Source of the DNA: a virus | Strand: one strand, 5' to 3' | Virus record (IMG/VR): IMGVR_UViG_3300022699_000224 | Span: 25,486-89,485 of that record | DNA: 64,000 bases | Shown here: positions 1 through 64,000 of the stretch, piece by piece | How positions within the stretch are numbered: the first letter of the stretch is position 1 | Layout: each line of letters opens with the position of its first letter | Translations under genes and position numbers: made by a program | Notes under the pieces: generated by a model | What the model was told of the DNA's origin: nothing | What the model saw: the letters and a program-made list of their open reading frames with translations, nothing else | Database searches by the model: none

Positions 1-1
1 T

Positions 2-250
2 TTATATGCTAAAAAAAATAAATTAGGAAAACCTCAAAGAAAAATTATAACCGATTTTTATTTTGATGGAACTATTGATAATGCTAAATCGTTATTACAT
101 GCAGGAATTAAATATGACGTTATAGATTTTAGTGGAAAAACATATAAATTTGAAGATGTTAAAGCGGTTGGTAAAGTTAATTTTATTGAAGCAATGACTG
201 AAAAAGAATGGAAAAAAGTGGAAAAAGAAATATGGCGAAGAATAAAATAG
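2..250 (+). CDS. RecA/UvsX-like recombinase, C-terminal fragment (5' truncated by window)
   Basis: Frame 2 reads YAKKNKLGKPQRKIITDFYFDGTIDNAKSLLHAGIKYDVIDFSGKTYKFEDVKAVGKVNF. This parallels the RecA C-terminal region (KNK..P, G I.., G..Y.F...K..GK.N). Confidence 0.7.
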   Translation, partial: LYAKKNKLGKPQRKIITDFYFDGTIDNAKSLLHAGIKYDVIDFSGKTYKFEDVKAVGKVNFIEAMTEKEWKKVEKEIWRRIK

Positions 251-531
251 AAAGAAAATTAATTTGCGAATGCGGATATGTAGTTAATAATAAGAAAGAA
301 TATTTTAATCATTTAGAAAAATGCGGATTAAAACTAAATAGGAAATTAAAGGACAAAGAGGAAAAGAATAAAATGAGAATTACAATAGAATCGTTAGATA
401 ATAAAAGAAAAGCGATTATTGAAACTCATGAATATATAGATATTTATGAAATAGCAGAGGAGTTACGAGGTTTATTAATTGCTTGGGGTTATCATTCTAA
501 TACTGTTAAAGAAATATTACCAGAGGAATAA
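232..531 (+). CDS. hypothetical protein with CxC...HxxxC putative zinc site
   Basis: ATG at 232 overlaps the upstream gene; sequence CECG...HLEKC. Confidence 0.55.
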   Translation: MAKNKIERKLICECGYVVNNKKEYFNHLEKCGLKLNRKLKDKEEKNKMRITIESLDNKRKAIIETHEYIDIYEIAEELRGLLIAWGYHSNTVKEILPEE

Positions 532-532
532 T

Positions 533-1444
533 ATGCAATCTCTTCCAAAATATACAAAAATATTAACTCTTGGGTCAGCTTATACCCAAAATGCTTTAAA
601 AGGAGAAATTATTATACAAGAAAAAGTTGATGGTAGTCAATTTCGTTTTGGAATAAATAAGAATAAAGAATTAGTTATAGGAACTCATAGAACTATAGTA
701 ACTTGTCCAGAAGAAAATAAAATGTTTGCAAAAGGTATTAAATATGTGCAAAGCATTGAAAAAATTTTAAAATCATTTCCAGTAAATACATATTTTTTTG
801 GCGAATATTTAAAAACATCTAAACATAATATATTAGAATATGATAGAATTCCTAATAATCATATCATATTATTTGATATTTTCTCCAACAATAAATGGAT
901 AACAAAAAGACAAGAATTATTAAATTATGCTAATAAATTAAATTTAGAAATAGTGCCAGAATTATATAAAGGAATTATTAATTTAGAAAATTTAAAAAAG
1001 TTATTAAATACTTCAAGTTGTTTAGGAAAAGAATTAGTTGAGGGAATAGTAATTAAGAATTATAATCAAACTATATTATTAGGTGGTAAAGTATTTCCAT
1101 TATTTACTAAATATGTAAGAGATAAATTTAAAGAAAGACATAATACTCAATGGAAGAAACAATCTAAAAAGAATTCAATAGAAAAGTTTATTCATAGTTT
1201 TAATACTAAAGCTAGATGGAATAAAGCATTACAATACTTGAAAGAAAATAATCAATTAGAAAATAAACCTAGAGATATAGGAAAGCTAATTAAAAGAGTT
1301 AAAGATGATATTATAGAAGAAGAAACTGAAAATATTAAAGATTTTTTGTTTAAAAAATTCAGTTGTGATATTTTACGTAAATCTACTTATGGATTACCTG
1401 AATGGTATAAAAATAAGTTATTGGAAAATATAAAGGGAGAATAA
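533..1444 (+). CDS. ATP-dependent RNA ligase (Rnl2-like nucleotidyltransferase)
   Basis: Motifs I EKVDG, III FFGEY, IIIa LFDI, IV EGIVIK and V KYV. ATG at 533 directly follows the upstream stop. Confidence 0.8.
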   Translation: MQSLPKYTKILTLGSAYTQNALKGEIIIQEKVDGSQFRFGINKNKELVIGTHRTIVTCPEENKMFAKGIKYVQSIEKILKSFPVNTYFFGEYLKTSKHNILEYDRIPNNHIILFDIFSNNKWITKRQELLNYANKLNLEIVPELYKGIINLENLKKLLNTSSCLGKELVEGIVIKNYNQTILLGGKVFPLFTKYVRDKFKERHNTQWKKQSKKNSIEKFIHSFNTKARWNKALQYLKENNQLENKPRDIGKLIKRVKDDIIEEETENIKDFLFKKFSCDILRKSTYGLPEWYKNKLLENIKGE

Positions 1445-2167
1445 ATGTTAGGAATTATTATGTTATTAGGATTATTAATGTTGATTACGATAATTCATGA
1501 ATTAGGGCATTTAGTAGTTGCAAAACTTAGTGGAGTAAAAGTAGAAATATTTAGTATAGGATTTGGATTAAAATTATTTGGATTTAAAATAGGAGAAACT
1601 GAATATAGAATATCATTAATACCCTTTGGAGGATATTGCGAAATAAAAGAATATAGTAATTCTAATAAAGAAGAAAATAATACTTTATATAGTAAAAGAT
1701 ATTTAATAAAAGTAGCAATAGCATTAGCAGGGGTAATAGCTAATTTGCTAACTGCTTTTGGTATATTATTTATGGTATCTTATTTTATAAGTAAATCTTT
1801 TATTCTAGCTTTTGAATATAGTATAAATTTTATATATGATATTATATTAGTAACTATAATAAGTTTAAAATTATTATTTACAGGAAAACTTGTATTTAAA
1901 GGATATTTATTAAATACAGTTAATATAATAGGACAATATAATAATATTATATATTGGCTATTATTTTTTGTTATTTTCAGTATTACAGTAGCAATATTTA
2001 ATTTGATACCTTTTCCATCTTTGGATGGTTCATTGCCTTTTTTATCTAGTTTAGAAAAAATATTTGATAAGAAAAAAGCTATTAAAATAAATAATATTAT
2101 ATGTAAAATAGGATTTATTATTTTAATAATTTTAACTGTTCTATGCGTTATTATAGGAGTTTTATAA
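1445..2167 (+). CDS. site-2 protease (peptidase M50, RseP-like, no PDZ domain)
   Basis: HELGH zinc motif, FSIGFG, IPFGGY, AG..AN and FNLIPFPSLDG; several transmembrane segments. Confidence 0.9.
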   Translation: MLGIIMLLGLLMLITIIHELGHLVVAKLSGVKVEIFSIGFGLKLFGFKIGETEYRISLIPFGGYCEIKEYSNSNKEENNTLYSKRYLIKVAIALAGVIANLLTAFGILFMVSYFISKSFILAFEYSINFIYDIILVTIISLKLLFTGKLVFKGYLLNTVNIIGQYNNIIYWLLFFVIFSITVAIFNLIPFPSLDGSLPFLSSLEKIFDKKKAIKINNIICKIGFIILIILTVLCVIIGVL

Positions 2168-2433
2168 TGAGTAAAAGAAAGAATAAATATATAAGAAAGT
2201 TAAGAAAATTAAATAAGTCATGGCAATTATTAAATAGAGGTTTAAGTTTAATTAAAAAGGTTTTTCCTAAAGATAAAGATATAGATTATTATTATTGGAA
2301 GATTGATAAATTAAGTAATAAATTGGTTATTCTAATAAGAAATAAATTAGAAAGTAAATATGTGAACGAAGAATGGAAAAAAATGGTCAAGAGATTAACA
2401 GATAATAAAGGTGATAACAAATGGGAAGTATAA
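2167..2433 (+). CDS. hypothetical basic protein
   Basis: TAATG coupling to the upstream stop. Confidence 0.5.
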   Translation: MSKRKNKYIRKLRKLNKSWQLLNRGLSLIKKVFPKDKDIDYYYWKIDKLSNKLVILIRNKLESKYVNEEWKKMVKRLTDNKGDNKWEV

Positions 2434-2594
2434 GAGCATTTGAATGTCAAAAATGCGGAATATATATATCTTATAAACAAATAGGAACATTACAATATAA
2501 TAAAGTATATATAAAGAAATGTTCTAAGTGTAATTATATAAATAAAGTGATTTTGAATAAATATAATGATGATAAAAATAAGGAGAAATCATGA
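2421..2594 (+). CDS. small zinc-ribbon protein (57 aa; not in ORF track)
   Basis: MGSIRAFECQKCG...KKCSKCNY; AGGTG RBS upstream; ATGA overlap with the next gene. Confidence 0.6.
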   Translation: MGSIRAFECQKCGIYISYKQIGTLQYNKVYIKKCSKCNYINKVILNKYNDDKNKEKS

Positions 2595-3040
2595 GAGTAA
2601 GAGAATTAGAAAAATTATTTAAATCTGAAGATACTTTAGAAGAAGTATTAGATAAATGTAAAGAAGATTTTGAATTAATAGATTATAATGCTAATACAGT
2701 ATTAAAAATGAATTTATCATCTAATCCTGAAGAAGTTAAAAAAACATTAAATGAATTGTCAGGAGCTTCTATGAATTTAAGACCTATTTTGGCTATAGCC
2801 AAAACTATTAAAAAGAATAAAGAATTAGTTAAATATCATAATTTAAAGACTGATATAGTAAATAATGGAAAAAAATTTGTATCTGCTTCCGTAGAAAGAG
2901 AGGCAAGTGCTTATGTTAAATCTTATAGAAGAGTTAGAAATATTATAGAAGCATATGTGGAAAGTGCTGATAAAGGTATAAGTTCTTTACAAAGTATATT
3001 AAAGGAATTAATTACTGAAAAAAATAGTGAAAAGGAATAA
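2591..3040 (+). CDS. coiled-coil protein, possibly UvsY-like recombination mediator
   Basis: AGGAG RBS; 149 aa helical protein near a RecA/UvsX-like gene. Function inferred from size and context only. Confidence 0.35.
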   Translation: MRVRELEKLFKSEDTLEEVLDKCKEDFELIDYNANTVLKMNLSSNPEEVKKTLNELSGASMNLRPILAIAKTIKKNKELVKYHNLKTDIVNNGKKFVSASVEREASAYVKSYRRVRNIIEAYVESADKGISSLQSILKELITEKNSEKE

Positions 3041-3059
3041 TAATTGATAGAGGTAACAA

Positions 3060-3461
3060 ATGGATAATTCTAATATTTTTAAAATTTGGGGAGAACGTAG
3101 AAGATTATTATTAACGGATAAATCTGAAATAGATTTATTATATTTAAAAAAAGATTGTTTTTGTTCTACACATAGACATGATAAAAAAATTAATAGATTT
3201 GTAGTTGTAGACGGAAGAGTAAAAATAGAAACTGAATTTGGTAGTAAAATACTATATAAAAATGATACATGGGAAGTTAATCCTAAAACTATACATAGAT
3301 TTATTGCTTTAAAAAATAGTATTATGATAGAATTGGCATACGTTAATAAAGGTAAAATAAATCCTAAAGATATTAAGAGATTTTATCAAGGTGGTAAAAT
3401 TATTAATAATGAATATATTAGTGAAAATGAACTTAGAAAAAAAGGATTATTAGAATTATGA
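3060..3461 (+). CDS. cupin-fold protein (sugar isomerase-like)
   Basis: K.WG N-terminus, S.H.H..K..RF.V..G and a downstream IHRF motif. Confidence 0.75.
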   Translation: MDNSNIFKIWGERRRLLLTDKSEIDLLYLKKDCFCSTHRHDKKINRFVVVDGRVKIETEFGSKILYKNDTWEVNPKTIHRFIALKNSIMIELAYVNKGKINPKDIKRFYQGGKIINNEYISENELRKKGLLEL

Positions 3462-3739
3462 AAACTTTAGCGTTATATGAGAATATTAAAAAATTCAAAC
3501 TTAATATTACATCTGCGGATTTACAGTCATTTAATACTTGTGAAAAGTTAGCTGATTATATTTATAATAAAGTAATAGATAAAGAAAATATAGATGATAT
3601 TTTAAATCGTGTTATTATAAAACAAATTAAAATTGAACCTAATCAAGATAAAATGAGTTCTATTTATATAATATATTATTTATTAGAAGAGATACTAGAT
3701 GCTAAAGAGTGTTATGAACGATTAAAAATAGGATTATAA
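3458..3739 (+). CDS. hypothetical protein
   Basis: ATGA overlap; 93 aa. Confidence 0.55.
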   Translation: MKTLALYENIKKFKLNITSADLQSFNTCEKLADYIYNKVIDKENIDDILNRVIIKQIKIEPNQDKMSSIYIIYYLLEEILDAKECYERLKIGL

Positions 3740-3740
3740 T

Positions 3741-4229
3741 ATGGATTCTAGACATCTTATTATTTTAGTTGGAAATATAGGAACAGGTAAAACTACACTA
3801 GTTAAAAAATATCAAAAAAAGGGATATGTAGTTATTGCTAGAGACCAATTACGATATACTATAGGTAATGGAGAATATATTTTTAATCATAATTATGAAC
3901 CTATTATTTGGGATTCCGAATTATATATGTTTGAAAGATTTATAGAATTAGGCGTTGATGTTATAATTGATGAAGTAGGATTAAATAAAAAAATGAGAAA
4001 TAGATATATTTCTAAAGCAAAATATTACAATTATTTTATAACTGTTATAGTATTTCCAAAATTAACTATGAAAGAATCTGTTGATAGAAGATTAAATAAT
4101 CCACATGGACAACCTGATAGAAATTTATGGGAAAGAGTATGGAAAAATTTTGATGAAATATATGAAGAACCTACTAAAGATGAAGGTATTGATGAAATTA
4201 TAAGGTTAAAAAGGGAGGATGTTATATGA
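3741..4229 (+). CDS. P-loop kinase (AAA_33, polynucleotide kinase-like)
   Basis: Walker A GNIGTGKT, RDQLR, VIIDE, and C-terminal EEPTKDEG. Confidence 0.8.
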   Translation: MDSRHLIILVGNIGTGKTTLVKKYQKKGYVVIARDQLRYTIGNGEYIFNHNYEPIIWDSELYMFERFIELGVDVIIDEVGLNKKMRNRYISKAKYYNYFITVIVFPKLTMKESVDRRLNNPHGQPDRNLWERVWKNFDEIYEEPTKDEGIDEIIRLKREDVI

Positions 4230-4441
4230 GTATGCATAAATCTTTAAAAATTAAAAAGTTTAATAAAAAGAAAAAAAGAAATGTTAGAAAAAAACATGAA
4301 AGATTTTTAAAATATATGGAAAATGTGGGTAAAAAGAAAGCATATAAAAACGTATTTAATCTTCCTAAAGAGAAAGTTATTAAGTTTAAAGTTAAGAAAA
4401 AAGAAGAAAAAGATACAGAAGAAACTGATAATATTGTTTGA
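4226..4441 (+). CDS. small basic protein resembling the PVC-superphylum signature protein (TIGR04137-like)
   Basis: MSMHKSLK...RNVRKKHERF...VFNLPKEKVIKFKVKK follows the pattern MS.H.SL...RNVL.R.ER...V.GLPK; GGAGG RBS. Confidence 0.65.
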   Translation: MSMHKSLKIKKFNKKKKRNVRKKHERFLKYMENVGKKKAYKNVFNLPKEKVIKFKVKKKEEKDTEETDNIV

Positions 4442-4464
4442 TTTAATAAAAAAGGAATAGTTAT

Positions 4465-5124
4465 ATGTATTTAATAAAAAGAGTTTTAGAATGGAATAAA
4501 GATAATAATGGTTGGAGTATTTGTCCTAATGATAATTCTATTAAAATTAAAATAGGCGATGAAGTAAATGTTAGCCCACGTGCTGTAATAGATAAAGAAG
4601 CTATAATTGGAAACAGAGTTATAATTGGAGATGATACAGAAATAGGCGATACTACATATATAGATGATGATGTTGAAATTGGTAATAATGTTGATATTGG
4701 CTCTGATGTAATAATTAGCAGTCATACTAAAATTGGTAATCAAGTTATAATTGGTAGTATGACTCAAATGGGTTTTTATACTAAAATTGGCAATCAAGTT
4801 ACCATAGGCAAATGCACAGGATTAGGATTAGGAACTACTATAGGCGATGGAACTAAAATAAGCAGTGGGGTAAATCTATATGCAGGAATTGAAATTGGAG
4901 ATAATGCTAAGATTTTAAAAACTCCTTTACAAATTCAAGGTTCTAAAGATTTGGTTATATATGCTGAAGATTTAATTCAGATAGGTATGGATAGTAATAA
5001 TAGAATGAGTATAAAAGAATGGGAAGAAAAAGCAGATAATATATTAAAAAAATGTAATTATACTTCAAAACAGATAAAAGAATATAAACAATATTTAAAT
5101 TTTATAAAAGGATTTAATAAGTAA
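4465..5124 (+). CDS. left-handed beta-helix (hexapeptide repeat) protein
   Basis: Many [IV]G[DN]xxx hexapeptide repeats. Confidence 0.85.
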   Translation: MYLIKRVLEWNKDNNGWSICPNDNSIKIKIGDEVNVSPRAVIDKEAIIGNRVIIGDDTEIGDTTYIDDDVEIGNNVDIGSDVIISSHTKIGNQVIIGSMTQMGFYTKIGNQVTIGKCTGLGLGTTIGDGTKISSGVNLYAGIEIGDNAKILKTPLQIQGSKDLVIYAEDLIQIGMDSNNRMSIKEWEEKADNILKKCNYTSKQIKEYKQYLNFIKGFNK

Positions 5125-5140
5125 AATAGGAGGTATATTT

Positions 5141-5338
5141 ATGGGTGATGTTATTAGAGCAACTGCAATAAATTATTTAAACTTTTTTAAAAAAGCATAT
5201 AAGAAATATAAAGCAACTGATAAGGATACTCGTATGAAAACCGCTTTAAATAGGATAGAGAAATTTATTAAAAAACAACCTACAATAGAAAATTTTATGC
5301 GAGAAGAAATAAAGAAAATTAAAAATGAAATTAATTAA
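5141..5338 (+). CDS. hypothetical protein
   Basis: AGGAGG RBS; 65 aa. Confidence 0.55.
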   Translation: MGDVIRATAINYLNFFKKAYKKYKATDKDTRMKTALNRIEKFIKKQPTIENFMREEIKKIKNEIN

Positions 5339-8300
5339 TATACATAGTAATGGAAGAACTATATATTTATTTTGGAGAGATAACGAAAATAAATTACATG
5401 TAAAACGTAAAAAAGATTTTTTTCCTTATTATTATGAAATATCTCCAAATGAAGAAGGGAAATATAAAGGATATGATAATTCTCCATTGAAAAAAATATA
5501 TGTATCTAAACCAAACGAAGTCAGAAAATTAAGAAGCTCTAACGCATATGAGGCAGATATAATATTTACTAAACGATTCTTAATAGATAAAATAGATAAA
5601 ATAGAGCCTTGTCCTATAAAAATTGCTTATATAGATATAGAAGTTAAAGCTCCTGAATTTCCTAATCCTGATAACGCACAATATCCAGTTTCATGTATTA
5701 GCGTCGGTAACTCTTTTAAAAAAGAAATTAAAACTTTTTGGATAAAAAATTTTGATACTGAATTTGATTTAATAGAAACATTTATAAAATATATGAGAAA
5801 AGAAAAGTATGACCTTTTTTGTAGTTGGCATGTAGATTTTGATTATAATTATTTATATAATCGTTATCCTGATTTTGCAAAAAAACTTAGTCCAATAAAT
5901 GAAACTAGATATGGTAACGATAAAGTCTTATATCCTGCTGGAATATCTATTATAGATTATTTAAGCTGGTTTAAAGCATTTACAAGAAATAAATATAGAG
6001 TATATAGTTTAGACGCAGTTGCTCAAAAAGATTTACAAGAAAAAACATGGGGTAATACTGATTTTGATTCTTTAAATGATGAAATTAAAAAAAAGAATAT
6101 TAATGATGTTAAAAGAATGATTAAATTGGAAAATAAATATAATATAGTTTCATTATTTGATGAAATTCGTAGATTTTCTAAAGTAGAATGGGAAGATTTA
6201 GGAACTTATAATTCTAGAGTTATAGATATGTTAGTATTACAAGAAGCAAAAAATCAAAAAATAGTTTTACCTATGAAACCAAGAGATAAGATAAAAGAAG
6301 AATTCGAAGGAGCATATAGAGATACTTATGAAACAGGTAGATTTTTTAATGTAGGCAAATATGATTTAAGCGGTGCTTATATGTATGCTATTATAGATTT
6401 AGCTTTAGATTCTGCTAATATTAAAGAAAATTCTAATAATAATACTATACCTGTTAATATTACAGATAGAAAAACTCATAAAATTTTGAATACGTATAAT
6501 GTAGAACAAAATAAAAACGGTATATTACCATTAGTAGCAAAAAAATTAATTGATGAAAAGAATAAATTAAAAAAAGAACGAGCTTTATTAGACCCTAATT
6601 CAGAAGAATATAAAATATTAGATAAACGATATGATGCTTTAAAGGTTATAGTGCTTAGTTGTTGGGGAGTTATAGGTAATCAGTATTTCAGATTATTTGA
6701 TTCTAGAGTAGCAGGGATGATTACTTCTGTAGTTAGAAGTCTTATTTGGTATGTAGATGATAAATTGAAAGAATTAGGATATAAAGTCTTATATGTTGAT
6801 ACAGATGGGTTAATAATAGATGATAAAGGGGAAACTATTACAGATTTATTAAATGATTTAATAACTAAATGGGCTAAAGAAAAATTTAATAAAAAGGTAT
6901 CTATAAGATTTGATTGTGAAGGACATTTTGAGAAATTATATATTGCTACTAAATGCAGATATAAAGGTTATTTAAAAACAGATACAGGTATTAAAGAAGA
7001 AACTAAAGGATTAGAAATTAAAAGAAAGGACTCAACTAAGTATATACAGAAATTTCAGGATAAATTGATTGATAAAATTTTAAATAAAGAATCAGAAGAA
7101 ATAGTTATTAAATGGATTAATAACAAAATTAATAATTTTAAAAATAATAAATTAACTGATATTGCATTTCCTTGTAAATTATCTAGGAAACCTAATGATT
7201 ATAAAAATATTCCTATATTTTTAAGAGCATTAAATAATACTGAAAATTTTAATAAAAAAGTAGGGGAATTATATTATTATATTTATGTTAAGCCTAATAA
7301 AGAGAGAAAACGTAAAACAATTATAAAAGTAAAAGAAAAAGAAAATATAATATTAAATAAAGATTTATCTAGAAAGGAAGGTATAGTATACGCAAGAAAA
7401 ACTTATGAGAATTCTAATTTGAAAACATCAGATATAAGTGTATTACATAAAAGAGAAAAAGCTAAAGATGTAGTAGCATTTGATAAAGATAACTATGACC
7501 ATATAAATAAAGAAGATATTGATTGGAAAAAAATGATTGATAGAAATATAATGATGAAAATAGATTCTATATTTAAATCTATGAAATGGGATATAAAAAA
7601 ATTAAATTTTGCGGAGGAAGTGTCGAAAGAGACACATCGAAATACCATTTCGAAAAGTAAGGTGCAAGTCCTTAACTCCGCTCCAAAATCTAATAATAAA
7701 AAATATCCTAATGATTATCCAATAGAAAAAGGTAAAACTTTATCTAAAGAAGAATTAAAAAAATTAAATTTAAAGTGTAAACCAAAAATAAAAAATAGAG
7801 ATAAAATAGAAGAATTTTTAAAAATAAATAATAATAAACAAATAAAAGCATTAAAAAATAATTTTAATCCTGAACCTTATATAGAAGAATATAATTTAGA
7901 TTTTCAATGGGTTAGTTTCATTAATACTATTAGTTCTACTATGTTTAAAAATAGACCTGGAAGAAGTATTAAATTATTAGTAAAAGATAAAAATTATGAT
8001 TTTATATATGGAATTATTTCTTTAAGTAGTCCTATGATTAATAAAAAAATTAATAAATACTTTAAAGATAATAATAAAATGCCTAAAGTAGATTTTAATT
8101 TTATAAATAGACATATTATAGATATAAATGTATGTGTAGGAACAGGAATATTAACTAAATATTTAACAGGTAAATTGTTAACATATATTGCATTATCCGA
8201 AGAAATTAAAAATATGTGGGATAAAAAATATAATACTGATATAAAATATATAATGACTACTTCTATTTATGGAAAATCATCTATTTATAATAGAATTAAA

Positions 8301-8624
8301 TCATTTAAATTTTTAGGATTATCTGAAGGTTGGAATGTAACTTTTACTCAAAAACAAATAGATTGGTTAAAAAAAGAACATAAAAAACTATATCCTCATC
8401 ATAAACTTTCAATTTCAGGAAAATCGTCTCATTTGTTCCGTAGATGGAATCAAGTTTGGAGAAAATACCATGATAAAATGCCATTTTTTCCTTATAAATT
8501 AAGAAGAGGAACTTATTTATTTGATATTAATAAAACTCCTTTTTTAAGTATAAAAGATAATATAAAATATTGGAAAAAAAGATGGTATTATCCTAGAAAG
8601 GAAAGATTAAAGAATGAAAAATAA
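5325..8624 (+). CDS. family B DNA polymerase fused to a C-terminal DUF4338/DruA-like (Mom/GNAT-related) domain
   Basis: Exo DIE and FD motifs, FEGA, motif A YDLSGAY, motif B KVIVLSCWG, motif C YVDTDG, KCRY and KGLEIKRKD (aa 1-760). The C-terminal part contains PGRSIKLLVKD..GIISLSSP, GKLL, WDKKY, TTSIYGKSSIYNR and LGLSEG. Confidence 0.9.
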   Translation: MKLINIHSNGRTIYLFWRDNENKLHVKRKKDFFPYYYEISPNEEGKYKGYDNSPLKKIYVSKPNEVRKLRSSNAYEADIIFTKRFLIDKIDKIEPCPIKIAYIDIEVKAPEFPNPDNAQYPVSCISVGNSFKKEIKTFWIKNFDTEFDLIETFIKYMRKEKYDLFCSWHVDFDYNYLYNRYPDFAKKLSPINETRYGNDKVLYPAGISIIDYLSWFKAFTRNKYRVYSLDAVAQKDLQEKTWGNTDFDSLNDEIKKKNINDVKRMIKLENKYNIVSLFDEIRRFSKVEWEDLGTYNSRVIDMLVLQEAKNQKIVLPMKPRDKIKEEFEGAYRDTYETGRFFNVGKYDLSGAYMYAIIDLALDSANIKENSNNNTIPVNITDRKTHKILNTYNVEQNKNGILPLVAKKLIDEKNKLKKERALLDPNSEEYKILDKRYDALKVIVLSCWGVIGNQYFRLFDSRVAGMITSVVRSLIWYVDDKLKELGYKVLYVDTDGLIIDDKGETITDLLNDLITKWAKEKFNKKVSIRFDCEGHFEKLYIATKCRYKGYLKTDTGIKEETKGLEIKRKDSTKYIQKFQDKLIDKILNKESEEIVIKWINNKINNFKNNKLTDIAFPCKLSRKPNDYKNIPIFLRALNNTENFNKKVGELYYYIYVKPNKERKRKTIIKVKEKENIILNKDLSRKEGIVYARKTYENSNLKTSDISVLHKREKAKDVVAFDKDNYDHINKEDIDWKKMIDRNIMMKIDSIFKSMKWDIKKLNFAEEVSKETHRNTISKSKVQVLNSAPKSNNKKYPNDYPIEKGKTLSKEELKKLNLKCKPKIKNRDKIEEFLKINNNKQIKALKNNFNPEPYIEEYNLDFQWVSFINTISSTMFKNRPGRSIKLLVKDKNYDFIYGIISLSSPMINKKINKYFKDNNKMPKVDFNFINRHIIDINVCVGTGILTKYLTGKLLTYIALSEEIKNMWDKKYNTDIKYIMTTSIYGKSSIYNRIKSFKFLGLSEGWNVTFTQKQIDWLKKEHKKLYPHHKLSISGKSSHLFRRWNQVWRKYHDKMPFFPYKLRRGTYLFDINKTPFLSIKDNIKYWKKRWYYPRKERLKNEK
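7611..7685 (+). tRNA. non-canonical tRNA-Gly(ACC)-like element embedded in frame in the polymerase ORF
   Basis: 75-nt cloverleaf: acceptor GCGGAG/CTCCGC, then U73 and CCA; D stem GTGTC/GACAC; anticodon stem TCGAA/TTCGA with loop ATACCAT; T stem TAAGG/CCTTA with loop TGCAAGT. Confidence 0.8.
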
Positions 8625-8826
8625 ATGTAAGTGTAAAAAACCAGATAGAGTAATAAGTATTCTTAATGGAATAGGTTTTAAATGTGCAAAGTGTAATAAG
8701 TGGATAAAAATATTTCATAAAAAGTTTCATAAACCTACTAAAATAAGAAAATCTAAGAAGAAATATAATAGAAGAAAAGCAAAAAAGAAATTAAGACAAA
8801 AATTAAGAGAGGAGGATATTTCATGA
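8614..8826 (+). CDS. small basic zinc-binding protein
   Basis: CKC...CAKC; Lys/Arg-rich tail. Confidence 0.55.
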   Translation: MKNKCKCKKPDRVISILNGIGFKCAKCNKWIKIFHKKFHKPTKIRKSKKKYNRRKAKKKLRQKLREEDIS

Positions 8827-8954
8827 TTTATTTGATTATATTAGCAATGTTAATATTAGTTGCTTTTATTGCAGGTATGTTTGTTCAAAGAAATAATTAT
8901 ATTCTAAAACCAAAAAAACCTAAAGATATGCATTATGGTAAAATTAATAACTAG
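8823..8954 (+). CDS. small single-pass membrane protein (43 aa; not in ORF track)
   Basis: MIYLIILAMLILVAFIAGMFVQRNN...; GAGGAGG RBS; ATGA overlap. Confidence 0.6.
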   Translation: MIYLIILAMLILVAFIAGMFVQRNNYILKPKKPKDMHYGKINN

Positions 8955-8966
8955 GAGGTGAGGTAA

Positions 8967-9206
8967 ATGATTAAAGGTCAAGATTTAAATATTGAACTTA
9001 AAAAATTAGATTTAAAAATCAGTAAATCTAGCATTACCAATTCTGATGTAGTTAAAGCTATAACTTTACTTATTAAATTAGCTAGAGATATTAGACAAAA
9101 TCAAGTTTTGATGATGAAAGAGAGGGGTATAGATTTGATAAAGCCTCCAAAAGAAAAAAGAGATAAAGATAATACAGAACCTACTAAATCAGATACTAAA
9201 AAATAA
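8967..9206 (+). CDS. hypothetical protein
   Basis: AGGAGGTGAGG RBS. Confidence 0.6.
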   Translation: MIKGQDLNIELKKLDLKISKSSITNSDVVKAITLLIKLARDIRQNQVLMMKERGIDLIKPPKEKRDKDNTEPTKSDTKK

Positions 9207-9214
9207 TTAATTTC

Positions 9215-9289
9215 GGGGCTTGTGGTTTAATAGCCTGATAACTTACTAGGGATTCCTGGTGAGAAATTGTAGATTAACTACCAAGCCCC
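9215..9289 (+). ncRNA. long imperfect hairpin, putative structured RNA element
   Basis: GGGGCTTG/CAAGCCCC closing stem; inner CTTACTAGG/CCTGGTGAG stem whose G-U pairs favour the + strand. Confidence 0.45.
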
Positions 9290-9304
9290 TTTACGGAGTA
9301 AGAG

Positions 9305-9739
9305 ATGAAATTAGAACAGCAAGTATGTAGTTTAGAATTAGCCAAGAAACTTAAAGAGTTAGGAGTTAAGCAAGAGAGTTTGTTTTATTGGCAGAGATAT
9401 ACAGAAAAAAAGACAGGTATTGAAGAATGGGATTTAGCCCTAAGAGGTAAACATACAAGAGATAACGCTTGGAGTTGTTTAACAGGTAATTACCACGATG
9501 GGAGACAATGGATAAGTCATTGGGTAGAAAAAGATGAGGAATACTCCGCCTTCACAGTTGCAGAGCTTGGGGAGATGTTGCCTAAGGGAACTCAATCATA
9601 TCATACTTCGTTTGACTGGTGTTTAACAAATCCTAAATGGGCAACTTCTTATATACAACCAAATTCAACCTTTCTAACATATACCGACACCGAAGCCAAC
9701 GCCAGAGCCAAGATGCTTATATATTTAATTGAGGAATAA
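9305..9739 (+). CDS. conserved phage hypothetical protein
   Basis: VCSLELAKKLKELGV.QES.FYW ... SAFTVAELGEMLP ... TEANARAKMLIYL pattern, recalled from phage proteins; higher GC than neighbours. Confidence 0.7.
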   Translation: MKLEQQVCSLELAKKLKELGVKQESLFYWQRYTEKKTGIEEWDLALRGKHTRDNAWSCLTGNYHDGRQWISHWVEKDEEYSAFTVAELGEMLPKGTQSYHTSFDWCLTNPKWATSYIQPNSTFLTYTDTEANARAKMLIYLIEE

Positions 9740-9750
9740 AAAAATGACTA

Positions 9751-9987
9751 ACCCCAATTGCCTTATGTGGCGTGGTAGCCTACTGATAGTTTTTTAGTGT
9801 TTAACTTGCAAAAATAACACTACGTTACAATAATTCGTTTCGTGAAATTAATCAACAGAGCAGACCAACTGCCCTATGGCAAAAGGGGTAATGGGGGCTA
9901 GATTGGAAAATCAAAATAAGTTATTAAAAGGTTCTTTCTGGTTGAAAAAATCCACTAAGAATGATATTTAAATTGCCCCAAGCCCTC
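9751..9987 (+). ncRNA. putative structured non-coding RNA region
   Basis: Stems ACCCC..TTGCC/GGCAA..GGGGT, TGTGGCGTGG/CTACGTTACA, GCAG/CTGC, GGGGGCT/AGCCCTC and GATT-GGAA-AATC in an ORF-free, GC-enriched gap. Confidence 0.4.
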
Positions 9988-10067
9988 TGCAACGCTAAAG
10001 AGAGAACAGTCAAGGTAAAAGATACCTAAAAAAGATAAAAAATATTTAAATAAACGATTAATTTATT

Positions 10068-10928
10068 ATGAAAATACTTATTTTTGGCGATACACATATA
10101 AGAGAAGAAAATATAGAAGAGTTAAAATTAATATTTAATGAAATTTTATCTATAAATGCAGATAAAGTAATTCATTTAGGTGATTATTATGATAGAAATA
10201 GACCAACTCCTAAAGAATTATATTTTGGCACTAAAATAGCTAAACGATTTTATAATAAATATAAAGATGTTACTATAATTTCTGGTAACGGTCAACATGA
10301 TATATTAAATAATTATAGTATTATTCAATATTTAGAAAATATTGGTATTAATACAATAAAAGGAGATTATATTTATAATAATATGCTTTTTGGTCATTTT
10401 ATGTTAAATGAATCTAAATTAGAATATGGTAGTGGTAGATGTGGTATTAAGGATTTAAAAAAATATCATAAAGTATTTTTGGGGCATCAGCATGAATTTG
10501 AAGAGTTAAAAAGGAATACAATTTATCATATAGGTTCAGTTAGGTTTTGTAATTTTAATGAAGTAAATGATTCTTATAAACGAATTGCGATATTAGAAAA
10601 TAATAATATTAAATTCATTAAATTAAAAAGTCCTTATAAAATGTTAGATATTACTAATATAGAAAAATTAAATGATTTAGATAAAAATACTAAAGTAAGA
10701 CTAATATATTCTAATTATAATAATTTTAAATCAGATATAAATAATATACCTAAATATAAATCTAAATTTGCTAATTTCAAGTTAAAATTAAGTTTTGATA
10801 ATACGTTAAATACTTCTAATATTAAAATTTCTAATAAGAAAAAAAAGTTAATTGATATTTTAAATGAGGGAATAAACAAGATTAATGATAATGAAGTAAA
10901 AAATTTATTAAAAGAAATTATTAAATAA
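10068..10928 (+). CDS. Mre11/SbcD-like (gp47-like) nuclease
   Basis: GDTH, GDYYD, GNGQHD, GHQH and GS motifs; adjacent to an SMC-like ATPase. Confidence 0.85.
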   Translation: MKILIFGDTHIREENIEELKLIFNEILSINADKVIHLGDYYDRNRPTPKELYFGTKIAKRFYNKYKDVTIISGNGQHDILNNYSIIQYLENIGINTIKGDYIYNNMLFGHFMLNESKLEYGSGRCGIKDLKKYHKVFLGHQHEFEELKRNTIYHIGSVRFCNFNEVNDSYKRIAILENNNIKFIKLKSPYKMLDITNIEKLNDLDKNTKVRLIYSNYNNFKSDINNIPKYKSKFANFKLKLSFDNTLNTSNIKISNKKKKLIDILNEGINKINDNEVKNLLKEIIK

Positions 10929-10930
10929 TT

Positions 10931-12361
10931 ATGAAAATATTAAAAATAAAATTAAAGAACTTTAAAAACTTTTCTACCGAAAAAGAATTTTATTTTGGTA
11001 AACTTAATTTTATTAAAGGTAATAACGGAACAGGTAAAACTACTTTAGCATTAGAAAGTATATTATTTTGTCTTTATGGTTATACCTTTAAGAATTCATT
11101 AGCAGGGTTACCTACAAGAGAAAAATCTAAATCATGTAACGTAGAAATAACAGTTAAAGATAAAAATAATAAATATATAATTTTTAGGTCTTATCCTACT
11201 AAAATAAAAATACAAAAAGATAATGAAGAATTAAAATTTTCTAATAATTTAGAAGCTCAAAGATTTATAGATAAATTATTTGGTAATAGAATTAATTTTA
11301 TTAAGTTTAGAACTATAGATGCATATAGAAAAGAATCTAACTTTTTAGAAGAAGGTAATACTGCGTTTAAACGTATTTTATTTTCTTCTTCAGATGAAAT
11401 TTTTAGTAAAATAAAGGATAAACTTAATAATTTAAAACACGAAAGAGAAATATTTAATAAAGAAACTGCATCAGTAAATAATCATTATCCATCATTAAAA
11501 AGACTAAGTGTTCTTAATAATAATATAAATAAATTAGATAAGAATATAAAAAATACCCAAAGAGAAATAAAGTTTATAAATAAAGATTATATTAAAAATG
11601 AGAGACAAAAGTCTAAGTTAGCAGAAAGAAAACAACGTTATGCTTCACAACAAACTAGATTAAAACAAACTAAAAAGTGTTATACTTGTGGACAAGAATT
11701 ATCTAAAGAAAAACAAAAGAAAATATTAGAAAATTTAAAAAAAGAAATAAATATATTAGAATCAACAATGCCTAAAGTAAATAATCAGTTAGATATAACA
11801 AAAACAATGCTTAAAGAATTAGAAATAGAATTAAATAGTCAACGTAATAAAAAAGATATTATTAATAATTTAAAATATAAACTACAAGAAAGAATAAAAC
11901 AAAAAGATTATAAATGGACTAATAAAGATGTATTAGTAGTTAAAAAAGCAATTAAAGAAATAGATAATTTATCAACATATTATTTAACTGAAAGTATTAA
12001 AATATTAAAACCTATTATTAATTCTGTATTAGAGAAAATAAATTTTAAAGTGAATTTTGAAATAAATGATAAAGGAAAATTTATAATTACATTAAAAAAA
12101 GATAATATAAAATATAATTACAAAGATTTGTCTACAGGACAAAAACTTATATTACAAATAGCTTTTAAATTAGCATTATTAATTGAAAAAAATGAAAGTG
12201 GAATAATAATAGCAGATGAAGGATTAAGTTCATTGGATGAAATTAATTTATTACATATTATTCATATATTTGAAAATTATCCGTTTCAATTATTTTTAGT
12301 ATTGCATAATGCTCCTGTAATGCCAGAGTCAATTAAAATAATTAATTTGGAGGAAAAATGA
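10931..12361 (+). CDS. Rad50/SbcC-like (gp46-like) ATPase
   Basis: Walker A GNNGTGKT, coiled coil with CYTC zinc hook, signature LSTGQ, Walker B IADEG..SLD and H-loop. Confidence 0.9.
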   Translation: MKILKIKLKNFKNFSTEKEFYFGKLNFIKGNNGTGKTTLALESILFCLYGYTFKNSLAGLPTREKSKSCNVEITVKDKNNKYIIFRSYPTKIKIQKDNEELKFSNNLEAQRFIDKLFGNRINFIKFRTIDAYRKESNFLEEGNTAFKRILFSSSDEIFSKIKDKLNNLKHEREIFNKETASVNNHYPSLKRLSVLNNNINKLDKNIKNTQREIKFINKDYIKNERQKSKLAERKQRYASQQTRLKQTKKCYTCGQELSKEKQKKILENLKKEINILESTMPKVNNQLDITKTMLKELEIELNSQRNKKDIINNLKYKLQERIKQKDYKWTNKDVLVVKKAIKEIDNLSTYYLTESIKILKPIINSVLEKINFKVNFEINDKGKFIITLKKDNIKYNYKDLSTGQKLILQIAFKLALLIEKNESGIIIADEGLSSLDEINLLHIIHIFENYPFQLFLVLHNAPVMPESIKIINLEEK

Positions 12362-12858
12362 AACAATGTCAACATAAATTAATAAAAACAATTACTTTAG
12401 CAGATGGAGTTTATAATATATGCAAAGATTGTTTAAAAATTATATCAGAAACAAAGAGATACAAAACTATCCCTGAATTACAAATTATTTGTCATAATAT
12501 TGCAGTTAAAAAAGGTTTTTGGGATTGTCCAGAATGTAATGGAACAGGTAAGAAGAAATCTTTATTTTTACAATTCATAAATAGCGAATATAATTATGAT
12601 GAATGTAATAATTGTAATGGAAACGGTCATATTAATAGAAACAATGGAGAATTAATTGCTTTAATGCATGCAGAATTATCTGAAGCTTTAGAAGATTTAA
12701 GAAAAGGTAATGATAAACATGTAGGGGAAGAATTAGCTGATTGTGTTATAAGAATTTTAGATTTTTGTCAAGGAAGAGATATTGATTTAGCACATGAAAT
12801 AGAAAATAAAATAAAGAAAAATAAAAAAAGACCTTATAAACATAATAAAAAATTTTAG
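12358..12858 (+). CDS. MazG-like nucleotide pyrophosphohydrolase with inserted CxxCxGxG zinc finger
   Basis: KGFWD...GELIALMHAELSEALE...EELADCVIRILD...KNKKRPYKH. Confidence 0.75.
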   Translation: MKQCQHKLIKTITLADGVYNICKDCLKIISETKRYKTIPELQIICHNIAVKKGFWDCPECNGTGKKKSLFLQFINSEYNYDECNNCNGNGHINRNNGELIALMHAELSEALEDLRKGNDKHVGEELADCVIRILDFCQGRDIDLAHEIENKIKKNKKRPYKHNKKF

Positions 12859-12870
12859 ATAGGAGGTAAA

Positions 12871-13122
12871 ATGGAACTTTTATCAGATTTAGAAAATAAA
12901 TTATATGATTATATTAAAAAGAATAAAGAAGTTACTTATGATGCAATAAGAAAGAATTTAGGGCTTAATTATATGGGAGCTATTGGTAAATTACTTAATT
13001 TAAAATTAATAGAAAAAGGAAAACGCAAAACAAATGAAACTATATCAACAGGATTTGATAGATATGGAACTAAATTAGTAAAAATTTTAAAATTAAAAGA
13101 TAAAAAGGAGAATAATGTCTAA
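12871..13122 (+). CDS. hypothetical protein, possible winged-helix DNA-binding
   Basis: AGGAGG RBS; helix pattern LSDLENKLYDYIK...IGKLLNLKLIEK. Confidence 0.5.
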   Translation: MELLSDLENKLYDYIKKNKEVTYDAIRKNLGLNYMGAIGKLLNLKLIEKGKRKTNETISTGFDRYGTKLVKILKLKDKKENNV

Positions 13123-13309
13123 TAAAAAAAGTAAATTTTATTATGAAATTAGAAAATTAGTAACTTCTTTGCATGGAGTGAAATACGAAGAATTATCAAG
13201 AGGAATTAGGAGAGATATAGATAAAACTACGAATAAAATAATTAATTTATTTATTGATACTACTATAGTAGAATTAAAATCGTTATTAAGAAATACAATA
13301 ATTAATTAA
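13115..13309 (+). CDS. hypothetical protein
   Basis: AGGAG RBS. Confidence 0.5.
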   Translation: MSNKKSKFYYEIRKLVTSLHGVKYEELSRGIRRDIDKTTNKIINLFIDTTIVELKSLLRNTIIN

Positions 13310-13321
13310 GGAGGTAAAAAC

Positions 13322-13651
13322 ATGTCAAGACCTAATAATGAAAAACAAAAACCTAATACTGTAAAAGAACAGATTCCAGAAAAACAATTAAGAGATGTTA
13401 AAAAAAGATTAGATAAAAAACAACAATTATTACAAGAGTTTTTACAATTATCTATCACAGCTACTAAAATAAGACAAAAGATAGATGATATTTATGAAAG
13501 AATTAACGATAATGGTCAAAAAATAAGAACATCTATCCAACATGCTTATAAAAAAATGAAATTAGGTAAAAAGAAGAATTATCAATGGAGATTTGATGGT
13601 AGAGATTCTTTTATCGGTATAGAAATGCCTTTAGAGAAACCTAAAAAATAA
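13322..13651 (+). CDS. hypothetical coiled-coil protein
   Basis: AGGAGG RBS. Confidence 0.6.
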   Translation: MSRPNNEKQKPNTVKEQIPEKQLRDVKKRLDKKQQLLQEFLQLSITATKIRQKIDDIYERINDNGQKIRTSIQHAYKKMKLGKKKNYQWRFDGRDSFIGIEMPLEKPKK

Positions 13652-13652
13652 A

Positions 13653-14156
13653 ATGTTAACAATAATAAACAAATTAATTTGGGATATACATAAATTATTA
13701 GCTTATATTAGAAGAGAAAAATTTAGCGCTTTAAGATTTCTAAATAAGTATAATAAAATAGAAATTAAATATAAAGGTTATTTATCATTTGATTTTGATT
13801 CTGTCATTGCAACATATAAAAGACCTTTTAAATATGATATTTTAGGGAAACCTAATAAAGAAATAATTAAAGTTATGAGATATTATTATGAAAAAGGTTA
13901 TCATATTAATATTTTTACAGGGCGTATACTTACTCCTAAAATGAAAAAATGGTTAAGTAAATACAAAGTGCCTTATCATACTTTTAATGTAAATCCTAAA
14001 GTCTTTGATAATGCTTGTAGATTTAAACCATATTATGATTGTATAATTGATGATAAAGGTTTAAATTATCATTTTAAATATAATGCAAAATCTAAAAAGC
14101 AATTAATTAAAGAAATAGATGAAATAATTAAATGGAGCAAAGAGGGTAAAAAATGA
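13653..14156 (+). CDS. HAD-superfamily phosphatase
   Basis: Motif I DFDSV, motif II FTGR, K plus IIDDK motif IV. Confidence 0.75.
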   Translation: MLTIINKLIWDIHKLLAYIRREKFSALRFLNKYNKIEIKYKGYLSFDFDSVIATYKRPFKYDILGKPNKEIIKVMRYYYEKGYHINIFTGRILTPKMKKWLSKYKVPYHTFNVNPKVFDNACRFKPYYDCIIDDKGLNYHFKYNAKSKKQLIKEIDEIIKWSKEGKK

Positions 14157-14635
14157 AAATTATAGATATAATGTATGAACCAGAAAAGAATAAGTATTCT
14201 TTATTAGAAGAAAATTCAAAAAGAAAAGAAATATCTAAAAAAGAATTTTATGATATTCTTCATTTCAAAGAAAAAAAAGCAGAATTTACTGGTAAATATT
14301 CTTTAATGATAGGAAGGTGGCAACCTTTACATAAAGGTCATATTAAATTAATTAGAAAAGTATTAAATCAAGGAAATAAAGTATGTATAGGTATAAGAGA
14401 TAGTAAAAAAGATAATAAAAACCCTTATTCAATTGAAGAAAGAATTGATATGATAAAGCAAGAATTCGGTCAAGAAATAATAAATGAAACAATTAAATAT
14501 GTAGCATTACCTGATATTAAAGAAGTAGTATATGGTAGAAAAGTAGGATGGGGAATTAGAGAAATAAGGTTAGATGAAAAAATAGAAAATATTTCAGCTA
14601 CTAATATAAGGAGAAAATTAAATAATGAAATTTAA
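14153..14635 (+). CDS. HxGH nucleotidyltransferase (cytidylyltransferase/NMNAT-like)
   Basis: GRWQPLHKGH, NPYSIEERI and ISATNIR. Confidence 0.85.
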   Translation: MKIIDIMYEPEKNKYSLLEENSKRKEISKKEFYDILHFKEKKAEFTGKYSLMIGRWQPLHKGHIKLIRKVLNQGNKVCIGIRDSKKDNKNPYSIEERIDMIKQEFGQEIINETIKYVALPDIKEVVYGRKVGWGIREIRLDEKIENISATNIRRKLNNEI

Positions 14636-14828
14636 ATATACTAGAGAAGAATTACAAGAAGCATTAAAAGATGTTAAACAATTTATTTTAATGACTAAAG
14701 ATACTCCTAATGGAACTCCAAAACGTTTATTGATTTTTCGGGATTTATTGAAAAAAGAATTGATAATAAAAAACCATACTCCTCATAAATTGGAAGAATT
14801 AAAACATTTCAAAGAAAAAGAGAGATAA
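14625..14828 (+). CDS. hypothetical protein
   Basis: Overlapping operon arrangement. Confidence 0.5.
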   Translation: MKFKYTREELQEALKDVKQFILMTKDTPNGTPKRLLIFRDLLKKELIIKNHTPHKLEELKHFKEKER

Positions 14829-16310
14829 ATGAATAATAAATATAAAAAAATATTGAATCCCTTTATAAGTTCTCTACAATACGTTTTAAATGATGATAAT
14901 ATAGATGTTTATAAGAACGAACAATATATTAAAGATAGTTTAGCTAATGGAAAAATTTGGGATATTAGTCATTCAGAAGATAATGATTTTAAAAGAATAA
15001 TACAAATTTTTCATCAAACTACCCAATTAGAGAATAGTCTTGATTTTGATTTGGGAGATGAAAATTTATTCGTGCAAGAAAACGAAGATAAAACTGAATT
15101 TACTAATCAAGGTGAATTACAATTACAATTTTCTCCTTGGGCATCAACTTATGCAGGTTGGCACTTAAATGAATCATCTGGAAATATAGCATATGATTTT
15201 TCTGATAACGAAAGAAATGCAATTACTGTAAATAATCCTTTATGGATAGAAGGTAAATTAAATAATTGTTTACAATTTAATGGAATTAATCAATATGTAA
15301 ATTGTGGAGATATAGCTAATTTTGATTATGATGAATCATTTAGTTTAGAATGTTGGTTTAAAACTAAAAGTAAAAATCAAATTATACTTAGTCGTATGGA
15401 TAATAATTTAGTAAGAGGATGGCAATTAGTGCTTCATAAATCTACTTCGATTTATTTTGGATTATATCATACAACAGTCCCTACAAATGCTTTAGTTGTT
15501 TATACTGATTCTACAGGTTGGAATGATGATGAATGGCATCATATAATTATGACTTATGATGGAACTAATAGTCCTTCTGGAATTTGTATTTATATAGATA
15601 GAGAAAAACAATCTTTGATTACATATGGTAATACTTTAACAAGTTCTATAAAAAACCCTGCTAATTGTCAAATTTCAGGAAGAGATGGAGATACTCTTCT
15701 TTGGAAAGGAAATATAGATGAAACTATTATTTATGATAAAACATTAACTGTTGATGAAGTAGCAAATAGATGGAATTCAGGACAAGGAATTGAATTAACA
15801 GGATATGATATTTCTCAAGGTTGGTATGTTCATACTAATGAAAATCAAATAGATACTTCATTATGGAAAAATATAATCAATATAGGATTTACAGAAACTA
15901 AACCAACTGAAACAGAAATAAGATATTATATATCAACTGATAATAGAAATACTTGGAAATATTGGGATAATGACCATTGGAAGAGTGAAAATAATTTAGA
16001 TAATATAGATATACTAGGCAATAGTTCAAGTGAATTAGAATCTTTAAATGAAAATAATTGGATAGATATTGGTTTAACAGATACCTTTGATATTGCTATG
16101 AGTTTAAAGACTATAAATGCAGAAAATACTCCTAGTTTAAGTCAAATTGATATTGCGTATAGATTTCCAGGTAAAATTAAATGTAAAGATTCTCAAATAA
16201 GAATAGAATTAATTTCCCCAACTCTTACTAGAATTACTAATATTTCAGGTGTATTAACTAGTCCTTTAACAGATTTAAGAGCAAATATATTAATTGAAAA
16301 AAAATTATAA
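14829..16310 (+). CDS. LamG/concanavalin A-like lectin domain protein
   Basis: WHLNESSG..AYD, FNG..QYV, FSLECWFKT, WHHIIMTYDG and GNIDETIIYD. Confidence 0.8.
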   Translation: MNNKYKKILNPFISSLQYVLNDDNIDVYKNEQYIKDSLANGKIWDISHSEDNDFKRIIQIFHQTTQLENSLDFDLGDENLFVQENEDKTEFTNQGELQLQFSPWASTYAGWHLNESSGNIAYDFSDNERNAITVNNPLWIEGKLNNCLQFNGINQYVNCGDIANFDYDESFSLECWFKTKSKNQIILSRMDNNLVRGWQLVLHKSTSIYFGLYHTTVPTNALVVYTDSTGWNDDEWHHIIMTYDGTNSPSGICIYIDREKQSLITYGNTLTSSIKNPANCQISGRDGDTLLWKGNIDETIIYDKTLTVDEVANRWNSGQGIELTGYDISQGWYVHTNENQIDTSLWKNIINIGFTETKPTETEIRYYISTDNRNTWKYWDNDHWKSENNLDNIDILGNSSSELESLNENNWIDIGLTDTFDIAMSLKTINAENTPSLSQIDIAYRFPGKIKCKDSQIRIELISPTLTRITNISGVLTSPLTDLRANILIEKKL

Positions 16311-16321
16311 CTTAACTAATT

Positions 16322-17062
16322 ATGAAATCAATAAGAAAAATAAGTGTAAAAACAGTAGCTTTAAAAACTATTATATATAGAATTTTTATAATTTTAGTGC
16401 AAGCATTTTTTACTTTTCTTTATATTAAAAATTTTTCTAAAGCATTAAATATAAGTATAGGATGGAATGTAATTAATATAGGATTATATTTTATTTATGA
16501 ATATTTATTTGCTAAAAAGTGGGATATGACTATTCAAACTAAAGGAGCTGTTATATGGTTAACAGGTTTGCCTTGTAGCGGTAAGACTACTATAGGTAAT
16601 AAATTAGCTACTATATTAAAAAGAAAAGGATTAAATGTAGAAAGACTTGATGGAGACATAGTAAGAAAAGGTAAATTAAGTGATGATTTAGGATTTTCTA
16701 AAGAAGATAGAGATAAAAATATTAATAGAATTACATTTGTAAGTAAATTATTATCTAGAAATAAAACAATAGTAATAGCATCTTTTGTTTCCCCCTATAT
16801 ATATACACGAAATAATATAAGAAATAATGTTACAAATTTTATAGAAGTTTATGTAAAAGCTTCATCTGAAATATGTGCTAAAAGAGATGTAAAAGGAATG
16901 TGGGCTAAAGCAAAAAAAGGAATAATAAAAGGATTTACAGGATATGATGACCCTTATCAAAAGCCTAATAATCCAGAAATTATATGTAATACCGAAAAAG
17001 AAAATTTAAGTAATAGTGTTAATAAAATATTAGTCTATTTAGAGAATAAAAAAATTATATAG
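16322..17062 (+). CDS. cysC: adenylyl-sulfate (APS) kinase with N-terminal DUF2061-like membrane domain
   Basis: WLTGLPCSGKTT, LDGD.VR, LGFSKEDR..N, FVSPY, RDVKG and FTG.DDPY..P; N-terminal KTIIYR plus two transmembrane helices. Confidence 0.92.
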   Translation: MKSIRKISVKTVALKTIIYRIFIILVQAFFTFLYIKNFSKALNISIGWNVINIGLYFIYEYLFAKKWDMTIQTKGAVIWLTGLPCSGKTTIGNKLATILKRKGLNVERLDGDIVRKGKLSDDLGFSKEDRDKNINRITFVSKLLSRNKTIVIASFVSPYIYTRNNIRNNVTNFIEVYVKASSEICAKRDVKGMWAKAKKGIIKGFTGYDDPYQKPNNPEIICNTEKENLSNSVNKILVYLENKKII

Positions 17063-17072
17063 GAGACTGAAT

Positions 17073-18341
17073 ATGAAAATAGGAGTAATAGGTTGCGGAT
17101 ATATAGGATTAAATACTTCATTATTTTTTGCTAAAAAGGGTATAGAAGTTATAGGTATAGATATTGATAGAACTAAAGTAGAAGCTATTAATAGAGGAGA
17201 AATTATTATTAAAGAATTAAAAGATTGGCTTCCTTTCGATAGCAAACCTTTATTTAATAATTATATAAAAGCATATACTGATAGTATTAATTTATTAAAT
17301 AGAGGAGATATAGACGTAATCTTTATAGCAGTGCCTACTGAAAAAAATGGAAAGCCTTATTTTAAATGTTTAGAACCTGTTATAAATGATATAATGATGT
17401 CTCCATGTAGAAAATCTTTAGTAATTATTGAGTCTACTTTAATGCCAGGAGTATCTGATAAATATATTAAACCTTATATAAAAAATTTTGTTGTAGCTCC
17501 TCGTAGGGATTGGTTTGATATGGAAGGTAGGAATATCGAAAATATACCAAGAATAGTAGGAGGAAATACTAAAGAAAATACTAAAAAAGCTATTGATATT
17601 TTAAAGTTAGTATGTAAAAAATTAATTCCTTGCACTTATAAAGAAGCAGAATTAGTTAAAGCAACGGAAAATTCAATAAGACATATAGGAGCAGTTTATG
17701 CTCAAGAATTAACTTTAGCTCATCCTGATATAGATATTAGAAAAGTATTAAAATTAGCATCTACGAAATGGAATGTGCCTTTTTATTATCCAAATGTATT
17801 GGGGTCTGGAGGCTACTGTATTCCGTTAAGTAGTAGATATGTAAAACAGTCAGCAAAAAATCCAAAGGATTTAACAATATTAGATAGTGTAATAAATAGA
17901 GATGATAACGTTTCAGAAATTATTGCTAATTATGTTAAACAAAGTAATACTAATTTCCCTTTAGCTTTATTAGGAATTAGCTATTTAGGAAATTTAAAAG
18001 TGGCTATATTATCAGGTAGTTTACGATTTTTAAAACACTTTAATAAATTAGATAATATTTATGTTAATGACCCTTTATACTCAAATAATGAACTTAAAGA
18101 CTATACTGGATTTTCTAAAATAGAATTAAATGAATTAAATAAAACTAAAGTGATTATTATAGGAGTAAATCACGATTTTTATAAACAAAATGTAAAAAAG
18201 ATAATAGCACAAACCCAAAATGCTAAAGTAATATTAGATATTTTTGGGGTTTTAGAACAATATCAGGAATCTTTTAAATGTCCTTATATAGTTCCAGGTA
18301 GGACTAATTGGAGAATAGATTTAAAAATATTATTAAAATAG
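17073..18341 (+). CDS. UDP-glucose/GDP-mannose dehydrogenase family protein
   Basis: GCGYIG Rossmann motif, IAVPT, IESTL.PG, AELVKATEN and catalytic GGYCIP. Confidence 0.88.
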   Translation: MKIGVIGCGYIGLNTSLFFAKKGIEVIGIDIDRTKVEAINRGEIIIKELKDWLPFDSKPLFNNYIKAYTDSINLLNRGDIDVIFIAVPTEKNGKPYFKCLEPVINDIMMSPCRKSLVIIESTLMPGVSDKYIKPYIKNFVVAPRRDWFDMEGRNIENIPRIVGGNTKENTKKAIDILKLVCKKLIPCTYKEAELVKATENSIRHIGAVYAQELTLAHPDIDIRKVLKLASTKWNVPFYYPNVLGSGGYCIPLSSRYVKQSAKNPKDLTILDSVINRDDNVSEIIANYVKQSNTNFPLALLGISYLGNLKVAILSGSLRFLKHFNKLDNIYVNDPLYSNNELKDYTGFSKIELNELNKTKVIIIGVNHDFYKQNVKKIIAQTQNAKVILDIFGVLEQYQESFKCPYIVPGRTNWRIDLKILLK

Positions 18342-18349
18342 GAATAAAT

Positions 18350-19405
18350 ATGAAAATAAAATTAGCTATTTTTTGCGGTTGTTATGGTAAACATCCTTTT
18401 GGAGGTCCTGCTATTCGTATGCGTAATATAGCCGAAATGTTATCGGAACATAATATAGATTTTAATATCTTTCATAATCATGATTGTCATGAAGATTATT
18501 ATAGACCTGAAGCAATTAAAATAAGTAGAAATATAAATAAAGTAGATTTAAATAAGTTTAATGTTTTTTGGGTTGAACAAGATTTTAGATATGTTACATT
18601 ATTAAATAATAAAGGTATAGAACCAATTATAGGAACTAATATAATACCTAATTCTTGCCCTCAACATGCAATTCCATATATGGATGATTTAGCTAGAAGT
18701 AAACAAAGAATTAAATTAATTAATGAAACAAAACGAATAAAAACGTTAAGAGGCAAATTCTGGCTAGCTCAATCTGATTTTCAAACTAAAGAATTTAGAA
18801 AAATGGGTTTAGATGATACTATATCTATATATCAAGCAAGTAATCCAGTAAATATAAAACAATTTAAATCTTCATACGTAGATAAATCAAAAATAATTAT
18901 AGGATGGACAGGTAAAAATGTATGGCAAAAAAAACCTGAATTTTTAAAAGAAATAGCTTCTGAATTAGAAAACACTATATTTTATTATTTAAGTGAAAGA
19001 ATGAATGAGATAACTTATTTTCCAGATAACGTTAAACAGATAACAGGTAATACAAATATCCAAATGCCTGAAATTTTAAATGAATTATCAATATTTATGT
19101 CTACAAGTGTAACTGAATTACAACCTTTAGGAGTTTTAGAAGCAATGGCATGCGGATTACCAGTAATGGCTTTTAGAACTAGTAGTTTACCTGAATTAGT
19201 TAAACATAATGAAAATGGTATATTAATAGATTTAGCTAATAGAGAACATTATGTAGTAGAAATAAAAAGATTACTTAAAAACCCTGATAAAATAAAAAAA
19301 TTAGGTAAAAATGCTAGAAAATTTATTGTAAATAATTTTTCATATAAAGCATTATTTCCTAAATATAAGAAATTTTTAGAAAAATATGTAAGGATAAACT
19401 CATGA
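18350..19405 (+). CDS. glycosyltransferase family 4 (GT-B)
   Basis: E..PLGVLEAMACGLPV signature. Confidence 0.88.
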   Translation: MKIKLAIFCGCYGKHPFGGPAIRMRNIAEMLSEHNIDFNIFHNHDCHEDYYRPEAIKISRNINKVDLNKFNVFWVEQDFRYVTLLNNKGIEPIIGTNIIPNSCPQHAIPYMDDLARSKQRIKLINETKRIKTLRGKFWLAQSDFQTKEFRKMGLDDTISIYQASNPVNIKQFKSSYVDKSKIIIGWTGKNVWQKKPEFLKEIASELENTIFYYLSERMNEITYFPDNVKQITGNTNIQMPEILNELSIFMSTSVTELQPLGVLEAMACGLPVMAFRTSSLPELVKHNENGILIDLANREHYVVEIKRLLKNPDKIKKLGKNARKFIVNNFSYKALFPKYKKFLEKYVRINS

Positions 19406-20004
19406 AATATAATAAAAAATTTTTAATAATAGGACATGGAAATTGCGGAACAGGTTTTATGAGTAAAATTTTACAATCAATAGGGTTTGATATAGGACAT
19501 GAATATATGGGTAAAGATGGAATGAGTTGTTGGTGTTGGTCAGTTACCGATAAGGATAATGATTATCCATTTGGTATAAAATATAAGGATAGATATAAGT
19601 TTGCTAATATTATTATAGCAATTAGAAATCCATTAGATGCAATACAAACTATAAATTATAGGGCTAATAAATCTAGATTAAGTAGGAAATTTAGAGAAAA
19701 ACATTTAAAAATTAAATTTTTTCCAGATGATTATAATAGTTCGGCTATTTCTTACTTAAAATGGTATGAATTAATATTTAAAAATCATCCAGATGCAATA
19801 AAAATTCATGTTGAACAAGCAGAAAAAGAATTAGCTAAAAAATTAGATTTAAGTTTTAAATATAGAATTCCTCATGATATAAATTCAAATAAAAATAAAT
19901 CAGGATATAAGAAAATTTCGCATAGGCAACTTATAAAAAAAATAAAACCTGAAATAGTAAAAGAAGTAATATTATTTGCTATGAAAGAAGGATATATAAA
20001 ATGA
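19402..20004 (+). CDS. sulfotransferase-like P-loop protein
   Basis: IIGHGNCGTG..S, GHE and IRNPLD (3'-PB-like). Confidence 0.6.
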   Translation: MKYNKKFLIIGHGNCGTGFMSKILQSIGFDIGHEYMGKDGMSCWCWSVTDKDNDYPFGIKYKDRYKFANIIIAIRNPLDAIQTINYRANKSRLSRKFREKHLKIKFFPDDYNSSAISYLKWYELIFKNHPDAIKIHVEQAEKELAKKLDLSFKYRIPHDINSNKNKSGYKKISHRQLIKKIKPEIVKEVILFAMKEGYIK

Positions 20005-20600
20005 ATAAATTATTATTTATTATAGGAATGAGACGTTCAGGAACTAGTATTTTACGAAAATTAATACTTAAAAATCCTGAAGTTGATTGGATAGATTTTG
20101 AACCTCAAGAGTTATTATTAGCAACTGATATAATAAATATAAATAGATATAAAAATAATGAATATTTTAATAAAGTCATACAAAGATATAAACAAGAAAA
20201 TAATAGATATATTGGATGTAAATTAGCATTAAATCCAGGTATTATGGCAATGAGATGGAAATGTTTATATAGAGAATTTCCTAAAGCTAAATTTATTTTT
20301 ATTACAAGAAATTGGTATGATAGTTATCAATCATGGTTAAGCGTAGATATGGATAATATAAGAGGAGTATGTAATTATAAAATGTATAAGGATTGGGCGA
20401 AAAAAATAAAAGATAGTTTTAGAGTATTTTGTAATGAAAATAGTAATTCAATTTTAATTAAATACGAATTTTTACTTAATAATGCTGATAATGAAATGTC
20501 TAAAATATGGAAACTATTAAAAATTCTTAAAATAGAAAATTTACAAAAGTTGATTAAAATACCTGAATATATACTAGGAAAAAAAATAGGACTAAGATGA
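20001..20600 (+). CDS. sulfotransferase
   Basis: 5'-PSB GMRRSGTS, FPKAKFIFITRN..D...S and IKYE. Confidence 0.85.
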   Translation: MNKLLFIIGMRRSGTSILRKLILKNPEVDWIDFEPQELLLATDIININRYKNNEYFNKVIQRYKQENNRYIGCKLALNPGIMAMRWKCLYREFPKAKFIFITRNWYDSYQSWLSVDMDNIRGVCNYKMYKDWAKKIKDSFRVFCNENSNSILIKYEFLLNNADNEMSKIWKLLKILKIENLQKLIKIPEYILGKKIGLR

Positions 20601-21391
20601 AATCAATATATAAAAATCTAAAATATTTTGTATTATTTATAGGATATGAAAGAAGCGGTCATTCTTTAGTAGGTGCATTGTTAGATGCACATAAGAATGT
20701 TATTATTCCTCATGAATATCATGTTTTGAAGAAATTAAAAGAAAGAGATTTCGAGACCAGAGAAGAATTATTTGATAAATTAATAAAAAGGTCAAAGTGG
20801 CAAAAAAATTGTCAAGAGGGAGGAAGAAGTCAAGGGCAAATTCGTATTAGAAATGAGAGAAAATATAGAGAAATAATTTATAAATATAATGTTCCTAATC
20901 AGTATCAAGGAGATTTTACAGAATTAAATATAATAGGAGATAAAAAAGGTGATGGAATTTGTATTGAATATGAAAATAATCCATCTTTACTAACACAATT
21001 AATGGATATAATTAAAATACCTATTAAGTATATTCATGTTATTAGGAATCCTTTTGATAATATAGGTAGAATGGGATTAAATAGAATAGATGAATATTTT
21101 ACAAGAGTTAAAACTGTAGAAAATATTAAAAGAATACATAGTATGGATGTTATAGATATATATCATGAAAATATTATTAAAAATCCAACTAAAGAATTAC
21201 TAAAATTAACTAATTTTTTAAAAATAGAAACTGATGAAAAGTGGATTCAAGATTGTGCATCTATTATATTTGATAAACCTCATCGAAGTAGATATACAAA
21301 AAAATGGACAAGAAGAAAAAAGAATAAAGTTTTAAATAATATGAAGAAATATAGTTTTTTTGAACCTTATTTACAGGAGAATTATGAATAA
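20597..21391 (+). CDS. sulfotransferase
   Basis: GYERSGHSLVGALLDAH, IGDK, HVIRNPFD and HE..I.NP. Confidence 0.85.
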   Translation: MKSIYKNLKYFVLFIGYERSGHSLVGALLDAHKNVIIPHEYHVLKKLKERDFETREELFDKLIKRSKWQKNCQEGGRSQGQIRIRNERKYREIIYKYNVPNQYQGDFTELNIIGDKKGDGICIEYENNPSLLTQLMDIIKIPIKYIHVIRNPFDNIGRMGLNRIDEYFTRVKTVENIKRIHSMDVIDIYHENIIKNPTKELLKLTNFLKIETDEKWIQDCASIIFDKPHRSRYTKKWTRRKKNKVLNNMKKYSFFEPYLQENYE

Positions 21392-22316
21392 TTATAAATT
21401 AATTATTTTAGGTTATCCAGTTAATAATCCAAAGGAAATTACATATTGTTTTCAAATGTTAACCTACGGATTATATAAATATTTTAGTAAACTATCTCAT
21501 GTGAAAGTTATACAAAAATCTGTTAAAGAAGATTTGACAATTTTGCCTAATGCAGATTTTATTATAGTTAGTGATATAAGAGAATTTTTTAATAAAAAAA
21601 ATTTAGCATTGTTAAGAACTAAATGCAAAAAAGTAATATCCTTTTTAGAAAATAGAATTCAAAGTGATTATTCTTTTTGTTTTAAAGATGCAGGTAGTAA
21701 ATTTCAGCCAAAAGAAAAATCTAAGATTATACATGCTCCCTATTTACCTGATTTAGTGAAAATACCAAAATCTCGTCATAGAAACACTATTTTATTAGAC
21801 CATATATGGTTATATTGGTGGAAACAAAACAAAAATGATTGGGAAATAAGTAAAGATATTTATAAATGGTTATATGAAATTAAAGATAAATACGAAATAG
21901 CATGTCTTGTTAAAGAACATAAAGACCATGCAGGGGATTGGTCTAAAGAACATTTAAAAGTATTACCATCATTTATAAAACCTATTTTTTCAAGTAATTA
22001 TGTAGATTATTTAAAAGCGACAGAAAAATATGAATATTTTATTTTAACCCATGCAGGTAGTTATAATTATAGTATTATAGATATGATAGCAAGGGGTATA
22101 AAAGTTTTAGTGCCAAAAATTAATAGACATTTATATGCGCCAATAGATTTAGTAAAAAGATTTAATTTTCAAATATTTAAAAATAAACACCAATTATTAA
22201 ATATATTAAAAAATAGACGCAGAGAACCATGCGCAGAATGTATTAGAGGTTATTTTTGCACTCCTATGAACGAAGTAGTTGAAATAATTGATAAAAAATT
22301 AAGGAGCTGGTTATGA
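21384..22316 (+). CDS. probable glycosyltransferase (GT-B-like, divergent)
   Basis: GSYNYSIIDMIARG resembles the GT-B E-x7-E region; AGGAG RBS; cluster context. Confidence 0.5.
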   Translation: MNNYKLIILGYPVNNPKEITYCFQMLTYGLYKYFSKLSHVKVIQKSVKEDLTILPNADFIIVSDIREFFNKKNLALLRTKCKKVISFLENRIQSDYSFCFKDAGSKFQPKEKSKIIHAPYLPDLVKIPKSRHRNTILLDHIWLYWWKQNKNDWEISKDIYKWLYEIKDKYEIACLVKEHKDHAGDWSKEHLKVLPSFIKPIFSSNYVDYLKATEKYEYFILTHAGSYNYSIIDMIARGIKVLVPKINRHLYAPIDLVKRFNFQIFKNKHQLLNILKNRRREPCAECIRGYFCTPMNEVVEIIDKKLRSWL

Positions 22317-23206
22317 AACCTTGTGATGTAAAAATATATAGCATATGGGGTATTAGTTTTTGCGGTTCTACTTTATTATCATATTGTTTAGGTAAATCTC
22401 CTGATTTATTTAGTGTAGGGGAATCTCATTGGTTAAAAAATGATATAAATAAAGCTATATGCAAAATTCATGGAGTTAATTGTAATTTTTGGGATAAAAA
22501 TTTCAGAAAAAATATAGATAATAGACGTAATCCTTATCCTATGATAAGAAATAAAGCATTTCATGAATATAATATAAAAGCCTTATTATTATCAGATAAA
22601 AATGCAGATATTTATGAAACTATTATGGCTCCTAAAGGATATGAAAGAATTGATAAAGCTATTTTATTATGTAAAAATCCATATAATCATTTGGCTAGTG
22701 TATTAAGAAAACCTAATAAGAGTATGGGATTTTCTAAAGATATGACTAAAATAGAGTTAGTAAAAAAATCTTTATATAAATATAAAGTTCATTATAAAAA
22801 GGCATATGGATTATTAATATTAAAAGATATTCCGTTTATGATAATAGATTTTGATAATTTTACGAATGACCCTAATTTTTGGCTATATCGAATGTGTCAA
22901 TTTTTAGATATAAAATATACAAATGATATGTCTAAATATTGGAAATTAAATGATAAATCTCATCAATTAGGTGGGAATAGACTAGTATCTTGTAATTTTG
23001 ATTCAGAACCTATGAAAGATGTTTTTTTAGATTTACAATATAATTCTAAAGCACAAGAATGGTATAGAAAGGCACAAAGACATATAAAAACAGATAATAG
23101 ATGGATAAAAGAGTTAACAAATGAACAGAAAATAATTGTTTCGCAATCAGATGCATTAAAGACATTTAAATTATTCAAAAAATCAGCAGGCGAGGTGATT
23201 AATTAA
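22313..23206 (+). CDS. sulfotransferase
   Basis: GISFCGSTLL...SVGE, KNP...AS, and the FDNF...P..CQFL pattern. Confidence 0.75.
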   Translation: MKPCDVKIYSIWGISFCGSTLLSYCLGKSPDLFSVGESHWLKNDINKAICKIHGVNCNFWDKNFRKNIDNRRNPYPMIRNKAFHEYNIKALLLSDKNADIYETIMAPKGYERIDKAILLCKNPYNHLASVLRKPNKSMGFSKDMTKIELVKKSLYKYKVHYKKAYGLLILKDIPFMIIDFDNFTNDPNFWLYRMCQFLDIKYTNDMSKYWKLNDKSHQLGGNRLVSCNFDSEPMKDVFLDLQYNSKAQEWYRKAQRHIKTDNRWIKELTNEQKIIVSQSDALKTFKLFKKSAGEVIN

Positions 23207-23904
23207 TGAAGAGTATAGAAAATAAAATAATGAATTGGATTGGAGATAAAGTTAAAGATACTAAGACTAATGGAATAGTTATAGGTTTATCAGGTGGTAT
23301 AGATTCTTCTGTATCTGCTGTTTTATGTAGAAAAATATTGGATAAATTAAAAGTATTTGGAATAATATTACCTTGTTATTCTAATAATAATGATTTAAGA
23401 GATGCAGAATTACTTACTAATAAATTTGATATTCAGTATATAATATATCCCTTAAATGATATGTATGATAGTTTTAAATCCCATAATCCCTTATCAGATA
23501 ATTTAACCGATGCTAATTTAAAATCCAGACTTAGAATGGCAGTGTTATATTATTATGCTAACTATTATAATTCGCTTGTAGTAGGCACTACTAATAAGAC
23601 TGAATATGAAATTGGATATTATACTAAATATGGCGATGGAGGAGTTGATATAGAGCCTATAGCAGACTTATATAAAACAGAAATAAAAAAATTAGCTAAA
23701 TATTTAAAAATTCCTGACAAAATAATTAATAAAGCTCCATCAGCAGGATTATGGAAAGGTCAAACTGATGAAGATGAACTAGGTATTACTTATAGTGAAT
23801 TAGACAAACAATTAAAAAGCAAAAAATATAGTAAACTAGTTAGAGATTTAATTAATAAATCAAAACACAAACGTCAAATGCCTCCTTATTGTAAATTAAA
23901 ATGA
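23206..23904 (+). CDS. nadE: NH3-dependent NAD+ synthetase
   Basis: GLSGGIDS, ANLKSRLRM, GTTNKTE, GYYTKYGDG, DLYKTE, PSAGLW.GQTDE and HKR. Confidence 0.93.
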   Translation: MKSIENKIMNWIGDKVKDTKTNGIVIGLSGGIDSSVSAVLCRKILDKLKVFGIILPCYSNNNDLRDAELLTNKFDIQYIIYPLNDMYDSFKSHNPLSDNLTDANLKSRLRMAVLYYYANYYNSLVVGTTNKTEYEIGYYTKYGDGGVDIEPIADLYKTEIKKLAKYLKIPDKIINKAPSAGLWKGQTDEDELGITYSELDKQLKSKKYSKLVRDLINKSKHKRQMPPYCKLK

Positions 23905-24512
23905 AATTTATAACCTTTTATACAGAAGATACTATTTACGAAAAAGGGTTTAAAAAGTTATTAGAACCTTCTCTAAAAAAATTTGCGTTACCTTACTATG
24001 TAATAAAAATAAAAGATAGAGGGGGATGGGCTAAAAATACTTGTCAAAAACCAAAAATTATTTTAGATTGTTTGAATTTATTTGATGAAGATTTGTGTTA
24101 TATTGATTCTGATGCCAAAATTATTAAATATCCTGAAAAACTATTTATGATACCTAAACATTTTGATATAGCAGTGCATTATTTATCTTGGGAAAATTTT
24201 TATGGCAGGGATTCAGATAAAGGGAAATACGAATTAATAGATGGCACTATTTGGATTAAAAATAATAATAAAATGAAAAGATTTATTAAAAATTGGAAAG
24301 AACAAACAACAGATAGAGAATTAAATCATCAAAAACGATTACATAAAATGTTAGCTAATAAAAAAACTATTAATGTTTATGATTTTGGTAGAGAATATTG
24401 TTATATTATAAATACTAGTTTTGGTAAAAAACCAGCAAAAAAATTAAAAAATCCTGTTATAGTTCATTATCAATATAGTAGAAAAGCTAAAAAAGGTAAA
24501 TTATATGGCTAA
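23901..24512 (+). CDS. nucleotide-diphospho-sugar transferase (GT-A fold)
   Basis: W..N...KP..I, YIDSD (DxD) and PVIVHYQ.SR. Confidence 0.75.
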   Translation: MKFITFYTEDTIYEKGFKKLLEPSLKKFALPYYVIKIKDRGGWAKNTCQKPKIILDCLNLFDEDLCYIDSDAKIIKYPEKLFMIPKHFDIAVHYLSWENFYGRDSDKGKYELIDGTIWIKNNNKMKRFIKNWKEQTTDRELNHQKRLHKMLANKKTINVYDFGREYCYIINTSFGKKPAKKLKNPVIVHYQYSRKAKKGKLYG

Positions 24513-24532
24513 ATAGTATTAAGGAGATTCAA

Positions 24533-25426
24533 ATGTTAAAAAATAGTAAAGTATTAGTTACAGGCGGTGCAGGGTTTATAGGTTCACATATAGTAGATGA
24601 ATTAGTAAAAAATAATAATAAAGTAATAGTGATAGATAATTTTAGTAACGGTAGATTATTTAATCTGATAAATAATATTAAAGATATAAAAATATATTGG
24701 AATGATATTAGAAACATAGATATAGTAGATAAAGCGTGTGAAGAAGTAGATTATGTAATTCATCAAGGTGCGTTAGCTAATGTAACCGAATCTATTAAAT
24801 CTCCTGAAAAATATTTTAGTATTAATGTATTAGGAACTAGAAATATATTACATAGCGCATTAAAAAATAATGTAAAGAAGATAGTTTTAGCTTCTTCTTC
24901 TGCTGTAGAATATTTAACTTCTCCTTATGCTTATAATAAAAAAAATAATGAAAATGATACTTTATCATATATAAAAAATTTTAATTTTCCTATAGTAGCA
25001 TTAAGATATTATAATGTATACGGAGCAAGGCAAAAAGTTAAAACTGATGGTGCAGTTATACCAAATTTTATGAATAAAATATTGAGTAATGATTTTCCTT
25101 TTATATACGGAGATGGAACTCAAAAAAGAGATTTTGTATATGTTAAAGATGTAGTTAACGCTAATCTCTATGCATTAACTTCTAATAATATAGGAATATA
25201 TAGCGTTGGTTTTGGAACAGCATATTCAATAAATTATTTATGTAATACTATTAAAAAATTAGCATTTAAAAATATGAAAACTGTATATATGGAAGCTAGA
25301 AAAGGAGATGTAAAATTATCTCAGTCTAATTGTCGTGAATATTTAACGAATTGGAAACCTAAATTTAATTTAAAAAAAGGATTAAAAGAAACTATTAAAT
25401 ATTATAAGGAGACAATCAAATGTTGA
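24533..25426 (+). CDS. NAD-dependent nucleotide-sugar epimerase/dehydratase
   Basis: TGGAGFIGSH, ASSS, YAYNK (YxxxK), RYYNVYG and GDGTQKRDF. Confidence 0.92.
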   Translation: MLKNSKVLVTGGAGFIGSHIVDELVKNNNKVIVIDNFSNGRLFNLINNIKDIKIYWNDIRNIDIVDKACEEVDYVIHQGALANVTESIKSPEKYFSINVLGTRNILHSALKNNVKKIVLASSSAVEYLTSPYAYNKKNNENDTLSYIKNFNFPIVALRYYNVYGARQKVKTDGAVIPNFMNKILSNDFPFIYGDGTQKRDFVYVKDVVNANLYALTSNNIGIYSVGFGTAYSINYLCNTIKKLAFKNMKTVYMEARKGDVKLSQSNCREYLTNWKPKFNLKKGLKETIKYYKETIKC

Positions 25427-25941
25427 ATAAAATTATAAGTTTGATATTATTAAGTATCTTAGGTGGTATATTAGGAACATATGCAGGAGCAGATGAAACT
25501 TCAAAAGGAATACGTAGATTTGGAATTCCAGGTATATTAATGATAATAGCTTGGTTAAATTTACATAATTGGTTAGTTTTATTTGTAATGCTGTTATCAT
25601 TTGGTCTTAGTTTAGGATATGGTATTCCATGTGGAACAGATAAAGGTTCTACTCTTGGTAGATTTTGGTATAAAATATTTAGAGGAAATAAAAAATTATC
25701 TAATATTTTTACTAGAGGCGCTATTGCTTTAGTATTAAATATAGGTTTATTAATTATTCCTATTATAAAAGGAAATTGGTTTATATATATGATTACTGGT
25801 ATAACTATATTATTAAATCATAGTTTATTATCATGGAGAAATTGGGGAACTTTTAAGTTTTTAAATAAAAATTTAAATTGGATAGACTTTGTAGTATATA
25901 TTATTTTTACTGGAAGTGCATTATGTTTGATATTAATATAA
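25420..25941 (+). CDS. multi-pass membrane protein
   Basis: Several hydrophobic helices; AGGAG RBS. Confidence 0.7.
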   Translation: MLNKIISLILLSILGGILGTYAGADETSKGIRRFGIPGILMIIAWLNLHNWLVLFVMLLSFGLSLGYGIPCGTDKGSTLGRFWYKIFRGNKKLSNIFTRGAIALVLNIGLLIIPIIKGNWFIYMITGITILLNHSLLSWRNWGTFKFLNKNLNWIDFVVYIIFTGSALCLILI

Positions 25942-26711
25942 AATCTAATCAAGCAATTATTATAGGGGGAGGCTATAGTATTAAAAAAGGTATTAAAAAA
26001 GGTCTCTTTAATAAAATTAAAGATAAATTTACTATAGGTTGTAATTATAGTTATAAATATTTTAATTCTACTATATTATGTTATGTAGATAAACCTTTTT
26101 ATGAAAAACAAAGTAAAATAAATAAATTTAAAAAGATTCCTTTAGTTATAGGAAAATATTTTCCAGATATTAATATTAATTCCAATACTATTCCATTAAA
26201 AGTTACTCATAAATATAATAGAGATTTATCTAAAGGAGTATACAAAAGTAGTTTAGTAGGTTATTTTGCTCTAAGTTTAGCTATACATTTATTAGATAAA
26301 GGCGAAATTTTTCTATTAGGATTTGATTTTGGAGAAATTAGAAGAACTGATTATGACAAATTACTTAAATCTAAGAAACAAATAAACGAATTAGTATTGA
26401 GAGATAATAAAAATAGACCATTAACTCATTTTTATCAAAATAATATAGAACATAGAGGAATAGGTAAAATTAATTTTTATAATGGAAAAGATAGAGCTAA
26501 AAAAGATTTTTCTGTTTATTTAAATGAGAAAAAAGTTAAAATTTATAACGTTTCTTTAATCAGTAAAATACCAGATAATATTTTTCAGAAAATTAGTTAT
26601 GATAAATTTTTTAAAAAATTAAATAATAAACAATATAATCAAAATAAAGTTAGGGCTTATATTAAAAATAAATGTTTAAAATTAAAAAAAATACATGAAA
26701 TAAATAAATAA
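25923..26711 (+). CDS. DUF115/Maf-like (sialyltransferase-fold-like) glycosyltransferase
   Basis: IIGGGYS, IGCN, S.GYFAL.LA and IFLLGFD. Confidence 0.6.
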   Translation: MFDINIKSNQAIIIGGGYSIKKGIKKGLFNKIKDKFTIGCNYSYKYFNSTILCYVDKPFYEKQSKINKFKKIPLVIGKYFPDININSNTIPLKVTHKYNRDLSKGVYKSSLVGYFALSLAIHLLDKGEIFLLGFDFGEIRRTDYDKLLKSKKQINELVLRDNKNRPLTHFYQNNIEHRGIGKINFYNGKDRAKKDFSVYLNEKKVKIYNVSLISKIPDNIFQKISYDKFFKKLNNKQYNQNKVRAYIKNKCLKLKKIHEINK

Positions 26712-26721
26712 GGAGGACTTA

Positions 26722-27333
26722 ATGAAATATTTTTTTACTTCGGATTTACATTTAGGTCATGCAAATATAATAAAATATTGCGGAAGAACTATATTTATGA
26801 CAAAAAAAGATAAAAATATTTATAAATCTTTACGATATACTAGCAAAGACAAACAACGATTATTTAAAATAAGTAATCTTTCTTTAAATAAAATGAATAA
26901 AGGACTTATAAGAAATTGGAACGAAAGAGTAAAAAAAGAAGATATTATTTTTCATATAGGAGATTTTTGTTTTAAAAAAGTTTCATCTAAGAAATCTATA
27001 GAATGGGAAAAGTTATTAAATGGTAAAGTTATTCATATAGAGGGAAATCATGATTCTAATAATAGCACTAAAACTATTATAAAAAATTTAGTAATTAAAT
27101 ACAGTAATAAAAAAATAAATTTAGTTCATAACCCTACCCACGCTGATTATTATTATAATATAAATTTTGTTGGTCATGTTCATAATCTTTGGAAATTTAA
27201 AAGAATTAAAACTCATTATGGTTTTACTGATTTAATAAATGTAGGAACAGATGTATGGAATTATTATCCTGTAACATTTAATGAGATAATGAAAGAATAT
27301 AATCAATGGTTAAATAAGGAGATTAAGACATGA
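26722..27333 (+). CDS. calcineurin-like metallophosphoesterase
   Basis: SDLHLGH, GDF, GNHD, GHVH and NVG.D. Confidence 0.88.
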   Translation: MKYFFTSDLHLGHANIIKYCGRTIFMTKKDKNIYKSLRYTSKDKQRLFKISNLSLNKMNKGLIRNWNERVKKEDIIFHIGDFCFKKVSSKKSIEWEKLLNGKVIHIEGNHDSNNSTKTIIKNLVIKYSNKKINLVHNPTHADYYYNINFVGHVHNLWKFKRIKTHYGFTDLINVGTDVWNYYPVTFNEIMKEYNQWLNKEIKT

Positions 27334-27590
27334 ATAAATCTATAAATGATATACCAAAAGGCTTTTACTGTTACACTAGATTAAAAAATGGTAAATTAAA
27401 AATTTGTCCTTATTGGAGTAAAAATAATAGTAAACCGAAACAAAACAACGGTTATTGTGCTTATTTAGAAAAAGGAGATTGGGAATATAGTAAAGGTATT
27501 ACATTATTATGGGATATGTGCAAGATGTGTGGTATAAATGAATACACAGATAAAGAATTGGATGAAATGTGGGAACAAGGAGAATTATAA
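27330..27590 (+). CDS. Cys-rich hypothetical protein
   Basis: IPKG.YCY...CPYW...GYC...LLWD.CK.CG. Confidence 0.65.
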   Translation: MNKSINDIPKGFYCYTRLKNGKLKICPYWSKNNSKPKQNNGYCAYLEKGDWEYSKGITLLWDMCKMCGINEYTDKELDEMWEQGEL

Positions 27591-28058
27591 ATGATAAAAA
27601 AAGGAGATATATTATTGGTTAAATATAATTTAGACCCTATAGGTTGGTTAATTCGTAAATTTACTAAATCTAATTGGAATCATGTAGCATGGGTGTTAAA
27701 TAAATATACTGTTATAGAATCATGTCGAAAAGGAATAATATTAACTCCTATTTCAAAATATAAAAATAAAATTTTATATGAAACTAAACTTAAAAGAATA
27801 AAAAATATATCTAAAAAAGACTTAGATATAGCAATTAATATAGCTTTAAAATTTAAACGAAAAAGAAATTATTTTAAATTATTACTTACTTTTATTAATG
27901 TATATTTAAAAATCAATAATAAACTCCCTGACGTAACTTGTTCAGGGCTAATTTCTTATTGTTTAAGTAAAGTAAGTTTTTATTTTAACAAAAATAAACA
28001 TCCATTAATGACAGTGCCTGAAGATATTAATAAATGTAGGAGACTGTATAATGTGTAA
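27591..28058 (+). CDS. permuted NlpC/P60 (YiiX/YebB-like) papain-fold protein
   Basis: GDILL, His (NHVA) preceding Cys (TCSGLI), C-terminal P.D. Confidence 0.75.
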   Translation: MIKKGDILLVKYNLDPIGWLIRKFTKSNWNHVAWVLNKYTVIESCRKGIILTPISKYKNKILYETKLKRIKNISKKDLDIAINIALKFKRKRNYFKLLLTFINVYLKINNKLPDVTCSGLISYCLSKVSFYFNKNKHPLMTVPEDINKCRRLYNV

Positions 28059-28752
28059 TAAAGAATTAAATTTTACTATTTTAGTTCCAATTTATAATGA
28101 ATCCAAAACTTTATATTCAATGTTAAAAAAATTAAAAGATTGTAATTATAATTATTTAATAGTAGATGATGGGTCTAATGATGGAACTAAAACTATTTTA
28201 CATCAATCTAAAACTAATTTTATAAATTATAAATATAATAGAGGTAAAGGTTATGCTATTAAAGTAGGAGCTAAATTAATATTAGAATCTACTAATAATG
28301 ATTATATCTTAATTATAGATGGAGACGGTCAAATGAGCTTTGAGGACATTAAATATTTTATTATGAGTGCTTACAGTTATCCTAAAGCTAAAATATTTAT
28401 AGGAGATAGATTACATAATCGTTCTTCTATACCGTTATTTAGATATTATATTAATAAAGTTATGAGCTTTTTATTATCTAAAATATCAGGACAAAGAATA
28501 AATGACAGTCAATGCGGATTTCGCTTAATACATAAAGATATATTTAAACTTAAACTTAATTCTAATAATTTTGAATTTGAAAGTGAAATGTTAATTAAGG
28601 CAAGTAAAATGGGATATAAAATAAAAAATGTTCCAATAAGATGTATTTATAAACCAAATAGAATAAGTAAAATAAATCCTATAAAAGATACTATAAGATT
28701 TATTAAACTTCTATTTAATTTATTGAAAAAAGGAGGGAATACATGTATATAA
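28051..28752 (+). CDS. glycosyltransferase family 2 (DPM synthase-like)
   Basis: P.YNE, VDDGS.D.T, GKG.A, DGDGQ, DSQCGFR and FESE. Confidence 0.92.
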   Translation: MCNKELNFTILVPIYNESKTLYSMLKKLKDCNYNYLIVDDGSNDGTKTILHQSKTNFINYKYNRGKGYAIKVGAKLILESTNNDYILIIDGDGQMSFEDIKYFIMSAYSYPKAKIFIGDRLHNRSSIPLFRYYINKVMSFLLSKISGQRINDSQCGFRLIHKDIFKLKLNSNNFEFESEMLIKASKMGYKIKNVPIRCIYKPNRISKINPIKDTIRFIKLLFNLLKKGGNTCI

Positions 28753-29132
28753 TTACTTTTACTGACGGAACTACTTTTAAAGGAGAAAGTCCTAATAATT
28801 CTAAATGGAATACAATGCCAAATAAGGCTATAAAAAGATTACGATACAAAATATTAGGTCATAAAATATTATTTGAAAATTTTGAAGCATATAATCATAT
28901 AGTAGAAAGAATTGCTAATATTTCTATACCTACAGGAGAAAAGATAAGTAGAGTAATATTAATGACTAAATATAATAAAGTAGTTCGTAAATTAATTTTT
29001 GATTATATTAATAAAAAAGTTCATATAGAATTTGCTACTTGGAGTCAAGAATTTAATGGTAGGAAAGTTACAGGTTGGAAAAAAGGTATTGAATATAATA
29101 CTAATTTAAATCCTATATGGAAAGTTAACTAA
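28743..29132 (+). CDS. hypothetical protein
   Basis: AGGAGG RBS; last gene of the + strand block. Confidence 0.6.
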   Translation: MYIITFTDGTTFKGESPNNSKWNTMPNKAIKRLRYKILGHKILFENFEAYNHIVERIANISIPTGEKISRVILMTKYNKVVRKLIFDYINKKVHIEFATWSQEFNGRKVTGWKKGIEYNTNLNPIWKVN

Positions 29133-29646
29133 GATATTTGTAAGGATTATCAAAATCTATATAAAGTCTAACTTTTGTATCTGGTAAATTTTTACTATTA
29201 TGACTAGTATAAAATCCTATATTTAAAGTAACTTTCTTAATATTATCATTTTCTTCATCTTCTATATCTTCAATAAAAATAAAATCGCTTTGATAAATAT
29301 CAAAATCACTAGTATCATCTCTAACAAATGTCCTATAGTCAAAATCTTCGCCTTGATATATTAAAGCATAATTAATAAAAGGCACAAAGTTAACATTCAT
29401 TCTAGAAAATTCTATTTCCCAATTCTTATATAAAACTTGACTATTTGAATAATTTTTAAAATCGAAATAAATCCATCCAGAGTCGTATTCAAAGCCACTT
29501 TTAAATAAATGTTTTCTTACCTTAACTTTTTCTACATTATCCTTTAAACTAGTAATATCTTCTTTTTCTCGGTCAATAGAATTAGATACTTTTTTATGGT
29601 TAGACCATAATTTTTTAATTTTGTGCGGAGTATTTTTGTATTTCAT
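29125..29646 (-). CDS. putative tail-tip protein (MKY..HKIKKL paralog family)
   Basis: End of the structural operon; N-terminus shared with neighbours. Confidence 0.55.
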   Translation of the reverse strand: MKYKNTPHKIKKLWSNHKKVSNSIDREKEDITSLKDNVEKVKVRKHLFKSGFEYDSGWIYFDFKNYSNSQVLYKNWEIEFSRMNVNFVPFINYALIYQGEDFDYRTFVRDDTSDFDIYQSDFIFIEDIEDEENDNIKKVTLNIGFYTSHNSKNLPDTKVRLYIDFDNPYKYLS

Positions 29647-31108
29647 GATATTCTAAAGGATTTTTTATTTTTACGATAAATTTTAAGGATATAGGTATGC
29701 TCTCTGAAGTATATAATACCCTTTCTTTAAAAGTATGATTTTTATTTTCTGTCCAATTTGGTATAGATGGGTATACGTTAGTGTAAGTATCATTATATTC
29801 TACATATTCATATTCTTGATATATTTTTTTAGCTTTAACCGTTTTCAGTATTTTTCCATCCATTATTAATCTATACTTTGTTCTATCTTCTTCTGTTTCA
29901 GGAGATACTCTAAAAAATCTTTTTCTATTAGAACCTCCGTAACCTGATTCTATAGAAGTAGATAATATTTTTTTTACTGGATAAGGGTCAGGATTACGTT
30001 TTATAGTTACAGTTGAAATTGATACTTCTTCTGCTGGTGGAAGATAACAATTCCATTTATCAGAATCTCCTTCATCTTCACCTGTATCATACATTTCTAT
30101 TTTATATCTTAAATTAGTATCATAAAAAACCCAATAATTATTTTTTTCAAAATCAGGTAAAATTATATCAGTATCTATATCAGTATCTACATAAACAAAT
30201 CCACTAGAGTAACTTTGCCACGTATCTCCTACTTTTCTTTGCATTACACCATTTAAAACTATCTCATAATTATTACCATAAGTGCCATTATATGTAACAC
30301 CATCTTGATAGTGAGTTACATAATCATAAATAGGGTCGTCATCTTCATCATATCCTGTTAATTCATATACAGTATATTCTCTTAAAGCTCTCATATTTAT
30401 GGTAGTAGAATTCATAGAATAAATTTGTAATTTATTACCATATTCATTTCCCTCATTACCTTCATAAGTTCCATGCATGAAACATCTATAAAGTTCAGTA
30501 GGTTGCGGTGCTGGATTAGTAGTAACTGTAACAGTTACTACATCACCTTTAATTCTATATTGAGTTCCATATTTTGTAAAATATATCCAAGTCTGATTTC
30601 CATCTTCATCATAAGCAGTTCTCCAGTTATCTTTATAATGTTTTACAGTGCCATCATCAATATATTCTTGAGTAGTAATGCCATCAGGTAAACCTATTCC
30701 TTTATATATAATAGTGCCATCAGTATAAACTTCTACATAATCTTCTTCCCATCTTGACATTTCCCATTCAGGAGAAATAGCCACTGGTTTTTCTTTAGTA
30801 TCATGAGTTTTTACCAATACCGCTACATCAACAAAAGGAATTAAATTTTCTGGTAAATAAAAATCTAGATACTTTTCATATAATACTTGTTCAGGAATTA
30901 GAGTTCCTTTATCAGTAACTCTATTATAATTAGTAGAAGGGTCAAAATTTTCCCATTCTGTTTCTTTTAAAGTAACAGCAGGGGTTATTTTATCTCCTCT
31001 AAGAAAATAATTTTTTACTGTATTATCTAGATTAGTTAACTTTACTTTATTACTTTTTATCTTATCATAGATTTTTCTTATTTTATTCTTTTTTTGTTTG
31101 TATTTCAT
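29615..31108 (-). CDS. putative tail-tip/receptor-binding protein
   Basis: Acidic, Tyr/Gly-rich beta sequence; paralogous N-terminus. Confidence 0.55.
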   Translation of the reverse strand: MKYKQKKNKIRKIYDKIKSNKVKLTNLDNTVKNYFLRGDKITPAVTLKETEWENFDPSTNYNRVTDKGTLIPEQVLYEKYLDFYLPENLIPFVDVAVLVKTHDTKEKPVAISPEWEMSRWEEDYVEVYTDGTIIYKGIGLPDGITTQEYIDDGTVKHYKDNWRTAYDEDGNQTWIYFTKYGTQYRIKGDVVTVTVTTNPAPQPTELYRCFMHGTYEGNEGNEYGNKLQIYSMNSTTINMRALREYTVYELTGYDEDDDPIYDYVTHYQDGVTYNGTYGNNYEIVLNGVMQRKVGDTWQSYSSGFVYVDTDIDTDIILPDFEKNNYWVFYDTNLRYKIEMYDTGEDEGDSDKWNCYLPPAEEVSISTVTIKRNPDPYPVKKILSTSIESGYGGSNRKRFFRVSPETEEDRTKYRLIMDGKILKTVKAKKIYQEYEYVEYNDTYTNVYPSIPNWTENKNHTFKERVLYTSESIPISLKFIVKIKNPLEYHEIQKYSAQN

Positions 31109-31394
31109 AAAATGCTCTTTTATTTGTTATATATAATTTAACATCTACATACATAGGAACTGCATAATATCCAGTTGCTCGCAACCACGATTCTACATAT
31201 CCTTTCAATTTATAATGATTATCATCTACTTTTTCAAAGACATAATCAAAAGCAGAATAATAATAATTCTTATTAAAATCATCACTAGTAAATTCTTCTA
31301 AATAATAATCTTCTGTATAAAAAATAGGAACTACCTTTAAATAAGGTAATACCCATTCAGGATAACCTTCCAAGTCTTTTTCAAAATATATCAT
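31083..31394 (-). CDS. hypothetical tail protein (possible C-terminal half of a split gene)
   Basis: EKDLEGYPEWVLPYLKV resembles EKYLDFYLPENLIPFVDV in 29615..31108. Confidence 0.5.
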   Translation of the reverse strand: MIYFEKDLEGYPEWVLPYLKVVPIFYTEDYYLEEFTSDDFNKNYYYSAFDYVFEKVDDNHYKLKGYVESWLRATGYYAVPMYVDVKLYITNKRAFYEIQTKKE

Positions 31395-31582
31395 TATACA
31401 TCCACTCTGTCAAAAGAAGGTAAGACTTCTCCTGTATACAAAATAATTTCGTATCTTTTATTTACTATTGAATTAACAGGAGATACTACTTTCCAATTTT
31501 TTAAATCATTAATAGTATTTCTATTGATTTCAGTTAATCTATAAAGTTTTTTTATCTTATGACTAATATTTATATATTTCAT
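31394..31582 (-). CDS. hypothetical tail protein (possible N-terminal half of a split gene)
   Basis: MKYINISHKIKKLY resembles MKYKNTPHKIKKLW. Confidence 0.5.
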   Translation of the reverse strand: MKYINISHKIKKLYRLTEINRNTINDLKNWKVVSPVNSIVNKRYEIILYTGEVLPSFDRVDV

Positions 31583-33876
31583 TATACCACATACTCATCG
31601 TTTGCAGGGTCGTATTTTATAGCTATTTTTCTACGATAAGATGGAATAATATACGTAGGGTCATCTTCATCAGGATAATCTTCATCTAATAAATCCATTT
31701 CATAAGAAGATAATTTATTATCACATGTTAAAGTTACCTGCATTTGACTTGAACTAATATTTACCTGCTTAACTGCAACAGGAAATCCACTATTATTTTT
31801 ATATATATTATCTTGAGTAGTATTAGTAATATTAAGTCTAGTTAATAACTCTATTCCATAATATAAATATCCATCTATCATTAATTTAACATTTGCGGAA
31901 GTTACAGGTAAAATATCACCATTAATATTTTTTAGTTTCTCATATTCTACGCTTGCAACTTCTTTAGCATAATCTACATAATCATAGCCTTCATTTCTTT
32001 CTTTATATAATCCACTTTCTTCATCTACCCATCTAGATTTAGGAAAATGTTGTCCATTTTTAGAACTAATTTCTCTATATGGAGCACTTCCTAAAGTATA
32101 ATATCCTAAATCTATTTCAATGTCAGATAATTCCCTCTGCCTAAAATATCTTGCGTAATAAATATCCCACACATCTGCACTTAAACTACTCAAACTAGTT
32201 CCAACATAAATACCGCTACCGCCATAAGGAATAAAACTTGTAGGTGTATAATAATTTTCAAAAAAATGATATGCTCTAACAAACCAGAAATAAGTCCAAT
32301 TTTGTTTAGGAACAAATTCTCCTAAAGATAATTCTGTAGACACTTCATTAAAACCAAAATGATTATGCCTTATCACGTTTTCTATAGTTTTAGTGCCTAA
32401 ATCTATTTTTATACCTTTATATATTTCAGGATTTTCGTCATTAGGGTCTATAACAGGGTTATCTATAACAATATCATCTACAATAACATCATATAAATTT
32501 CTTTTAGCAGTTTTTAAAGTTAAAGGTAAATCAATAGTATTAAAATTCTTAGTATATTCATCACCTTTGGCAGAAACTTGAATTCTTTCACTAGAACCCA
32601 TAAAATTTAAACTATTTATATTACCAGAAAATACAGTTATAGATTTTATTTTTATTACTATTGTATTTTGATTAGTAATTTGATTATAATTACCATCTAC
32701 TGTATAATCTGGTTTATCATGATACCTACCAAGAATAAAAGTAGCAGTTGATTCAGTATCAATAGTATGATTAATACTTATAGATTCTAAATCTAAATCG
32801 GTTACTTCAGTTCCATCGATATATACATGAAAATCAGTTCTTGCTATAGGATTTAAAGCTATTTCATCAAAAGTATATTTAATAAAACGCAAATCGGTAT
32901 TTAATATATTCTCTTCAGTTACATTAAATCTAAAATCACTTATAATTTTATTAGCATATAAAGTATCTATTTGAGATTCTAAAGTCTTAGTTACCTGTAA
33001 ATTAAATCTGAAATCTGAATCTAATTTACTTATTTGACTTTCGTCAATAACAATAATTTCACCGTTAGAATCATTAGTTCCGCAATAAGTATAATTCCAT
33101 TCATCATAACTATCTATATTTTCTACATTATCAGTATCACCTGTATCTATTTGAGTTCTATCTGTTAAATTATTTATATTTAATTTCATAACTTGACCTT
33201 CAGAGCAACCTACATAAATTTGATTTGTAGTATCATTAATAGTTAAATCTTTAGCATTTTTAGCAGTTTCACCTGTATTATTAAAATCAAAAGTTACCCA
33301 TGAAGGAATACCTCCGCTACTTATAGTTACTTTAACTATCTTAGCAGGGTCAGAATCGCAAACTATAAATAATTCGGAGTTTCTTGCTTTTAATTTAGTA
33401 GCATATGAAACAGTTGTTTGTTCTTGAGCTATAATCTCATCAGATAAATATATATCATCAGACTTTTCTAATTCTTCTTGAGTTAAATTTAATTGAATAG
33501 TATCTGATAGATAAATTTGTTCAGAAAGATTAAGATTCTCTTGAGGGATATTTAACTCTATATTATCAGACAAATATATAGAATCTGATGATTCTTGCAC
33601 TTTATCTGTAGTTATAAATATATTATCTGATAAATAAAGATTATCTGATAATTCTTGTTTTTGTAGAGTTAAATTTAACTCTATTTCATCAGATAAATAA
33701 AGACTATCTGATAAATTAATATCTTCTTGAGGAATATTTAATAAAATACTATCAGAAATATAAATAGTATCAGAAGATTCTTGTTGAGGAGTGCTTGTAG
33801 TTATAAAATTAAAATTTCTAAAAACATCTCCAGCAGAAGAAGATATTGTATTAAATTTTCTTATATTTTCTGCCAC
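31582..33876 (-). CDS. tail tip/baseplate hub-like protein with N-terminal repeats
   Basis: Position after the tape measure gene; hub-like segment (SISINHTID..STATF..VFSGNI); SDxIYLSD repeats. Confidence 0.6.
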   Translation of the reverse strand: MAENIRKFNTISSSAGDVFRNFNFITTSTPQQESSDTIYISDSILLNIPQEDINLSDSLYLSDEIELNLTLQKQELSDNLYLSDNIFITTDKVQESSDSIYLSDNIELNIPQENLNLSEQIYLSDTIQLNLTQEELEKSDDIYLSDEIIAQEQTTVSYATKLKARNSELFIVCDSDPAKIVKVTISSGGIPSWVTFDFNNTGETAKNAKDLTINDTTNQIYVGCSEGQVMKLNINNLTDRTQIDTGDTDNVENIDSYDEWNYTYCGTNDSNGEIIVIDESQISKLDSDFRFNLQVTKTLESQIDTLYANKIISDFRFNVTEENILNTDLRFIKYTFDEIALNPIARTDFHVYIDGTEVTDLDLESISINHTIDTESTATFILGRYHDKPDYTVDGNYNQITNQNTIVIKIKSITVFSGNINSLNFMGSSERIQVSAKGDEYTKNFNTIDLPLTLKTAKRNLYDVIVDDIVIDNPVIDPNDENPEIYKGIKIDLGTKTIENVIRHNHFGFNEVSTELSLGEFVPKQNWTYFWFVRAYHFFENYYTPTSFIPYGGSGIYVGTSLSSLSADVWDIYYARYFRQRELSDIEIDLGYYTLGSAPYREISSKNGQHFPKSRWVDEESGLYKERNEGYDYVDYAKEVASVEYEKLKNINGDILPVTSANVKLMIDGYLYYGIELLTRLNITNTTQDNIYKNNSGFPVAVKQVNISSSQMQVTLTCDNKLSSYEMDLLDEDYPDEDDPTYIIPSYRRKIAIKYDPANDEYVV
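33426..33783 (-). repeat. six degenerate 20-22 aa coding repeats (SDxIYLSDxIxLN)
   Basis: SDTIYISDSILLN, SDSLYLSDEIELN, SDNLYLSDNIFIT, SDSIYLSDNIELN, SEQIYLSDTIQLN, SDDIYLSDEII. Confidence 0.85.
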
Positions 33877-33894
33877 TTGAAATCCCTCTGTCTC

Positions 33895-34920
33895 TTATGA
33901 ATTAGATTGATAAGTAACCAAAATTTTATCACTGTCTATAGAAGGTCTAAGTTCTGGAGTAACTAAAATTCCATTTGCATCAGAAGAAATTTTTAAAGGA
34001 CTATCCCATGAAGAACTATCCACATCATATTTAATTGAATAAGCTTCATCATCTGAAGGATTAGTATATACAAAATAAATATTATTACTTCCATCTACAG
34101 TAACAAAACAACTACTAGGAGTAAAACCTAAATTATAATTAGCATTATTTATTTCTATTGTAGATAAATCATTAGTTATTCTAAAAATATGTAAATAATT
34201 AGAATAAACACAACCAACAATGATTTTATTATTATGGTCGCATACTAAATTTGTAAAATCATATTCTTGATTTCCAATACCTAGAGTTTTATATGTTCCT
34301 GTTCCGAATTTTTTAACTAAATTATAACTTCCAGCTGAAATAGCCATACCATTATAAAATATGTTACCACTAGAATCTATACAATAACTATAACCTCTAT
34401 TTCCACCATGGTGAACACTACCAGTTGATTCATCTGAAAATCCTCCCGATAAATTAATAGTCTTTAAATAAACTATCTCATCATCAGTTCTACCATATCC
34501 TATTTTCAATTTAGAATTAAAGCTATCCCAACGCACTTCAATTTTACATGCTGTTGCTATACTTAAACTTTCATTATCTAAATCTTTTTGACCAATATCA
34601 GTAGAAGTATTAATAAGCCAACCCCAAATATCATCATTTTTAATTAAGGTAATATAGACTTTATCTTGTCCTTTTAAATTAACTATCTGAATACTACTCA
34701 TAGGAAAACTCATTCCACTACTAAAATCAGATTCAGTTAAAGTTTTTTTATGAGACCAAGTTGCTCCATCATCTTCACTTTTATGTATTTCTACATAATT
34801 AGAAGTATTATGAAATATAGTCCAATAATTACCATCATCATCGCTACATATCCAAGAATGAGGAGTTGATAAATCAAAAACAACTATACTAGCATCGTTA
34901 TCTATTTGATATTCTGCCAT
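33895..34920 (-). CDS. virion protein, beta-propeller/BNR-like
   Basis: Asp-box SEDDGATWS; repeated D..GNI blades. Confidence 0.6.
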   Translation of the reverse strand: MAEYQIDNDASIVVFDLSTPHSWICSDDDGNYWTIFHNTSNYVEIHKSEDDGATWSHKKTLTESDFSSGMSFPMSSIQIVNLKGQDKVYITLIKNDDIWGWLINTSTDIGQKDLDNESLSIATACKIEVRWDSFNSKLKIGYGRTDDEIVYLKTINLSGGFSDESTGSVHHGGNRGYSYCIDSSGNIFYNGMAISAGSYNLVKKFGTGTYKTLGIGNQEYDFTNLVCDHNNKIIVGCVYSNYLHIFRITNDLSTIEINNANYNLGFTPSSCFVTVDGSNNIYFVYTNPSDDEAYSIKYDVDSSSWDSPLKISSDANGILVTPELRPSIDSDKILVTYQSNS

Positions 34921-34938
34921 AATTACTCTCTCCTAAAA

Positions 34939-35397
34939 TTAACTTCTTGCTACTGTTATGGTAATTTTTACATATAAATCAGTATCACTATCTACATTTT
35001 TAGCTGAAAATGTAAACCTATCTAACATAGTAGATGCACTACCTGAACCATCAAACACACCTGCTTCAGTTATTGCGTAAGATTCACCTGAACCAAAAGT
35101 AAAAGTTTTTTCAAAAATCGCTTTATAATCTGCTTCATAAGAACCTCCTGTATCATCAGCCTGTTCTTTAGTTATTTCTGCTTCTAAAGCAGTATCACTA
35201 TTAGTAGGTGAGGTGCTACCTGTTCCTATACCTATATAACTAAAATCAGTAGACGATACACCATTAATTAATTTAGCAACTCTTTCTAATCCGTCATTAA
35301 CAATTAAATTACTACTTTCTGCTTTATCTATAACCTTTCCATTTTTATCTCTTACTTCTACTAAATAATTACCTCGAATAACTAACTTATTATCCAT
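34939..35397 (-). CDS. tail-fibre/collar N-terminal-like structural protein
   Basis: NLIV..G, YIGIGTG...DTAL..E and ITEAGVF; start placed at the ATG after AAGGAGG. Confidence 0.7.
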   Translation of the reverse strand: MDNKLVIRGNYLVEVRDKNGKVIDKAESSNLIVNDGLERVAKLINGVSSTDFSYIGIGTGSTSPTNSDTALEAEITKEQADDTGGSYEADYKAIFEKTFTFGSGESYAITEAGVFDGSGSASTMLDRFTFSAKNVDSDTDLYVKITITVARS

Positions 35398-35463
35398 GTT
35401 ATGTTTCCTCCTTAATTTTATTTTTATTTTATCTTTAATTGTAAATTTTTTTCTCATATTATT

Positions 35464-36045
35464 TTAAACTGTTATATTCCAAGAAGAAATATTCCAAATT
35501 CCTCCGCTTCCTTGATATATTTTTACTAGCTTAGAGGGATATTGATAAGTAGCAATCCAAAAATTATCATCATTGTCCTTATCAAATGTTCTTGCATAAT
35601 TAATACCTGATAAATCAATTTTTTCTACTAAATTTCTATTAGAACCATAATATCTAATAATCTTAGCATTTTCACCACTGACTTCGCCAGGTGTCAAAAT
35701 ATTTACATATATATTATCGCTAATTATAGCTTTAGGATTTTCATTTATTCCTGTAGGAATTGAAATATTGTAATTAGTGGTAAAAGGATTATTAACTGCA
35801 TATACTTTAGCTATATAAGAAGAATCTTCCACTGCACACCATAAATAATTACCAAAAATAGTCATATCTACAATATTATCTACAGATGGAGTTACTTCAA
35901 AAAAAGTTTGATTTAAATTAAATGCACTTACTTTTCTTAATACAGTTTCTCCAGATTCTCCCTTAAATGCTATCCAAAGGTAATCTCCCTGTTTAATTAT
36001 AGATTTTATTTTAGTTTTGCTAAAATTATAATTCTTAAATTGCAT
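35464..36045 (-). CDS. virion protein, beta-propeller-like
   Basis: Repeated LW.A blades; tail module. Confidence 0.55.
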   Translation of the reverse strand: MQFKNYNFSKTKIKSIIKQGDYLWIAFKGESGETVLRKVSAFNLNQTFFEVTPSVDNIVDMTIFGNYLWCAVEDSSYIAKVYAVNNPFTTNYNISIPTGINENPKAIISDNIYVNILTPGEVSGENAKIIRYYGSNRNLVEKIDLSGINYARTFDKDNDDNFWIATYQYPSKLVKIYQGSGGIWNISSWNITV

Positions 36046-36054
36046 ATTTATCCC

Positions 36055-36699
36055 TTAATTTGTTGCATATTTTATTACAAATACAGGTGTCTCTGCTCCT
36101 GCATTAGCAAAATTAGCAGGAACTATAATTTTTAATTGACAATATAATACTTTAGCTCCGCTTAATGAGCCATTTTCATTATTTAACCATAAAAAATGAC
36201 CGTCTGAACTACCAGCTAATCTTGAACCTTCTGTTGGAGAAGTTCCTAACCAATTATTGCCAGGTGCTGAATCTGTAGTAGTTAAACCCCAAATCCAACT
36301 ATTAGATGGAGTTCCTTCTCCTAAACTATAATCATTTGTAGAATCCATATCACTATCATCCCATACTTCTAATACGGGTTCTGATACAGTTGCTCCATCA
36401 AAAGAAAATGCAAATACATATTGTTTCTTTTGATTTCCTGCATTATGGATTTCTTTTAGCAGATTAGCATTTGCATCTGCAAGAAAATAGTGCGGAATAA
36501 TTTGTGCTGAATCTGTAATTACAATACCTGCTTGATTTAAATCAGAAGAACTAGGTAAAGCTTCTCCATCTTTAACGACATCTGAACCATTAGAAAAAAC
36601 TATATAATCATTATCTAAATCTATGTCTACCCAATCTACACCAGAACTTCCATATGCTAAATCTTGAGTATCGCAATTAACAGCTATAGTTAAAGTCAT
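36055..36699 (-). CDS. virion structural protein
   Basis: Acidic, Gly/Ser-rich; AGGAGGG RBS; tail module. Confidence 0.6.
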   Translation of the reverse strand: MTLTIAVNCDTQDLAYGSSGVDWVDIDLDNDYIVFSNGSDVVKDGEALPSSSDLNQAGIVITDSAQIIPHYFLADANANLLKEIHNAGNQKKQYVFAFSFDGATVSEPVLEVWDDSDMDSTNDYSLGEGTPSNSWIWGLTTTDSAPGNNWLGTSPTEGSRLAGSSDGHFLWLNNENGSLSGAKVLYCQLKIIVPANFANAGAETPVFVIKYATN

Positions 36700-36711
36700 A
36701 TTTCTCCCTCC

Positions 36712-37131
36712 TTACCAGGAATTTACTATAAATGTTACAATATATTCTTGTAAATCTGTTCTAAGACTACTAGGATATGTTATAGGATTAATTCTTTTAA
36801 CATTATATTCATAATAAGTAGAATCTGTTTTATCTACTCTTAATACATAAGGAGTATTTAATTCAATAGCACTCTCTATTGTATCTATTTTTACTGTTAT
36901 TTCTTCATATCCTTCATCTGCATTATCTATTACAAATAAACCTCTAATTTCTAAATCCCATGTATCATTACCTCCATCAACTATAATGCTACCTTTCCCT
37001 CTTTGTCCTTTAATTTCTATAGTTTTCTTTACAGTTTGAGGTAAATTTGTAGACTGCACTATTGGAAAAGTATAAACTAAATCTGTTCCGTTAGAAGCAT
37101 ATAATTTGAAATAAGGTTTGGTTAAAGCCAT
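36712..37131 (-). CDS. distal tail (Dit)-like protein
   Basis: Immediately after the tape measure gene; I.GQRG.G motif. Confidence 0.5.
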   Translation of the reverse strand: MALTKPYFKLYASNGTDLVYTFPIVQSTNLPQTVKKTIEIKGQRGKGSIIVDGGNDTWDLEIRGLFVIDNADEGYEEITVKIDTIESAIELNTPYVLRVDKTDSTYYEYNVKRINPITYPSSLRTDLQEYIVTFIVNSW

Positions 37132-37145
37132 ATTTTATAATCTCC

Positions 37146-40100
37146 TTAAAATTCCTCTATTGCATTATTAATACTTTTTCTTATATCTGAACTCTTGTCT
37201 TTAATCGCATCTCTAACTTTTTCATTTATTTTTTCTATTATTCTATCACTATCTAAATTAACTTTAAGGTCTGATTTTACACTTATAGGGATAGTAGGGG
37301 CGATTTGCGTAAATCGTGAAATAGTTTCTCTTCTGATACCTGTAGGAGTTGGTCTTTCTTCTATAGGTATTTCTCTACCTGCTCCCTCAAAAAAGAATTT
37401 AGATGCTATTGCTCCTTGTGTAAAAGTAGGAAATGCTTTACTTATTACTCTTCTTTCTCTACCTGTTAAACCTTCAAATTCAGATATACCTTGTAAAACT
37501 TCTCCTATAGCTTTAGCAGTATTAATTCCATATTTTTGTGCTAATTTATATAATTTTACACTTTCACTAGATACTGACCTTTGTTCTTCTTTTTCTGCTG
37601 TAATAGCTCTTTCTATTTCTAACAAATTCTTTAATACATCTAATTCGCTTTGTTCTGTAAATAATACACTCTCTAAATTAGCTTTTAATGATAATACTTG
37701 AGATTCTGATATACCCCTAGTTCTTAATAAAGCCAATTCTTGTTCTATTAATAAAGAAGTAAGTTCTCTTCTATAACTAGCTTCTTTCTCTATTACTTTA
37801 TTATGTGCTTTAGTTAATTGTAAAATATATTTCTCTTCAGATAAACATTTTTTCAAACCTATTAGAGTTTTTGCTCTATATCTAGCAATATCTAATTCGC
37901 TGGCTCCCCTTTCTTTCATAAGCGAAGCTATATGTCTCAAATGTTCTTTTTTTTCTTTCAGTATACGAATATTAATTTTTCCACCTGGAGCCAAATCTTT
38001 TTGTAATTCCTCTATCTTTTGTAATTCTTTCCTTTCCTCTGCTCGTTTTCTTTTAATTTCGTCTATTCTATTAGCATATTCAATAAATCCTTCAAATTCT
38101 AATAAACCCATATCTTCTGTATCTTTAGTAGCTGATTTTATTTCTTTTTTTAATTTTTTACTTGCTTCAATAGCTTGTGGTATTTTTAAAAGTAATGCGT
38201 TTCCTACTGTCTCTAAACCTAATCTTAAAGTCTTAGACCATCTAGATATTAATAATATACTATTAGAAAAATGTTGACTTAACCATCCTATAGTTTTACC
38301 AAATGTATCAATATAAGGTCTAGTAGAAACTAAAGCATTATTAATGTCTTTTAATGCACTAGCAAAATCACCTGAAGCATAAACTCCGCTAATTAAGTCA
38401 TTACCCAAAACTGCTAATATATTCCTAAATCTATTAGCTTGTGCAATAGTAGTTCCCATTCTTATTCTAGCTACTCTTTCAGAAAAACCTTCAGCGTTTT
38501 CATCAGCATTTTTTATAGCTTTTGCTAAATCCTCATAATTAGCTATAGCTAATCTTATAGCAACTGCACCTCTAGTGGCAAATACTCTTCTTAATGCTTC
38601 TGCTTGTTCTGCTGTTATTTTAGCAGATTCACCAAGAGATTCTTTAATAAGTTTTATTGTATTTAGAAAATTTATAGGCTTATCAGGGTCAAATGTTATA
38701 CCAAAAATTGATGCTAATTTGTCCGCATTTTTTGTTAATTGTAACAATGCTCTACCAGTTAATCTACCTGTTCTACCTGAACGTAATAATCTAGTATTTA
38801 AAAAACCTAATAAAGTTACAATATCTGTAAAACTATCACTAACACCTGATAAATAAGGAGCTAATTTAGTATAACCTTCTACTAATTCATCTAACTGAAC
38901 ATCTTGTGTATTTCCACACCAAAAAGACTTGCCATTTCTTCTCACAAACAAAGTGTGATATTTAGGCACTTCCACACAATAGACAAGTCCTTTGTAGTCT
39001 ATCCATTCTTCAATTGAAGTAATTTTTCTGTTTTCTTTATTAGCATAATATTCATTTTTCTTATTATACATCAAAAATTCCACTCTCTCAGAAAAACTGA
39101 CACTCCAAGAACCTCTTGATTTAGTATGGATTCCATTAATTGTTTTTTTAGTTCCTTTCCTAAAATGGCAAGTGCTTCCATAATTTGCTTTAAGTGCAAT
39201 TTCCTGGAAATCATCTTTCATTTTTTCAGAGCTTGTTATGATGCCAAAACTATCACAATTTTTACGATAATAACCATCTCCCAAAGTATAAGTATTTATA
39301 AAACACCTTAGCAAGTCTTTGGATAAACCCTTTACAAAATCAGGAATATATTTTTCATATGATTTACCAAATTGTTTGAGATAATGACAAAGCTGTTTGT
39401 TATTAATAATAAAGCCTCTCTCAAATTCAGAAACGTGAAATGGTATTTCTTCCATAACTTTGGATAATTTATTCCAATATTTTGATTTTTTGGATTGATA
39501 AATTGTTATCCTATAAGTTGGGTCATCTGCATTTTTCCATGTATAACTTCCTTCACTTAAATACCATCCTAAAAATTTAAGCCATAATTTCATTGGAATT
39601 TTTTTAGCTTTGCTTTTTCCAGTTTTATTTTCTACTCCAGGTAAAACAAAATATTCTGGATTTTCTCCAATCCAATTACTACCACGATAAAACCCTTTGG
39701 GTCTTCCAAATACTTTTTCTGCTTCTGTCAAAATGTATTTTTGGCTTTTTGGTCTATATCCTACTTTAGTATATAATTTATGTCTAGGGGTTACTTTAAT
39801 GTCAGCAAAACGCCCTTTCAAATGGCATAATTTTCCATTAAAATGCTTTACAACATATTCTATGGGTTTTTGATATTCTATTCTGTTGTTTTTAGGATTC
39901 AAAGTAGCAACTTTCTCAGTCCTATCCAAATTCTTGAAATATTTCCATCCCTTGTCCGTAAGAACTTCAGTATCTGGAGTATAACAAGCATAAGTATAAG
40001 TTAATACATCAGATATTTTCTGAAATTTTTCAGCACTTGTTAAAGTTTCATCCATATATTGACCCATAGTATTAAAAGAACCTGCAACTGCTCTTGCCAT

Positions 40101-40610
40101 ATCCTTCGCTTCAATACCAGTTCCTACCATTGCATTTACAGTAGGAACAAAACCTGCAACTGCTTCTTCTGTTTCTAAGTTAGAAGTTTTAAGAAAATAA
40201 AAAGCTTCTGATAATTCCTTTAATGATATTCTAGTTTTAGTTGCCATGTCTAAAATAGTTCTTTCTATAACCTTAATATCAGCTTCTATACTTTCACTAC
40301 TACCATGCATAACAGTTCTTATACGAGCCATTCCTTCTTCTAATTCTAAATTAGCTCTAACTACACCGCTAATAGTTCTAATAACTCCTAGCATAGCACT
40401 TCGTAATGCTAACCATACAGGAGCAACTATTAAAGCTCGTTTACCTGCTTTTTTAAGCACTTGGTCAAATGATTGAACACTTTTACCTGATTTATCGGTA
40501 GTAGTTTTTACTCTTTTTTGTGTCTTAGATATATTAGTTAGTCCTCTAGATACCGTTTTATGTCCTTTAATAGTAGCAAGAAAACTAATTAAGTAATTTT
40601 TAAAACCCAT
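37146..40610 (-). CDS. tape measure protein (TP901-like core) containing an intein
   Basis: Long Ala-rich helical protein with LEEGMARIRTV, ELSEAFYFL and SGRTG..G..L; interrupted at aa 209-567. Confidence 0.88.
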   Translation of the reverse strand: MGFKNYLISFLATIKGHKTVSRGLTNISKTQKRVKTTTDKSGKSVQSFDQVLKKAGKRALIVAPVWLALRSAMLGVIRTISGVVRANLELEEGMARIRTVMHGSSESIEADIKVIERTILDMATKTRISLKELSEAFYFLKTSNLETEEAVAGFVPTVNAMVGTGIEAKDMARAVAGSFNTMGQYMDETLTSAEKFQKISDVLTYTYACYTPDTEVLTDKGWKYFKNLDRTEKVATLNPKNNRIEYQKPIEYVVKHFNGKLCHLKGRFADIKVTPRHKLYTKVGYRPKSQKYILTEAEKVFGRPKGFYRGSNWIGENPEYFVLPGVENKTGKSKAKKIPMKLWLKFLGWYLSEGSYTWKNADDPTYRITIYQSKKSKYWNKLSKVMEEIPFHVSEFERGFIINNKQLCHYLKQFGKSYEKYIPDFVKGLSKDLLRCFINTYTLGDGYYRKNCDSFGIITSSEKMKDDFQEIALKANYGSTCHFRKGTKKTINGIHTKSRGSWSVSFSERVEFLMYNKKNEYYANKENRKITSIEEWIDYKGLVYCVEVPKYHTLFVRRNGKSFWCGNTQDVQLDELVEGYTKLAPYLSGVSDSFTDIVTLLGFLNTRLLRSGRTGRLTGRALLQLTKNADKLASIFGITFDPDKPINFLNTIKLIKESLGESAKITAEQAEALRRVFATRGAVAIRLAIANYEDLAKAIKNADENAEGFSERVARIRMGTTIAQANRFRNILAVLGNDLISGVYASGDFASALKDINNALVSTRPYIDTFGKTIGWLSQHFSNSILLISRWSKTLRLGLETVGNALLLKIPQAIEASKKLKKEIKSATKDTEDMGLLEFEGFIEYANRIDEIKRKRAEERKELQKIEELQKDLAPGGKINIRILKEKKEHLRHIASLMKERGASELDIARYRAKTLIGLKKCLSEEKYILQLTKAHNKVIEKEASYRRELTSLLIEQELALLRTRGISESQVLSLKANLESVLFTEQSELDVLKNLLEIERAITAEKEEQRSVSSESVKLYKLAQKYGINTAKAIGEVLQGISEFEGLTGRERRVISKAFPTFTQGAIASKFFFEGAGREIPIEERPTPTGIRRETISRFTQIAPTIPISVKSDLKVNLDSDRIIEKINEKVRDAIKDKSSDIRKSINNAIEEF
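38910..39986 (-). mobile_element. intein (359 aa) with LAGLIDADG-type homing endonuclease
   Basis: N-terminus A|CYTPDTEVLTDKGW, block B VTPRH, endonuclease blocks FLGWYLSEG and YTLGDG, C-terminus VYCVEVP.YHTLFVRRNGK..WCGN|T. Confidence 0.93.
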
Positions 40611-40955
40611 TTATTTTCGCCTCTTCTTTTTACTATGAAAAGAAATAGTAGGGATATTAGTATTATTTACTTTTTTAGGCTTATTTTTATCTTTGTCCTT
40701 ATTTCTATATAACAAATAAGCATCTGTTCTTAAATCATTTTTGATTATTTTTTCATCTAAATAATTAACGCCTGAACGTAAATCTGAATATAATATATGA
40801 TATATTTCTAGCCATCTCATAAACAAAATCTGAATAAAAGAAAAATCTCTATTGTTATTAAATAATTTAATATTATTTCCCATTTCTTTTGCTCTAGAAT
40901 ATAAGAATTGCCAATAAGAAGAACGTGCTAATCGTCTTATGTCTTTTTCTCTCAT
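40611..40955 (-). CDS. putative tail assembly chaperone (second)
   Basis: Position directly upstream of the tape measure gene. Confidence 0.5.
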   Translation of the reverse strand: MREKDIRRLARSSYWQFLYSRAKEMGNNIKLFNNNRDFSFIQILFMRWLEIYHILYSDLRSGVNYLDEKIIKNDLRTDAYLLYRNKDKDKNKPKKVNNTNIPTISFHSKKKRRK

Positions 40956-41605
40956 TCTTGATTAGACCTCTCATAAATTAAATAATTTAAATAATAAAAT
41001 GCTTGCGACATTAATTCATCATTATCTGATTGCATAAAATCTTTATATGTAGAAAATACTCTTTTCCATTTTTTATCTTTATCCAATTTTTCTAAAATTT
41101 TAAAACAATAATATGCATTTACTGCATTTAATAATTGGTCTTCCAGAGAATAACTAAGTAAATCTGATATTTTAATATGAATATTCATTTGTTTTTCTTT
41201 TAACTCGTCAATTTCTCTAGTAAAATCTTTTACTACTTTATCATCAGATACTTTAGCTAATTGTAATAATTTTTGTTCTATTTCAGCCTGTAATTGTATG
41301 CGGTCTCTTTCTAATTTTTTTATATCTATACCTTTTTTCTTATATTTCTTTATCCATTGTTCTTTAGGTAAATAAGAATCATCATTTATAAACTTTAAAT
41401 ATGTTTTTCTTCTAAAATTCTCAATATCTAATTGTTCTTCGTAATTAGCTTTTCTAATTCTATAATCAATACCGTCAATTCTAAACTTAATCTGATTGTT
41501 TACTACCATATTTTCTAATTTAGTATCTATTCCAATTTTATTAAGAACTTCTAATAATTTTTTAGCTTGTTTACTATTATTTTTCTTACTCATTCTTACC
41601 TCCAT
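40952..41605 (-). CDS. putative tail assembly chaperone
   Basis: Between tail tube and tape measure genes; coiled coil. Confidence 0.5.
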   Translation of the reverse strand: MEVRMSKKNNSKQAKKLLEVLNKIGIDTKLENMVVNNQIKFRIDGIDYRIRKANYEEQLDIENFRRKTYLKFINDDSYLPKEQWIKKYKKKGIDIKKLERDRIQLQAEIEQKLLQLAKVSDDKVVKDFTREIDELKEKQMNIHIKISDLLSYSLEDQLLNAVNAYYCFKILEKLDKDKKWKRVFSTYKDFMQSDNDELMSQAFYYLNYLIYERSNQE

Positions 41606-41632
41606 AATAAAAATACCTAAGAATATACACTT

Positions 41633-41896
41633 CTATTGTGTTTTCTTAGGTTTAATTTTAAATTTGACTTTTAATTCTAGACTAAGTTTGATTAATTTTT
41701 TTAAATGTCTAGTAAATTCATATATATTTTCTTTTGCCAAATTTTTATATAATTTAGCATTTAAACTTTTAGAGTCTTCTAATACTTCAACTCTTTTACA
41801 TAATATTCCAACTAAAGCCCTAGCTTCATTATCTATTAAGTCGTTTACTATTTCTAAAATTTCTTTATTATTTTCGCACTTATTCATACTTTGCAC
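41633..41896 (-). CDS. hypothetical protein
   Basis: ORF in operon orientation. Confidence 0.5.
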   Translation of the reverse strand: MQSMNKCENNKEILEIVNDLIDNEARALVGILCKRVEVLEDSKSLNAKLYKNLAKENIYEFTRHLKKLIKLSLELKVKFKIKPKKTQ

Positions 41897-41909
41897 CTAC
41901 TTTTAATTG

Positions 41910-41945
41910 GTAGGAGAGCCATCGACTCGGTCAACGCCCTCCTAC
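41910..41945 (-). terminator. stable hairpin after the major tail gene (terminator or processing site)
   Basis: Minus-strand GTAGGAG-GGC-GTTGAC/GTCGAT-G-GCT-CTCCTAC, with no clear U tract. Confidence 0.5.
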
Positions 41946-41955
41946 TTTATTATAT

Positions 41956-43203
41956 TTAAGATTCTAATTCAGATTCATTAGCAGAAATCTTTAACTCTTC
42001 TCCTTCTAAGGTAGCTTCTTTTGTTACATACTCGTTAACATTTGCTCCACCACGTAATTCAGTTGGAGATAAATTACTAGCTCTAAAACCATATTTAAAA
42101 GTATCTTTAGTGTTATCGCTATAAATTTTTAATATTAAACTAGCTTCATCGGTCAATTTAGAAACATCAATCTTACCATAAGAGGAACTTACTCCTCTCA
42201 TAACTTCTTCTATTGTAAGACTATCCAATATTCTACCTAAAGTAATAGTTACAGTTTTATCATTAATACCTCTACTAACAACATCTTTATTACCAATTTC
42301 TCTCTGGTCTTCTCTTTCAAAACTAACATCTATTGCTACACTTTGTAATCTGTAAATATAATCAGAACTAGAAGGTTTACCACTAGCAGGTATATAAAGA
42401 TATATTTCAGCAGAATCTCCCAACAGACCAGCAGGGTCAGTATCATTCTCTACAAAAATAGTAGAAGGAGCTGAAGAAGAAGTATAATATAATTTAATTA
42501 CATCTCCATTACTAACAGTAGCAACTGTAACTTTAGATGAAGTTTCAGTATAATCTCCATCAGATTTACTTAATACAGTTGAAGTGCCACTTGCACTAAC
42601 TCTAACTACTCTTATCATATATTTTCCTGAAACATCAGGGTCTTCTGTTGCAGTATTATCTAAACTTATTTCATAATCTGTATCATTACCTGTTATATCT
42701 TCTTTTTGATAAATATAATATTTATTATCATTTTCCCAATATATAGCATTTTCACCAACAAAATCAAAACTTCTTTCTATAATAGCTTGAGGTTCTGAAA
42801 TATTAATAGAAAAACCATTAACTCTTAATTCAGGATATTGAAAAGTTCCTATAAAAGTTCCGTCATCATCAGTCAAATAAGCACATATATCGAAATAAGA
42901 AGTTTTAAAATCATTCAAATTAATAGGGTCAACCCCACTACCTGAACCGCCTTTAGTTTTAGTGTTTACTAATTTTTGCCAAAGTTCTATATTACTATAC
43001 TCATACTGACTCATACTATAAGTAATAGATGGGCTAGTTTTTAAATAACCTACAACTCCATCTCTTCCTACTTCTTCTACTTTTTCCCGATTCAAAGTTT
43101 CAGTAGGGTCTATACTTTGCACCCTATCTAATTCCGCTGGAGAAACATCTCCATTAATGGGAAAAATTCTAGGTTTATAATACGAACTATGTATTAAACT
43201 CAT
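41956..43203 (-). CDS. major tail tube protein with inserted domain
   Basis: Position after the tail terminator; two tube-like segments (RVQSID...EEVG and RLQSV...REIG); AGGAGG RBS. Confidence 0.65.
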   Translation of the reverse strand: MSLIHSSYYKPRIFPINGDVSPAELDRVQSIDPTETLNREKVEEVGRDGVVGYLKTSPSITYSMSQYEYSNIELWQKLVNTKTKGGSGSGVDPINLNDFKTSYFDICAYLTDDDGTFIGTFQYPELRVNGFSINISEPQAIIERSFDFVGENAIYWENDNKYYIYQKEDITGNDTDYEISLDNTATEDPDVSGKYMIRVVRVSASGTSTVLSKSDGDYTETSSKVTVATVSNGDVIKLYYTSSSAPSTIFVENDTDPAGLLGDSAEIYLYIPASGKPSSSDYIYRLQSVAIDVSFEREDQREIGNKDVVSRGINDKTVTITLGRILDSLTIEEVMRGVSSSYGKIDVSKLTDEASLILKIYSDNTKDTFKYGFRASNLSPTELRGGANVNEYVTKEATLEGEELKISANESELES

Positions 43204-43261
43204 ATTTTTAGCCCTCCTTTTTGGCTATTTTTAATAAGATTTTCTCTTCTTTAGAAAATCT

Positions 43262-43552
43262 CTATCTATCATTTTTATGTCTTTCATTACATATAGATTC
43301 ACGCTTGACAATAGCTTTATCTATCTTGCCAAGTCGTCTAAATATTTTATCTAATTTTTTATTTAAATCTACTTTATATTCCTTTTCATTACTCTTTAAT
43401 TCTTTAATATCTTTGTTTATATGTTGAATTTCGTTATTACTAATTTTATATAATGCATACGAATTAGTTATAACTTTTAAAATTCCAATAATACTACTAA
43501 TAGCAAGTATTGTTCTCCAGTAAGAAGTTATAAAATTAATAATTATTTCCAT
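43262..43552 (-). CDS. membrane-anchored coiled-coil protein (holin-like?)
   Basis: One N-terminal transmembrane helix plus coiled coil. Confidence 0.45.
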   Translation of the reverse strand: MEIIINFITSYWRTILAISSIIGILKVITNSYALYKISNNEIQHINKDIKELKSNEKEYKVDLNKKLDKIFRRLGKIDKAIVKRESICNERHKNDR

Positions 43553-43568
43553 CTTAATTCCTTTTATT

Positions 43569-44045
43569 TTAAGTTTCTATTTTTCCAAGACTAATAGTTA
43601 AAGTAATTATATGACGAAATCTATCATGTTTATCTAAATTATTTTTATCTAAATCAAAATTTATAGGAGAATCGTCTATATCTAAAACTCTAAGTCTTCC
43701 ATTTTCTATTTTAGATTTTACTTTTCCATCTTCAATTACATATTCATAATAAATAAATCCATCTTTAACTTTAGATATTAACCAATCTTTTATATCTAAA
43801 CGATTACCATCATTAGAACCAAATATATCTACTAAAACTTGTGCAGTTCTCAATGTAGCATTATTTCCTATTTCAATTGTTTCATGTTCTGTAGTTCCAA
43901 CTCTAATACAAATAGATGGTAACTCTATACTATAAATCTTAGCAAAAGTTTTTTCTACTCTGTCATTATTCCAATCTGCTTGAAATTGACCTTTTAAATA
44001 ATCTATAATACTTGCTTCTATGTTTCTACTTATACGATATGCCAT
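43569..44045 (-). CDS. tail terminator/completion protein
   Basis: LPSICI...QVLVDIFG pattern; gene order. Confidence 0.6.
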   Translation of the reverse strand: MAYRISRNIEASIIDYLKGQFQADWNNDRVEKTFAKIYSIELPSICIRVGTTEHETIEIGNNATLRTAQVLVDIFGSNDGNRLDIKDWLISKVKDGFIYYEYVIEDGKVKSKIENGRLRVLDIDDSPINFDLDKNNLDKHDRFRHIITLTISLGKIET

Positions 44046-44585
44046 TTATTTTCTTCTCTTTAATTTTCTTATTATATTTTTAATGTCTATATTTAATTTA
44101 AGACGAGTAGCCTCTATATAATTTGTAGGTCTTATCGAAGAAGGAGTATTAGTTCCTTTCGTAATTCTTCTAACTTTTGTAACTCTAGCTCTTCCTGTTC
44201 CTCTTAAACTAGGGTCTGCATTGCCATCAGTAAATTTTACAGGTCTATATTTTCCTCCTCCTGGAATAAAAGGCTCTCCTGTTATTTTTTTACCATAATT
44301 AATTACATACCAATAAGGAGCCTGTCTATTTAATACTTCTCTATTACCAATTCCCCATTCAATTTTACCTGCACCATGAATTCTATCTAAGGTAATCGCC
44401 ATAGCTAAATTACCAGTGCTACCTTGTCTATGAAGTCCTGTAGTAATATAATTTCTAATATATTTTAATAATTTATTTCCTAACTCAAATGCTTGAGCCT
44501 GAAATTCAAACCAATCTCTTTCTATAGTCTTTGATATTATTCTCTTTACATTAAATTTAGGAGTTATTTTTATCCGCATGCCCAT
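44046..44585 (-). CDS. neck protein (HK97 gp10-like)
   Basis: STGNLA..I, APYW.VINYG and RP..YI. Confidence 0.65.
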   Translation of the reverse strand: MGMRIKITPKFNVKRIISKTIERDWFEFQAQAFELGNKLLKYIRNYITTGLHRQGSTGNLAMAITLDRIHGAGKIEWGIGNREVLNRQAPYWYVINYGKKITGEPFIPGGGKYRPVKFTDGNADPSLRGTGRARVTKVRRITKGTNTPSSIRPTNYIEATRLKLNIDIKNIIRKLKRRK

Positions 44586-44603
44586 TTATAATATATGACC
44601 TCT

Positions 44604-44957
44604 TTACGACTCTTTTTTTGAATATACATAAGCTCTTAAATAATTACCTTCTATTCTATATTGTAATCTACCATTAATACGCCAACCATTATATAATTCT
44701 CCATTTATTTCTATTTTATGAGACCTTTTTAATAAATTTTCACGTTTCTTTTTTATAATTATTTCTTTAGCTTTATCAGTTATTATACCTGGAATTTTCC
44801 ATTGAATAGAAGAAAAATTTAAATCGCTAACAATAGCTTTAACAGGTAAAGGATTAAGCATTGTAGATTCAACTGTATGTTCATAAGGGTCAATTTCAGT
44901 TTCTACTGCTAAATAAATTCTAATATATTTTGATTTGTCTCTGAATAAATTATCCAT
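44604..44957 (-). CDS. head closure/head-tail joining protein
   Basis: Size, gene order and beta-rich sequence. Confidence 0.5.
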   Translation of the reverse strand: MDNLFRDKSKYIRIYLAVETEIDPYEHTVESTMLNPLPVKAIVSDLNFSSIQWKIPGIITDKAKEIIIKKKRENLLKRSHKIEINGELYNGWRINGRLQYRIEGNYLRAYVYSKKES

Positions 44958-44960
44958 AAA

Positions 44961-45581
44961 TTAAATAATTCCTAAATATTTAAGTTCTTTTTCTTTTAAT
45001 ATTTCAAAATTAATATCTTCTAATTTTTTCTGAAATTTTTGAATTTTATTTCTTGCATATTTTGAAAACTGTCCTTTTATTTCTATATATAAATCTTTTT
45101 CAGGTAAATAAAAATCTGGTGTATAAGTAGTATTTCCTAAATCAAAAGTTTTAGGTTCATATTGCCATTTAATATTATTTTTATCTAAATATTGTGCATA
45201 AGCAATTTCCCAGGAAGAACGCATCCTAATATTTTTATAATTTCCTGCTTTTGGAGGAATACATATCCTCCCATAAGTAGGAGATAATTTTCCAGATTTT
45301 CCAAACATCGGATTATTTTCTCCAATTTTATTGCAAGACCTACATTTTTTAGTATTATTCCAACATTGATAACCTATTTGTTTATTACAAGTTATACAAA
45401 AATATTTTTTTCTCTTGATAGCATTATTACCTTTCCAATTTGGATGATTTTCTTTATAATAATGTTTTCCGTAAAAATTATTATTTTTTCCTCTCATCAT
45501 TTTTGAGTGTCTTTTATCTTGACATTTTCTACATCTTTGTCCGCTACATTTTTTATTACAATCTATACATTTATTTTTCAT
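44961..45581 (-). CDS. free-standing homing-type endonuclease (NUMOD3/zinc repeats plus PD-(D/E)XK)
   Basis: GKNNNFYGK and GENNPMFGK repeats, CxxC pairs, RSSWE...YEP..F...YTPDF...IEIKG. Confidence 0.82.
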   Translation of the reverse strand: MKNKCIDCNKKCSGQRCRKCQDKRHSKMMRGKNNNFYGKHYYKENHPNWKGNNAIKRKKYFCITCNKQIGYQCWNNTKKCRSCNKIGENNPMFGKSGKLSPTYGRICIPPKAGNYKNIRMRSSWEIAYAQYLDKNNIKWQYEPKTFDLGNTTYTPDFYLPEKDLYIEIKGQFSKYARNKIQKFQKKLEDINFEILKEKELKYLGII

Positions 45582-45582
45582 A

Positions 45583-47973
45583 TTACGACCACATTAAACC
45601 TGTTCCATGTATTTTTAAATCTTTATTATTTGCGGTTATTAATTTATATTCCATATTAGTTCCACTGCCTATACCAGATTGAGTTAAATCTACATCTCCA
45701 GCTAATACTCTTTTAGAAGTTTCATAATCTCCTTCATCTGCTAAGGTAATTTCAGCCCAAGTAGAACCTCCATCTTTACTTGCATATGCTTTTAAATCTG
45801 TATTAATAGTTATACTATCAACATCTTCTTCAAAAATTATTATTCTTGTATTATCAGGTTCTGTTTCAGCACTAAAAGAATCAGAAATTAAAGTCATATT
45901 ATAAGGAGTTCCTGTTCCACTAGCATATTCGTGAGATGATGGAGTAAAATTAGAAGTCCAACGAGCTATGCCCTTAGAAATTCTAATCTCATCAAGCCAT
46001 CCATTGAAATAAGATTCCTCTAAAACTTGGTTTTTCTTGCCTACATATAAATCATCAGTAGAATCATTTATAGTTATTCCTGTTACATCGCTTGTAGAAC
46101 CTATTTGAGAGCCATCAACAAAAGCGTAGCAATTATTACCACTTCTAACAACTGCTAAATGATACCAAGTATTAGCAGAAGGAGACCAGTTCCAAGAAGT
46201 ATTATTACTATTGCTACCATCAGTAGAATAATAAAATCTTAAAGTGCTATCTCCAGTTACATACAAAATCATCCAAGCTCTATTTGTATCTGGATATTGT
46301 CCTATAATAGCAGATTGATTTACTGAACTATCCCATCTTATCCATAAATCTACCGTAAAATCTCCACTTCCAAAATCCCAATTCGTTGAATCAGGAATAC
46401 TTAAATAATCGCCTGTTCCGTCAAAATACATTGAACTATTACTAAATTTATATTGTGCTTGGTCTATTTTAGCATCTGCATGATAACTAACTATATGATT
46501 ATTTCCACTTTCATCTCCACCAGAAGCGTCTCCTGTAGATGTTGCTCCATCTGTTCCGTCAAAATGAGCTAAAAATGCAGTATCTTGAGCAGAGATATGT
46601 TCGCTAGTAGGGATTGTTATAGTATCACTATTATCATTTTGAGGAGAAGCAGAAAATGCATTAGTATGAGTAATTCTTATTTCATCCATCCAACCATTAA
46701 AATAATCAGAAGTTCCTGAATTGCTTCCTATATATAAAGTAGCAGAAAAAGTATCAGTAGAAGCAGATGTATTATAAGCTATTTGATTTCCGTCTTTATA
46801 TACTCCGTATTCGTTACCAACTTTACAAACAGCAATATGATGCCAATCAGTATTTGTAATTTCTCCAGCTCTTGTTGTCTCTATTATAGGACTTCCTTCT
46901 GAATAATAATCAAATCCTATTCCGCTACCATCATTGTGATTAACTTTCCAAAAATTCGACCCATCTTCACTATAAATGAAATATACTTCTGTTCCAGAAT
47001 GGTCAGCGTGTTTAACCCAAAAGTCAATAGTAAAATTAGTTGAATCTATATCAAAATCACTATATCCAGGTATGGTTAAATAATCACTATCGCCATCAAA
47101 TAAACACGAACTTTCGCCAAATTTATACTGTGCGGTGTCTAATTGTGCAGTTCCATTAAATGTTATAGAATGAGATTTACTCTCATCTGTTCCATTTCCA
47201 TGTAATAACAATTTAGTATATTCATCTATTCCTGCTGGCTCTTTTTCTGGAGAATATAAATCATTAGTAGAATCATATTCTTCATGAGTAGAAGATGCAG
47301 TATCTATTCCACTTTCATCTTCATATTCATCTACAATACCATCTAACATATTTAATTGTGTCAAAGAACCGTTTATGGCAATTCTAAAAGCATTTAATAA
47401 AATATTATGTTCTATTCTGCCAGCTATTTTTAAAGTTGAATCAGTGCGTTTAATAGTAAAATCATCTATATTAGTTAAATTGTCTACTTCTGATTGAGTA
47501 TATTTATCTAAATTACTTATATCAGCTTCAACTAAAGCTCTAGATTCCCAATCAACTCCATCTGCTACTAAAACATTACGATTAGTAGGAGTAGATGTAT
47601 TTACATCAGATAAATCAGATAATTGAGACGCTCCGCCTCCACTACCTGACCATTCTGACCAACTAGAACCATCAAAATAATAAAATTTATTTTCATCATC
47701 TACCCAACAAATCCAACCTTCTGATGGAGTATAATAATTCCATTGTCCAGAATGATAATGTGCAATATCATTATCGTGTCCAGCCCAATCAGTTCCACTA
47801 TCTCCTGATATAATTAAATATCTATCATCAGTAGAAGGAACGCCAGGAGGACTAGTAGTATCCTTATCTTTAACACTAGCTTGCCAACTTAATCCTGATG
47901 GGTTTAAATCCTTTTGTAATAATTCATAATCTCTTAATTGGTCTCTAGATATTCCAGTATTTCTATCAGCCAT
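45583..47973 (-). CDS. virion fibre protein (DUF2793-like N-terminus plus two LamG domains)
   Basis: DRYLI...WAGH...IA...W....P.EGW.CWV.DE; two F.GDYL...FT.DFW...W.H.A...GW.DE.RI units. Confidence 0.8.
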   Translation of the reverse strand: MADRNTGISRDQLRDYELLQKDLNPSGLSWQASVKDKDTTSPPGVPSTDDRYLIISGDSGTDWAGHDNDIAHYHSGQWNYYTPSEGWICWVDDENKFYYFDGSSWSEWSGSGGGASQLSDLSDVNTSTPTNRNVLVADGVDWESRALVEADISNLDKYTQSEVDNLTNIDDFTIKRTDSTLKIAGRIEHNILLNAFRIAINGSLTQLNMLDGIVDEYEDESGIDTASSTHEEYDSTNDLYSPEKEPAGIDEYTKLLLHGNGTDESKSHSITFNGTAQLDTAQYKFGESSCLFDGDSDYLTIPGYSDFDIDSTNFTIDFWVKHADHSGTEVYFIYSEDGSNFWKVNHNDGSGIGFDYYSEGSPIIETTRAGEITNTDWHHIAVCKVGNEYGVYKDGNQIAYNTSASTDTFSATLYIGSNSGTSDYFNGWMDEIRITHTNAFSASPQNDNSDTITIPTSEHISAQDTAFLAHFDGTDGATSTGDASGGDESGNNHIVSYHADAKIDQAQYKFSNSSMYFDGTGDYLSIPDSTNWDFGSGDFTVDLWIRWDSSVNQSAIIGQYPDTNRAWMILYVTGDSTLRFYYSTDGSNSNNTSWNWSPSANTWYHLAVVRSGNNCYAFVDGSQIGSTSDVTGITINDSTDDLYVGKKNQVLEESYFNGWLDEIRISKGIARWTSNFTPSSHEYASGTGTPYNMTLISDSFSAETEPDNTRIIIFEEDVDSITINTDLKAYASKDGGSTWAEITLADEGDYETSKRVLAGDVDLTQSGIGSGTNMEYKLITANNKDLKIHGTGLMWS

Positions 47974-47980
47974 ATTATAT

Positions 47981-48130
47981 CTATCCCTTTAGAAGTCCTA
48001 TTTTCTTAGCAATAAGTATAACTAAATCCTTAAAGTCTTTATCAGTTAAGTCTTTTATACTTTTATTTTTAAACTTTTTTATTGATTTTATCAATTCTCT
48101 TTGTTTTTTATTTATTAGTCTTTTGACCAT
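47981..48130 (-). CDS. small hypothetical protein (49 aa; not in ORF track)
   Basis: MVKRLINKKQRELIKS...IAKKIGLLKG fills the gap in the operon. Confidence 0.5.
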   Translation of the reverse strand: MVKRLINKKQRELIKSIKKFKNKSIKDLTDKDFKDLVILIAKKIGLLKG

Positions 48131-48324
48131 TTTTTCTTTTTCCTATCAAGAGATTTTATTGTTAAAGTTAATAAATATTCCATTCCGCATTTTTTGCACT
48201 TTAATCTAAATCTACTATTTGACCTTATATAATCTCCGCTTTTAGTTTTAATATCTAAAGGCATAACATAAAGGTTAGTAGATTTACATAATTTACATTT
48301 AAAATCAATTTTGGTTGTAATCAT
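48115..48324 (-). CDS. zinc-ribbon protein
   Basis: CKLC...CKKC. Confidence 0.6.
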   Translation of the reverse strand: MITTKIDFKCKLCKSTNLYVMPLDIKTKSGDYIRSNSRFRLKCKKCGMEYLLTLTIKSLDRKKKKWSKD

Positions 48325-48578
48325 TATTTTTCTGGTTGTAATAAATCATTAATGAATAACAATATACCTTCTACTCTATGTAATTGTCTTTGGATTTCTT
48401 TTATTTTGTTAAGTTTATTTTTACGTTCAGTTTTAGCCCATTCTAATTTAGCCACTATTAGTTTTCTCAATCTATCGGAATCTAACTTTCTAGTTTTTTC
48501 CATACGTTTTAGAGTTTTCTTCATCTTTTTCTTTTTTGTTTTTTTTAATTTTTGACTTTGTTTTCCTTTTAATTTCAT
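48324..48578 (-). CDS. basic coiled-coil protein
   Basis: GGAGG RBS. Confidence 0.55.
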   Translation of the reverse strand: MKLKGKQSQKLKKTKKKKMKKTLKRMEKTRKLDSDRLRKLIVAKLEWAKTERKNKLNKIKEIQRQLHRVEGILLFINDLLQPEK

Positions 48579-48630
48579 ATTACCTCCATACTATAAAGTT
48601 TAATGTGTTTTTTAGGTTAATCAATTAGTT

Positions 48631-49392
48631 TTAAGTAGCGATATAATGAATCAATAAAATATCACCAGATTCAGGTGCGGTAGTAAATTCTACCGTAGTT
48701 CCTGTAAGAGTATAATCTTCACCAGAACCTTCCTGCTGTAACAAACCATTCAAGAATACCTGAACTGAATTAGTTACAGGACTAGAATCTAAAGTAAATG
48801 TAGTATTAGTTCCATCACAATTAGCAGATTCATCTGCTAATTTAATCTCACTTTCTTGGAGATAATCTTCTGTTATAGAAGTTTTAGAAGTCCATTCCAT
48901 GTAACTTCCGCTATTATTCCAAGTAAGCACATAACCATCAACACCTGCACCTTCTGCATTATTGATAGCTATTTTTCCAACTGTAACACCATCATCTTTT
49001 AATTGTAAATTGCCACCGCTAATTTCTATTCCAGAATCATCTACCTGAACGTCTAATACTCCATCAGAATCAGTTGCTAAAGCATTTCCTGCGATAGCAT
49101 CTACAAAATCTACTATAGACTCCTTATCAGAACCGTTATCTCCTGTATCTACAAATGCTATATAGTCATTAGCTACATCTATAGCATCTTCGCTAAGTTC
49201 ATTTAAATCAACAATTAACGCACTAGCACTATTAGCTAATCCGTTACCTGCTATAGCTGTAACAAAATCATCTACAGCTTCTACTTTAATAGCTCCATCT
49301 GTATCTTTAAATGCTAACGAATCAGCAGTTATATCTATAGCTTCATCAGAAAGATTTATTTGTTGACCTCTTATTCTCGTATTAAGTGCCAT
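48631..49392 (-). CDS. virion fibre/decoration protein
   Basis: Internal duplicated AIAG..LA units; C-terminal VQVFLNGLLQ...DYT...F..AP..GD domain. Confidence 0.7.
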   Translation of the reverse strand: MALNTRIRGQQINLSDEAIDITADSLAFKDTDGAIKVEAVDDFVTAIAGNGLANSASALIVDLNELSEDAIDVANDYIAFVDTGDNGSDKESIVDFVDAIAGNALATDSDGVLDVQVDDSGIEISGGNLQLKDDGVTVGKIAINNAEGAGVDGYVLTWNNSGSYMEWTSKTSITEDYLQESEIKLADESANCDGTNTTFTLDSSPVTNSVQVFLNGLLQQEGSGEDYTLTGTTVEFTTAPESGDILLIHYIAT

Positions 49393-49530
49393 ATATTTCG
49401 CCTCCCTTTTAGCTTATTTTAAGCTCAAGGGTCATTTCATTTTTAAACTCTTATGAGTATTTAGGAGATTTAACCCTCTCCAACACATTAAACTCAACAA
49501 TTTCAAATTCAAATTACACGTGTAAATAAT

Positions 49531-49803
49531 TTATGTATTAATATAACCAGAACCTCCGCATTTACACGAAGAATAACCTCTTCTTACATTAGTTCCGCAT
49601 GAACATTTTTTTATTATTTTATTACTTTCTAGGTGTTTAAATAATTTTTTTAAATTATTATATGTAAAATCCATTACTTGTGATTTAAAATATTTAAATT
49701 CCTTAGTTCTACAATCAAATTTAAACGATAATAAATCTAAAGTTTTTTTCATAATATCTAGATTTTTTAAATATATTTCTCTTGCTAATTGAATTTTTTG
49801 CAT
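49531..49803 (-). CDS. hypothetical protein with C-terminal Cys cluster
   Basis: CSCG...CKCGGSG. Confidence 0.55.
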   Translation of the reverse strand: MQKIQLAREIYLKNLDIMKKTLDLLSFKFDCRTKEFKYFKSQVMDFTYNNLKKLFKHLESNKIIKKCSCGTNVRRGYSSCKCGGSGYINT

Positions 49804-49808
49804 AATAT

Positions 49809-50159
49809 TTAATATTGTTTTAAATAATTAACTTCTATTTCATCATTTGTAATACTATTTATAGGTAATTTGAACTTATTATTACTAATAACCGTAATAT
49901 TTTTTTCTTTAATACCATTAAAAAATACTTGCAAAGTATCTTCCTGAAAATCATATTCAGTTTGAAAGGTTTTTGAATCTAATTTAGAAGGTATCTCATT
50001 ATATATTATTAAATTTGTTATTAAACCTAATAAATATTCTCTACCGCCAAAAAAATCTACTGTCTTTAAATTAGTATTAAAAATTTCTTTTTCTACACAT
50101 TCTACATCAAATGATTCATATTCTACTATTTTAACTTTTAATTCTTCAGTAAGAGCCAT
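49809..50159 (-). CDS. virion protein sharing the VF.NG domain with 48631..49392
   Basis: TLQVFFNG...DEIEVNY. Confidence 0.55.
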   Translation of the reverse strand: MALTEELKVKIVEYESFDVECVEKEIFNTNLKTVDFFGGREYLLGLITNLIIYNEIPSKLDSKTFQTEYDFQEDTLQVFFNGIKEKNITVISNNKFKLPINSITNDEIEVNYLKQY

Positions 50160-50168
50160 CTTTTCTCC

Positions 50169-50513
50169 TTAATCCCTACTATCTAGGGTAACATCTCGTA
50201 TTTTTAGTTTACCACTAAATAATACATCTGTATTTCCTTCATCGTCTTTATAATCCATACTATAATAATATTGACCAGGAGTTAAGTTAGTATCAGATGC
50301 TGTTAACTGAATTAATGTTTTGCCATTTGTAGGGTCAGAATGATTAGTAACTTTTTTATTAATTTTAGCTTGAGCGTCTGAATCGCTGAAGTTCTTTTTT
50401 ACTACAAAATAAATAGTCCAATCTGTTATATTCTTAGCTACTCCATTCTTAGTAAATATCAGTTCATAAGCCTTTGTGCAATTTTTATTAAGTGCTAAAT
50501 CCTTATGTTCCAT
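50169..50513 (-). CDS. BppU N-terminal-like virion protein
   Basis: NITDWTIYF.VK...G...IQLTASDT....G.YYY...LFSG pattern. Confidence 0.6.
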   Translation of the reverse strand: MEHKDLALNKNCTKAYELIFTKNGVAKNITDWTIYFVVKKNFSDSDAQAKINKKVTNHSDPTNGKTLIQLTASDTNLTPGQYYYSMDYKDDEGNTDVLFSGKLKIRDVTLDSRD

Positions 50514-50524
50514 ATTTTCCTCTC

Positions 50525-51088
50525 TTACTTATCAAAGTCTATTATGTCTGTTACTCCTAATCCTATTTGATAACGAGTAATTAATTTTTCTATACGTTCT
50601 TCCTTTGACAATTTATTATTATAAACTACTCTAATATTAGGTAATACATATTGATTGTAATCTGGTTTTATTAAAATTCCGCTTATAAGTGCAATTAAAT
50701 CTAAGGTTTTATTATCAGGAGTAGGATATATATCATTGTCTTCTATTTCGTAGTCTGTATCTTCATGCGCAAATATACTTATCCAAACTAAACTATGAGT
50801 AATATAATCTTCTAATTCTGTATCTGAATATTCAGTAGCTTTGAAATAAACTATTATTTCATCCCCATTATTTAGTGAGACTGTAATTTCAATTTGTTTA
50901 TTAACACTATCATAAGTATATTCTCCACTGCCTAATTCAGTTCCATTCTTAGTTATTTTGGTAACTTCAGTAATATTAGATTCAGATATATCAAATATTT
51001 TAGAGTTAGTATAAGTAAAATTCTCATAATCTGTTTTAGCACTATCTTGAACTATAGCTCTAACTTTATTCTTTAGAGTTGTTAGCAT
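50525..51088 (-). CDS. head-tail adaptor-like protein with inserted small beta domain
   Basis: Follows the capsid gene; KVRAIVQD...YSDTELEDYI. Confidence 0.55.
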   Translation of the reverse strand: MLTTLKNKVRAIVQDSAKTDYENFTYTNSKIFDISESNITEVTKITKNGTELGSGEYTYDSVNKQIEITVSLNNGDEIIVYFKATEYSDTELEDYITHSLVWISIFAHEDTDYEIEDNDIYPTPDNKTLDLIALISGILIKPDYNQYVLPNIRVVYNNKLSKEERIEKLITRYQIGLGVTDIIDFDK

Positions 51089-51548
51089 TATCGTTCCCCT
51101 GTTTTTTTAATTCTCTATTTCTTTTATTTCTCCGATATAATATTTCTTTACCTCTAGACTTAAAAAATCTAAATCCGTTTTTTAATAATACATCTTTAAG
51201 AGGATTATTTTTTTTAATTTTACAATATAATTCAGTATCTATAATATTCCAATTTATTATTTTTAATAATTTATTTGCACCTTTATTATTTTCTGATAAT
51301 ATTTTAACATATTTTCTATTAGCATTATCAGACCATCCAGTAACAAAAGCTACTCCTTCCTCTTTTCCAAAAAATAATTTATCTCCTAGTCTAGAATATT
51401 TAAATAATAAGTGAGAATTATCTCTTAGAAATAGACGTATATTATCTCTAGTTATATAGAAATCAGAATAAACATCTACTATATCAGTTAATATTTCTAT
51501 TAACAGCTTTCTATCTTTTTTTGATAATTGAGTTTTATATATAATCAT
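51066..51548 (-). CDS. hypothetical protein, weak GNAT-like C-terminus
   Basis: LYCKIKKNNPLKDVLLKNGFRF resembles the GNAT N..A..L.K.GF motif. Confidence 0.4.
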   Translation of the reverse strand: MIIYKTQLSKKDRKLLIEILTDIVDVYSDFYITRDNIRLFLRDNSHLLFKYSRLGDKLFFGKEEGVAFVTGWSDNANRKYVKILSENNKGANKLLKIINWNIIDTELYCKIKKNNPLKDVLLKNGFRFFKSRGKEILYRRNKRNRELKKQGNDNANNSKE

Positions 51549-51565
51549 GTTAAAATTTAAGTTAT

Positions 51566-51589
51566 GGTAGGGGGTATATACCCCCTACC
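51566..51589 (-). terminator. perfect 24-bp palindrome after the capsid gene
   Basis: GGTAGGGGGTATATACCCCCTACC. Confidence 0.65.
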
Positions 51590-51606
51590 TTTAATATCAT
51601 CGATTA

Positions 51607-52581
51607 TTAAAGAATCGAACTAAGGTCAGCCGATTTAACGATTGCCTTTGGATTCTTAATAACTTCAACTATAGATTCGTAACCGTATACACCATAAGCT
51701 AATGTATTCGGGTTAGTTCCGCCTATATTCACAGGGAAAGGATTTACGAACAAAGCTCTTTGAGCCTCGTCCACTTTTGCACCCATCATATTGGCTATAT
51801 CCGTAGAAATTCTCCTTCTCACAAAGTGAATAGGTTTTCCTTCGGTTAACTGCGAATTACGAGCAACCAATATACATTTATTTTTATCAAGCAGTTTGAC
51901 TGTTGATTGGGAAGCAATAGTTCCTTTCTTAACTTGACCAATAACTTTGATAGGTGTTATGTCTAATGCTTTCAACTTATCTGGCAAATTCACATTATAA
52001 TTATGAGAACTTGCATTTTCCTTATCATAAACATCAATAGCATTTTTAACATTAGAACCGCATAATAACACAAAATTATCTCCATAATCTTCTGCTGTTT
52101 GTTTCATCTCAACGATAATATCATATAAATCTTCACCAGAATCTACAGCTATTTCAGATATATCGCCAGAATCTAATATCGCTTTAAGAATACGATATAT
52201 TTCTAACTTATCCATGCTTCTAGTAATAGCTTCTTTCTTCCTAGCTAAAGCTCCTAAATCAGGATTACCCTGACCAGATGCACCGCTAAGAATTTCATCC
52301 ACTAATACATAACGTAATCTTGAATTTAAACCCTGAAACGTCAACAGAGTATCGGTTTTAGGGTCTACCTTTAAAGCATTTACACGACCATCAGCTTCAA
52401 CCTGCAAAACCTCGTCAACTTCATCATCATATTGTGAAAGGTTATAAACCTTCTCACCTGGATTAGCAGTATCAATATCAGCAATCTCATTAAGTGCCAC
52501 AGACACAGGGAAATTGATGTCTATAGGTTCGCCTATAGTTTTAGCAATCTTTAGATTTAAACCACTAAATTTGTCATTCAT
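51607..52581 (-). CDS. major capsid protein
   Basis: 324 aa; follows the protease/scaffold; higher GC and expression-type codon usage; C-terminal GVYGYE...NPKA; downstream hairpin. Confidence 0.75.
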   Translation of the reverse strand: MNDKFSGLNLKIAKTIGEPIDINFPVSVALNEIADIDTANPGEKVYNLSQYDDEVDEVLQVEADGRVNALKVDPKTDTLLTFQGLNSRLRYVLVDEILSGASGQGNPDLGALARKKEAITRSMDKLEIYRILKAILDSGDISEIAVDSGEDLYDIIVEMKQTAEDYGDNFVLLCGSNVKNAIDVYDKENASSHNYNVNLPDKLKALDITPIKVIGQVKKGTIASQSTVKLLDKNKCILVARNSQLTEGKPIHFVRRRISTDIANMMGAKVDEAQRALFVNPFPVNIGGTNPNTLAYGVYGYESIVEVIKNPKAIVKSADLSSIL

Positions 52582-52685
52582 TATAAAAATACCTCTTTTT
52601 ACTTTTTTTAATTTTTTATTATCTTTAAATACTTATCTTTTTATATTAAAGGATTCTTACTTATCTTTTCAGATACCTTTTATTC

Positions 52686-55064
52686 CTATTTTTTATTTCT
52701 ACCAAATGCAATATCATCTACTTCTTTTCTGATATCTTTCCAATATGTTTCATCTTGGACTTTCTTACCAACTGATAGAGATGATTTTTTTATTTCACTA
52801 TTCTCTTTATTAGCTTTTGCTTTAGCAAATATTTTGTCAACTAATATTTCTTCATCCGAAATATCATTACCATAATCACCTATAATTTTTCTTCTTTTAT
52901 TTATCTCTTCAGCGTTTTCTTTATAAAAAGTTATTTTTTCTTCCGCTTTATTTTTAATATCTTCTATATGTTTCTTAGCTTCTATTAATTGTTTAGCTAC
53001 TTTTCTAATACCAGTAGTTAACAAATTTTCTTTATCATTAAATTCTTGTTTGGCGGTTTTTAAATTTTTCTTAACATCATAACCACGTTTTACTGCTTTA
53101 CGTATGACTTTTCTATATTCTTCTTTTGCAGTATTTAACTCATCTATTTTAGCTATTTTAATATCTTTTATTTTCTTATTAACTTTTTTTAATGCTTCTC
53201 TAACTAACCTAGTTCTAGGATATTTATCATTTTCAGAAGATTTTTTTACTTTCTTTTTAGAATCTGTCTTATTAGATTTATCTTTTTTACTTTCTACAGT
53301 TTTTAATTTATCTCTAAACTTTTCTAATGTAATCTTAGCTCTCTTTCTCAATTCTGTAGCAGTAATAGAATCTGTTATAGGTTTAATTTGATTAACTCTA
53401 GCAAAAGCATTACGAAGATGAGGTAAATCTACTTTACCCTCTTTATTTTTAAATGGTAAATGTCTAGCTCGCTTATCTTCAGTTTTACCTGACTTATATG
53501 CAGGTTCAATTACTGCAAACGCACTATCAGGTAAATCATTAATATATTTAGTTGTCCATTCTGCACTTTTCTTAGGATTCTTCTCATCTTGCTTTTTAGA
53601 CTTTTTAGAAGATTTTAATTTTTTTTCTTCAGAATTCACTTTATTCCCTCCTTCTTCGCTAGATTTATTTAATTCCTTTTCTTTATTGGAATCTATCTCT
53701 GTAATTGTTTCTAAAACTTTATATTGTTTTTTCTTATTTATATCATAAGAAAAATTTAAGCCACATCTAGGACATGTCAAATTTCTATTTGTTAATTTAG
53801 ATGTTCCAGATATAGGGATTATTTTTCCGCATTGATAACAAGTTACATTAGAAATATACATAAATGATAATTTTTGTGCTATCTCATTAGTAGCAGTTGG
53901 TATTTTAAAACTTGCAGTATATTCCTTAGCACAACTTTGACATTTTAATTTTATTTCCTTGTCATTTCTAGATAAAATTAACCAATTACTCACTCTACAA
54001 GAAGGACATGAAATTTTAAAATCTTTAATTTGAGGAGGATATTTCATATCTCCTGTTTGTCCATTTAAAATTGCAAAACATTTTGGACATTTTATAGTTC
54101 CTTGAGTATATTCTCCTACTTGATGTAAACTTATTTCTTCATTACAATTAGAACAAACTATTTTATGAGTTTGTTGTTCTGGTTTGTCTTTAATATTATC
54201 AATCTTATTATCTTCTTTATTTACAGGATTTTTATTTTTAGTTAATTCTGACTTTTCTACTTCTACTGGTTTCTTTGTATCTTCTTTTTTAACTTCAAGG
54301 TTAGATTTTTCCTTATTTTTTTCTTTATTTTTCTCTACAGATACAGGTTTTTCTTTCTGTTTATTCTCTTCCTGAAGTTTGTTATAATTTTTTTCTACCT
54401 CTTCTTTAAAATAATCAGCTTTAATAAGTTTATCGTTTTTATATTTAGATGCAAAAACTAATCCTTTAGGTTTTTTTGTAGAATTTTGTTTAGCTAACTT
54501 CAAAACTTCTGCATCTTTAAATGCAGGTTTCTCTCTAAATAATAAAGCACCGCCTGCAAGTTCCATTTCTAACAATTCATAAGTTCCATCTGATAATTTT
54601 TTATATTTATCTTCAGGACACCATATTTCATAAGAAGTAGTTAATTTGCCTTTTTTAAACAGTTTTTTAGCTTCTTCCCATTCCTTATCAAAATTACTCT
54701 TATAAAATACTCCATAAGCTACTACCATATCTTCTTTCTCTAAATAACGATAATCAATATAATGACCAATAACTTTATTTCTATCATGGTCTATATCTAC
54801 AGGTTTACCTATTAAAGTTGGTAATGCTTTTAATAATTTCTTTTTAGGTAATCTATCTTTATTTCTATTAGCTTTATTAGCAAAAGTATATATGGTTTTA
54901 AAACCTGCTAAATCTTTAGAATCTTTTAACATGTAACCTCTTGCTTTTGCTATTTTAAATATTTCATCACTTTCTTTACTTTGTTCTAAAATTACCGTTT
55001 TAGAATTTTTTAAATAATCGTTAAGAAAACTCTTAACTAATACATTAGTCATTATATCATTCAT
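52686..55064 (-). CDS. prohead protease-scaffold fusion with three zinc ribbons
   Basis: ANRNKD, GKPVDIDH, TSYEIW and G.ALL...PAF protease motifs; CxxC pairs; LPDSAFA...RHLP...HLRNA.AR domain; C-terminal coiled coil. Confidence 0.78.
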   Translation of the reverse strand: MNDIMTNVLVKSFLNDYLKNSKTVILEQSKESDEIFKIAKARGYMLKDSKDLAGFKTIYTFANKANRNKDRLPKKKLLKALPTLIGKPVDIDHDRNKVIGHYIDYRYLEKEDMVVAYGVFYKSNFDKEWEEAKKLFKKGKLTTSYEIWCPEDKYKKLSDGTYELLEMELAGGALLFREKPAFKDAEVLKLAKQNSTKKPKGLVFASKYKNDKLIKADYFKEEVEKNYNKLQEENKQKEKPVSVEKNKEKNKEKSNLEVKKEDTKKPVEVEKSELTKNKNPVNKEDNKIDNIKDKPEQQTHKIVCSNCNEEISLHQVGEYTQGTIKCPKCFAILNGQTGDMKYPPQIKDFKISCPSCRVSNWLILSRNDKEIKLKCQSCAKEYTASFKIPTATNEIAQKLSFMYISNVTCYQCGKIIPISGTSKLTNRNLTCPRCGLNFSYDINKKKQYKVLETITEIDSNKEKELNKSSEEGGNKVNSEEKKLKSSKKSKKQDEKNPKKSAEWTTKYINDLPDSAFAVIEPAYKSGKTEDKRARHLPFKNKEGKVDLPHLRNAFARVNQIKPITDSITATELRKRAKITLEKFRDKLKTVESKKDKSNKTDSKKKVKKSSENDKYPRTRLVREALKKVNKKIKDIKIAKIDELNTAKEEYRKVIRKAVKRGYDVKKNLKTAKQEFNDKENLLTTGIRKVAKQLIEAKKHIEDIKNKAEEKITFYKENAEEINKRRKIIGDYGNDISDEEILVDKIFAKAKANKENSEIKKSSLSVGKKVQDETYWKDIRKEVDDIAFGRNKK

Positions 55065-55084
55065 TAATTTTTCCTCCTAATTCT

Positions 55085-56209
55085 TTAATGTAAATCATGA
55101 ATATTTCCGCTATTATCTTTATATACTAGTTTACTATTATCAGTAGAATAAAAAATACTATTATTCGGAGCTGATACATTATCGCTAGATTTAGGTATTA
55201 TATAATTATTATTATCTATATTATTACTGATTAAATTTAAAACATCTTTAACTGTATCACCTGTAATAGATGAATCATTTTTAATCTGACTAGCAGGTCT
55301 ATATATATTAGGAGCATTACCTGTCAAAGTTCCTGTGATTTCCGAGCTGACTAAAGTTAGTGTTCCATTATTAATATAATTACCTCTTAATGAACTATTA
55401 TAACAAGTAAAAGTTACATCTGATGGAATAGTTACAGTAATAGAATCTGAAGAAAATCTAACACCGTCTCTTACCTGGATATTACCTTTTCCTCCATTCA
55501 AAAGATTAAAAGAAGTATCGCCTACTTTTACGCAACTACTTAATAATAAATAAGTTCCTGTTGAAGAATTCCAATTATTAGGTTTATTTGCATTTTCATC
55601 TGATTCTAAATTTATTTCTCCGACGGTGCAACCATCTCCAATACCGCACATAGCTACATTGTTTATATTTAAAGTGCTACTAGAAAGTAATGCACTATCA
55701 TTAAATTCCATGTAATTTATATTTTCTAAAGTAATCGTAGTATTCCAAATTACACCGTTACTAAATACTAATTCGCCTATTGTAGTGCTATCTGTAGCAC
55801 CTATAATTTCTATCGGTTTTCCAATAGTTATGTGTGCAATTTCTAAAAAAACTATATTGTTATTATCTTTAGTTGATTGAATAGAATTACCAGAAGAAGG
55901 TTCTATTTTTGTAACCTGCCTACCTCTTCCGTTAATTTGAATATTTTTTAATTTAGTATTTTCTAATACCACATTTTCTTCATAAACACCTGCACCTAAT
56001 TCAATACAATAAGGAACATTAGACTCATTATCTCCGTTATCTATAATAGTATTTATAGCTTTCATAATAGTAGCAAAAGGTGCAGAAATACTGCCATCAT
56101 TATTATCACTACCTATAGTTTTATCTACATATAAAGTTTTACCTGCTTCTACCTTAACTACTCTCTGTAAGTTTGATGTAAAAGGATTTATTATATTTGT
56201 ATATTTCAT
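55085..56209 (-). CDS. virion protein with beta-helix (DUF1565-like N-terminal motif)
   Basis: YVD...GSD.NDGS...PFATI.KA...G.Y.E. Confidence 0.7.
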   Translation of the reverse strand: MKYTNIINPFTSNLQRVVKVEAGKTLYVDKTIGSDNNDGSISAPFATIMKAINTIIDNGDNESNVPYCIELGAGVYEENVVLENTKLKNIQINGRGRQVTKIEPSSGNSIQSTKDNNNIVFLEIAHITIGKPIEIIGATDSTTIGELVFSNGVIWNTTITLENINYMEFNDSALLSSSTLNINNVAMCGIGDGCTVGEINLESDENANKPNNWNSSTGTYLLLSSCVKVGDTSFNLLNGGKGNIQVRDGVRFSSDSITVTIPSDVTFTCYNSSLRGNYINNGTLTLVSSEITGTLTGNAPNIYRPASQIKNDSSITGDTVKDVLNLISNNIDNNNYIIPKSSDNVSAPNNSIFYSTDNSKLVYKDNSGNIHDLH

Positions 56210-56212
56210 AAT

Positions 56213-56464
56213 TTACTCCAATTTATCATAGTCTTTATAATCTAAAGTTGCTCTATTAGTATAAGCATTTGATAAATTATATTTTCCATCTGCATATTGA
56301 TAATAATCTAAAGAAGATGATTCTTGTTCTCTCATTACTATTACTCTGCCTTTTGGATGAACCAAAAAATAGTAGGTATAATTGAGGTCGTCCTTAGCTA
56401 CTGCATGTATAATATATTCTGATAAAGGACTATCTGCAAATTTAGTTGTTGCCATTTTTATCAC
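56213..56464 (-). CDS. hypothetical protein
   Basis: Coupled to the portal gene; AGGTG RBS. Confidence 0.55.
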   Translation of the reverse strand: MIKMATTKFADSPLSEYIIHAVAKDDLNYTYYFLVHPKGRVIVMREQESSSLDYYQYADGKYNLSNAYTNRATLDYKDYDKLE

Positions 56465-58328
56465 CTTTTTTGTAATTATTTTTTATAATTCTATTTATCT
56501 TATTATCTCCTAACTTAGCTCTGCTTGATTTTTTTACCCATATTCCATTTTTATTTTTCTTTGCAATCTTTTTAATAGCAGACCAAGCTACTTGAAATGC
56601 TTTTTCTTCTGAATTGTATTGTTTATACGCTTTATTAAATACAGTTATAAAAGTTTGCTGTAAACTTTCAGACATATTTTCTTTTATATTTTTAGGTAAT
56701 TGATTAATATTATTATAAGGAGCTTTTATTAACTTTTTACCTTTTACATTAGGAGGTAAATTAAGTCTACCTTTTCCAGGTCTATTAATTCGTCTCATTT
56801 CTCCCTTACACTTCGGACATTTAAAATCTTTACAATGCTTATTAGAACTAACTTTATGTCCACATTTTATACACTCACATTTTATAACTTTAGATTGACT
56901 TTCTATATCATATTCCTGTTTTTCTATTTCATCTTTTTTATCATCTGAAATATCTTCTTCATCAGTATCTTGTTTAGTTTTAGGTAAATCATTAATAGTA
57001 TTTTCTTGATTTCTAGTTACAACAGGATATAATTTCTTTTCTATTCCTCTTTTAGTTTCTTTCTCTCTTCTCATAACTTCTGTCTCAAAATCAACTTCAG
57101 CTATAAGCTCTACTGCAGTCTGCGAAGATACTCTACCTCTATCATATAATTGTCTTATATGGTCTTTAAATTCAGCAGTCATGAAAGAATTAATAGGAGA
57201 ATTAGTAATATGAAAATCTGCGTTCATATATTTTCTATGTTCTTTATTTTTATCTTTGATAAGTAATACCAAATGTTTAATAACTTGTTTAAAATTACTG
57301 ACTGCTTTTTTTGTGGTAGTAATAAATGCTTTAGGATTTAAAATAGATTCTCGTCTAGAAGAAGAAACCGCTTCTGCTATATCTATAAACCCTAAACCTG
57401 ATAAAATATTTTTTTCTGCTACTGTAAATAATTGAGGATTAAAAATAGAGGATAAATCAGGGATTAAATGTTTAATTTGTTCATCAAAATTAGTAGCTCT
57501 TACAGGAGTTTTAGTATTTCCTTCTCCTACTGTTTGAGTATTAACTTTTTTCATTAATGCTTTAAATTCCTCTATAATTTCTGTTAATTCTTCATTACTA
57601 TAACTTTTAATTTGTTGCGAAGCTAATTCAGGACTTCCTTTAAGAATTAACAGCATATAAGGTATAATTTGGTCTAATACTTTAGTCTCATTATTTTTAA
57701 TAGATTGAATTATTTTCCAGTTATGATAAATGCCTCTCCTAATTAGATAAGGTTTTGGATATTTATCATACCATCTACCTGAAGTAGGTGCAAATATACA
57801 ATTATTTCTTAATTTATTCTTTTCATTGTTAATATCGTTAAGATAATATTCATAACTCTCTAAAGTTAAATCAGAACTTTTATCTATATCTTTAGCATAA
57901 ATACTACCTCCATCTACAAAAAACATTTTAGTAGGTAATATTATATTATTTTTCTCTGTCCACTCTGCTATTTTTAATACTGGAAATGAACCGTTTTTAA
58001 ATAATTCTTTATAGTATTCTTCTGCTAATGGATTAATACCGACTGGAATTTTTCCATTATAACCTATATTAATATTATCTAACCATTCTCTTAGTATTAC
58101 ATTTAAATCCTCATTACTAGTTTCAATATTAAAATCTACAGAAGCAGAATCAACTGCAAAGTCAGTTAAAGAATCTACTAAACCTGATACATCATCTTCT
58201 AGCATACTATTAATAGCATTTACTTGGTCGTGATATTCACTAGGAACTACTACCTTAGATAACATCATAGATAATATATAATTCAGAAAAATATTATTTT
58301 CATTATTTGGCATCTTTTTTCTCCTCAT
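56442..58328 (-). CDS. portal protein with C-terminal zinc ribbon and ChaB domain
   Basis: Follows TerL; YP.PYL and LYDRG.VS; CIKC...CPKC; ChaB pattern PY....LP..IK......QQTF..VFN.AY......AF.VAWSAIK......W. Confidence 0.75.
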   Translation of the reverse strand: MRRKKMPNNENNIFLNYILSMMLSKVVVPSEYHDQVNAINSMLEDDVSGLVDSLTDFAVDSASVDFNIETSNEDLNVILREWLDNINIGYNGKIPVGINPLAEEYYKELFKNGSFPVLKIAEWTEKNNIILPTKMFFVDGGSIYAKDIDKSSDLTLESYEYYLNDINNEKNKLRNNCIFAPTSGRWYDKYPKPYLIRRGIYHNWKIIQSIKNNETKVLDQIIPYMLLILKGSPELASQQIKSYSNEELTEIIEEFKALMKKVNTQTVGEGNTKTPVRATNFDEQIKHLIPDLSSIFNPQLFTVAEKNILSGLGFIDIAEAVSSSRRESILNPKAFITTTKKAVSNFKQVIKHLVLLIKDKNKEHRKYMNADFHITNSPINSFMTAEFKDHIRQLYDRGRVSSQTAVELIAEVDFETEVMRREKETKRGIEKKLYPVVTRNQENTINDLPKTKQDTDEEDISDDKKDEIEKQEYDIESQSKVIKCECIKCGHKVSSNKHCKDFKCPKCKGEMRRINRPGKGRLNLPPNVKGKKLIKAPYNNINQLPKNIKENMSESLQQTFITVFNKAYKQYNSEEKAFQVAWSAIKKIAKKNKNGIWVKKSSRAKLGDNKINRIIKNNYKKGDKNGNN

Positions 58329-58329
58329 T

Positions 58330-59964
58330 TTACCAAGACGAACTACCAGTTCCCCAATCAGAACTCATAGGTTTTGTCTTGTTAAAGTCCTTACATAACC
58401 ACTGTGCTATAGCAAAAACTAACCAAGCTGAAAATAAATGGTCTCCTGTTTCACTAACACATTCATACACTACTCTACTTCCTGATTTCGTGGAAATCAA
58501 GGATGCTAATTGTTGTTCTAATTTATAATCTATAGGTAAATTTAATCGTTGTTCATATAATAAATGTTTTAAACGTCTAACCGCCCATTCTTTAACTCTT
58601 TCTTCTCTATATATAGGTTTACCACCTTTTATTATAATTTTACCTTCAGGAGTTTTTTCAAAACCTACTTTTACTTTACCTGTTCCTGCATATCTAACTA
58701 CATTATCTTTAGAGTAAATTTCTTCTAAATCGTCTGCTAAATTTCTACCCATAGCATCACCGCAATCTAAAGCTATAATATTAGCTTGTAATTGTGTAAT
58801 AAGCCATTTAAATATTTCTAATTGTTCTTTACGTATTAAATTATATAATGTTATATTATATAGGTATTTATATGTATTTCCTATTTCTGCTAATATTATA
58901 ATATCAGTTCCTGCCGATTCTCCTATATCTGCACAAATCAAAATTCTATCTGCATTATTAGGTCTTTCTACTACAATTAAATTAGAAAAATGTTTAAAAT
59001 CTTTTTTCTTTATCTCAAATCGCTTTATTTTTTTCTTTTTTAGCCAACATCCTTTAACTCTATCCATATCAATTTCGGAAATACCATCTTCGATGATTTC
59101 TCCTTTAACAAAAACTCTATAATTTAAACTTTCTCTACCTCCAAATTTCTTAACTCTATTTTCTTCTTCTTTTTCATCCCAATGAGGGTTTACGTATTGA
59201 GGATAATTAATTATATGTTTTTGATTTTCTGGAGCATAAAAATCTTTTCCTGCTGGAGAATGCCTAGTAAAATTCGTCATTCCAGAAAAACGTAAAATTG
59301 AACCTACTTCCGCTAATGCATCATGTCGCTTTTTAGCTACTTCTTCAGTTTCAAAAGACCTTTCTTCCATCCATAATTTTTTAACGTGTTTACCATAAAA
59401 TTGATGTCCTGGATTTTTGGACTTCAAATTCATATTCACGCCTTCTAATTTCCAACCATTTTTAGTATAAAATTCGAAATTAGGAGCGCTTCTCATATGA
59501 GAAGTTTTCCATAATTTCAATATCGGATGATATTCTATAGCTCTTTTAACAGGTTCTAATACTCCTCTTAAATGAATACTATCAAGAGAAGCACACGCTG
59601 TAGGATAATTATCATCATGTAGCATAGATAAAGGTATATCTAATTTTTCTGTGCATAAAGTTTTACCGTATTTCCTTGAACCATAATTATACAAATCAGC
59701 TACATTTTTTCTTAATTGAAATTTCTTTTTTTCTTTTTTTTCTTGAGAAAGACCATGATAATGATAGTTAGCTGTAGTATCAAAATCTATTAATGCTTCT
59801 TGCGAAATCATAGGAAATTGATATAATCTTAGTTTTCCAAATTTTTCTTTACTAAAGGCTGACAAATTATCAAAATTAGAAAATAAAGACTCTACTAAAC
59901 ATCTTGGCGTATGCCAACATTCCATAAAGTCTAATTCTTCGTCAGTAATTTTTTGTGTAAGCAT
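58330..59964 (-). CDS. terL: terminase large subunit
   Basis: LRLYQ adenine-binding motif, Walker A GSRKYGKT, Walker B LWMEE, coupling motif SG, RNase H-like ICADIG, D..D and DH...A. Confidence 0.85.
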   Translation of the reverse strand: MLTQKITDEELDFMECWHTPRCLVESLFSNFDNLSAFSKEKFGKLRLYQFPMISQEALIDFDTTANYHYHGLSQEKKEKKKFQLRKNVADLYNYGSRKYGKTLCTEKLDIPLSMLHDDNYPTACASLDSIHLRGVLEPVKRAIEYHPILKLWKTSHMRSAPNFEFYTKNGWKLEGVNMNLKSKNPGHQFYGKHVKKLWMEERSFETEEVAKKRHDALAEVGSILRFSGMTNFTRHSPAGKDFYAPENQKHIINYPQYVNPHWDEKEEENRVKKFGGRESLNYRVFVKGEIIEDGISEIDMDRVKGCWLKKKKIKRFEIKKKDFKHFSNLIVVERPNNADRILICADIGESAGTDIIILAEIGNTYKYLYNITLYNLIRKEQLEIFKWLITQLQANIIALDCGDAMGRNLADDLEEIYSKDNVVRYAGTGKVKVGFEKTPEGKIIIKGGKPIYREERVKEWAVRRLKHLLYEQRLNLPIDYKLEQQLASLISTKSGSRVVYECVSETGDHLFSAWLVFAIAQWLCKDFNKTKPMSSDWGTGSSSW

Positions 59965-60021
59965 ATATAATTTACTATTTTTTGGAAAAACATGATATGA
60001 ACTATCAGGAAGGAACTAAAA

Positions 60022-60678
60022 CTAAATATTATTATCAGTAAATTTTTTTTCTAACCAAGAAACATAATCGGTAGGAGTTCCTAAAATTTTTGCTATATCT
60101 TCCTTTGTTATCTTATTTTCTTTATATAATTTCCAAAGATGTTTATTAAATAAAATTCTGTCTTTAAAAAAACTTTCTTTTCCTTCTTTATATTTATCAG
60201 TTCTTATATTCAAAAAAAATATTTTTGAACAGAATGGACAAGTAACTTCTCTACTGCCCTGATTTTCTTCTTTCCATATATCAAACTTTTTCTTTAAATC
60301 TTGAAGATAATCATAATTATCTTCTTTTTTGTCTATATATAAACCTAATTTATCTTGTAATTTATAAATTTCATCTAAATTAGTATTTAAAGCATCTAAT
60401 ATTTTGTTAGGAACAATATCAGAATAACTAACTCTTATACTTTTTTCTTTTTGTTTTTTATGTAAACTTTCCTGAAAATCTGCTATTGCTTGTTTATATC
60501 TATTATGATAAATTTCTCTACATACTAATTCTTCCAATAAATATAAATCAGCTAAAGATTCAAAATGATGTTGCTTTAAATATTGTTTAAATCTCTTTTT
60601 AGCTTTATTTTTTTCATTCCTATCTAAACCTATACCTTGAAATTTATATTTTTTTCTATTATTCCGTTTATTTGTCAT
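60022..60678 (-). CDS. putative terminase small subunit
   Basis: Directly upstream of TerL; coiled coil, CPFC and a C-terminal HTH-like DIAKILGT...YV. Confidence 0.5.
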   Translation of the reverse strand: MTNKRNNRKKYKFQGIGLDRNEKNKAKKRFKQYLKQHHFESLADLYLLEELVCREIYHNRYKQAIADFQESLHKKQKEKSIRVSYSDIVPNKILDALNTNLDEIYKLQDKLGLYIDKKEDNYDYLQDLKKKFDIWKEENQGSREVTCPFCSKIFFLNIRTDKYKEGKESFFKDRILFNKHLWKLYKENKITKEDIAKILGTPTDYVSWLEKKFTDNNI

Positions 60679-60783
60679 AAATACCCTTACATAAAAAAAA
60701 GAGAGATTTTACACTCTCTTGGTAATTATTTTATACTTTCATAAATATATAATTTTGACTCATATTATTAACCCTCTACTATA

Positions 60784-60812
60784 AGTATAACATATAAGTA
60801 TCCTATATACAA
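60784..60812 (-). promoter_or_regulatory. sigma70-type promoter for the morphogenesis operon
   Basis: TTGTAT-N17-TATACT with extended TG. Confidence 0.65.
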
Positions 60813-61566
60813 GCTAAGAATGACATTTTTATCAAAAAAACTATATACTTTTTCTAAAAATATTAAATAATTTACCTAAATAACTGGTATTAAATAAGTT
60901 ACATAAAAAACTCTATTTTTGGCTACCAAATTTCACATATTCGTATAAAAGTAACGTAGTATCCATTAAGAAAGCGATTCCTTTTACTTATCTTATAGTA
61001 ACCATAAAAAATAAACCTATATAAATTATAAATATATACTAAAATTTGCTAATATTTACCCTATAAGACAGCATTATTTATTATTGATAATCCTTATTTA
61101 TTATATGTTATTTACCCTTATTTTACGTCAAATATTGTCGTTTTTTGCAGTTTCTTGCGTTTTATTGTTAATAGTTGAGTGTTATATAGGGCTTTTTTAG
61201 CCATTTGCTAAATTGAACCCATAGCCCTTATTTTTATAAACTGTTGTTATACAACAACTTACGTATTATTAGGAGTGTTTACATTAACTAATGGAAAAAT
61301 CTAAAATAGTTTATTGATATTTAGCTTATCAAGATACGATTTTTACTTTTACACTGTTATTAATAATTTTATCTATCCTTTTATTATACTTACTTTATAA
61401 ACTATTATTCTTTATACTGTAATAATTATTTATTATTTTTGTTTAGGTTTATTTTATAGCATTTTATTAGTATTTAGATATTTTTATAGGTTATTTTTAT
61501 GTAACTTGTTTATTATCAATAATTTAGGTAAATTATCATAAAAATTAAGTTTTTTATGTATCTGCC

Positions 61567-61595
61567 TTGATATTAAGAGTTATTTATGTTATACT
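61567..61595 (+). promoter_or_regulatory. sigma70-type promoter
   Basis: TTGATA-N17-TATACT with extended TG, followed by an AGGAG RBS and an ORF. Confidence 0.7.
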
Positions 61596-61623
61596 TATTA
61601 ATGTAATTAAGGAGTGATTAAAA

Positions 61624-61764
61624 ATGTTAGAGTTAAAAATTAAAAAATTAGATTGTCAGATTAAAGATTTACCTTTTAAGGTTAATCAAGAGGGTAAATT
61701 TTTAAAGGAAAGTATAAAATTAGATATTAAGGACTTAATAGACTTTGATAATTATTTTAAATAA
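61624..61764 (+). CDS. small early protein (46 aa; not in ORF track)
   Basis: MLELKIKKLDCQ...; AAGGAGTG RBS; promoter directly upstream. Confidence 0.55.
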   Translation: MLELKIKKLDCQIKDLPFKVNQEGKFLKESIKLDIKDLIDFDNYFK

Positions 61765-61769
61765 AAGAA

Positions 61770-61825
61770 GGGGAGGCAAGTCTTATCGGCTTTTTGTGAC
61801 TGTAAGTATAGGTAAGGCGCTCCCC
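61770..61825 (+). other. GC-clamped hairpin
   Basis: GGGGAG/CTCCCC and GTCTTATC/GGTAAGGC stems. Confidence 0.45.
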
Positions 61826-61973
61826 TAAACTAAGAATTTAATAATAAATAATTATAAACAAAAATGAATTTTATTATAAATTGTTTATTATCAATAAATT
61901 ATGTTAATTTAAGCCGATTATTGACTATTATAATTATTAACCTAAATGTTATATAAATAAGGAGTAATTAAAA

Positions 61974-62111
61974 ATGGCTAAGAAAATAGAACAATTTATA
62001 TTTAAAGGCGATATAGTTATAATTAATTATAATAATGGTAGAATAAAAATCGTTAACAATAAAAGGAAAAATAAAAATGTTGACACCAGATTATCAAAAA
62101 AAATATTCTAA
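61974..62111 (+). CDS. small early protein (45 aa; not in ORF track)
   Basis: MAKKIEQFIFKG...; AAGGAG RBS. Confidence 0.5.
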   Translation: MAKKIEQFIFKGDIVIINYNNGRIKIVNNKRKNKNVDTRLSKKIF

Positions 62112-62295
62112 ACAAGTTAATGTTAGATATTACAAACATTATAAAAATAAAAGTATTATTATAGTTACGTTATTTAAAGATATATTTAAGATACATAAAC
62201 GTTATTTATGCCAAAACTATACAAAAGTATATAGCTATAAGCAAAAAAATAAATTTATTCTTAAAGCTGATTATAAAAAGGAGATTATAAAATGA
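62077..62295 (+). CDS. hypothetical early protein
   Basis: ORF track; AGGA RBS. Confidence 0.5.
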   Translation: MLTPDYQKKYSKQVNVRYYKHYKNKSIIIVTLFKDIFKIHKRYLCQNYTKVYSYKQKNKFILKADYKKEIIK

Positions 62296-62675
62296 ATATT
62301 AAAATATACTTACCTGCTAATAAAAATACTAATATTAAGGGATTATGGCTTAATAATCAAGGTAAAATTATAAGCGATAATATTAGAGTATTAAATAAAA
62401 ATAATATATGCATTGATGATGTTAATATATTTATAGAAAAAATAAAAGAAAAATATAATCAAGAGGCAATATTTTATAAAGAGGTATTGACAAGAGGATA
62501 TATTCATTATAACGTTAATAAAATTGATATTTTAGAGGGATTAAAAGAAAAAATAATACATAAAGGCAATTATAGCGAATTAAAATTTTATGTAAAGTAT
62601 TATCTAAAAAAATATAGAGGCATAACTATATTTAAATTAGATAATCGTTATTTACTTGAGGCATGGCATAAATGA
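62292..62675 (+). CDS. hypothetical early protein
   Basis: AGGAG RBS; ATGA overlap. Confidence 0.6.
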   Translation: MNIKIYLPANKNTNIKGLWLNNQGKIISDNIRVLNKNNICIDDVNIFIEKIKEKYNQEAIFYKEVLTRGYIHYNVNKIDILEGLKEKIIHKGNYSELKFYVKYYLKKYRGITIFKLDNRYLLEAWHK

Positions 62676-63046
62676 ATAAAAATATTAAATTATATCATTA
62701 TAGCAATGCAAATATTAAAGATAAAATAAAAGTTGCTTATTATGGCAATAATTATTTTACTGTTAATGATACTAAAGTAACTAATATTAAACGTAGCTTT
62801 TTTTATATCAAACCTAAGCCAGAATATTTATTATCAGCAAGTAAATATCGTTATAGCTTAAATTTTAACTTGTCTAAGTTGTATAATTTAACTAAGGACT
62901 GTAAACCTTATTTACGTAATAAGAGTATAACTCAAGCATTAAGTATAATTAAACGTAAATATAAAGGCGTTATTTATAAAATAGGCAATAGATATATAGT
63001 AAATTTATTTATTGATGTTAAATATATTCAAAAAGAGATATTATAA
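62672..63046 (+). CDS. hypothetical early protein
   Basis: ATGA overlap; LYHYS N-terminus. Confidence 0.6.
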   Translation: MNKNIKLYHYSNANIKDKIKVAYYGNNYFTVNDTKVTNIKRSFFYIKPKPEYLLSASKYRYSLNFNLSKLYNLTKDCKPYLRNKSITQALSIIKRKYKGVIYKIGNRYIVNLFIDVKYIQKEIL

Positions 63047-63228
63047 AATAAGAGTATATAAAAAAAGTGAGGTGATATAAAATGTATAAATTGACTAATA
63101 GATTAAAAAAAGAGGTTGCTACATTTGCCAAAGGGAGTATATATAGATTAAATGAGAAGACAGCTTTAATATAAAAAATTATTTTTTATAACTCATTGAA
63201 ATAAAAGGACTTAGAATAAAAAATAAAT

Positions 63229-63257
63229 TTGACATTTACTCTAAAATATGTTATACT
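63229..63257 (+). promoter_or_regulatory. near-consensus sigma70 promoter
   Basis: TTGACA-N17-TATACT with extended TG and an A-rich UP element. Confidence 0.8.
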
Positions 63258-63286
63258 TTAAATAAGAATAATAAAAGGAGGTGAAA

Positions 63287-63439
63287 ATGAAAAATAGAAC
63301 CTTAATTAGAGGTAATTGTGAATATTGTGGCAAATGGTATATCTATATAGACAAAATAAATAAAGACGGAAATGTAAAATGTAGGCATTGTAAGAAAAAA
63401 TCTATGAATTGGTCAGATAGTTTATGTAAAAGTTTTTAA
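63287..63439 (+). CDS. small zinc-ribbon protein (50 aa; not in ORF track)
   Basis: AAGGAGGTG RBS; CEYC...CRHC. Confidence 0.65.
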   Translation: MKNRTLIRGNCEYCGKWYIYIDKINKDGNVKCRHCKKKSMNWSDSLCKSF

Positions 63440-63453
63440 CAAAAGAGGTTAAA

Positions 63454-63627
63454 ATGAATACGTCTATATTAAATATAAAAGAAACAATTACAGAATTAAA
63501 GCATTTATCTTGTAAATTTAGGGATAAGACTTCAGTATATTATACATCAGAATGTTCGGCTATATTTTATACTGCTGTTGCCAATGCAATTAAATATCTT
63601 TTAAAAGATGTAAACCCGAAAATTTAA
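63454..63627 (+). CDS. small hypothetical protein (57 aa; not in ORF track)
   Basis: GAGG RBS; open frame. Confidence 0.5.
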   Translation: MNTSILNIKETITELKHLSCKFRDKTSVYYTSECSAIFYTAVANAIKYLLKDVNPKI

Positions 63628-63640
63628 AAACAAATTAATA

Positions 63641-63649
63641 TGTTATACT
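63641..63649 (+). promoter_or_regulatory. extended -10 promoter element
   Basis: TGTTATACT, identical to the other promoters; no good -35. Confidence 0.5.
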
Positions 63650-63674
63650 TATAATAGAGATATAAGAGGATTAT

Positions 63675-63869
63675 ATGAGAAGAAAAAAAAGTTATAAAAA
63701 ATTAAAAAGAAATATAGCAAAGACTTATAGACGTAAAAGCAAAAAAAATCCTAACTATGTATATTTAATATGTAGCAAATGCGGTAAAAGTAGATATATT
63801 AGAACTAATAATAAAAAATTATATACAAAAGAAATAAGAAAAAATAATATATGTATTTTCTGTAAATAA
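63675..63869 (+). CDS. basic zinc-finger protein
   Basis: CSKC...CIFC; GAGG RBS. Confidence 0.6.
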   Translation: MRRKKSYKKLKRNIAKTYRRKSKKNPNYVYLICSKCGKSRYIRTNNKKLYTKEIRKNNICIFCK

Positions 63870-63889
63870 TTATATAGGAGAAATAAAAA

Positions 63890-64000
63890 ATGAAAAAGAA
63901 TATTTATTTATTAGATGATAATTTAAAATGGCAGTGTTATAAGTATAATGAAATAAATGAATTAAATAATAGATTAGAAAAAAATAATATTATATTAGGT
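63890..64000 (+). CDS. hypothetical protein, 3' truncated by window
   Basis: AGGAG RBS; MKKNIYLLDD... open to the window end. Confidence 0.45.
   Translation, partial: MKKNIYLLDDNLKWQCYKYNEINELNNRLEKNNIILG

What the first reader, a model, noticed from the sequence alone, without database searches (positions are those of the whole stretch)
7611..7685. Embedded tRNA keeps GlyRS identity elements but looks built to avoid translation
Seen in sequence: G1-C72, C2-G71, G3-C70, U73, encoded CCA and anticodon C35/C36, which is the established bacterial tRNA-Gly identity set. It departs from normal tRNA in several ways: rare ACC anticodon, A8 instead of U8, no GG in the D loop, T loop TGCAAGT instead of TTCRANT, a G7-A66 mismatch, and an A/U-rich T stem (U49-A65, A50-U64, A51-U63). 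Weak T-stem pairs and loss of GG/TTC are known features of the staphylococcal non-proteinogenic tRNA-Gly species that escape EF-Tu. Inference: this RNA is chargeable but non-ribosomal, acting as a glycine carrier. It is also dual-coding, read as AEEVSKETHRNTISKSKVQVLNSAP. Excising it would cut the polymerase mRNA, giving a built-in trade-off between fusion protein and tRNA.
Basis: partly seen in the sequence, partly recalled or inferred. Interest (0 to 1): 0.88.

Follow-up and report, generated by a model that had tools for sequence, protein, structure and literature searches.

The report
Glycine-tRNA look-alike inside polymerase–acyltransferase gene
Twenty-five codons in the joint of a phage DNA-polymerase/acyltransferase fusion gene also spell a conserved, deformed glycine tRNA that is probably the enzyme's own carrier of activated glycine, perhaps for disguising phage DNA, though no chemistry has been tested.

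Summary
Window 7611-7685 (+) folds as a perfect 75-nt cloverleaf (z -4.6) with anticodon ACC, G1-C72/C2-G71/G3-C70, U73 and an encoded CCA. It lacks U8, G18 and U55, so default ARAGORN and Rfam miss it.

It is not a chance structure. A covariance model finds 22 distinct relatives, always on the strand of a neighbouring GNAT-fold gene. 96% of cells pair, 19 of 21 pairs show compensatory changes, and C35/C36 and G1-C72 never vary.

Here the RNA lies in frame between a family-B DNA polymerase and a DruA/DUF4338 GNAT domain in one 1099-aa ORF. A related 90.6-kb phage contig has PolB, the same RNA, then a Mom-family GNAT. Mom transfers glycine from Gly-tRNAGly to DNA adenine (Silva et al. 2026).

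Best reading: a private, probably non-decoding glycyl carrier for the fused GNAT, with DNA as the likely target. Charging, processing and chemistry are untested. The "weak T stem / EF-Tu escape" argument is not supported across the family.

This scan has already noted DruA- or Mom-linked tRNA-Gly mimics on other DNA. A tRNA-Gly-like locus inside mom homologues was printed in 2011 without a function. The DruA-type polymerase fusion was not found in print.

The parts
5325..8624 (+). Single 1099-aa ORF: family-B DNA polymerase + tRNA-like joint + DruA/DUF4338 GNAT domain
   Evidence: ORF list and translation. Pfam DNA_pol_B residues 359-668 (E 1e-25) and DruA PF14236 residues 862-1034 (31.8 bits, cut-off 27). 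phrog_262 DNA polymerase covers residues 5-765, profile positions 12-849 of 856.
5325..7610 (+). PolB part; the polymerase homology ends where the RNA begins, and there is no stop codon
   Evidence: phrog_262 match ends at residue 765; the RNA encodes residues 763-787. In the related contig L406 the PolB ORF (40% identity) ends with a stop 68 nt before the same RNA.
7551..7610 (+). Possible internal start (ATG ATG at 7551-7556) and 20-codon leader before the RNA. Weak resemblance to the Met-led leaders of the Mom-type ORFs in L406, L409 and L410.
   Evidence: In-frame start codons listed; leaders of L406/L409/L410. The resemblance was judged by eye and is weak. The promoter-like site 7523-7552 is not above shuffled expectation.
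7611..7685 (+). Non-canonical tRNA-Gly(ACC)-like RNA gene, in frame in the ORF (anticodon 7644-7646, CCA 7683-7685)
   Evidence: (ARAGORN relaxed; R1 70.8 bits; the window was a seed member; covariation; tertiary 18/55 covariation).
7686..8621 (+). DruA/DUF4338-family GNAT-fold domain. No in-frame ATG/GTG/TTG between the RNA and ATG 7941, which lies past residues invariant in homologues.
   Evidence: Pfam. Seventeen stand-alone homologues of 197-362 aa at 37-71% identity (P0004-P0020), plus two weak matches. AlphaFold2 pLDDT 90.2. GNAT fold: Foldseek; VIA-align Z about 10, with Mom 8bv8_B at Z 9.6, rmsd 3.6, 162 aligned. Start-codon scan. Invariant columns.

Best explanation
7611-7685 encodes a real, L-shaped, tRNA-Gly-like RNA that works with the GNAT acyltransferase encoded directly after it in the same ORF. 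It is probably cut out of the transcript by RNase P at its 5' end and by 3' trimming to the encoded CCA. It would then be glycylated by the host GlyRS, since it keeps G1-C72, C2-G71, G3-C70, U73, C35 and C36. The DruA-type GNAT would use it as a private donor of activated glycine, as phage Mu Mom uses Gly-tRNAGly. The fusion to the DNA polymerase, and the Mom-family enzyme at the same site in a related phage, point to phage DNA as the likely acceptor. Shown here: the structure, its conservation and covariation, its linkage to GNAT genes of two families, the in-frame embedding, and the fold of the enzyme. Inferred: processing, charging, exclusion from the ribosome, glycyl transfer and the acceptor. 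Because the RNA lies inside the only open frame for the GNAT, one transcript can give either the RNA or the full protein. That may set the ratio of enzyme to donor, but this is speculative.
For: (1) Structure and conservation. The model R1 finds the element next to GNAT genes, with every match on the GNAT strand. It matches in 16 of 80 viral DruA-like loci. It gives 10 good hits in 8 of 80 metagenome DruA-like loci. It matches in 6 of 24 loci of the L406-type Mom clade, one of which is L406's own contig. On 22 distinct sequences, 96.3% of cells pair, 19/21 pairs change on both sides (155 cells), 0/500 shuffles reach this, and slid controls give 39-57%. D-loop column 19 and T-loop column 57 covary perfectly in 17 sequences (G-U 7, A-G 8, U-G 2), so the tRNA elbow is kept with an alternative 18:55 pair.
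(2) Glycine identity. Default ARAGORN on the 80 viral DruA loci tRNAs: 13 Gly and 2 '?(cc)', and no other type. The anticodon is always NCC.
(3) Link to known chemistry. L406, a 90.6-kb contig with a PolB 40% identical to the window's, has PolB, stop, the same RNA (acceptor and D arm nearly identical, anticodon stem compensated), then an ORF with Pfam Mom PF25680 (146 bits, E 1e-42; hhalign 99.2%). Mom transfers glycine from Gly-tRNAGly to N6 of dA in dsDNA (PMC13219725: abstract and sections 13-14 read).
(4) The window's C-domain is a confident GNAT fold, and Mom has the longest aligned stretch among the top-ranked rows.
(5) DNA context. The domain is fused to PolB here. The homologue lies directly after the DNA polymerase in Pelagibacter phage HTVC008M and between gp44 and gp62 in S-SM2. 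Other DruA-domain proteins carry HTH_7+LAGLIDADG or NUMOD3.
(6) RNA-level rather than peptide-level selection. Homologue P0005 differs at 10 of 25 residues, yet its peptide still allows 20/21 base pairs (0/1000 random and 1/1000 permuted substitutions do). The real DNA of L211 encodes the same peptide. In a five-way DNA alignment the invariant columns cluster in the RNA.
Against: There is no experimental or transcript evidence of any kind. No sequencing run could be listed, so expression, ends and charging are unknown. The window's GNAT is not a Mom-family member (no Pfam Mom hit at E<=10; hhalign probability 0.15-0.2), so Mom's chemistry is transferred by analogy and by shared genomic position only. 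GNAT structural matches are generic: many acetyl-CoA enzymes score Z 9-10, and TacT/AtaT, which acetylate aminoacyl-tRNA rather than use it as a donor, also match. The linkage is partial. The closest protein relatives with DNA in hand (L200-L210, 39-55% identity) have no such RNA within +/-4 kb even with filters off. Five viral records searched whole had none, though all are fragments. Of 42 loci from cellular genomes, 41 had none. R1 also picks up ordinary tRNAs at 36-48 bits, so the weakest members rest on their anticodon and position. The fusion rests on a single assembly.
Confidence: 0.6

Rival explanations
1. The GNAT acts on the RNA rather than with it. It would be a TacT/AtaT-like enzyme that acylates Gly-tRNAGly, for host shut-off or self-regulation, and the private tRNA-like RNA would be its substrate, decoy or antidote.
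For: TacT, TacT3 and AtaT (GNATs that acetylate aminoacyl-tRNA; TacT with acetyl-glycyl-tRNAGly, 7f36) are among the structural matches. The tight gene-RNA pairing would also suit a toxin-antidote pair.
Against: The same RNA family pairs with Mom-family genes, whose founding member uses Gly-tRNAGly as a donor onto DNA (PMC13219725). Fusion to PolB and to DNA-binding modules points to DNA rather than translation.
Confidence: 0.12
2. It is an ordinary, if divergent, decoding phage tRNA-Gly that happens to lie between two genes fused by loss of a stop codon.
For: It has a complete cloverleaf, a 7-nt anticodon loop with U33 and A37, and an encoded CCA. Some family members are near-canonical and are called by default ARAGORN. 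Phage tRNAs with the same T arm exist.
Against: It is the only tRNA-like gene in an 89-kb genome. A34 is unusual for bacterial tRNA-Gly (recalled). U8, G18 and U55 are replaced. There is no Rfam tRNA hit at E<=10. Position 34 varies freely across the family while C35/C36 do not. Every tRNA called near DruA-type genes is Gly and co-oriented with them.
Confidence: 0.08
3. It is an uncharged processing or regulatory structure. RNase P/Z cleavage would separate the PolB and GNAT messages (tRNA punctuation), or the structure would slow ribosomes, with no role for aminoacylation.
For: It lies exactly at the domain joint. Excision would give a stop-less PolB message and a start-less GNAT message. In 12 of 15 adjacent or overlapping cases in both GNAT families, the enzyme's frame runs through the RNA.
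Against: A cleavage signal would not need invariant C35/C36, U73 and an encoded CCA, nor linkage to GNAT genes specifically. In other lineages the RNA lies up to several kb from the gene.
Confidence: 0.1
4. It is a relic: a decayed tRNA gene or phage attachment site with no present function.
For: It fails standard tRNA detection.
Against: There are 19/21 covarying pairs, a tertiary covariation, and nucleotide-level conservation against unalignable flanks. No integrase context was seen among the neighbours scanned.
Confidence: 0.02

Closest known systems
Phage Mu Mom with host Gly-tRNAGly (Pfam PF25680; PDB 8bv8; Silva et al., Nat Commun 2026, PMC13219725; bioRxiv 10.1101/2023.03.24.534169)
   Same: A GNAT-fold phage enzyme combined with a glycine tRNA. 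A Mom-family gene sits at the same place, after PolB and the same RNA, in the related contig L406. The fold match is Z 9.6 over 162 residues.
   Different: The window's enzyme belongs to the DruA/DUF4338 family and has no detectable sequence relation to Mom. Mu uses host tRNA: the 80 Mu-like mom loci have no tRNA-Gly. Here the phage encodes its own deformed tRNA inside the enzyme's ORF, and the enzyme is fused to PolB. The product and acceptor are unknown.
76-bp tRNA-Gly-like 'pseudo-tRNA' within the first 150 bp of mom homologues in Dehalococcoides ssrA genomic islands (McMurdie et al., BMC Genomics 2011, PMC3146451; passages read)
   Same: [quoted passage not shown] L406, L409 and L410 have the same layout, and so does the window with a DruA-type enzyme.
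   Different: It was described as a conserved locus with no function proposed; Mom's tRNA dependence was not yet known. It lies in an integrative element of a bacterium, not a phage, with a Mom-type rather than DruA-type enzyme and no polymerase fusion. I could not compare the sequences: its figures are supplements, and my one scan of genome contigs was already used.
Non-proteogenic tRNAGly isoacceptors of Staphylococcus aureus with FmhB/Fem transferases (Rietmeyer et al., NAR 2020, PMC7826273; passages read)
   Same: [quoted passage not shown] They serve a GNAT-fold transferase outside the ribosome while EF-Tu sequesters the proteogenic ones.
   Different: They are cellular and feed peptidoglycan synthesis through a Fem-family partner. 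The weak-T-stem feature is not conserved in the phage family. The phage RNAs change U8 and the 18:55 tertiary pair instead.
DruA of Druantia type I (Pfam PF14236, DUF4338; called a GNAT domain in PMC10853773, passage read)
   Same: The window's C-domain passes the Pfam DruA cut-off (31.8-33.2 bits against 27).
   Different: It is a phage gene fused to PolB, not part of a defence operon. In 42 loci of distant relatives from cellular genomes, only one weak RNA match was found. No function for DruA was found in print.

Membership tests
Canonical bacterial tRNA (Rfam RF00005 / ARAGORN default) | Cloverleaf with 7-bp acceptor, 4-5-bp D, 5-bp anticodon and 5-bp T stems, and a 7-nt anticodon loop with U33 and purine 37 | tested here: met
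   MFE equals the cloverleaf, 20/21 pairs, loop AUACCAU.
Canonical bacterial tRNA (Rfam RF00005 / ARAGORN default) | Universal tertiary nucleotides U8, G18-G19 and T54-Psi55-C56 | tested here: not met
   A8; the D loop has no GG; the T loop is UGCAAGU with G at 55. G19/C56 and T54/A58 appear to be kept.
Canonical bacterial tRNA (Rfam RF00005 / ARAGORN default) | Detected at standard thresholds | tested here: not met
   ARAGORN default finds 0 genes. Rfam finds no match at E<=10. It is called only at -ps80 or in mitochondrial mode.
Substrate of bacterial GlyRS (identity set as listed in PMC7826273, plus G3-C70 from recall) | G1-C72, C2-G71, (G3-C70), U73, C35, C36 | tested here: met
   All are present in the window and nearly invariant in the family.
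Substrate of bacterial GlyRS (identity set as listed in PMC7826273, plus G3-C70 from recall) | Actually aminoacylated with glycine | not testable with these tools
   This needs an in vitro or in vivo charging assay.
   R1 scores 70.8 bits (the window was a seed member, so this match is by construction). The independent relatives L211, L406, L409 and L410 share the A8A9, D arm, T loop and frame.
Mom family (PF25680) | Sequence match to the Mom profile | tested here: not met
   No Pfam Mom hit at E<=10 for the window's C-domain. hhalign A1 vs Mu Mom gives probability 0.2 and A1 vs Mom alignment A5 gives 0.15.
Mom family (PF25680) | GNAT fold resembling Mom | tested here: inconclusive
   8bv8_B scores Z 9.6, rmsd 3.6, 162 aligned, but this is tied with many generic GNATs at Z 9-10.
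DruA / DUF4338 (PF14236) | Sequence match above Pfam's gathering score | tested here: met
   31.8 bits in the full protein and 33.2 bits in the domain alone, against a cut-off of 27.
DruA / DUF4338 (PF14236) | Part of a Druantia type I operon (DruB-DruE) | tested here: inconclusive
   The ten neighbouring ORFs scanned with PHROGs show a P-loop kinase, SbcCD-like proteins, a pyrophosphatase and sugar enzymes, and no DruE-type helicase. Dru profiles were not searched directly.

The most novel reading that the evidence does not exclude
DruA/DUF4338 GNATs are a second, independent family of Gly-tRNA-dependent nucleic-acid-modifying enzymes. In this phage the enzyme rides on the replicative polymerase and carries its own glycyl-tRNA cofactor gene inside its reading frame. 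Replication, enzyme supply and donor supply would then be wired into one transcript, with tRNA excision against translation acting as an either/or switch. If so, the DruA component of Druantia type I defence would also be a tRNA-dependent modifier, and a new glycine-derived DNA hypermodification awaits discovery.
Probability: 0.35. Interest if true: 0.88.

Novelty: new variant of a known kind. Interest (0 to 1): 0.78.

Why it matters
Mom showed only recently that a GNAT can take glycine from charged tRNA and put it on DNA. This locus suggests that the principle is wider. A second, unrelated GNAT family (DruA/DUF4338, of unknown function, and also part of a bacterial defence system) is paired with the same kind of private, deformed tRNA-Gly. 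The two enzyme families replace each other at one genomic site next to the replicative polymerase. That gives a concrete, testable function for DUF4338. It predicts an unrecognised DNA (or other) modification in uncultured phages. It offers a natural example of a tRNA whose identity elements are kept while its ribosomal features are discarded. It also shows an unusual gene architecture: an RNA cofactor gene read in frame inside the ORF of its enzyme.

Tried and rejected
- Rfam at gathering thresholds over the whole window, and at E<=10 over 7300-8000, gave nothing.
- A single-protein search of viral contigs with the GNAT domain found no relative.
- The exact 15-mer of the T arm gave 116+ hits in viral contigs. 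By my own rough estimate that is about the number expected by chance. Some hits are genuine phage tRNAs with the same T arm, but none is a close relative.
For P0005 I inferred base pairing from the peptide instead.
- The closest relatives with DNA in hand (L200-L210, L118, L119) have no R1 match within the fetched flanks, even with filters off. The only hit is a tRNA-Pro at 21 bits.
- Five viral records searched whole had none, but all are fragments.
- A PDB sequence search with the GNAT profile found nothing relevant.
- Sequencing runs: none was listed, and no RNA holder was listed.
- A promoter/terminator scan over 7200-8900 found 12 promoter-like sites against 15.2 expected and 0 terminators. 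This is uninformative.
- The 70-aa ORF 8614-8826 just downstream, which another first-stage note reads as ArfA-like, has no Pfam hit at E<=1 and no PHROG hit. That idea is left open.
- The frame-through-tRNA statistic for DruA-type cases is only suggestive: the frame is open in 8 of 10 cases against about 5.3 expected from the number of open frames.
- The supplements of PMC3146451 and PMC13219725 (tRNA figure, homologue lists) were closed. They may already show related RNAs or neighbourhoods.
- Literature searches for a printed link between DruA/DUF4338 or Mom and a virus-encoded tRNA-Gly found only the 2011 Dehalococcoides observation (in-text searches).
Full report
**Setting.** The window is bases 25486-89485 of a complete 89,485-bp IMG/VR virus record with direct terminal repeats. 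GC content is about 23% on the early strand. It is a tailed phage: it has tape-measure and baseplate proteins. ORF 5325-8624 (+) encodes 1099 residues. Residues 5-765 match a complete family-B DNA polymerase (phrog_262, profile positions 12-849 of 856; Pfam DNA_pol_B). Residues 862-1034 match Pfam DruA/DUF4338, at 31.8 bits against a cut-off of 27. The finding, 7611-7685, encodes residues 763-787, which is exactly the joint between the two domains.

**The observation.**
- The 75 nt fold into a perfect cloverleaf as the minimum-free-energy structure (-26 kcal/mol; z -4.6; 0 of 200 shuffles as stable).
- Default ARAGORN finds no tRNA in the window or in the whole genome. Rfam finds nothing at E<=10.
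- ARAGORN at a relaxed threshold, or in mitochondrial mode, calls tRNA-Gly(ACC) with exactly these ends.
- So the RNA has a tRNA shape and glycine identity but lacks several universal tertiary nucleotides: A8 for U8, no G18, and G55 for U55.

**Relatives of the protein lead to relatives of the RNA.** The C-terminal domain has 17 stand-alone homologues of 197-362 aa at 37-71% identity, plus two weak matches. An alignment of them (A1) retrieved three sets of loci: 80 from viral contigs, 80 from metagenomes and 42 from cellular genomes.
- Default ARAGORN on the 80 viral loci called 15 tRNAs: 13 Gly and 2 '?(cc)', and no other type.
- I built a covariance model (R1) from ten of these sequences, including the window.
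- R1 matched in 16 of the 80 viral loci.
- R1 gave ten good matches in 8 of the 80 metagenome loci. Default ARAGORN saw only one of those.
- R1 gave one weak match in the 42 cellular loci.
- Every match is on the strand of the GNAT gene.
- Many matches lie within about 100 nt of the gene or inside its open frame. Others lie 0.6-4.7 kb away.
- The metagenome members share the window's oddities: A8A9, a D loop without GG, and a T loop UGCRANU.

**Structure is under selection.** On 22 distinct sequences (alignment A7):
- 96.3% of cells form standard pairs, and 19 of 21 pairs change on both sides (155 cells). No shuffle of 500 reaches the observed pairing or covariation. Sliding the partners gives only 39-57% pairing.
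- The alignment was fitted to the model, which favours pairing, but the slid controls share that bias.
- G1-C72 (22/22), G53-C61 (22/22), C2-G71 (21/22) and G3-C70 (20/22) hardly vary.
- In the 17-sequence set, C35/C36 are invariant, U73 is 16/17 and CCA is 15/17. Position 34 takes A, U, G or C.
- The strongest D-loop/T-loop mutual information is between the columns for positions 18 and 55: G with U seven times, A with G eight times, and U with G twice, with no exception. The window has A and G. The elbow of the L-shape is therefore kept through an alternative tertiary pair.
- By contrast, T-stem pairs 49-65, 50-64 and 51-63 are as often G-C as A-U. The window's A/U-rich T stem is therefore not a conserved device; it may simply reflect its AT-rich genome.

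**RNA constraint versus peptide constraint.** Homologue P0005 has an N-terminal extension whose peptide matches the window's 25 residues at 15 positions.
- The ten differences are those expected from compensatory stem changes. The P0005 peptide can still be back-translated to 20 of 21 pairs. None of 1000 random substitution sets, and 1 of 1000 permuted sets, reach that (one search was void because of my slip).
- The real DNA of locus L211 encodes the identical peptide and shows the predicted compensations and a UCC anticodon.
- In a five-way DNA alignment (window, L211, L406, L409, L410) the invariant columns cluster in the RNA, with only scattered ones in the flanks.

**The enzyme.** AlphaFold2 gives a confident model (pLDDT 90.2) with a GNAT fold.
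- Foldseek and VIA-align return acetyltransferases at Z about 10. Among them is phage Mu Mom (8bv8_B: Z 9.6, rmsd 3.6, 162 aligned, the longest alignment among the top ten rows), along with the tRNA-acetylating toxins TacT and AtaT.
- These scores are tied and show only the fold.
- A published domain survey also calls DUF4338 a GNAT (PMC10853773, passage read).
- By sequence the domain is not a Mom: there is no Pfam Mom hit at E<=10, and hhalign probabilities are 0.15-0.2.

**The link to known chemistry.** Mom transfers glycine from Gly-tRNAGly to N6 of adenine in dsDNA (Silva et al. 2026, PMC13219725; abstract and sections 13-14 read).
- A DNA motif from the D arm found L406, from a 90.6-kb viral contig.
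- L406 has a PolB 40% identical to the window's, ending in a stop codon. It is followed 68 nt later by the same RNA (R1 61.6 bits; acceptor and D arm nearly identical, anticodon stem compensated, anticodon UCC).
- That RNA lies in frame in an ORF whose residues 89-291 are a Mom-family domain (PF25680, 146 bits, E 1e-42; hhalign 99.2%).
- Of 24 viral loci with relatives of that Mom protein, 6 carry an R1 match on the gene's strand; one of the six is L406's own contig.
- In L409 and L410 the RNA lies, as in L406, after a conserved Met-led leader and in frame. In L424 the Mom frame runs through it at the 3' end.
- As a control, the 80 best loci of Mu-like mom genes have only three R1 matches. These are ordinary tRNA-Met, -Thr and -Arg, and none is next to mom.
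- So the same RNA family serves two unrelated GNAT families, and the two replace each other at the site after PolB in related phages.

**Embedding and expression.** In the window there is no stop codon between PolB and the RNA.
- There is also no in-frame ATG, GTG or TTG between the RNA and ATG 7941, which lies beyond residues invariant in all homologues.
- The GNAT must therefore be translated through the RNA. This could be as the 1099-aa fusion, or from internal starts at 7533, 7551, 7554 or 7581, or from GTG 7620 or 7662 inside the RNA.
- Codons 7551-7610 weakly resemble the leaders of the Mom-type ORFs (judged by eye).
- In 8 of 10 adjacent DruA-type cases, and in 4 of 5 Mom-type cases, the enzyme's frame stays open through the RNA. 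For the DruA set about 5.3 were expected from the number of open frames, so this is suggestive only.
- Excision of the RNA would sever the message. The either/or consequence is a logical inference and has not been observed.

**What is known in print.** McMurdie et al. 2011 (PMC3146451; passages read) reported a conserved 76-bp tRNA-Gly-like locus within the first 150 bp of mom homologues in Dehalococcoides islands. They proposed no function.
- The Mom papers do not mention it.
- I found nothing in print on DruA/DUF4338 with a tRNA. Supplements were closed.
- Earlier reports of this scan describe DruA- or Mom-linked tRNA-Gly mimics in at least 61 other genomes, including PolB-Mom fusions.
- I reached the DruA-tRNA-Mom reading before reading those notes.

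**Verdict.** The RNA is a genuine member of a conserved family of GNAT-linked tRNA-Gly look-alikes.
- The most likely function is a private glycyl donor for the fused DruA-type GNAT, probably acting on DNA (confidence 0.6).
- Rivals remain: the GNAT acting on the charged RNA, an ordinary decoding tRNA, a pure processing signal, or a relic.
- It is a new variant of a known kind: tRNA-dependent GNAT modification with a different enzyme family, its own deformed tRNA in frame, and fusion to the polymerase.

Noticed in passing
window 9215-9289 (+): A second GC-rich (0.44) structured 75-nt island in the gap between ORFs 8967-9206 and 9305-9739. MFE -30.5, z -5.2, 0/200 shuffles. An 8-bp closing stem encloses three hairpins (cloverleaf-like), but there is no CCA and the middle loop is only 4 nt. 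A Shine-Dalgarno-like GGAG and the ATG of the next ORF follow directly. ARAGORN and Rfam do not call it.
   Followed up: partly
L406:1514-2478: The PolB homologue of the related 90.6-kb contig aligns to the window's PolB in two blocks separated by about 960 nt of extra in-frame sequence. This may be an intein or a homing-endonuclease insertion, which the window's PolB lacks.
   Followed up: no
window 3741-4229 (+): A P-loop ORF that matches polynucleotide-kinase, ATPase and RNA-ligase PHROGs lies 1 kb upstream of PolB. An ORF with a P-loop-like motif also lies downstream of the Mom-type gene in L406. A role in RNA end healing or tRNA repair was not examined.
   Followed up: no
P0002 and P0003 (metagenome proteins): DruA-domain proteins fused to HTH_7 + LAGLIDADG_3 or to NUMOD3, which are modules typical of homing endonucleases and DNA binding. 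In cultured T4-like phages the DruA-like gene sits between gp44 and gp62 (S-SM2) or directly after the DNA polymerase (HTVC008M).
   Followed up: partly
L225:4747-4822 and 6947-7022: One metagenome contig carries two different tRNA-Gly(ACC)-like genes. One overlaps the 3' end of the DruA-like ORF and the other lies 2.1 kb further downstream.
   Followed up: no
window 8614-8826 (+): A 70-aa, very basic, Cys-containing ORF overlaps the end of the fusion ORF. It has no Pfam or PHROG family.
   Followed up: partly
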